Of a stretch of DNA of 64,000 nucleotides, positions 1-64,000 are shown in pieces. The notes under the pieces are model-generated. The model was not told the origin of the DNA. It saw only the letters and a program-made list of their open reading frames with translations, and searched no databases. Source of the DNA: Flaccisagitta enflata (Eukaryota). The position numbers and the translations under genes are program-made. The DNA lies in assembly GCA_965153355.1 (NCBI GenBank), contig OZ231126.1, positions 19,964,001-20,028,000 of the forward strand, read 5' to 3'. Positions within the stretch are counted from its first letter, which is position 1. Each line of letters starts with the position of its first letter.

Positions 1-530
1 CGTACGTCCGTCCGTCCGTACGTACGTCCCCCCCCCCGAGGCCCCTCTCAGACCCCAAATCAGCCCTCTCAAGCCCAAAATCAGCCCTCTCAAGCCCAAA
101 ATCAGCCCTCTCAGGCCCAAAATCAGCCCTCTCAGACCCAAAATCAGCCCTCTCAGGCCCAAAATCAGCTCTTTCAGCTCCAAAATTAGCTCCAAAATTA
201 GCCCCAAATCAGCCCTCTCAAGCCCAAAATCAGCCCTCTCAAGCCCAAAATCAGCCCTTTCAGGCCCAAAATCAGTCCTCTCAGGCCCAAAATCAGCCCT
301 TTCAGCTCCGAAATTAGCTCTCTAATACCCTAAATCAGCCTTGTCAGGCTCAAAATCAAGCATGTCAGCCCTTTAATGTGCCTTCTCAGGACGTCTGGAA
401 ATTCACCCCTGTGTCCTACAGGACATCGGCCCTTTGGGGCCGCTGCCCTGCTCTCACTCCACTTCTTCAGTTGATCACTCCTAGCAGGGCATCGGGTACC
501 GCTGACCATGTGCAATCCTTGGATGACTAG
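1..530 (+). mobile_element. Family B element, truncated by the window edge, with a 21-bp minisatellite (CAGCCCTCTCAGGCCCAAAAT)
   Basis: Shares CCCCTGTGT..TACAGGAC..CG.CCCTT.GGGGCCGCTGCCCTGCT and the downstream block with 40890-41031. Confidence 0.68.
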
Positions 531-1065
531 TTCTTCTTCTTCTTCTTCTTCTTCTTCTTCTTCTTCTTCTTCTTCTTCTTCTTCTTCTTCTTCTTCTTCT
601 TCTTCTTCTTCTTGTACTTTTTCTTCTCTTCATCTTCTCCTTCTTCTCCTCCTCCCTCTTCATGTGATGTGGTCATTATGTGAGGGAAACCCATTTTTGA
701 TGACTCTCTTTATTGAGGTACTGTGACATTTTTATGGAGAAAATGGTGAGGGTGATATTTGTAGAGATGTGCCCATGCGCGTGGGGGAAAGTTGGGGTTA
801 ATGACATGATCTCTGAAGATATAGTCTTATAGATTATAAATAATCATGTCAAATCATTATTGTATTGTTGTTATTGTATTACAACAGAATGGGTTGATAC
901 AGGAAATGGATGCTAGTTATTTCATGATCATGCAAACCAATTGTATTGGGTATAGAGTTTTCCTTCCATCTATCTGTTAACCTTCTGTGTGTATTTCTCC
1001 CTGTCTTTTTTCTTTCTTTCCTTCTTTCTTTCTATTTTCTCCCTTTCTTATTTGCTTTCCTCTTC

Positions 1066-1143
<78 letters not shown>

Positions 1144-1858
1144 GGGTTTTTACTCGACCTCCTCCTACGCGCGCCCGCGGGTTTCTTCACCAAAAGTGTC
1201 TCCCGGGACTCAAATCTACAAACGCCTTCAACAATTTTTACGCAAACCTTTGACTACGAGTTTTGAGTACGAGGCGCTCAAAAACTTTTTTTCCAGCGTG
1301 CATACGGTTTGAACAGACTCACAAACGCACCCATTGCAATGTTCAGAAATGAAAATAGAGGAATGAATTGTTTGCTTAGGTTTGGAACTTTTGATATTAT
1401 TTCAACAATTACTCTTCATAAACTACTGGCTTAGATAGCGCTGGGAGATACAAACCATCTGTCAAACACGTATTCTACTACACAAGCTACATCCGCTGTA
1501 CAAGGATATATCTCGTAATTCCACGTGTACCACCCATCCCAAATTAAGAGCTTACAAATTTTAACAATGAGAGTGAAAAAAAGGAAAATGTGAAGGACAT
1601 GGGTGATGGCGGAGGGGGCTAAAGCTTCAAAATGAGAGGCGGTAATGGCAATGGCAATGGCAGCAACAGCAACAGTAACAGCAAAGGCTGTTGGCGTAAC
1701 CCTTTCGTTCCGGGGCGCCAAGAATCTGAGTCCGTCTTAAAACGCCGAATTATGATGTTGCCCAGAAATTTTTAAAGGTTTCCTCATGCAAATGGGAAAA
1801 GTGATTTTCTAAAGCGAGAGCGCCCGAGATTTTTTGGGGGGCAAAAACCCGCGCTGCC

Positions 1859-1997
<139 letters not shown>

Positions 1998-2262
1998 GCC
2001 TTTAACTACGTATTATCCTCGCGCTCACGCGTCTGGGTTGAATTTTGTTCTGAAAATTCGTGGAATAAATGAGGTGCGAACTTGACTTTTTTTTTCGTGT
2101 TTATTGAGTCATTCGGAACAAAAACTCGGGGAAGTTTTTTGATAATCATTTCTTTTCCATACATTGATTTTTATTCTCTGCAATTTCTGTTTTACTTTTT
2201 TTTCCTCTCTGTCCTTTCATCTTCTTCTTTTTTTCTTTTTTTGCTTCCTGCCTCCCTTTCTA

Positions 2263-2825
2263 CAGTAGATCTCGTCTAGACTTGAGATAACGGGGGCAAG
2301 CATTGTAGAAAAACAAATAAAGCCAAGGGAGTGATATTTGAAACATAGACTTATAAAGGGATGCTTTTTTGCCCATGATAGCTGGTTGCCATGGAAACAC
2401 ATTTCCATGTATTCAGGCTAAAGTATCAATATTTTGAGAAATTTTTTGAGGGAACATTTTTTAAAATTAAATTTGCTAAAACTTTCCCACAGTATGTTCT
2501 GTAAGAATGTAACTCGTTTAGCGGTTGCTAAGGGTTGTCACACATAAATACGCTCCCTAGCAACGGCCAAACGAGCGACATTCTCACAGAACATACTTTG
2601 GGAAAGTTGTAGCAAATTTGATTTTAAGCAATGTTCCTTAAAAAAATCTCTCAAAATATTGATATTTTAGCGAGAATACATGGAAATGTGTTTCCATGGC
2701 AACCAGTTATCATGGGGAATTAAGCATCCTTTGATTAGTCTATAATCTAAACATTGCTCCCCTGGCTTTATTCGTCTTTGCACAGTGCTTGCCCCCGTTA
2801 TCTCAAGTCTAGACAAGATCTACTG
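2263..2825. mobile_element. Palindromic MITE, Tc1/mariner-like
   Basis: TA|CAGTAGATCT...AGATCTACTG|TA; the imperfect inverted arms span almost the whole 563 bp. Confidence 0.88.
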
Positions 2826-2968
2826 TACCTTTCTTCCTGTCTTCCTTTCTTCATTCACTCCTCCCTTCCTTCCTTCTTTTCCACCTTCTTTTCTACCTTC
2901 CTTCCTTCCGCTCATTCTATCTCTCTTTCTCCCTTCCTTCCTTTCTTCATTTCTTTCTTTCTTTCTAC

Positions 2969-3035
<67 letters not shown>

Positions 3036-3071
3036 TCCTTCTTTCTTTCTTTCATTCTTTTTTTCTTTTTT

Positions 3072-3139
<68 letters not shown>

Positions 3140-3271
3140 ACTTTTTTATCTTTTCTATCTTTTCTATCTTTCTTTCATTCTTTCTTTCTTTCTATCTTTT
3201 TATCTTTCTATCTTTTCGTTCTTTCTGTCTTTCTGTATTTCTTTCTTTCTTTCTTTCTTTCTTTCTGTATT

Positions 3272-3343
<72 letters not shown>

Positions 3344-4094
3344 TGTTCCTTTCTTTCCCAATGTTCTTTCATTTCTGATCGCCTTCCATGAATTTCCATC
3401 TAGTCTTGTCTGCAAGATGGAATTCATTGGTCCAATTCATTCCAAGGTTGTTTCCGTCGAATTTCTTCCTCATTTTCAATGGAAAAGAGAATTTCTTTGT
3501 TGTCTGAGTTGATTTTTGTTGTTGTCGTTGTTGTTGTATCTGCTATCGTTGTTGTTGTTGTTGTTTCCTCTATTTTTTCATGTGACCTTCGCCTCTGCCA
3601 TTTTTTTCCCATACATTAACTCCCAAAATTTCCTGGTGAAGTTTTAGCTTGTGTTCCAATAGCTAAGTTCTTGTTGCCTGTGAAAATTGCTGGGATCTGA
3701 ATTCATGCAGTTGTGCGTGTGATCTTTTGTGTGTGTGTGTTCATGTTTATGCTCAGTGTATCCCCTTAATCTACAACTGACAAGAACACGAAAGAATACC
3801 CATTTTTTTCGGTTTGATGATCGCCAATTTTGGCATTTTTTTATCACCATGAAAAGATTCTTTCTCGCGTCTGGCTATCTATCTTTTTCTTTTTTTTCCT
3901 TTTATTTCGATTCATTTTCAAAAAAGGGCGTCAAACATCAAAGATGGCGCTCAAAATGGCGACCGCAATTTAGGAAAAGAAAAAAAGCGCATCTCTCGAA
4001 AAAAAAACTTTTTTTTTGAAGGAGAGGCGCATCTTTTTCTTACGAATGTTTTGATGGGAAGCGATTAGTGATTTCAGTCTCATGAGAGACAGTT

Positions 4095-4221
<127 letters not shown>

Positions 4222-4263
4222 CGTCCTGGGATGATGACTTCGTGAAAGATGTCACTACGATGA

Positions 4264-4372
<109 letters not shown>

Positions 4373-4895
4373 CATCTGAAAAGGGGAAAAAAAAAGCGAA
4401 ACCTAATAACATCTCGTTTCCATTCATATCTGAGGGATCCGTCTTCAACTGTATTTCATCATGGGACCTCTTAATTTGCATATTTTAGTCAATAGAAGCA
4501 AAAGATGTTTGAAGAGCTCAAGCTCATTAGACGTACAGAGAGAGATAAAGAGAAAGAGAGAGAGGACGAAAAGGAATGGAAAGAAAAAAAAAGATGAAGA
4601 TAGGCGCAGAGATATTAGAAGAAAGAGAGACAGAGAAATGAAGATTCCAAATGTCACATTCGGAAAAACCGCACGCACAAAAAAGGAGAAACAGGTTCTC
4701 TTACTAAAGAGAGGAAAAGACAGAAAGAAAAAAAATGCTCACGAGGAACTCAAATGAGTTTTGATTGTGATGTGAAGAGCTTAGAACCGGATGAAAGTTG
4801 AAAACATGAAAAGCGAAATGGCAGCAGCGGGAAAATGGGTAGTTGCAAAGAGATGGGGGAGAGCTCGAGAGTGGGAAGATCAGTGGACAAATCGA

Positions 4896-4902
4896 AAAAG
4901 AA

Positions 4903-4937
<35 letters not shown>

Positions 4938-5430
4938 AGAAGAAGAAGAAGAAGAAGAAGAAGAAGAAGAAGAAGAAGAAGAAGAAGAAGAAGAAGAAGA
5001 AGAAGAAGAAGAAGAAGAAGAAGAAGAAGAAGAAGAAGAAGAAGAAGAAGAAGAAGAAGAAGAAGAAGAAGAAGAAGAAGAAGAAGAAGAAGAAGAAGAA
5101 GAAGCAGAAGAAGTAGAAGAAGAAGAAGAAGAAGAAGAATATAGAAAAAGAAGAAGAAGAAGAAAAAGAAAAAGAAAAAGAAAGAGAAAAAGAAAAAGAA
5201 AGAGAAAAAGAAAAAGAAGAAGAAGAAGAAGAAGTAGAAGAAGAAGAAGAAGAAGAAGAAGAAGAAGAAGAAGAAGAAGAAGAAGAAGAAGAAGAAGAAT
5301 AAAGAAAAAGAAAAAGAAAAAGAAATAGAAAAAGAAAAAGAAAAAGAAAAAGAAAAAGAAAAAGAAAAGAAGAAGAAGAAGAAGAAGAAGAAGTAGAAGT
5401 AGAAGTAGAAGTAGAAGAAGAAGAAGAAGA
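4896..5430. repeat. Long (GAA)n microsatellite, representative of dozens of (GA/CT), (CTTT), (GTT), (GAT), (CA) and (TGTAT) tracts
   Basis: Directly visible; such tracts are dense in 500-30630 and 58390-62950. Confidence 0.97.
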
Positions 5431-5574
5431 CACTGGATTAGGCGTTTGAATGTTTGCTTTTCATGTGAAATTCCTTTCGGATTTTAACCATCAACTTTTC
5501 ACGCAAAGCCGGCAATGACGCAAAAATATACAAATCGAGTCCAACCGCGCGGGTGATGCGGTGGCTTGCCGAAA

Positions 5575-6020
5575 GGAGAGGGGAGAGTGAAGGGGCCCGC
5601 GATGGTAACGGGTTGGTCTATTAAAGGGAGAGGGAGAGAGGAGAGGCCAGCGATGGTAACAAGGTGGTCTATCAAAGGGAGAGGGAAGGGTCCCGGTAAT
5701 GGGTTGGTCTGTTGAAGGAAGAGGGGAGAGATCTGTGATGGCCTATGGAAGGGAGAGGGAGAGAGGAGAGGCCCGCGATAGTAACAAGGTGGTCTATAAA
5801 AGGGAAGGGGAGAGGCCCGCGATGGTAACGGATTGGTCTATTGAAGGGAGAGGGAGAGAGTACAGGCCCGCGATGGTAACATGGTGGTCTATTACAGGGA
5901 GAGGGAAGGAGCGATGGTAACGGGTTGGTCTATCGAAGGGAGAGGGAGAGAGGAGAGGCCCGCGATGGTAACAAGGTGGTCTATTAAAGGGAGAGGGAAG
6001 GGGCCCGCAATGGTAACGGG
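5575..6020. repeat. ~45-55-bp degenerate minisatellite (GGCCCGCGATGGTAAC..GTGGTCTAT..AAGGGAGAGGG)
   Basis: About 9 degenerate tandem units. Confidence 0.85.
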
Positions 6021-6054
6021 GCTAAATGGAAAAGTAGGAATAATGCGCAAAGTA

Positions 6055-6275
6055 CTATCTTGCTAATAAATATATCACCATCTCAAAAGAAGTATCAACT
6101 TTGGAAGAGTGTTGCTCCTAAAGCTACAACAATCAGATTGGTCTCATTTCTAATATTTGTTTTAACTCATTGAATTGCGACCAATCTGGTAATTATGACT
6201 TTATTTGTATAGGAGCATCACTCTTCCAAAATTAGGACTTTTTTTCAGATGTTGATATACTTATTAGCAAGATAG
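6055..6275. mobile_element. Small palindromic MITE with TA TSD
   Basis: TA|CTATCTTGCTAATAA ... TTATTAGCAAGATAG|TA, with further internal inverted blocks (TTTGGAAGAGTG/CACTCTTCCAAA). Confidence 0.8.
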
Positions 6276-8047
6276 TAACTAGTCAGTGAGGGCTCACAAG
6301 GCCCTCTTCCATATTTCTTCAGTTTGGGTGTGGTGAGGGATATTGTTCCACTTTTCATACAGTCAAAGCAATAAAACTCTCATGAACTTAGAATAAGCTG
6401 AATGTAGAATTAAGGACGCACTTACTCAAACCTAATTATTGGAGAAATTAGAGACAATTTCAACGGTTTTCGCAGAGGTAATCTTAGCCATAAGAGGATG
6501 TGTAACTCAGTGAAGGCAAGGGGGATGGAGGGAGGTGGGTTAGACTCGCTGCTTAGGCGAGGACTGCTGAGGGCTTTCGAAAGAGAATTAGAAATGAATG
6601 AAAAGGGAACGCGATTATATTCAGCCTTGGAGATTCGCATGAACGAGTTTCATTGACTCATACAGCGTAGAATAGGAGGGACTGACGGAGCCGTTTGACC
6701 AGAGAGGATGGATGGATGAATAGATGGATGGATGGGTGGTGGATGGATGGATGGATGGATGGATGGATGGAAAGATGGATGGATGGGTGGGTGGAAGAGA
6801 CAGACCGATAAAATGAATAGCTGCCAGACGGACAAGTCACAGAGCGGAGGGACAGAAGAACAGATAGACCGACCGACTACGATACGGTACTCCGAGGACG
6901 AAGAGGGAATGTTCCTCGCTGTCCAGCCTCCTGGCATGGAATTTCTTTGTCTCAATGATTATCCGCGCGAGTATTGTTTAAAGCCGATGCTGCGGTGACG
7001 ATCACGCGTCCCTTGATTATCGGCGGAGTGAGGGAGGGAGGTGTCTTCATACTGTCGTGGAATATACAATACAGTTAAGTTTCATGTGCATTCAGGGAAA
7101 GTTTTGTTCATATCTATACGCAATTCACAGAGTTAGCATGGAATGAATAAACAAGGCTGAACATCGTTGAGGTAATTTGAAATCGTTCGCGCACAAACTG
7201 GTAAAAGTTACAAAAGACTACTTTACCACAAGGAGTAATGAAATCTAATAAGGGTAATATTGTTTCACACGTACGCCAGACGGGGCGGAGTACTGCCAAT
7301 TCTCTGCGATCAGCCCCTTTGGTCCCACTTTTACTTTTCTAATATCACCGTCACGAGACCGATGTGATGAACTAACATTATCTAACATCTCTCAACTGGA
7401 CGCTTCGGGATTACGGCGGGATGTTGTTTCACGTAGTTGATGGCTTGGGTTGGCATAAACAGTTCGTTCATTTTATCATCATAATTAAAGCAATTACAGG
7501 TGTCGGAAAGTGCGAAGCCAGAGGTATGAGATGTTTATTTCCAATGGGTTTAGCGAGATTGGGTTTATCCTGCAGGCAAACGTAGACCAGTACGTGAATG
7601 GTTGTATTTCCTCACGAGGGGATATTTTTTTCTGTGCATGATCCGCGAGAGTAAACACGTTTTAAAGACTCGTATAAAGTTTGAAAACGCCATCGTCATC
7701 ATCGTCGTCGTTTCCCGTCTCCGCGTTGTTTTTTTTATCGCCTACGTCGTCGTCACCGTCATACTTCCATTTGTTGTTTATGGCGCGATCATGGTCCAAT
7801 AGACAAAGTCATTAGAGCCTGATTTTCTCCGCCGGTCTGCCGGTCCGTCGGTCCGTCGGTCCGCCGGTTATGTCACTATTTCTATCCTAACCGCCCTTCC
7901 CGTCGGTATGTCGGTTCGTCGGTGTCATTGTCGGTTATTTTGTTTCACGGATTTGACAGCCGGTTTTTTCCGTGTCCTCTTTGCCGAACCTCTCTCTATT
8001 CATGCGAGGCCAATAAGGTGGAAAAAACAGCTCGGAACCCTCACTCC

Positions 8048-8127
<80 letters not shown>

Positions 8128-8531
8128 CCATATCGGTGTTTAATGGGTGTATGTTTGACGGTCTGTTTGATTAGGAACAAAAACAATTTGTGTTCGTTTA
8201 TTTTGTTTCTGTCTCTCCGAAGGTGTTTATCCGTGTGCAAAATCATCTCCATGGTTGGTTCATAACTCGATCGCAAATTAATTCAAATGGATTTGAATGA
8301 AGATTGATTATGGCAAAAAAATGTTGCCACCTAACAGTATTCTTGTTTCCATTGATCAATGTGTTTTGGACGACGCATACGGAATATACAATGGTTTTCT
8401 CAAAGCTTCGACTTGATTTTAAATACTCATCACAAACTGTTATGGCATTCAAAACTACCTCGATCTAAACTGGTCAAGAAAGTTTGCATCTCGATAACTG
8501 TTCCTCGGGTGAAAAATGCGCAGCAGTGAAC

Positions 8532-8745
8532 GATCCTCGGGTGACAAATGTCCATCTGTGACCGATCCTCGGATGACAAATGTCCATCTGTGACCGATCC
8601 TCGGGTGACAAATGTCCATCAGTGATCGATCTTCGGGTGACAAATGTCCATCTGTGACCGATCCTTGGGTGACAAATGTCCATCTGTGTCCGATCCTCGG
8701 GTGACAAATGTCCATCAGTGACCGATCCTTGGGTGACAAATGCTT
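8532..8745. repeat. 32-bp minisatellite (GATCCTCGGGTGACAAATGTCCATCTGTGACC), ~6.5 copies
   Basis: Tandem array. Confidence 0.92.
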
Positions 8746-9408
8746 CGGTGACAGTAACGATTCGCGGAAAAGCCCATTCGTACCCATTTTAAACTCGTTC
8801 AAACCCATTTTGAACCCATCGGTGGCTGTTTGAGGGGTGGCAAAAGACGACATAAAAAGGTTGAGATAAGGAAGGAAGAAAACAAGTCTAAGAGAGACAA
8901 ACGACCGCTGGTAATGGCCAGAGGGAAAGAAAAGGGAAAAAAAGACGGAAAAGGAAATAAAAAGAAGAAGAATAGAGGATGATGCACAAAGGTGGCTTTA
9001 TTTGATGAAAGAAGCGCACTAACAGACTCACTAACTGACGCTATCTTAAGCTTACCTGACCTTGCGCCACTCTACATGGGTTAAAATGAGTGGCGTCAAA
9101 ATTATTTGCGTAACCGTGCTCGCTTCGTTCACTCCCCTTAGATATCGGAGAACTTACCCCTTTGTAGTTATCGTTTTTTCCACCAGCCTTCTTAGCCTTC
9201 CCTTCCAACTTCGCCTCTCTCGTTGCGTTGCCCCTTCTTCTTTTCTGGTTTGTTTCATTTCTCTTCCTTCTTTTCCTGTTTTTCTTTTTTCGTTGTCTGG
9301 TCCCTCGTTGACGACTATCCCTAACGGCGTTAACGGTAATGTCCGTCGTTGACTCCGAGCAACCCTTCCGTGAGTTAAGAGGAAGACTGAAACTGTGTGC
9401 GCGTCTCT

Positions 9409-9468
<60 letters not shown>

Positions 9469-10112
9469 CACATTCGTTAGTGACGCCACTATCGGCGCCA
9501 TGATGTCATCATCACTGGCGTTCTGCCGAGGCCGCTCGCTCGTTCCCCCGTTTGCCGATGCACTGCCCGCCGATCGTTTCCACTCCTTAAGGCGAGTTAG
9601 ATTGTCGGTCTCGAGTTAGTTTTATCGAGAGGAAAGTGTTCTTTTAACAAGGGACAGAGGTCAATCTAGTGATTGGCATTAAACAACGAAAAGAATGTTT
9701 CTTCCCGTTAAAGTTCAAACGGCGGACACACATCTTGAACAAATGGTTACTTTTGTTTCACTAGAGGAGGGGCAATGGTGAGTGGAGTAGTAAGCTACAA
9801 CGTTAGCACCGAACCGAGACGTTACTACCGTGTTGGAGCTCCGTGGTTTCAGCGTCGTGGTGGCAGCATCGGAAACATGACGCCTTGGTGTATCACTAAA
9901 GTGAGAAACAAATGCAATGACAGGAGACAAACCGTTGAATCAATTACGGCCATACATCGTAGTCGTCGTCGTCGGCCCCGTCGTCATCGTTGTCGTCGTC
10001 GTCGTCGATTGTTCGAAAATCCACGTCCCTTTGCTTGACTTAAACGGACATTTTGAAAATGGCCCATTACATATATGGGCGTATTTATCGCCTAAAACTC
10101 TCCGCAAAGAAT

Positions 10113-10257
<145 letters not shown>

Positions 10258-10423
10258 GCCCACCGACATGTGATAGCCATAAACAAAAACCCCTCGCACA
10301 GAGAGAGATGGAAATAAGAAATATTCATAAAAACCCGAATCTGAATCGGTTTTATAGCTTCACATTTTATACATTTCCATGTTTTCATTGTGATTCCGCG
10401 ACAATCTGGACTCATAATTTACG

Positions 10424-10495
<72 letters not shown>

Positions 10496-10500
10496 CACAG

Positions 10501-32438
<21,938 letters not shown>

Positions 32439-35232
32439 CGCCTAACCCCGAACGAAAGAAAGCGGCACAACCAAGAGTAAAGAATAGATAAACCGCTTGG
32501 TACAAAAGTTAAATTTTTTTGATTACCTACCACCTTTAATACCTACCCACCAATCATCTCATTTAAACCCATCAAAACAAAAATTGACACGCCAAGAGGG
32601 AGATACTTATGCGCCTCGTACGCTCAGATACCCACTGCTACCATTCGTTCCTACCGTGTCACACTGTCACAGCCGTGATGCTCCCCGATGCTTTTCTAAT
32701 CCCAGTGTTATCCTCATGTCCCCGCGTCCCGATACTGTTTCACACCCTATGTTACCCTCATGTGTCCCAATGCTGTTTCCATCTCAACGCTGTCCTCAAA
32801 GTCCTCACGCCCTCGACTCCCCGATGCTGTTTCAATTTCAAGGCTGTCCTCACGCCTCCGACCGATGTTGTTTCAATCCCCCCCCTCCCCCCACATCTCC
32901 AAATCTCAACCCACAATCTAAAATTCATTTTTACGAACACAACGAACATGGAAGTGTACGAAACGCCCAGATGATAGAATACTTTGAATATCAATTTATC
33001 AATTCCTGGAATTCGTTTCACGATTATTCTCCTAACATTTATTAACAACACCGACAATGTATCCCTTTCTTTTTCTCCCCATCCTCTTGTTTTAAGAAGT
33101 CTTTTGTCTTTCTTCCCGAAACATAACTCTCCCATCGTTTCCGCTTAGACTGTGGCTCAAAATTGATTGAATGATTTCGTGATTTATTTCTTTTGGCATT
33201 GGTTGTAATAACTTCGAAATAACTCTTTATCAGTATTGACATATTATTCCGACAGAGTTGCCAACGATTTAAATTGGTAACAGCTATGGCTAGACATAAA
33301 TGTCACCATCGGCTAGAAAAGCGTTCTCGTTGCACGTGGCTCCGGTATGGCCGTTCTCTATAACAGAAGCATTTAGGATTTCTCCAAACAACAGCCGAAT
33401 GTCTATAAATGCAGATATTCAAGTAAGAATTTTGCTCTTTTACGCTTATGAATATCATGAATTATGAAAACTGAATGGCTTACATCATCTTTTGCTGTCA
33501 AATAAACTCATTAACTCACTCAAGTGGCTAGAGCCAGAGTCACGCGCAATTAGTATTGTAAATTTAGTCTTAATGAGCTACACATGGTGTGTTGGTGGTT
33601 TATTCTTCAATCATTATCTGGCGTTCGCCGTACAGCTGTCGGCCCCCTTTCTTACCCTTGATTGGCCTGAGGGGACGCGTATATCTGACCTGTACCTGAC
33701 TTACAGGAATAATGGCATGCTTTACCAAAAAACAACCAGTATTATTGAAATTACTTTCCTTCGAGAGATTTACTTTTCTTATTATCATTTCCTTGGTGTA
33801 CTTGTTCTAAGCTCGATGGTGGTTATTGGTGATTATTTTCTCCCTTCGTTTACTGATAAAATAAAAATGTACTAAGACGATAAAATCAAATAGGTTTCTA
33901 TTTCTTTCACATGCGGAAATAGCAGTACAAATAACAAATATATACGTTTCTGGCTAGAAAAACAAAGAATCAAGGTATTCAAACGAAGAGCGGGGAAAAA
34001 AACATGTGCATTGGATATTTAACCAAAAACAGACAGCAACACTTGATAAGAATGGAGAAATAAATGGATAGACCAGCAGGGACCACCAAATCCCATTCTA
34101 ATGGGAAATAACTCCCTATTGACACATTGTCCCTCTCAATGGATGGATGAAGGGTTGGACAGATGAAGGGATAAATGTACAAAACTGATGAATAGACATA
34201 TGAATGAATAGACGAATGAATGAATAGACGAAAGAATGAATAAATGAAATATTGAATGTGTGGACAATGAGAGAGGATCGTACAAACTATTTGAAAACCC
34301 CTTCAAGAGATGAGGTTAACTGAAACACATATCACATCACGTGACTAACTCGGGCGTCACATCGTATCAACGCGGGGTTGCAATCTTGAGCGTCACGCGA
34401 CAACTAACTGTTGAGTGTCAGACGACTTCATCCTTTACGTCCCAAAATCCATCCCAAAAGGAGACCGGCGGTGGTTGAGTGAAGGGCACCTTCTCAGGGG
34501 GAATTGGGTTCTCTACGCGCGATAACAAATTTGTTTTGTTGATGGCAGTGAAATTGGAAACGATTCCAAATGACAAATCGTGATAAACAAGTGGGAGGAG
34601 GGGCAGGTGGAAAGAACGACGCGGGAACCGATTCGATATGAAGGGTGATAATAAGATTATTCCTTTTTCCGGCGATTGCGTGAATTAAAAAATGCCCGAT
34701 GGGGTTCACCGCGGACAGGTTTATATGGTTGACCAGTCAGTGGACAAAACATTATGGTCTTTATGACAATCGAATGAGTACAAATCGGCTTGAATTTTTA
34801 ACTTTAAACATGATAAAGATCAATTATCTGAGATGTAATCCTAATATATTTGTAAACCAAGAATCGCCCATTATATTTTGCACTACGCAATGACCAAATA
34901 ATAAAAATTTCACAAAGAAGTATAACCATTGTCCACCGTCTGATCTTGAATGTAAGTAAGATAAGCTACTGATAAAGGTCCACGATCAATCAGAAATCAT
35001 GTCCTAAAGGCGAAACCCTAATTTCATCATTGATATATGAGTGTACACCAAATGATTTTACATCGATCCGACTAAAAAGCGGTAGCAATCAAATGCAGGA
35101 CTTATTACAAGTGGATTTGAGTGATTGAGTAATGCGCTACACCCAAGGTGGGGAAAAGGGAGAACACATTGACGTTAAATGAGCAGAAATGACAGCGATT
35201 ACGAGTGCCCCAGGGCCTGTTTGGATCATCGA

Positions 35233-35255
35233 TCAGACTGTAGTCAATCGCATCT
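35233..35255 (-). CDS. Glp: Aquaglyceroporin probable last coding exon (EMRLTTV*)
   Basis: Very strong polypyrimidine tract plus tttacag; phase 1 matches the exon 5 donor. An alternative candidate lies at 37683-37658. Confidence 0.6.
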
Positions 35256-38200
35256 CTGTAAAAGCAAAGAAAGGGAGATAGAGAAAGGGAAAAGCCCGGG
35301 ATGTAAAGAAGTCCCAATTGAAATCATTAGCTTTTTATAAAGCAAGCGTTGCCATAGTTCAAATGGAAATCTCATCAAGCAAGTCAGATAAACCTTGATC
35401 ATTGATCATCATTGCAGACCATTGTGATCATATCAAAGCAAACAGAGCGAATCACTCGATTGAAAAAAAATTGCCACATTCTCGGTCAAAGCAGATCAAA
35501 TCATACAGTTTTAGGATACACAAAAATTGCAGATCAAATCACAGTTTCAGGATACACAAAAATTGCAAAATACACGGCTTTACATCATATCCGTTGGTCA
35601 GTCCATACTTCGAGCGCACCTTTCAATCTTTCTAATTTTGTTGATACACTAGCCAAGCAAGCTGAGTAACACTTCAGATATGAAATAAGCACAAATACAG
35701 CCTTTAAGAATTTAGGTGTAGTTAATATGTGAAAAAGCTTAAAAACAACAGTCCTCGACTGTAGTCTATTTGGTGTCTGACCCGGCTACTCAGTCAGACC
35801 TGGCTACAAAGTCAGACCCGGCTACTCAGTCAGACCCGGCTACTCAGTCAGACCCGGCTACTCAGTCAGACCCGGCTACTCAGTCAGACCCGGCTACTCA
35901 GTCTGACCCGGCTACTCAGTCTGACCCGGCTACTCAGTCTGACCCGGCTACTCAGTCTGACCCGGCTACTCAGTCTGACCCGGCTACTCAGTCTGACCCG
36001 GCTACTCAGTCTGACCCGGCTACTCAGTCTGACCCAGCTACTCAGTCTGACCCGGCTACTCAGTCTGACCCGGCTACTCAGTCTGACCCGGCTACTCAGT
36101 CTGACCCGGCTACTCAGTCTGACCCGGCTACTCAGTCTGACCCGGCTACTCAGTCTGACCCGGCTACTCAGTCTGACCCAGCTACTCAGTCTGACCCAGC
36201 TACTCAGTCTGACCCAGCTACCAATTACATACCTTAACGTCCAAAAAAAAAAAATTCAAAAAGAAAAAAATTTTTCAAACAAAAAAAATTTTTTTCAAAA
36301 AAAAATTTTCAAAAAAATTTTTTTTTCAAAAAAAAAAAATTTTCAAAAAAAAATTTTTTCAAAAAAAAATTTGTTTATCAAAAAAAAATTTGTTTATCAA
36401 AAAAAAAAAAAAATTTTATATAAAAATCTTTTTTCAAAATTTTTTTTTTTTTTTCGAAAAAAAAATTCTTAAGTCCAGGAAATAATGTTACTAGATACAT
36501 CATAAATACCCTTATATTTTCTTAACCAATATTCAGAATTTATTGAAATCTTGCAGGGGAGCTTTAATCGATGCAATGAACCTTCACAACAAGTTTGAAC
36601 AACATTGCTGAACCTTTACTACCCTTCCCCAATGTAAATTGCACAAGTCCAGGAATTAATATTACTAGCAAAATACCCTAATATCTTCTAAACCAATACT
36701 CGGAATTATCTGAAATCTTGCAGGGGAGCTTTAATTGATGCAATAAATCTAAACAACAAGTTTGAACAACATTGGTGAACCTTTACTACCCTTCCCCTAT
36801 GTAAATTGCACAAGTCCAGGAATTGATATTACTACAAAAATAATAGGCAAAGGGTATCAAATATTTATGAATGTTGTTTAAAGTTGGTACACAGGTTAGT
36901 AATGCCCCAAAAACAACACTGACCAAGTTTCATCAACATCTGAGTTGTGGTTCTCAAGTTTTTAAGGGTTGACACGACGACACACAACAACAACACACGA
37001 CTCACTACACGATCAAGGCTATGTTATAGTCCTCGACGTAAACTGATCGTCGAGGACAAAAAGCAGGTGCCGTAAAAAAAACAAAAAACAAGGCCGGATA
37101 CACGGCTACCCTTGTCGCGTGTGGGTAGGCAGGAGCAATACTGGTGAAGGATACCAGGGCAACTGGGCAGGAGCCATATGCTCAAAAAGCTCAAAACGTC
37201 GAATAAGTAAAAAGGGGACCAACCGACCAACCGACAGACCAACATAGCGGGGTGTAGAGTCGCGTAGCACGCGACTAAAAACCTAGAGCAAAATTAACAG
37301 CGCCAATTTCAATAACCTAGAAAAATGAATGAGACGTGATTGCGATTTCCAATGAACCCGCCCTTGATGTGAATTTGGTCATCAGATGTTCAGGCTGATT
37401 GAGAAAAACAAATCAATGGGATTTTAAAAGCATTTACAAGGGCTTGAGACCTAAGGATTCAATGAAATAATTTGCTGCAAACAGCAGTTCAAATTTACTG
37501 TTTAAACAGCAGTTCAAATTATAGAAGATTATAAGAATTGCTCCAGTGTGGGCCCGTGTTTTTAATACTGTTAGGCTTGAGAAACGAGACAAGTTTTTGA
37601 ATCAACAGGATGATATCGCGAAGGCATTCTGATAAGTATCGGTATATGTTATCAATGTTAATTGGGGAGGTAAAAGTTGAAACCTGCATAACGATCATTC
37701 AACCAAAATCAAGTACCGTAGCAATTGAAACCAATTCAGGTCATAAACGATTGTAAACCTGACCATTTGGGTCAATATTTGGACAATTAGGTCATGATTC
37801 GACCAACTTAGTCTTAGAAGATAAAAGTTACGGACTTACCGCTGTACTTTTCCGTTGTTGGTACGTCGTAGCTGGATGGGTCATCCGCTGGCCAATGATG
37901 CTCAACCAGAGCCAAGTAGGCCGCCACGCCGACGAATGCCCCCAAGTGAGGACCAATCACAGGAATCCAAGCGTAACTATTGGGTTTACGGACAGACAAG
38001 GGAGTCCAAAAAAAAAAAGAGAAGGGCAGATAGGGAGGGGTGAAAAGGGAAGGGTCAACGAAACAGACTTAAATAATGTAATAGTTAAAAGGCATCAATT
38101 GGTGCAGACTTCACACCAACCTCATGTGAGTGAAGGTTGCCGTTCCATAGCCAGCCACCAAAGTGAAAAGGCGAGGTCCTAGATCACGGGCGGGATTGAT

Positions 38201-41200
38201 AGCGTAGCCTGTGGGAGAAAAAGTGGAAGAGATCACAGGTCAGTATACCATGAATCAAGAAGACAGGGGCAGAGGCAGTTTGAGGCAAGGGGGGCTGTAA
38301 TACTCAAAAATCAACAGTTCAGTCGATTTCGCGTCATGTAAATTTCGCGTCACCTTCCCACCTACAAGCTACAGAAACCCTCTTCTAGAGTCGCTTGGCG
38401 AGCAATGCTTCTTTAAACGGAAGCAGGGGGATCGCTAATGTGTATCCAGGGAAAATGCCATCGACTACATCTACGACAATGATGATCAAGTCTGGTCTAA
38501 AAGATCAAAACAAGGGTGGAGCAGGGACCTATCGTTCCACCTATATTGGCACAGGTAACATTTACTAACACCCTGCATTGAAAAGTTGTAGATTGACTGC
38601 GTAGGGATTTGTAGGAGTAATCAATTGACACTCTTTTGGGCATGAAACTAATGACGATTAGCCCGCTGATGATACTGAATGCCAAGAACTCATGCATACA
38701 AGTAAGTGTTAATCGCTCCTAGATTAGCTTCTTACAGATTATTTAATATTTATCCACTGCGATTGACCACAAAGATTTATCAACCCACCCGGGTTAACCG
38801 TCCTTCACGCATCTAATTTGATAAGTTCCACACCCACGCTCTTGCATTGACAACATGAAAATATTCTACCTACCTGCATTGGTTCCAAGTGAAAGGCCAA
38901 TTGCCAAAACGGCCAGACCGACCAAAAGTGGGACAAAGCCCTTGTGAGGTCCGCTGTTGTTAGCATCAGTCAACGCCATGACGAAGAGGAGCAATAAGGC
39001 CGTGCCCAAAATCTGCGGTAGAATTATATATTCGCGCGTTTTAAAATATATAATTAGAGTATGAATCAAAACCAAAATCGCCCGCAGTTCAAAATCAACC
39101 GACCCACTGATGGACTGACCTACCCACACCGCAACAGAGTCGCGAGTCTGCGACTAAAAAATTAACGCCAGATCTACATGAATCTGTGCACATAATTGTT
39201 ATCAGACTCAGCAGCTTTCCCCACAGAATTCCCGGCAGATCAACCATCAAGTGCCTTTCAAATCGAAGCGGCTAGATAATAATACGTAGTGCATTAGTGC
39301 AGTATTCAAGTTTTCCAACTGACCTGATCTCCGAGCAGCTGTCCTGTCGTGACATTTGGGTAAGGGTAAGTAGCGAAGATCCCGGCCGTGCCAGGAACCG
39401 CAAATCCTTTAGCCTTGATCAAATCGTAATAAACTCCGTAAACGACCGCAGCGCCGCAAAAAGCGCCGAGATATTGACCCGCCATGTAAACCGGCACCGA
39501 AATCCACTTCAAACGACCTGAAGAAGCGTTGACAAATCGAAAAAAATAACTACATTTCTGACATGAGGTTGTCGAGAAAAAGTTGAAGTCAGTCTTCGAC
39601 TTTATGACATATTTGAGAGAAACATGGTTTTCATTTTCTTATGGGGAATTATAGATTCTCTATCGAGCGAATAAGCCCTCAAATGAAATTAATAGGGTAT
39701 AAGTAAATTCAATAATTCTCTTTCATTTGGCGCCAAGCAAATATTTTTCGCGTTATGATTTTTTAAAGATTTATTTACTAAAAATTCCATTAAATTTTTT
39801 ATTTATTTATTATGATTTTAGGTAGAGTCAATAAAGAAGTATTTGTTTGTTTGAGCATGCAAACACAACAAAATATGTTTATGAGCATAGCTGCTCATCT
39901 GTGAGGGTGTTTGAGTATTTTAGCTCATTTTACTCAATCTTTTTTTCTGATTTTGAATGCAATAAATAAATATATATTCTAATACATGTTTGAACAAGCA
40001 GATACAAGAAAGCATGTCATTGAGCAAAGCTGCTTATCTGTGAGGGTGTAAGTTTTCTGGCTCATCTAGTTCAGCTTTTTTTCTGATTTTAAATAAAATG
40101 AATGTTTTAATTTAGGCATGCAAATAAAATGTTTTAATAAGAGCATGCAAATACAAGAAAGCATGTCAGTGAGCATAGTTGGTTATCTGGTTGAGTGTTT
40201 GAGTATTTCAGCTCATCTATCTCATTTGGCTCAGTTCTATTTTTCTCTGATTTTCAATGCAATCAATATAACATCTGTCGCATAATTATTGTCACAACTT
40301 CAAATGAGAAAAAACTATACTAAATATTGACCTAGTGTCATGGAATTTGAATAGTAAATAGCCAAGAACCACTTGTTTCAGAATCAAGAATGCTCAAAAT
40401 ATTTGTGACCTTGTAAACCACAGTAATTTGTTTAAATTGTAAAACCAAAAAACAGATTTTTATCAATATTTAACTGAATATTTAGAATTGATCAAAAGCC
40501 TCTACTGTTGATCATTTCTAATGGATAGCAATCAATGTGCCACAGCTTTAGTGAACTACGAGATTGTATTCATACCTGTAAGTCTAATCTTTGAAGGATT
40601 GGAATCAAAGAACTCAGAAAATGGGTATAAAACAAGATTACAGTTCTAGATTTCCTATCATTATCTTTTTTTCAAAATTGTCAATATATTTGTCTTACTT
40701 CTATATTAAAAAGGTTATTTGGTCAAAAATACTTTCTTTTTATTAAATAAATACTAGTTTTCAAATTATTGAAAAAAATAAACCAATACTGAAAAATACT
40801 TACAAAGTGTTCTATTGCTGTGACGATAATTACGCGACAGATGTTACATCTTGATTTAATCTAACAAAAAAAATTATAATCACTGAAGACAATTGGTAAC
40901 AGGTCGCCCAAGGGCAATATGTGGTCAGCGATACCCGTTGCCCTGCTTTGAGTGATTGTGAATTGGAGTGAGGGGAAGCAGGGCAGCGGCCCCGAAGGGG
41001 ACGAAGTCCTGTAGAACACAGGGGGACTTTCATTCGTCCTGCCTGAAGAAGTGGATGAGATGCTATAGAGGGCTGACTGAAGGCCTTCAAGAGCCTTAAC
41101 TGAGGTCTTAGAAGGCTGACGTAAGGCCTAAGAATGCCAATCGGAAGCTTGAGATGGCGGACTTGAGGCATGAGAGGGCTAGATTAAGGTTTGAAAGGTC

Positions 41201-42377
41201 AGAGGACTGATTTAAAGCCTGAGAGCAATAAATTGAGGCTGAGACAGCTGATTTGAAGCCTGAGTGATCAAATTTGAGGCCTGAGAGGCCAGGTTTGAGG
41301 CCCGAGAATATGGTTTTGAGGCCTGAGAAGCCTAATTTGAGGCCTGAGAGGCCAGTTTTGAGGCCTGAGAGGTTAGATTTGAGGCCTGAGAGGCTGTATT
41401 GGAGGCCTGAGAGGCTGTATTGGAGGCCTGAGAGGCCGGATTTGAGGCCTGAGGCCGGATTTGAGGCCTGAGAGGCTAGATTTGAGGCCTGAGAAGCCTA
41501 ATTTGAGGCCTGAGAGGCCAGTTTTGAGGCCTGAGAGGTTAAATTTGAGGCTTGAGAGGCCTAATTTGAGGCCTGAGAGACTAGATTTGAGGCCTGAGAG
41601 GCCATATTTGAGGTCTCAGAGGCCAAATTTGAGGCCTGAGGGGCCTGATGGGGGGGACGAACGGACGAACGAACGGACGGACGGACGAACGAAAGTCCCC
41701 CTGTGTTCTACAGGACTTCGTCCCCTTCGGGGCCGCTGCCCTAAAAGTGACCAATGCTTACGACTATTTTCCTCACGGGTATACTTGGGCCAGGTTAGAA
41801 TCCGATAGTCTTGCGGTAGGCAAAAGTACATATATGAAACCTGATAACGGATCAGTCAAACAGAATTCCAACTATGATAAATGTTTATACAGTTTCTTCT
41901 TTTCAATCAATTTTCCCCCCAAACTATATGTAATTTTTTTAGATAAATGAAGGCAAATTTCAATGATGTGTGTGTTTGTATTTGCTTTTATATGAAAATA
42001 TATCTATAACAGATTAACTGTTGGTCCCCTGAATTCCTTTAGAGCGGTATGGAACTGCCCAGCATTGTAAATAAAGCTTCGAAATTTTCACTCGCACTCC
42101 CGACATTGATTAACCACTCACCTATAACAGCCATGACTAATGTAACGGCGGGATTGATATGTCCTCCTGAGACGCCTCCCGAAACGTATACGCCGAACGC
42201 CACCGCCATGGCGTAACCAAAGTTCACCGAAAGATATCCGCCGAGCGCCTTGTCCGTGAGCACCATCTGCGCCACAGCGCCATCGCCCAAAACGATCAAG
42301 ACGAAAGTCCCCAAAAACTCAGCGAAAAATTGACGTAGTAAAGGATTGCGAATGCGCAGTTTTTCAACGAACGACAT
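35233..42377 (-). CDS. Glp: Aquaglyceroporin (MIP family, AQP3/7/9/10-like), 6 coding exons, ~278 aa
   Basis: Exons 42377-42122, 39517-39324, 39012-38874, 38208-38121, 37976-37840 and 35255-35233 have GT-AG sites and consistent phases. Motifs: [42 protein letters not shown] and WIPVIGP. The Asp after the second NPA marks glycerol facilitators. Confidence 0.93.
35741..37061 (-). mobile_element. HINE-like element family C carrying internal satellites
   Basis: GTCCTCGAC subTIR/IR at both ends (~35750 and ~37029-37056). It contains the 18-bp array and a ~173-bp duplication (36471-36835). Confidence 0.5.
35775..36220. repeat. 18-bp minisatellite (GTCTGACCCGGCTACTCA), ~25 copies
   Basis: Near-perfect tandem array. 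Confidence 0.95.
37081..37281 (-). mobile_element. HINE-like family A copy
   Basis: Reverse complement of the family A termini (AACAAGGCCGGATACACGGC ... GCACGCGACTAAAA). Confidence 0.7.
37840..37976 (-). CDS. Glp: Aquaglyceroporin coding exon 5
   Basis: ccaatag acceptor and G|GTAAGT donor; encodes [29 protein letters not shown]. Confidence 0.9.
38121..38208 (-). CDS. Glp: Aquaglyceroporin coding exon 4 (NPARD)
   Basis: ctcccacag acceptor and AG|GTTGGT donor; encodes [22 protein letters not shown]. Confidence 0.93.
38874..39012 (-). CDS. Glp: Aquaglyceroporin coding exon 3
   Basis: ctaccgcag acceptor and G|GTAGGT donor; encodes [16 protein letters not shown]...IGLSLGTNA. Confidence 0.92.
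39324..39517 (-). CDS. Glp: Aquaglyceroporin coding exon 2
   Basis: cttcttcag acceptor and CAG|GTCAGT donor; encodes [20 protein letters not shown]...GIFATYP. Confidence 0.93.
39590..40270 (+). repeat. ~700-bp AT-rich dispersed repeat; second copy at ~48378-49130 (interrupted by a family A insertion)
   Basis: Shared blocks GAGAGAAACATGG, TTCTCTTTCATTTGGCGCCAAGCA, GCATGCAAATACAAGAAAGCATGTCAGTGA and CATTTGGCTCAGTTCTATTTTTCTCTGATTTTCA. Confidence 0.8.
40890..41746 (-). mobile_element. Interspersed element family B: 52-bp subterminal inverted repeats enclosing a 21-bp minisatellite (TTGAGGCCTGAGAGG...)
   Basis: Perfect IR at 40980-41031 / 41691-41742. A related copy occupies 1-530 (+), and a relic lies at ~63410-63530. 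Confidence 0.7.
42122..42377 (-). CDS. Glp: Aquaglyceroporin coding exon 1 (MSFVEKLR...[11 protein letters not shown])
   Basis: ATG in an aaccATG context; G|GTGAGT donor. An acceptor (tttttgcag) at 42410-42412 implies an upstream non-coding exon. Confidence 0.93.
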
Positions 42378-42514
42378 GGTTTCAGTCTTACAGTTTATCA
42401 AGCGTTTGACTGCAAAAAGGTTTGAAAAACTTCCGTATTTATGGTCGCCCCGTCACAGGGTTCAAGATTTTCCTAATTGAGAATTGTAACGCAAATAGGC
42501 CGTGCGTGCAAATT

Positions 42515-42954
42515 GGGCTATCATCTAGTATCCGGGATTGAGTATAACTGTTTCATTAAAGACGCATAATGAAAAAGTTCCATTGAAATTGACATCTACC
42601 ATGATCTAAAACAAGTAGCGCCACCCCTAACCCTAACACCTCCCCTACCCCTAACCCCACCCTTAACCCTAACCGCACCCCTAACCTTAACCCTAACCCT
42701 TATCCCTAAACCTAACCCCTAACCCCACCCCTAACCCTAACCCCACCCCTAACCCTAACCCCACCCCTAACCTTAACCCTACCCCTAACCCTAACCCTTA
42801 ACCCAAACCCCACTCCTAACCCTAACCCCTAACCCTAACCTCACTACTAACCCTAACCCTAACCCCACTCCTAACCCTAACCCCACCCCTAACCCTAACC
42901 CTAAACATGAATAGCGTAAAATGAATGTCAATCCCGGATTCTAGATGATTGCCC
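42515..42954. mobile_element. TIR element carrying a degenerate (CCCTAA)n tract (~42620-42905)
   Basis: 27-bp TIR GGGCTATCATCTAGTATCCGGGATTGA / TCAATCCCGGATTCTAGATGATTGCCC, flanked by AAATT on both sides. Confidence 0.8.
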
Positions 42955-43599
42955 AAATTGCTTGAGCAATCAAATCCCGCTATAACGAATCCGAGAGTAA
43001 CGAAAATCTGAATATAACAAATTCTTTGCCCCTTTAAAACAATTTTCTTTATATCCTATTTTCGCAATGATAAAAATCCGTCATAAATAATTTGTATTAA
43101 CATCCGTTATTGCGGGATGTAACAGAATTGTCTTGAGGAAAAAAATCACTTAACCCGAAAAACGTTGTCACATTTTGAACGAAGCTACGACTACCAGGTA
43201 GATCATTTTTCTACGAGTAGGAGACGTTTGAACTTATTTCAAACATGGCAAATATGAGCTTCGTGGTTAAAATTATTAGGGGAGGAGCACATCGTGAAAA
43301 TTGATTCATTCTTTTTTGTTAACAAGTACGGCATACTGACATATAATTGTTTGTTACCCATCGGTGCAGGGATAAAGTTTTTTTGCCAAAAGGAAAAGGC
43401 TCAATTTCAAACTCGTTTTATATATTTTTTTTCAAATTGGTTGATCTTTTTTTCTTTGTGAAGAATTGCTTGCGATGAGTGATAGAGAATCCGGGCTTAG
43501 CGAGATAAAGCGGATAATAGGTAGGCATTCAAAGCTTAAACGAAAAGACATAGCTTGGTAATTCAAAGGTTTATCGTAAATTGAAGAAAAACATTTTTT

Positions 43600-43806
43600 T
43601 TAAGTCGCGTGCTACGCGACTCAACACCCCGCTTTGTCGGTCCGTCCGTCGGTCCGTCCGTCGGTCCGTCCGTCCATCCGTCACACTTTTCTTGGGTTTT
43701 TGCGGTTTTTGGCCTTACTGCTCCTGCCCAAATGATCTGCTGACCTCAATTATGGCCCCTGCCCACCCGCACGCGACTGGGGTAGCCGTGTATCCGGCCT
43801 TGTTTT
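43600..43806 (+). mobile_element. Helentron-associated (HINE/DINE-1-like) short interspersed repeat, family A, representative copy
   Basis: T-run, AGTCGCGTGCTACGCGACT hairpin/subTIR, (CCGT/CGGT)n microsatellite, inverted GCACGCGACT, 3' stem-loop GCCGTGTATCCGGC, T-run. Related copies lie at ~15826-15903(-), 18940-19135(-), 19880-20567(-), 31329-31488(+), 37081-37281(-), 39110-39160(-), 46073-46280(+), 48578-48788(-), 57361-57635(-), 59898-60048(-) and 60063-60236(+). The classification rests on structure only. Confidence 0.7.
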
Positions 43807-45468
43807 AAGTGTAACGAGTGACAGATGACAGATGCAAGGTTGTCACAAACACGTGTGGATGGAGCATGGAGGGCACTGGTGCAGACATTCGGGCCAGCTT
43901 AGAGACGCATTGTAATCTATCCTTAACGCTCAGTTTCACAACTGACCATGGATGTAGGGGAGCTTAGAGATTCGCCAGGCCACGTCTACTTAGCATATCA
44001 AGACTGAGTCAGGATCAAGACTAACTTATGCAAAAAAAGAAAATTGTAAAACATTGTAATTTTCCTACTTTTTTCATCGTTTATAAATATAAAATCTTCC
44101 ATCTAAACGCTTTTTCGTGATATTTCAAACAAACTCAGTTGCATTTTTTTTGCTTTTTAGGCGGTTTTTCAAAGAAATTTCTAATTTTCCAACCCTGAAT
44201 CACTCTTAATTCAAGACCGACTTACTTTTCGAGGCCGAATTTTACTAAGTTCATGGACGTGGTGGACGTGGGTCCCATACATTCATACAACTGACCAAAC
44301 CGACAGACCGACCGGGCGTCGGAACTAATCAGTGAACAAATAATAGAAGAAAATCACATGGTCTAGAGCAAAACATATACCGATAATGAAAACGAGCGGG
44401 TCTGTAACAAAAGCATAATCCGTCAGTCAATTGTCATCGGACGATTTTAAGCCGTGAGTAAGCAATTACTACGAATTAAGCAGGATAATCAGAGACAATC
44501 TACTATCATTTGTGCATTTAGGTTGATAGTTAATGAGACGATTGTCGAAAAGAATGTCTCCCTAAGAGAAAACGATCGAAAAGAGCTTGAACTAAAAAGG
44601 GAAAATTAATGAAGATAGCGATATACCGTATTGCATTGATCACGAGCCATGAGTCGGATAACCTCCTTTCGTGATAAGGAAAAGATAAGGAGAGAACTTT
44701 TAAGGTGAATAAGTCACTCTTGAATCTAGAATCTTTTAAGGGGGAAACTTCGAGTTTGATTCGAACCTCTGCATTTTTGTATTCGATCAAATCTCTAATG
44801 ACTATTTTAATTTGATCACAGTTTAATGTGTCTCCAATGAAAATTGCCCTTGCCATCCCCTTTCAAAAAATGACCTCTCTTTCCGAAAAAGTCACGGTGA
44901 ACTAAATTTCGCATGGAGAAATCAACATGGGTGAGAGAGAGAGAGAAAAAAAAAACTTGTCAGTATATTTTCAGTGAAGGAAATCCGAGATACCAGGCAG
45001 AGAACATCATCTCCAGGAGTTTATGAAAAGGGTTTTTTTTTTTCATTTATCTTAATGCGAGAACGAATGGATGAAGATCCATAAAAAAATATTTTTTTAG
45101 AGATCAAGATGAGAGGGAAATGGGCCGCTCCCAATAAATCGCAATTTTTTAAAAAGTTTAATTTGATTATGCGGGTATTAAATTCAACATGGAAAATTTT
45201 ACAATACAATCATACAATACAATACGGGTATTCAAGTTAACATTGTAAATTTTACAATACTATTTCATAATCACAGTCAGTTTCTTCTATTATTTCCCAT
45301 CAAATTGAATTTGTCCTATCAATTTTTTCCCCAGAAAGAGATTAGAAAGTTTGTGTATTGAAGTATAACTAATTCATGAACTAACACCACTTAGCAATTG
45401 ACCAAGGCGCGAAAAAAAATTATCGGTCACATCCTAGTAACCTTGACGAAACAAAACTTTTTACTCAC

Positions 45469-45830
45469 TTCGACTCAACAAAAAAGAAAAATGTTCCGAG
45501 GAAGAATCGAAAGACGTAGAAAACTGATCTATGAAGAACAGACGCTAACATGAAGAATTAAGAATACATAACATTAACAAGAGGCCATAGATGAGTGACA
45601 GGAGGGAAAAAGTGAAATTGGATTAAGAAGGTGAGAACCGAGGAGATTGGAGACAGCGAAAAAGTTGTGAGGCTATATCAAAAAGCACTGATAGACGAAC
45701 CAACCGACCTAACCAGCGCCCACTGTGTCTGTGACATGACAGACGCGCATGCGTTGAAGTTTACAAACCGTGGAGATGGGATTGACAATCGGATAAAAGT
45801 CGTAAGTCATGCGAGGGCGCGGGATTTATA
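45469..45830 (-). promoter_or_regulatory. Candidate aquaglyceroporin promoter (TATAAAT at 45830-45824) and non-coding first exon ending at a GTGAGT donor (45468)
   Basis: TATA-like box and consensus donor on the minus strand, upstream of the 42410 acceptor; no transcript evidence. Confidence 0.35.
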
Positions 45831-46072
45831 ATGGGAAAGAGCGTTTGGTACAGACTAAACTCTTTTTGGGAAGTACACCCTCGTCCAGGCGAATGACAGG
45901 TCCTTGCTTGCGTCGGCGATGAAAGAAAATTCGGTTATAACGAGCAGTCGATACAAAAAAAAAGTTGTTTTAAACTTGGCCGGTTGCACGATCATTATTG
46001 GGAACATGCTATCGGATAGGGGCATCAGAATCATACTAAGACGCAATCTTATGGATGCCTTCAGTCATCTTC

Positions 46073-46280
46073 TTTTTAGTCGCGTGCTACGCGACTCTAC
46101 AATCCGCTTTGTCGGTCCGTCGGTCCGTCCGTCCATCGGTCCATCCGTCACACTTTACTTTTTCGGCGCTAATGGGGGTTTTGGCCTTATTGCTCCTGCC
46201 CAAATATTCCACTGACCTCAATTATAACCCCTGCCCACCCGCACGTGACTGGGGTAACCGTGTATCCGGCCTTGTTTTTT
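46073..46280 (+). mobile_element. HINE-like family A copy
   Basis: Colinear with 43600-43806. Confidence 0.7.
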
Positions 46281-46625
46281 CACCGACTACAGAGTTCTTT
46301 TTGGAGGTGAATCTTTACCTTTAACATGAACCCGAATTCCAGGAGACGATCAAAACAGTTGAATGCTAGTTCTAAATGTAACGAAAACTTTTAATTCGAG
46401 GACTGAGGGTCAAAGTCGAGTCAGATATCTCAACAATTAAAAAGACTTCACGGGAAGATTCGATGAGGCCGCCTTGCTCTTTATCTCTTTCACGGTGACG
46501 AAAATAATAGAGTTGAGTTCGAGTCTTCAGGGAGGCATAATAATCAATTAATTCATCGCGCCGGTTAGAAGTAATTGAATGGATTATTTTCCCTATTTTG
46601 TAACAACATTGAATTGAAAAAGTCA

Positions 46626-46910
46626 ACCCCGACCCTAACCATACCCCACACCTACCGTCATATCCAATCCTGCCCCTACACCCAACCCTATCCCTCCACC
46701 CAACCCCAACCCCATCACTAAACCCAACCCTATCCCTAAACCCAATTTTACTCCTAAACCCATCCCTAAACCTAACCCTACCTATAAAGCCCTTTTAACT
46801 CCTAAACACAACTCTACCCCGAAACCTAACCCTACCCCGAAACCCAACCCTACCCCTAAACCCAACCCCACCCCTATACCCAACTCTACCCCTAGACCAA
46901 ACCTTAAAAT
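46626..46910. repeat. Degenerate (CCCTAA/CCCAA)-like tract
   Basis: C-rich, telomere-like hexamer variants. Confidence 0.7.
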
Positions 46911-47079
46911 CTAACTTTACCCTCTTCAAATGTTCCACCCTGTTACATTCCGAAATAAACGTGAGGTCAGAAAACTGCAAACTCAGTACAAGGCCAGTTT
47001 TTACACCTAGACCCGGGATGGCTTCGGATAATCGTCCATAATATTTCTTTTTTAATTTTTTAATTCTTTTTTTTTTATT

Positions 47080-47532
47080 TTTTTTTAGGTGCGCCATAGC
47101 ACCTCTACAAGAGACTCTGTCTGTCCGTCATGCTCGAATAAAAAATAGCTGAAAATGTCTTAAATCAATTGAAAACTCATTTCGTACATCATTTAATTGA
47201 TGGTTCTTGTCATTTCGTTCACTAAAATAATCAGCTTCGGTTAGGTCTGATAGAGCTGGGGATAGGTCTGATAGAGCTGAGGATAGGTCTGATAGAGCTG
47301 GTGATAGGTCGGTTAGGTCTGGGGATAGGTCTGATAGAGCTGAGGAAAGGTCTGCTAGAGCTCGGAATAGGTCTGCTTGAGTTCGGGATAGGTCTGAAGG
47401 AGCTCGGAATAGGTCTGCTAGAGCTAGAGATAGGTCTGATAGAGCTAGGGTTATGTTTGGTCTAGGGATAGGTCTAGGAATTAATTACGCCAGGCGCACC
47501 GTCTTGGCCCGTGTATCCGGCCTTGTTTTTTT
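47080..47532 (+). mobile_element. HINE-like variant with an internal ~19-bp minisatellite (GGATAGGTCTGATAGAGCT)
   Basis: T-run, GGTGCGCC subTIR ... GGCGCACC, and the same CGTGTATCCGGCCTTGTT 3' end as family A. Confidence 0.6.
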
Positions 47533-49173
47533 CTGAGCCGAGTGTTTTCTATAAATGTTTTGTTTGGTGCAACATAACTTCAAAGCCGATTATACTTTAC
47601 TAGTTACCAGTTGGTTTTTGTGAAGTGTCCGAGTGCCGGGGCCCTTGTGTCAATGGCAGTGCAGTGATATAGATCTTTGAATGTATATCATAACTCATAA
47701 GAAGGTGTCTTATCGGTAAATCCTATGTAGGTGAATTACTTTCAAAGTTTTTTCTTTCTCTTTTTTTCAGTGAGCCGACATGAGAAAAAAATTCGTTCGA
47801 TATAAAATCAATCATTACTTTTGAAAATACTCGTACTCGCTTATCTGTTCTGTACATAAAAAGTTTTTATACATCTGTTATGTTTTTTTCTTTGGTTATC
47901 AAAAATTCGAAGAAATTCTTTGATTTTGAGAGATTTCTTCGACTTGAGCAATATAAACCGGTTGATTAGTTCCTCCGTCAGTTAGTTACATTTAGCAGGT
48001 TGCTCCTCCAGATGTTTGCTGTAGTTGAAGTATTTGCGTACTTTTCCTTTGCACATGGTTTCAAAGACTTTTTACTCCACCCCTAATTAAAGCCAATTTA
48101 GTTACTCCAAGTCCTACGCACATTCATTCCCAATTACCTCCCAAATTGGCGGATCCGTTGGTAAAGGAATAGGAAATCGGCATATAATGCAAATGAAGTC
48201 ATGGTCCAAAAAATGTTTTGAAGATTCATTTGTTGGTAAGAAAAACAAATGAAACAAATCCATCAGCGAAAGTTACAATTTGTCATTCCTTAAAAATCTG
48301 TTTTGTATTTTGTTTGTTTGAATGTTGAGCATTGTTTTTTTTTTCCTTCTTTTTTGATCGGGAAGAAAGTTGCAGTCAATATTCGACTTTTTGACATATT
48401 CGAGAGAAACATGGTGTTTATTTTCGTATAGGAAAGTTTTGGCTCTCGATCAAGCGAATGAGGCCTCCAATGAAATCGATAAAGTTAGTATATTTGATAA
48501 TTCTCTTTCATTTGGCGCCAAGCAGAATGCTCTACGACAAATATTTTTCGCGTTATGATTTTTTAAAGATTTATTTACAAAGCTGGATACGCAGCTATCT
48601 TAATCGCATTTGGGTGGGCAGGGGCAGTGATAAAAAAGGTTAATCATGTATTTGAGCAGGAGCAGTAATGCAGTAAACGCCCGTAAACGCCTGTAGATGC
48701 CAAAAAAATAGAAATAATAAAGTGTGACGGACCGAGTGACCAATGGATGGACAAAGCAGGTTGTAGAGTCACGTGCATGCGACTAAAAATTCAAAATGAT
48801 TTTTTTCCGATTTTTTAGGATTTTTGATAGGATCAATAAAGAAGTGTACTTATATTTGTTTGACTATGCAAATACAAGAAAAAATGTTTATGAGCATAGC
48901 CGTTTTTCTGTGAAGGTGTTTTTGAGCATTCTAGCTTATTTAGCTCATTTTGCTTAGTCTTTTTTTCTGATTCTAAATAGGATGAATATAAAAATGTTAT
49001 AATTGAGCATGCAAATACAAGAAAGCATGTCAGTGACCATAGTTGGTCATCTGGTTGAGTGATTTTCAGTATTTCAGCTCATCTAGCTCATTTGGCTCAG
49101 TTCTATTTTTCTCTGATTTTCAGCGTAATTGATACATACATTTGCTTTTGATTTGATCTAACAAGTACACCGT

Positions 49174-49688
49174 TTGGGTACGTCGCATAGCAAAAGTTGG
49201 TTATTTCTTTTCGCCCTCTTTACCTAATGTGGAGTGACTAATTTTAGGACCCTTACCATTTTTGTTTTATCAAAAATCGTTCATCTTCCGTTTTTTAGAA
49301 AATTGCTTTTGAGGGCCTAATTTGCATAATGCAGTGGGATAAAACAATATGCTGACATTGTTTGAATCAGCTTTTATAATTTTCTACTCATCATAGAATT
49401 GCAATTCTGCCTTTTCATTTGCTCTTTCATAACTTATGTTCTGATATTTTAGTTTATTTTTACATATATTATGATTTTTTAAAACAAATAATTGTCCTTT
49501 TTAAAACAAAACTACACAGGATTTTGCTGAATTCTGGGAAATCAGTGGAAACTTTAAGGCTAAAACAAAAACGGAAGATGAAGGAATTTTGAAAAAAGGA
49601 AAATGGTCATCTTCATGATTTTTGCTCCTCCACATTACCTAAGTAGGGTGAAGGGATACTCCCAACTTTTGCTATGTGAAGCACCCAA
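49174..49688. mobile_element. MITE with 9-bp TSD (Mutator-like)
   Basis: Long imperfect TIRs TTGGGTACGTCGCATAGCAAAAGTTGG / CCAACTTTTGCTATGTGAAGCACCCAA; direct repeat GTACACCGT at 49165-49173 and 49689-49697. Confidence 0.8.
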
Positions 49689-49691
49689 GTA

Positions 49692-50454
49692 CACCGTCTT
49701 TGAATCGAATTGGCAAATAGTAAACCTTTGTAGCTCCAAAATTACTCGCCCAAAAGCCTTCAAATTTTCAGTGAATGTTGGTAACAACTGACTATTTTTC
49801 ATGCCAAAACTTAGATTTTGATACTGAATAATTTGGGCTCAGTAAAACTAACGGAACATGCCCAATTTTTAGGGCTGAATCTTTTTTTATTGCTTTATTT
49901 GAGGAGACTTGTCTTTATCAATATACAGATGTCTACAAAAATGAGCTAGAACTCCGGGGTTGGTCTCAAATAAAAAGGAACTTTTCAGAGATTATAGATT
50001 TACCAAAAAAATTGAAAAAAGTGGGAGATATTTTGAGGTTATCATTGGTCTTTGACAATCATTGCTAAAATCCAGACTGTCAATTATTTGAAAATCATTC
50101 AAATCTTCATAAATACAATGAAATAATGAAATTTTAAAGTAGAAGTTTTATTCAGGATCTGTAACTCATCATTTTAGACCAACCCCAGGGTTCAAGCTTG
50201 CTTAATCAGGAAAAAAGCAATAAAAAAAAAAAAAAAAACTTCCAAGTATAGCTGGGACAAATTGATTTTTTCCATTAAATTGATAGCTTTCAAATGCTTT
50301 AGTGACCCCCAAACTATTCAGTATTAAAATCTGACTTTTGTCATGACAAAAGGGTCAGTTGTTACCAACATTCACTGAAAATTTGAAGGCTTTTGGGCTA
50401 GTAATTTTGGAGCTAAAAAGGTTTACTATTTGCCATTTCGATTTAAAAACAGTG
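49692..50454. mobile_element. Palindromic MITE with TA TSD (original left end at 49168, split by the previous element)
   Basis: Inverted arms of more than 100 bp (GGCAAATAGTAAACCTTT...GTTGGTAACAACTGAC vs GTCAGTTGTTACCAAC...AAAGGTTTACTATTTGCC); ends TA|CAC ... GTG|TA. Confidence 0.85.
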
Positions 50455-50691
50455 TAAAAAAAATTGTTGTGACCAGCTTACGACTTTTTTCCTCACGGCG
50501 ACAACCGCCATCACTGGAATTTACACTGTTAGGCTTTTGTGGCCTTGGTTTCATCACCGTGATCAACCGATTTTCTGACATTTGGCCATGCCCACTGGCA
50601 AGCGCAACAGTACCCACCATTCTCCAAAGCGTACTTTCCCCTCAATTCCAAATCGTTCCGTTTCAGTTGGTCGGTCATTATTCATTACTAT

Positions 50692-51499
50692 TGTAAAACA
50701 TGATAATTGCATGGTTATGTAAGGTAGTTCAGTGGGATTACTTTAATCATACGAGGACAATCACCCACATACGGACCTGTTCCATATCTTCATTCCTTGT
50801 CCATGTGCGGCTCTGTCACCATTCGACTTCGCAAATGGGACACCATGATTGTCTCGTTGCTCGCTCATCAAATGCGGCCTTGACCTCGACTTGATAATTG
50901 ATTGTTTGACTTCGGATCTGACTTCTGAGTGCTACTTGTGACTCAAGAATAACTTAAAGGGCCTCAGCCTCTTCTGCTCATAGCAAACGGGAGAAAGACA
51001 AATATTGAATTATCGTCGCTTCTTAACTTCTAATTATGCGGTAATAAAAAGGCCTACACACAACACGGTTCCCGACCTCGGTACAACAGTGAATCTAAAG
51101 GGGATAGAACGGATTAAGAATGAGCTCATATAAAATCAACGCTTGGAAATGAAATGGCGAAGAGATACACAATGGGCATCTAACTGCTACAATGATTCAT
51201 CTAAGACGTGGAAAAAGAATGAGCAGATACTTTTAAAACCATTGACTTAAGGACGAGATTTATAACTCATGGAAACTTGAGGATGAGTCACAAAATCTAG
51301 CTACTGAATTAATCGTATGAACGCGATGAATGACTACTGAATAAAATGGAGAAAATGGTCATTCATTTTATGAATACTGTAAAGCTAGTGAATCTTTACC
51401 ACAGGATACGATTGGAAAACGGAGTTCTTAAGATATTACCTTTGCATCCATATCACTCTAATGTCTCTATATCATGGATGCATAATTTGGTGTGTAACA
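50692..51499 (-). repeat. 3' LTR
   Basis: Direct repeat of 56495-57302; preceded on the minus strand by a PPT-like tract (~51500-51516). Confidence 0.95.
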
Positions 51500-52187
51500 G
51501 GGGTCCCTTCTTTCTAAAAAAGCGGACCCCGCGTTCCAGCTCCTTCTCCTTAAAGAAAGTCCGCGAAGATGTAATTGTTCGATGAGCGCCGCCTGTAACT
51601 CCGATGTGTGAATGGAATGAACGTTCATGGGATAAAATGGCCATTGCGGCAATGATGTGAGGCGCCGGATATGAATTGTGTGAAGGTGCAAGGGTCAGGA
51701 CGTATTGCATTTGCTCTTGTGGCATGGTGTTGGATGCGTAATTTTGCTGCATAACGAATAATGAATATGTATGGATGCATCATCGTTCGACTGTGCAAAT
51801 GAGACGCCGGTAGTGATCTTGTATGGATACGTCCTCATTCGACTCCGCAAATGGGACGGCAAAAGCGCGCGTTCTCGTGACAACAGATGTAATTTTCAAT
51901 AGAACAGATTACGGCGATATCGTTTTTTTTTGCTCCTTGTCTGTTGTTTGTTTGTTTGTTTGTTTGTTTGTTTGTTTGTTTGTTTGTTTGTTTGTTTGTT
52001 TGTTTGTTTGTTGTTTGTTTGTTGTTGTGGTGGTTGTTGTTGTGGTTGTTGTTGTGGTTGTTGTTGTGGTTGTTGTTGTTGTTGTTAGTTCACGGGAAGG
52101 AACGGATTCTTTGAGTGAGATGACGAGGTAAAGTGTGTGTGCGTTGGATAAACATGTCCGACATACGGGTATTTTGATGATCACAGG

Positions 52188-52668
52188 GCAACGTTCTACG
52201 TCAAAAACGTGCGCGGATTTGAAAGCAACATTGTACTTCGACAAAGTGCAATTTGCCGAGTCCAACATCCCATTCTCATTTTCCGATATCGTCATCGTCA
52301 TCGTCATCGTTAAAGAATTCCCCCAAATATGGATGGGTCTGAGGGATAGATTCTGTCTTAATTTGGATTATCATAAAGCAACAATCTACGTCGAAAACAT
52401 GCTCGTATTCGAAAGCTTCAGGGCAACATTGTACTTCGACAATGTGCAAAGTGAATATGACATGCCGGTATAATGAATCCGGACACTCAAAATGCGATCA
52501 TACTCCCGTGAAGCGACGCCGTACTTCGACAGCGCGCGCAGCTTAAGTCGCTCCAAGCAACGTTGTACTTCGAAAACGCGCATTTACCCAATCGAAGAGC
52601 AACGCCGTACTTCGACGACGCGCGCGATTTTGATAACTGTAAAGCAGCGTAGTACCTCGACTACATGC
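52188..52668 (-). repeat. Array of eight 25-nt stem-loop motifs (plus-strand consensus GCAACRTTGT-ACTTCG-ACAAYGTGC) with unique spacers
   Basis: Copies start at 52188, 52225, 52378, 52423, 52513, 52557, 52599 and 52644. Confidence 0.85.
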
Positions 52669-53024
52669 ATTTCGCGGGTGAAATAGGACATGAGAAAATA
52701 TAGGGGTGAGGCAAACTTGGTCCGCTGGTGTCTTCAGTGCGTCTATGCTAAATCAGTGAAAGTGCGATCAACAGGAAAACAGTGCAAATTCTAGTCTGAG
52801 TGATGAGGCTACTACAGATGAATTTGTACAGATAAGGTTTTGAACATGTTCGCGTTTAAAAGGTGTGATCGATCGTGAGTGGGAATACATTTCAAAATTG
52901 CGAGGAAAGAACTAGAGGCAGGCTGGTTAAAATGCTTGAGAGTGCTGGTAAGGTCCAATCATCAATTATGACTGGCTCTTTTTACTGGATCGTTTCCCAC
53001 CTTACTCTACATTTCTCACCACAG

Positions 53025-53350
53025 GGAAATATCTTTATCAAGATAAGACCAAGACAACTTGCGTCACCAGGCCAATCAACTTCGTAATTGGTCTTACAAC
53101 AAAGGAAATATCTTCATTAAGACATTGCCCAGACAGATTGCATCAAGAGCCCAATCAACTTCGTAATTGGCTTTACAACGGGAAATATCTTCATCAAGAC
53201 AAGACCCAGACAAAGTGCGTCACGACCAATCAACTTCGTAATTGGCTTCACAGTCAACGGGAAATATCTTCATTAAGACATTGCCCAGACAGATAGTACC
53301 GAGAGCCCAATCAACTTCCTAATTGGCTATACAACGGGAAACATCTTTAT
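53025..53350 (-). repeat. ~78-bp tandem repeat x4, each unit containing a CAATCA-ACTTCG-TAATTG hairpin
   Basis: Hairpins at 53069, 53148, 53224 and 53304 (the last has loop ACTTCC). Confidence 0.85.
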
Positions 53351-53416
53351 TAAAATATCACCCTCACAGATTGCTTTTCAAATCACCTAGTCCATTGACG
53401 ATCTCAACCAGCAAGA

Positions 53417-53795
53417 GGAGGAATCCTTGTATAAGGAAAACTCCAATATGAGCGGTTTCCCGCTTAACTTCTGCGTCATTCTGAACATCTCTCTTCAACA
53501 CAGACATTGCTAGCGGTTTTGGGAGGAATCCTTTTGAAAGGATAACGCCCAAATGAGTGGAAGGAGGAATCCTTTTGTAAGGATAACGCCTATATGCTTG
53601 AAAGGAGGAATCCTTTTGTAAGGATAACGCCAATATGAGTGGAAGGAGGAATCCTTTTGTAAGGATAACGCCAATATGAGTGGACAGAGGAATCCTTTTG
53701 TAAGGATAACGCTAATGTGATTTGTTTCTCGTTACTCTCTTCTATAATGATGTCTTGGCGCTTTTATGAGGAATCCTTTAGTAAGGATAACCCAA
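53417..53795 (-). repeat. ~41-bp repeat x7 with an ATCCTT-N4-AAGGAT hairpin core
   Basis: GAGGAATCCTTTTGTAAGGATAACGCC-type units: five in tandem plus two separated copies. Confidence 0.85.
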
Positions 53796-54311
53796 GATGA
53801 GTTTTCAGGACACTGAACAAATGACTATTGGATACCAAAAAGGCTGTCTAGAATTACCATTTCAGCATTATGTCATCCGTTTTAGGACTCGAATCATGGT
53901 AATCACCCATCCATCGCAAAATGAAACAAAGTCGGGCTCCTTCATTGTCGCTTCTACTGACAAGCTACTTATCCTGGCTGGCCTCTTCCATCACGGCCGT
54001 TGATGGTTGAGAGATTCACTCAATCGCAAACACTTCACATCATTCCATTCTTACACCAACATTAGGAATATGCATCTTGCCCTTCAATTTGACAAAAAGT
54101 TGCTTCACAGTGTCATTAGGCTCTTTAGAGATCTTCCAGATATGAGTTGTCTGCCCTGAACAATGGAGCCATTGAGATCATTTCCATGACTAGTTCTTAC
54201 CATCTATTGATCGAACTACAACTAAACAAATTGAATCTGTACAATTTCGAGCTTGTAATTTGTGGACCTTGAAGTTATTAAATGATGATTGGCCCATATC
54301 CTCTTTGTCCT

Positions 54312-55472
54312 TCACTTTTTTGACTTGCTTTTGCCAGAGCTGCGACCTGCACTGGCTGTGCTTGAGCTTGAGCCCTTTTTTGGTTTGACACTAAGGCCTT
54401 TCATGCCTTCCAAAATGGCCTTAGAGATTGATTCTGTCATGATCTTGGCCCTGGCCTTGATGGCCTCACTGTCACTGTCTTCGTCAGCAGATTGAATGGC
54501 TCTCAGGTCCTCTTCACTTGAACTGCTGGAGCTATCACTCTCTCCACTTGTGGAGCTCCAATCACCCACTCCACAAATTTGGCCAGATTGCCTGTGGTGG
54601 GAACTGTATTGGTGTTCCTTCTCGCAGTTTTTGTTCCTTTCTTGGTCAGTCATTGCTGCACCAGTAAAGGCTACCTGCTTTGACTCTTTGCGTCTCAGCT
54701 CATACTTGATTGCCTGGTTGTAAGCTCTTTCGATTGTTTCCTTGCCAAAGGGAATGCCGGCATCAATGGCCTCTCTCCAATCAAACTCCAACCCGTGCAC
54801 AAACCTGTTGTAGCACTCCATCTCGTATGATCTTGGGTCATTCACAACTGTTGGGCTGTATTTGTGCACATACCCCAACACATTGGCCTTGTACACCTGC
54901 AGAGTCATGCCTGCTGGTCTCTTGTAGGCCCCCAAGTCGCGGACCCAATTCCTGCGAATAACGGGATCCTCCATTTTCTCTTCCAGCTCTTCAATCAAGA
55001 GCTTCCAATCAGAATCCTTGTGTTGACACCCCTGATAAATGGATTGCGCTTCATCCGGTAACTTGAGTGGGAACCAGTTGAGACAAAGCTCATCTGTTCT
55101 CTCTTCTGTGGCCGCGTTGGTAACGGTCTTGACTGCTCTCCTGAACCTCGTCGCATATTCTTGTAGGTCTGCCCCCGGCTTTCCATAAGGAAATTTTTGG
55201 ATAGGAATGTCCGTTGGGACCTTCTCGTAATGCAATGAGGGCCTGCGTGCTGATGCACTCAATGCATCATAATTGTCGGAATGTACCAAACCTCCGGATC
55301 TACTCGTGCTATCACGGTCACCTCCCCCCTGATTCCTACCTGGGGGCGGGGGCGCCGTCGTGCCCTGGGTATCCAAGAGCGCCGTCAATCGCGCGGCAAA
55401 ATCTGGATTTGAGCCGCCTTGAATTTGGGTCTTAATCTGATCCAGATATGCCAGCCATTGTGGATCACCCAT
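54312..55472 (-). CDS. gag: Gag/capsid-like protein, 386 aa
   Basis: Intact single-exon ORF between the LTRs. Helical capsid-like pattern (LNWFPLKLPDEAQSIY...DWKLLIEELEEKM...MTLQVY...RFVHGL...IERAYNQA) typical of Ty3/gypsy Gag; no CCHC knuckle. Confidence 0.8.
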   Translation of the reverse strand: MGDPQWLAYLDQIKTQIQGGSNPDFAARLTALLDTQGTTAPPPPGRNQGGGDRDSTSRSGGLVHSDNYDALSASARRPSLHYEKVPTDIPIQKFPYGKPGADLQEYATRFRRAVKTVTNAATEERTDELCLNWFPLKLPDEAQSIYQGCQHKDSDWKLLIEELEEKMEDPVIRRNWVRDLGAYKRPAGMTLQVYKANVLGYVHKYSPTVVNDPRSYEMECYNRFVHGLEFDWREAIDAGIPFGKETIERAYNQAIKYELRRKESKQVAFTGAAMTDQERNKNCEKEHQYSSHHRQSGQICGVGDWSSTSGESDSSSSSSEEDLRAIQSADEDSDSEAIKARAKIMTESISKAILEGMKGLSVKPKKGSSSSTASAGRSSGKSKSKK

Positions 55473-56494
55473 GATGATTAATTGATGTACGGTCTTACCA
55501 AGTAATTGTCAGTGCACTTCACTACTTTTGGGTGAAGCAATCAGGAATAAAAGGCACGTCTTTTTGATGGGGATGCGAGTCACTCCTTTTATGTGACTGA
55601 AGAAAGGTATAAAAGCACTCCCCTCGCTTGACCGTTCGCAAGTTAAAAACCAGTTAAAATCTCTCCCACACAAGTTTTTATAAGAACATTTGTAACCAAT
55701 GTGTTGGTTACTGGTGAAAGTTTAAGAACGTTTACAGCTGAGCTGTATTGGGGATGCCAAATTGAACTTCACACTTGCTTGAATCAGAGTTCTCTTCTTC
55801 ATCAACATTTGCTATGCATAGGCCTTTACCGCAAGAAAATGTTCTCTTAATTAAACTCCCGTGCTATGATACAACGCCGAATTTGAAAGAGTTTTTGAAA
55901 GTGTTTTTGGCAAATCCTTGATTCCGCTTCCGCTAAACTGCACAAGGGTAGCTCTGACCTGCGCGCCTCCCAAGTTTGCTGGCTTGCTTCTTTCGAAATA
56001 GGAAGTACCGTGAAATGGAAGAGAAAGTACTGTCCAGAATGTTGTTCCTATTTAGATGCCGCTTCCATCCTAAAAGCGCAGGAAACCCTCTAGGACTTCC
56101 ACGAATGACGGCCACTGGCCAAAATGGGCCACTATCATATGGAAATGTGTTGAAAGTGAAAGTTGAAATAAACCGAGATCAACCGAAAAGCTTAGCTTCC
56201 TCTTGAAGCTCTGCGCGCTCCAAATGGCAAGTAGGCACATCCAGAGTTCACCGTCCAGAACTCAATAGGTTTTTCCATAAGGTTCGATCACTCATCGCTT
56301 GATCTTTGAAACTATGACCTACTTGATCCAAATACTGAAGAGAACTCAGGGTCTTGCAATAAGAACTGGGCAAGACTGGTTAACCACCAGAGGGAAGTGG
56401 CTCCTCATGCCAGAGAGAGAGGCAGTCAGATAACATGTCGTATTTGGTCAACATCCACGGCAGCTTACCATGGATAATTCGGCAGATGTACCAT

Positions 56495-57302
56495 TGTAAA
56501 ACATGATAATTGCATGGTTATGTAAGGTAGTTCAGTGGGATTACTTTAATCATACGAGGACAATCACCCACATACGGACCTGTTCCATATCTTCATTCTT
56601 TGTCCATGTGCGGCTCTGTCACCATTCGACTTCGCAAATGGGACACCATGATTGTCTCGTTGCTCGCTCATCAAATGCGGCCTTGACCTCGACTTGATAA
56701 TTGATTGTTTGACTTCGGATCTGACTTCTGAGTGCTACTTGTGACTCAAGAATAACTTAAAGGGCCTCAGCCTCTTCTGCTCATAGCAAACGGGAGAAAG
56801 ACAAATATTGAATTATCGTCGCTTCTTAACTTCTAATTATGCGGTAATAAAAAGGCCTACACACAACACGGTTCTCGACCTCGGTACAACAGTGAATCTA
56901 AAGGGGATAGAACGGATTAAGAATGAGCTCATATAAAATCAACGCTTGGAAATGAAATGGCGAAGAGATACACAATGGGCATCTAACTGCTACAATGATT
57001 CATCTAAGACGTGGAAAAAGAATGAGCAGATACTTTTAAAACCATTGACTTAAGGACGAGATTTATAACTCATGGAAACTTGAGGATGAGTCACAAAATC
57101 TAGCTACTGAATTAATCGTATGAACGCGATGAATGACTACTGAATAAAATGGAGAAAATGGTCATTCATTTTATGAATACTGTAAAGCTAGTGAATCTTT
57201 ACCACAGGATACGATTGGAAAACGGAGTTCTTAAGATATTACCTTTGCATCCATATCACTCTAATGTCTCTATATCATGGATGCATAATTTGGTGTGTAA
57301 CA
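56495..57302 (-). repeat. 5' LTR
   Basis: Direct repeat of 50692-51499; TATAAAT on the minus strand at 57067-57061. Confidence 0.95.
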
Positions 57303-58398
57303 CTATTCATTAGCTTCACGAGTAGCTTACTTGTACAGTTAAAAATACCGACCTGCAAAATGGATAACAAGTAATGCGGGTTAGAACATCGTCGCGGATG
57401 AGTGGACAGGGGCGCACAACACCCCCCACATGCCTACCCCCCCCCCCCACTCCCACACACACACACAGGTACAGGATCAATATTCGCGTTCCTAAACTTT
57501 TAGATTCATTAGTTACGGACAGGCCATGGATAGACCAACGGACAGAAGGACGGAGGGAATGATGGACAGACTTACGGATGGACCGATGGACGGACAAAGC
57601 TCCTTGTAGAGTCACGAGTCCGCGACTAAAAAAACACGATTTACTACAATGAAAAGAAAAAAAACTTCAGCTTTACCACCGGCTATAAGACCGACATACG
57701 CCTGGATTTAATGGACTTTTTTCAGTCTTTTGAACACAATTTTATTCCTTCTGTAATTTGATCTTCAATTTTATTTTTTAAGTCTTGGTAACGCATCAGT
57801 AACCTGGATAACCAGTGTTCAGGGCTATTTACTTACGTATCAATGTATCTACGTATGCTATTCGCATGTGCGTTTCAAAATTTTGAATGTATGCATACTA
57901 TCCAAAGGTAGTTTTAAGTTTCTACTCGATGACGATTTAGATTGCAACAACGATTGACCACGATAGACGGACAATCCAGCCCGGTAACGGTGCAATGGCA
58001 ACAGCAAACAGAGCCGAGGGCCTAGGGCACTCAAACCCCTACCCAGACAACTCACCCTTTCATTTTAACGACCCATTCCACCCTCCCAATTTTGCCTACC
58101 CTCTCCCCCCAAAGCTCTCATTCAAAGTACGAACCCCCCTCACCTTCTCGGTCCCGCCCCACGGAAAAAAAAACCTCAATAAAAACATTTATTTTTGGTT
58201 GGTATCGAGCAAGAACATGGAATTTGAGGTTCATTTCCTCATCTCATCTTCTCTTTTTTCATTTCTTGTTTAATTTTCTTTCTTTTATACTGATTTCCAA
58301 ATTCACCCTTTACTTTCCTGGTCATTTGTTCCTTTCTTTCATTTTTCTTCCTATTTTTTTTTCTTGTTTTTCCTTGTTTGTTTGCTGCTTTCTCATTT

Positions 58399-58481
<83 letters not shown>

Positions 58482-58511
58482 CTCTCTCTCTTCTCTCTCT
58501 CTTTCTTTCTC

Positions 58512-58610
<99 letters not shown>

Positions 58611-58949
58611 AGGACCTGTACGACCCTAGCCACCCACCCGCGACAATATTGCAACCCCGTATTACTTGTATCCTTTCACTCAATTCTTTCCCTCTTTTTC
58701 TTGTTTCCCTTTCTCACTATCTTTTTTCTTCTCTATTCTTCTTCATTTCTCAATTTTCCTTTTTTTTTTCATTCTCAACTTTCCTTCCTTTTTTTTTTTT
58801 TCCTTTTTTTTTATTTTTCCTTTTTTTCCTTTCTTTTTTTTTCCTTTCCTCTATTTCTTCCTCCCCCATTTTCACACTCTGGCGCGCACGATTTTGGCGC
58901 GCAAACGTTTCCGGGCGGATGAACCTGCGCGCGCCCTATCTTTTCTCTG

Positions 58950-59039
<90 letters not shown>

Positions 59040-59363
59040 CCAAATTCATTTTTTCCTGTTTCATCGCCGCCCTTGTCGCTGCCGCCACCGCCCCTGCCGC
59101 CACCGCCGCCACCGCTCCTGCCGCCCCTGCCGCCTTTGCCGCCACCGCGCCGCCGCCATGTTTCGCGTTTTGCTTCCCATCACCCTTTTCGACAGCACCC
59201 AAGTGGAAGTAATAGCCGAAACGAAGACGACGAGATGAGGAAAAGAAGAGGCGTGGCAGGGAGATTGCAGGGCAAGAAGAAAATGAAGAAGTAAAAAACT
59301 AAGAAGAAGAACAAGAAGAACAAGAAGAACAAGAAGAAGAAGGTGAAGAACAAGAAGAAGAAG

Positions 59364-59395
<32 letters not shown>

Positions 59396-59437
59396 AAGAA
59401 GAAGAAGAAGAAGAAGAAGAAGAAGAAGAAGAAGAAG

Positions 59438-59541
<104 letters not shown>

Positions 59542-59741
59542 GAAGAAGAAGAAGAAGAAGAAGAAGAAGAAGAAGAAGAAGAAGAAGAAGAAGAAGAAGA
59601 AGAAGAAGAAGAAGAACGACAACGACAACGACAACGACAACAACAACAACCCGGCGGGACATGAAGAAGAAGAAGAAGAAGAAGAAGAAGAAGAAGAAGA
59701 AGAAGAAGAAGAAGAAGAAGAAGAAGAAGAAGAAGAAGAAG

Positions 59742-59824
<83 letters not shown>

Positions 59825-59897
59825 CTGGTTATGTCAGGCAAAACGAGGACGAACCACCGATCGACCGTTTGATATATACGTATACATTTCTCATCTC

Positions 59898-60236
59898 TTA
59901 ACAAGGCCGGATACACGGCCAATACCAGTCGCGGGCGGGTGGGCAGGGGCGAAAATGCGCATTTTCACACTTTTCGACTCGTGTTCTCGGACGGACGGAC
60001 CGACGGACGGACAAAGGCTCTTATAGAGTTGCGTGTCCGCAGCTAAAAAGAGTGACTTGCTCTTTTTTAGTCGCGGACAAGCGACTCTATAAGAGGCTTT
60101 GTCCGTCCTACGGTCGGTCCGTCGGTCGGTCCGTCGGTTGGTCCGTCACGCTCGAGTCGAAAAGTGGGAAAACACGCATTACCGCCCCTGCCCACCCGTC
60201 CGCGACTGGTATTGGCCGTGTATCCGGCCTTGTTTT
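59898..60236. mobile_element. Two HINE-like family A copies, head-to-head
   Basis: 59898-60048 (-) and 60063-60236 (+) share near-identical 3' ends in opposite orientation. Confidence 0.72.
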
Positions 60237-60855
60237 CTCTCTCTCTTCCTCTCTCTACGATTTCATTCGTTGCTCTGCGGACAAAATAATTTCCGTTGAA
60301 TCCGCCGCTGATTTGACGGCGGTGCGGCAGCTCGGATACGCGCCTCAGCCAAATAAATGAACTCCTCTCATTTATGGCAGTCGAGGGAGTCGCCGAATCA
60401 AACCACTGACAAGCGAGTTATCGATCAGTGAAGGGGGAAGTTGGTAAGAAACGGAGTGGAAAGGCAAGGGAAGGGGGATCGAGGAAGGAGGAAAAAATTG
60501 AAAGGAAGGAAGGGAAAAAGGGAAGTGGGAAGGAGGAAGGAGGAAGAAATTGGAAGAAAGGAAGGAAGGAAAGAAGGGAAGTTGGAGGGACTAAGGAAAA
60601 GACAAAACATGGAAAGGAAGAAAGAAGAGAACGAATGCAAGAAGAAAATAGGAGGGAAGTATTGATGGATGGATGGAGAGAAGGAGGTAAAGCACTGAAG
60701 GGAGGAAGGACGTTCCTAATATAAAATCAAAATCAAATAATCTTGGTTCCGGATGAAACGCGGATTGAGGAAGGAAGGGTTGAGTGAGGGTAACAGGCCG
60801 AGAAAACAGGAAGTGGGGGTACGTAGACTTCAAGGGGAAGGGATGTGGCCGTGTG

Positions 60856-61372
60856 CAGAGACGTGCAGAGAAATCCTGGGCCCCCCACAACACCCGTCAC
60901 CGGGCCCCCTGTCATCGAGCCCTTCTGTCATTGGGCCCATTACCAGGCCTTCGGTCACTGGGGCCCCCATTGCCATGGTCCTAGTGTCAAGCCCCCCTTG
61001 CGAAGCCACATTGCCAGGCCCCCATTGCTGCACCCTAGTGGCCGAGCCTCTTATCACTGAGTCTTCAAAAAACTCTTTCATTATGAAGTACCTTCGATTA
61101 ATTAAGGAAAAAAAATATTTTTTCATGAAACTAAAAAAACCAATAATCTATCACAAAAAAAGAAAATACTCACAAAAAGAGGCAAACCCTTGTAGTTGAA
61201 AAAAATGAATTTCCACCTCCTGAGCTTATATCAATAAAAACTTTTTTTCTTTTAATGCTTTTTTAATCAGTTTTTTTTTCTTCTTGTTCATTATCTGGCC
61301 CTGGCGCGGGCCCCCCTTTGGCCCGGGCCCTCCCACAGTTGTGGGGGTTGTTCCCCCCTCTGCACGTCCCTG
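60856..61372. mobile_element. hAT-type MITE
   Basis: 15-bp TIR CAGAGACGTGCAGAG / CTCTGCACGTCCCTG, 8-bp TSD GCCGTGTG, and GGGCCCCC subterminal repeats. Confidence 0.88.
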
Positions 61373-61846
61373 GCCGTGTGGGGCGAAGGAGGGGGGGGCG
61401 AGACATAAGATGTTCAATTATACAGAGACGCTGTCAGAATGCGGTACGGCCACGGCCAGATCGGTGGATTCGAATCTGTGCTCGAAATAACGAAACGACC
61501 AGAGGCGATGGCGTTGGCGATGTAAATGAGTATGAACGCGCAGATTCGCGATATCAATTGAAAACGCGTCACGAAATTCCCGGGAAAACGGTCGATTAAA
61601 TCGCGTCTCGAGGGTCGCCTCAGAGACCCGTTAGCCACTATTCGTGTTGCTGCTGTTGTTGCTGCTGCTGCCGCTGCCGCTAAAGCTGCAGTAGAAAGAA
61701 ATAGAGTGACGGCCACAATGACATCAGCAACAGCGGCGCTGGAAAGGCGAAAGGCCGAAAAAGGATCCAATCTGTTGGAGTTCCTCAAAATGGCCGCCGA
61801 GGGAAATGCAAAGGAAAAGTCCAATTCATTCACAGGCGACATCTTG

Positions 61847-61891
<45 letters not shown>

Positions 61892-62322
61892 TCATAAGAG
61901 GGTGTGGTAGGGTCTGTGGGGATGAGGGAAGAAAAATGCAAAAAGAGACTTTCATTGTTCTATCAATTCAAAGAATAAATTTGGGGGATTTAGTGAACCT
62001 CATATGATGGTATCGGAAAATAGAGTGATGGAAAAACAGGAAAAGCGTTAATGTAGCAACTTCACCAACTCCCTTTTAATTCTCAAACAGAATTTTCTAA
62101 AAACGCGAGTGAAATGGAATTGGCTACAGGGCCTAAAGCCTACAGGGCCTACAGCCCACAGGCCTGCAGCGCCAACGAGCGGTTAATAAGAGAAAGTATG
62201 AACTCCCGAGAGGCCGATTTTGGGAACAAGTGACCGAAGATATAAGGGCCAATAAACGAAATTAGGAGATCGGAGGAAAAGGATTTCATATAGGAATGGC
62301 GGGGAGTTGACAGTAGATGTTG

Positions 62323-62483
<161 letters not shown>

Positions 62484-62759
62484 AGAGATTGATAGGGGAA
62501 GGGGGGAGGCGTAAAGGGAAGGTATTATTTGCGTCTCCGCTGAAACGATTCCCGAAGGCAGCATCATTACAGAGATTAATCCAGTCCATGTTAGAAGAGA
62601 TCCAAATTGAACAACTGCCTGACATGGCCATGGTCGGGTGGAGGGAGGAACGGATAAACGATAACGACGAGATAGCAATGACAAATGCTGGTTACTGAAC
62701 AGCGACAACATGAAAAAAAATAACAACATCATCAAAACGATAGCAACAACAACAAGAGC

Positions 62760-62853
<94 letters not shown>

Positions 62854-62854
62854 G

Positions 62855-62947
<93 letters not shown>

Positions 62948-64000
62948 AAAAAACACAACTTCGACGACGAAAGACGTCACCATTTCTGCTTGCTTGGCCG
63001 CATCGCTTATTTCTCGCATCGCTGAAGGACGATGAAAATTTTCTTTTACTGATAGAGGTGTCAATGCAATGCTTCCCTCTTACCGAAACTCCTTCATAAT
63101 TTTGGCATTTGGCAATTTTGAACGAAATCATGAATTCATTCATGGGAATCACGAAAATGATGTCTTCATGATCCGGAAATGCAAAGCCTCATCTTAGAAC
63201 ATCATTCCTCAGTAATGGCTTGTTCTAGGCTTGGAGGGGTGGAGTGCGCGTTTTTACACTTTTCTGGGCAGGGCTGGAAATGCGCGTTTTACACTGTTGG
63301 GCTCGATCGTTAATGACCTACGGACCAACGAACAGTCGGACAGACAAAGTCTCTTTGAGAATCGTGATTCCAAGACTGAATATGAAGTAGGCAGAACTTT
63401 TAGCACAGGCCTAGAGGACCAATTTGAGGCCTGAAGAGTTGATTTGAATCCTGGAGGGCTGATTTGAGATTTTGAGGGCCGATATGAGGTCTGGATTTGA
63501 GCACTCGAGGGCTGAATTGAGGTCTGACATATCGATTGAAGGCTAATGGTTTTCTCCTCTCTCGTTTTCGATTACGGTAATCTGCTATATTTTTCGTCCA
63601 AACTATTTCTAACCCGAAACGCCGAGCATCACTTTTCAATCAGCAATTGATTTATTTTCTCATTTTCGCTCATCCCAATTAATGTAGTAGAAACGAGCTT
63701 TAAAGATATTGCAAGAGCGGTAGACAACATGTTTCGCCAAATCATACCCAGGTTTTTGATTACTCAATCGAGAGCGGCATTATGCAAATTAGCATAATGA
63801 TCAGCATAGCCAATCGTATTCTAACGAGTTGATTAATGAAAGATTAATGCAAGTTAGGACATTTTTCATTGAATTCATTTACTCCACGTAAATTTAATGA
63901 TCACTCTGAACTTCTTTTCAAGCATTATCAGATGACCGGCGCATTTCTTTTAAATAAGTGTTGAACATTTTATTTGAATTCATTAATAGAGCAGTAAAAG

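Follow-up and report, generated by a model that had tools for sequence, protein, structure and literature searches.

Why should a retrotransposon that encodes only a Gag protein carry, behind its gag gene, eight copies of a 25-nt motif whose arms differ from copy to copy while its centre hardly changes? The motifs lie at 52188-52668 of a 64-kb window (the whole stretch of DNA that was analysed, 64,000 nucleotides) from the marine animal Flaccisagitta enflata. The original prediction, made from the letters of the DNA, described them as an array of RNA stem-loops and proposed that they dock a protein. All positions given here are plus-strand coordinates of the window, and the sense strand of the element is the minus strand.

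The element that carries the motifs is an LTR retrotransposon of 6.6 kb on the minus strand. Its 5′ LTR (56495-57302, 808 bp with TGT...ACA ends) and 3′ LTR (50692-51499) were recognized by a BLAST self-match of 814 nt at 99.63% identity, with three differences and a partner segment at 50686-51499. The element is flanked by a 4-bp target duplication, ATAG, with copies at 57303-57306 on the 5′ LTR side and at 50688-50691 on the 3′ LTR side. The direct LTRs, the TG...CA ends, and the target-site duplication are those of an LTR retrotransposon. A putative primer-binding site (56478-56493, minus strand) begins with TGG one base past the 5′ LTR; no tRNA matching this site was identified, and there is no tRNA gene within the 64-kb window. 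The polypurine tract AGAAAGAAGGGA (51504-51515, minus strand) is situated 4 nt ahead of the 3′ LTR and is enclosed by an inverted repeat at 51500-51530. The untranslated part also contains a microsatellite block (51944-52086), in which the sense strand reads (AAAC)n and (AAC)n.

The sole long open reading frame (54312-55472, minus strand) encodes a 386-aa Gag with a Ser/Lys-rich tail. A structure model of the protein (pLDDT 75.6) shows a two-domain capsid fold, and residues 77-275 compare with known capsids at Z 9.4 (Copia capsid) and Z 8.8 (MLV CA). All 50 of the 50 structural matches listed are retroviral or retrotransposon capsids. A Foldseek search with the model gave a best E value of 0.04, which is weak, yet all of the top matches were capsids. 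The 386-aa protein itself has no Pfam match, and a PDB sequence search with its profile returned nothing relevant; a homologue, P0021, passes Pfam Retrotrans_gag. Homologues number 24 by word index and 237 by HMMER, and none were found in viral contigs; a search for longer, Gag-Pol-like homologues also found none, a result that carries little weight. The Gag translation contains no CCHC zinc knuckle, and this Gag therefore offers no obvious module for direct recognition of a loop. None of the 19 further sense-strand reading frames of at least 50 aa matches a pol domain at E values up to 0.1, and the element has no second ATG reading frame of at least 100 aa with a family match. Given a capsid-fold Gag and the absence of protease, reverse transcriptase, RNase H, and integrase, the element is gag-only and non-autonomous, and the LTRs, the Gag, and the absent pol bear out the placement of the motifs inside such an element. 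Because its LTRs are nearly identical (three differences in the 814-nt match), it must recently have used a helper. The element is non-autonomous, young, recently active, and abundant.

All eight motifs are present on the minus strand as 25-nt bulged hairpins of the form GCR-YNNNKU-[YGANGU]-ASNNNG-Y-YGC, namely h1 (52644-52668), h2 (52599-52623), h3 (52557-52581), h4 (52513-52537), h5 (52423-52447), h6 (52378-52402), h7 (52225-52249), and h8 (52188-52212). The spacers, read from h8 to h1, measure 12, 128, 20, 65, 19, 17, and 20 nt, in agreement with the predicted range of 12-128 nt. Their description as unrelated holds only in part, as the h8-h7 and h6-h5 blocks are duplicates with 76% identity. 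Since h5/h7 and h6/h8 are duplicates, the eight hairpins amount to about six independent stems. The proposed fold, consisting of 3 bp, a one-base 3′ bulge, 6 bp, and a hexaloop, accounts for the array well, with 69 of the 72 stem cells paired on the minus strand (95.8%). These comprise 60 Watson-Crick and nine G-U pairs, the remainder being three mismatches (U-U twice and U-C once), one each in h3, h6, and h7 of the window copy; none is A-C. A single base bulges out on the 3′ side, beneath the six pairs that carry the loop, and in seven of the eight hairpins this base is U. The loop is conserved across the copies and reads as predicted, CGAAGU in five and CGACGU, CGAGGU, and UGACGU in one each, and the invariant bases of the array are GC...GUCGAAGUAC...GUUGC. 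Pairing is retained despite change in the stems, in that five of the nine pairs differ on both sides between copies. Neither the paired share nor the covariation score is reached by any of 500 shuffles, and alignments that were slid out of register pair at 29-65% of cells.

The pairs also identify the strand. The nine G-U wobbles of the minus strand would be C-A mismatches on the plus strand, as the original prediction had argued, and the hairpins thus belong to the minus, or sense, strand. Decay of CpG dinucleotides alone would yield both G-U and A-C, as opposed to the nine and zero observed. This asymmetry would be meaningless in duplex DNA, and it bears on the notion that the motifs act at the level of DNA, either as duplex or cruciform protein-binding sites or as dyad symmetries that shape chromatin. 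The Drosophila gypsy element has an array of insulator sites in its untranslated part, and the motifs considered here are likewise short and regularly spaced, contain invariant bases, and form a CpG-rich array, with an observed/expected ratio of 1.76 (2.28 in the hairpins); the ratio for the whole internal region is 0.78, and gag, the 5′ untranslated part, and the LTR have ratios of 0.51-0.89. A duplex site, however, conserves sequence and not complementarity, whereas the arms of these motifs vary and co-vary, and the centre of the motif is not palindromic. Action of this kind is therefore highly improbable. Single-stranded DNA of the sense polarity, as made during reverse transcription, would give signals identical to those of RNA. 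A coding reading of the array was dropped, as the spacing is variable and there is no family of reading frames.

The hairpins are restricted to the element. A covariance model built from the eight copies recovers all of them at 33-46 bits, with no other score in the 64 kb above 10.3 bits. A scan of both strands of the window for a YGANGT loop on a stem with at least five of six pairs found 17 hairpins on the minus strand and two on the plus strand; 13 of the 17 are inside the element, where 500 dinucleotide shuffles gave 0.45 on average and never more than 3. On the element's sense strand the hexamer CGAAGT is seen 12 times, against an expectation of 1.6, and the antisense strand has none; among 210 six-base-loop hairpins, CGAAGU is the commonest loop, with 10 occurrences. 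As a null control, 14 chance matches to the loop plus its flanks were taken from metagenome contigs; in these, 16 of 42 free stem positions pair (38%), as opposed to eight of nine in the window. The metagenome scan behind these 14 loci used a stricter hairpin pattern and gave one match per locus, with no second hairpin beside it, and the nine single matches to the hairpin pattern in viral contigs are at or below a rough chance estimate.

Thermodynamic support for the hairpins is weak. Minimum free energy folding of the isolated hairpins returns the proposed fold in five of eight cases, with energies of −2.1 to −11.5 kcal/mol and z-scores of +1.0 to −1.8, and the 571-nt array region has a z-score of −1.12 when folded as the sense strand and −0.37 as the antisense strand. 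In context, folding without a span limit gives a high probability only for h5 and h8. With a span limit of 40 nt, h2, h4, h5, and h8 reach 0.89-0.98, h1 reaches 0.28, and h3, h6, and h7 remain near 0.

The prediction of eight motifs stands, but the series does not end at the borders of the array, as the element contains eight further hairpins of this loop class outside them. A 79-nt tandem repeat of 4.5 units (53024-53374, minus strand) contains a CCAAUUA-[CGAAGU]-UGAUUGG hairpin in each unit, with cores at 53073-53090, 53152-53169, 53227-53244, and 53308-53325, the last of which has the loop GGAAGU (53314-53319). The 5′ LTR carries a hairpin at 56617-56645 (minus strand) with a 4-bp lower stem, a 3′ U bulge, a 7-bp upper stem, and a CGAAGU loop; it begins about 658 nt into the 808-bp LTR and has a folding energy of −11.7 kcal/mol. 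The 3′ LTR contains the same hairpin at 50814-50842 (minus strand). Near the polypurine tract, two 52-nt repeat units (51759-51858, minus strand) are diverged copies of the LTR hairpin by alignment: unit b forms 5 bp, a 3′ A bulge, and 6 bp below a CGGAGU loop, and unit a is degenerate, with the loop CACAGU. The element thus has up to 16 hairpins of this class, comprising eight in the array, four in the 79-nt repeat, two in the LTRs, and two degenerate ones of LTR type. The array, LTR, and 52-nt-repeat types have in common a one-base 3′ bulge below an upper stem of 6-7 bp. Across 14 hairpin cores of three unrelated stem types (11 distinct, 66 cells), 95.5% of cells pair and five of the six pairs change on both sides, which none of 500 shuffles matches; slid controls of the 11 distinct cores pair at 35-44%, and at 73% for a shift of +3, where only three pairs are left.

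A cross-loop pair between bases 1 and 5, suggested in the original prediction, is possible in 15 of the 16 loops (14 C-G and one U-G) and cannot form in the GGAAGU copy; because G5 is invariant, covariation has nothing to say about it. The bases of the loop also bear on whether the loops could pair with another RNA, either holding the primer tRNA or bridging two genomic RNAs. The consensus of the tRNA T-loop, UUCGA, is complementary to UCGAA, that is, the closing U plus CGAA; 123 nt separate one LTR copy from the putative primer-binding site downstream of it; and retroviruses, Ty1, and Ty3 make extra primer-template contacts outside the primer-binding site. Such pairing would leave the invariant G5 and U6 unexplained, as well as the variation at position 4, and U closes the loop only in the array type, its place being taken by A in the 79-nt hairpins and by G in those of LTR type. 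In addition, the full complement ACUUCG is absent from the sense strand of the element, and the loop is not self-complementary. We give this possibility very little credence.

Other genomic copies provide a further view of the array. Three DNA runs contain 62, 94, and 48 contigs that match 52100-53020, with likeness ranging from 99% down to less than 90%. Of 180 differences between copies, 40 were covered; 24 of these fall within 52188-52668, where the hairpins (200 bases) account for six and the spacers (281 bases) for 18. None of the six breaks a pair, and three exchange G-U and G-C. In two of the six, located in h3 and h6, it is the window copy that is mismatched where other copies have a standard pair, and one difference turns the h1 loop into CGAAGU. 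The hairpins are thus conserved in other copies, and the covariation described above is drawn from paralogous units of one element together with this partial list of differences. From the joints between hairpins, copies are seen to differ in their number of units. One RNA run contains a single contig with less than 90% likeness at 52736-52862, outside the array, which itself would be transcribed as part of the sense RNA.

A variable number of units is also expected if the array has no present function and arose by tandem-repeat expansion seeded by the LTR hairpin, its palindromes persisting because the copies are young. Expansion into tandem repeats is frequent in the untranslated regions of LTR retrotransposons, and in this element 41-, 52-, and 79-nt tandem repeats and microsatellites fill the same region. 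The unremarkable z-scores and the imperfection of three of the eight hairpins in the window copy are in line with this account. Youth cannot explain, however, how stems that differ at five of six positions are still paired around an unchanged loop, and the account leaves unexplained the nine G-U pairs without any A-C. Nor does it provide for the smaller number of differences in hairpins than in spacers, or for the absence of pair-breaking changes among the six listed. The available part of PMC7004042 reports that satellite DNA often originates from retrotransposon-derived tandem repeats; the present element resembles those repeats in its repeat-rich untranslated part and variable unit number, and differs in its conserved loop on covarying stems, since the repeats are described there as DNA repeats. 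We consider an array without function improbable. The pairing, the strand asymmetry, and the pattern of differences together argue that the hairpins are very probably a selected structure of the sense-strand RNA.

The hairpins correspond to no described family, as had been predicted. A cmscan search of 50500-57000 on both strands against Rfam 15, whose families include the IRE, HIV TAR, and HBV epsilon, with E values up to 10, gave no relevant match, the sole match being an unrelated snoRNA (E 4.4), and literature searches for published work on such a hairpin array or on a CGAAGU loop found none among the matches listed. A close likeness is that to the iron-responsive elements (IREs) of the transferrin-receptor 3′ untranslated region, in which five hairpins have the loop CAGUGN and a 5′ C bulge five pairs below it, each hairpin being a site for the same protein. 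In both cases several small bulged hairpins with varied stems and a conserved hexaloop are found in one 3′ untranslated region, and loop bases 1 and 5 can pair. The array has neither the CAGUGN hexaloop nor the unpaired 5′ C five pairs below it, and is distinguished by the YGANGU loop, the 3′ bulge six or seven pairs below, the retrotransposon carrier, and the lack of an Rfam IRE match. The LTR copy at 56617-56645 resembles HIV-1 TAR as a bulged hairpin with a hexaloop inside an LTR. TAR, however, is a single hairpin with a three-base bulge and the loop CUGGGA, placed right where R begins, whereas the present hairpin has a one-base bulge and another loop, occurs in multiple copies, and has no Rfam match. 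The loop fits neither a heat-shock or B-box-like DNA motif nor the Smaug recognition loop (CNGG), and sarcin-ricin loops, GNRA loops, and U1-binding sites do not fit the hexaloop.

A loop and a pairing pattern that are kept while the stem sequence is free are the signature of a site for a loop- and shape-specific RNA-binding protein. In the mechanism that we propose, the sense transcript of the pol-less element would fold the motifs into small bulged hairpins that present the YGANGU loop, and selection would preserve the loop and the base pairing, with no constraint on the stem sequence itself. The single hairpin of the LTR probably came first and would then have been copied and amplified between the gag stop and the polypurine tract, giving two hairpins of LTR type, four in the 79-nt repeat, and eight in the array, so that one genomic RNA may carry about 14-16. 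Sites in series could give avidity for a multimerising protein. That the hairpins are a protein-docking array, as put forward in the original prediction, is probable. The array may mark the RNA for capture by assembling Gag, either the element's own or the Gag/nucleocapsid of an autonomous helper, which would have to supply the protease, reverse transcriptase, and integrase. The function that we infer is most likely encapsidation and otherwise export or stability; we assign packaging specifically only tentatively and put the full explanation, packaging included, at about 0.4. A packaging role would suit the context, which includes a capsid-fold Gag, no pol, near-identical LTRs, and a motif that also occurs in the LTR and beside the polypurine tract. 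These two regions are ones that non-autonomous elements have in common with their helpers.

Position is where the array departs from known packaging signals. In retroviruses these are few and are located in the 5′ leader, whereas the array is 1.6-2.1 kb behind gag and 14 of the 16 copies are far 3′ of gag. The stretch from the primer-binding site to gag (55473-56488) contains no YGANGU hairpin, the one copy on this side being that in the LTR, upstream of the primer-binding site. The array shares with packaging signals, and with the ‘dispersed packaging signal’ model of RNA viruses, a common loop motif on differing stems. In that model many weak sites are read by a capsid or nucleocapsid protein and act together.

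The same position suits a different binder. Simple retroviruses and LTR elements have export or stability elements between the last reading frame and the 3′ LTR. The hairpins could similarly be bound by an RNA-binding protein of the host instead of by Gag, and serve as an export, stability, localisation, or translation signal that helps unspliced RNA to leave the nucleus, persist, or reach a location in the cell. The gag stop (54312) lies on one side of the array and the polypurine tract (51504-51515) on the other, a position matched by that of the constitutive transport element (CTE) of Mason-Pfizer monkey virus and the IAP/MusD export elements between the last reading frame and the 3′ LTR; the array likewise is a repeated motif in the structured RNA of an unspliced retroelement. 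Those elements are long extended stems with internal loops, in contrast to 25-nt hairpins, and there is no sequence or Rfam match between them. Conservation of structure and loop fits a host protein as well as it does packaging, multimerised export elements work better, the Gag lacks a recognisable specific RNA-binding module, and several different hairpin arrays share the same untranslated part. Yet Rfam contains no match to a known export, stability, or localisation element, and no binding partner for this loop was found in the literature. Export would also leave unexplained the LTR copy and the two copies beside the polypurine tract, and a high and variable number of sites better fits competition for a limiting viral protein. 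We regard docking of a host factor in place of Gag as rather unlikely.

If packaging is the function, the coat-protein operators of the phages MS2 and PP7 may provide an analogy, each being a short bulged hairpin whose loop and bulge are recognised by a capsid protein. The phages have one operator each, and engineered arrays of 6-24 copies serve as high-avidity RNA tags, with a layout like that of the natural array; the loops and the side of the bulge differ, and the MS2/PP7 arrays are man-made. It is conceivable, if rather doubtful, that the array is a natural counterpart of such tags and that the element, a pol-less parasite, multiplied the hairpin to which the helper's assembling capsid protein binds from one to about 16 sites per RNA and so out-competes helper RNA for encapsidation. 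Were this so, the varying number of units would be a trace of an ongoing race for avidity, and the YGANGU loop with its 3′ bulge would form a new recognition pair with a Gag lineage that has no zinc knuckle.

Capture of helper machinery by non-autonomous LTR elements is, to our knowledge, understood in outline and in a few plant and yeast families only, and we know of almost no RNA signals for helper capture in animals. What is new here is a conserved YGANGU loop on covarying bulged stems that has been multiplied in a retrotransposon, for which no counterpart was found in Rfam or in the literature. A compact motif (25 nt, with an invariant loop and free stems) in many copies is a direct handle on the protein that would bind it, and the covariance model can be used to find the helper family and further carriers. 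If the binder is Gag, the array would show that a retrotransposon can use repeated loops as a packaging code, with natural avidity achieved by multiplication of a hairpin; if it is a host factor, the hairpins would represent a new class of cis-element for export or stability.

The untranslated part also carries a second hairpin family, with seven copies at 53440-53800 (minus strand), each a 6-bp AUCCUU/AAGGAU stem with a 4-nt loop. Five of the seven are in the 41-nt tandem repeat, and in this family it is the loop that varies (ACAA, UCAA, ACUA, and AUAC) on an unchanging stem.

Read on the minus strand, positions 52188–52668 hold eight 25-nt units with the consensus GCR-YNNNKU-[YGANGU]-ASNNNG-Y-YGC, designated h1 (52644–52668), h2 (52599–52623), h3 (52557–52581), h4 (52513–52537), h5 (52423–52447), h6 (52378–52402), h7 (52225–52249), and h8 (52188–52212). 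Five of the eight loops read CGAAGU, the other three are CGACGU, CGAGGU, and UGACGU, and the spacers between hairpins measure 12–128 nt; the original prediction was accurate in its motifs, loops, and spacing when read on this strand. A repeat finder assigned seven units to one family and the eighth to a second. The eight stems cannot all be counted as independent, because the block h8-h7 is a duplicate of the block h6-h5 (76% identity), which leaves about six. The array is rich in CpG, with an observed/expected ratio of 1.76 across 52188–52668 and 2.28 in the hairpins alone, compared with 0.51 in the gag reading frame and 0.91 in the whole window.

The surrounding element is bounded by 808-bp LTRs with TGT...ACA ends (56495–57302 and 50692–51499, minus strand) that are flanked by a duplicated ATAG and share 99.63% identity across an 814-nt match. 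The LTR end appears 6 nt too long in BLAST because the insertion site (50688–50700, 57303–57312) is itself a short tandem duplication, containing TAATGAATA twice. In minus-strand order, the 5′ LTR is followed by a stretch beginning with TGG and the 3′ LTR is preceded by a polypurine tract (AGAAAGAAGGGA, 51504–51515), an arrangement that identifies this strand as sense. An inverted repeat, GGGGUCC...GGGACCCC (51500–51530, minus strand), adjoins the 3′ LTR and carries the polypurine tract in its loop. The sole long ORF (55472 to 54312, minus strand) encodes 386 aa. A Pfam search with this protein returned no match, and among its relatives (24 close, 237 detectable by HMMER) one of the 25 scanned passed Retrotrans_gag. 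Its AlphaFold model has a pLDDT of 75.6, rising above 90 in the core (residues 80–270), and Foldseek ranked MLV, dArc1, Copia, and Arc best, with weak E values of 0.04 or more. VIA-align of residues 77–275 scored the Copia capsid at Z 9.4 and MLV CA at Z 8.8, in a range (below ∼13) that can be generic for helical proteins; all 50 of the matches listed are retroviral or retrotransposon capsids, and the ESM Atlas neighbors are Retrotrans_gag clusters. The translation lacks a CCHC knuckle, its C-terminal tail is rich in Ser and Lys, and no pol domain was found in the 19 further sense-strand ORFs of at least 50 aa. Near-identical LTRs, a capsid-fold Gag, and the lack of a pol domain thus define a recently inserted gag-only LTR retrotransposon, immobile without a helper, and confirm the predicted setting of the array. 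A 66-aa open frame in the 5′ untranslated part (55850–56047, minus strand) has a THAP-domain match (E 0.0033) that, at 18.6 bits, falls below the cut-off of 23.9 and is probably due to chance.

The array exceeds chance by several tests. The fold scored consists of 3 bp, one 3′ bulged base, 6 bp, and a hexaloop, giving 72 stem cells over the eight units, of which 95.8% are standard pairs; five of the nine pairs differ on both sides. In 500 column shuffles of the alignment, neither the paired share nor the covariation score ever reached its observed value, and moving the 3′ partner by 1–3 columns left 29–65% paired. When the 64 kb were scanned for YGANGT loops whose stems pair at five or more of six positions, 17 hairpins were found on the minus strand and two on the plus strand, with 13 of the 17 in the single 6.6-kb element; dinucleotide shuffles of that element (n = 500) yielded 0.45 on average and never more than 3. 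With filters off, a covariance model of the eight units recovered the same eight at 33–46 bits and otherwise nothing above 10.3 bits.

On the sense strand, the array comprises 60 Watson-Crick pairs, 9 G-U, 2 U-U, 1 U-C, and 0 A-C. Several of the wobbles resemble C-to-U changes at CpG sites. CpG decay affects both DNA strands, however, so that A-C and G-U are expected equally often on the sense strand; the excess of G-U points to the minus-strand transcript as the target of selection, or alternatively to single-stranded DNA having that sense. The claim that stems vary while pairing is largely kept, with G-U confined to the minus strand, is thereby upheld, except that the window copy has a single mismatch in each of h3, h6, and h7. 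Covariation and wobble asymmetry both contradict a functionless repeat expansion, which is unlikely, and equally contradict an array of sites in duplex DNA, which we regard as less likely again.

The CGAAGU loop also recurs on quite different stems elsewhere in the element, on the same strand. Three units of a 79-nt tandem repeat (53024–53374, minus strand) carry CCAAUUA-[CGAAGU]-UGAUUGG, the loop of a fourth being GGAAGU, and each LTR carries one GUC-CCAUUUG-[CGAAGU]-CGAAUGG-U-GAC (56617–56645 and 50814–50842, minus strand). Two 52-nt repeat units immediately before the polypurine tract (51759–51858, minus strand) contain diverged copies of the LTR hairpin: one, with loop CGGAGU, is well folded (5 bp, 3′ A bulge, 6 bp), and the other, with loop CACAGU, is degenerate. 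The array, LTR, and 52-nt types share one architecture, in which a single bulged base on the 3′ side separates the upper from the lower stem. In a cross-type alignment of 14 cores (11 distinct) from the array, 79-nt, and LTR types, 95.5% of 66 cells are paired and both sides change in five of six pairs; each type has its own closing pair (U-A, A-U, or G-C). No shuffle equaled the observed values, and slid alignments were 35–44% paired (73% at +3, where three pairs only are compared). A null control came from metagenome contigs, where the loop-plus-flank pattern is matched by chance 14 times; of the 42 free stem positions in these matches, 16 are paired, the random expectation, against 8 of 9 for the three matches in the window. 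The element's sense strand contains 12 occurrences of CGAAGT, against an expected 1.6, and its antisense strand none; among all 210 sense-strand hairpins with six-base loops, CGAAGU is the most frequent loop. The hairpins are a real, element-specific class of sense-strand RNA structure. Pairing of the loop with a tRNA or another RNA would leave the invariant G5 and U6 unexplained, and the full loop complement was not found on the element sense strand; this reading is highly improbable.

A second hairpin family (53440–53800, minus strand) comprises seven copies of AUCCUU-[4 nt]-AAGGAU followed by UUCCUCC, five of them within a 41-nt tandem repeat; its constant stem and varying loop (ACAA, UCAA, ACUA, AUAC) are the opposite of the CGAAGU hairpins. 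Directly upstream of the LTR hairpin (56660–56745 and 50857–50942, minus strand) lie several unpaired GAAGUC / CGAGGUC words (CAGAAGUCAGAUCCGAAGUCAAAC, AAGUCGAGGUCAAGG) that resemble the loop and its 3′ neighbor.

Three DNA runs yielded 62, 94, and 48 Logan contigs on 52100–53020, with likeness to the window ranging from 99% or more to under 90%, a spread that shows the existence of many diverged copies; word depth does not equal copy number and was not used as such. Among the 40 of 180 difference rows listed, 24 fall within 52188–52668, with 6 differences in 200 hairpin bases versus 18 in 281 spacer bases. All six leave pairing intact: three interchange G-U and G-C, two place a standard pair where h3 and h6 are mismatched in the window, and one converts the h1 loop to CGAAGU. 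These 40 rows support constraint on the hairpins across copies. Contig joints omit or duplicate the segment lying between one hairpin and another, and the number of units therefore differs among copies.

Folding energetics add little. Folded singly, five of the eight units adopt the exact proposed fold (−2.1 to −11.5 kcal/mol; z-scores +1.0 to −1.8), and the whole 571-nt region scores z = −1.12 in sense and −0.37 in antisense orientation. Within a 661-nt context, only h5 and h8 form with high probability; under a 40-nt span limit, h2, h4, h5, and h8 reach 0.89–0.98, h1 reaches 0.28, and the mismatched h3, h6, and h7 are near 0. The similar repeated arms can pair between units in silico. The RNA run gave a single distant contig, located outside the array.

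A search of Rfam 15 with 50500–57000 (both strands, E up to 10) returned no match to the hairpins, and the literature, judged at the level of search results, yielded no published hairpin array or earlier sense-strand class of this kind, as the original prediction had anticipated. Identity with the IRE was rejected on loop sequence, bulge side, and bulge distance, and identity with TAR and HBV epsilon for want of an Rfam 15 match. The suggested 1–5 cross-loop pair of a pseudo-triloop can form in 15 of 16 loops, without covariation behind it. In layout, the array recalls the five IREs carried by transferrin-receptor mRNA, the dispersed packaging signals of RNA viruses, and engineered MS2/PP7 arrays.

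We infer the function of the class from these sequence features. A conserved loop and shape on freely compensating stems looks like the site of a loop- and shape-specific RNA-binding protein, and 14–16 sites per RNA suggest avidity for a multimerizing protein. The class would belong among the cis-acting protein-binding hairpins of retroelement RNAs. Our preferred reading (probability roughly 0.4) is encapsidation, in which the hairpins would be docking sites through which the RNA is captured by the element's own Gag or, alternatively, by a helper's Gag or nucleocapsid. We favor it because an element without pol needs co-packaging with a helper's enzymes, because what is probably the ancestral copy sits in the LTR, with further copies beside the polypurine tract, and because site number varies among copies. 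The LTR and polypurine-tract regions are usually common to parasitic elements and their helpers. The best rival, itself rather doubtful, is that the hairpins bind a host factor acting in export, stability, or localization; the array lies between the last ORF and the 3′ LTR, a position like that of retroviral export elements, and Gag is without a specific RNA-binding module.

Sequence words of the element also occur in marine metagenomes. Just beyond the 3′ LTR is a ∼159-nt inverted duplication (49690–49846 and 50298–50456; 89% identity). An animal host genome is suggested by the many microsatellites of the window and by a 998-aa open frame on its plus strand (22508–25504), which encodes a protein containing numerous C2H2 zinc fingers and long stretches of Gln, His, Ser, and Ala.
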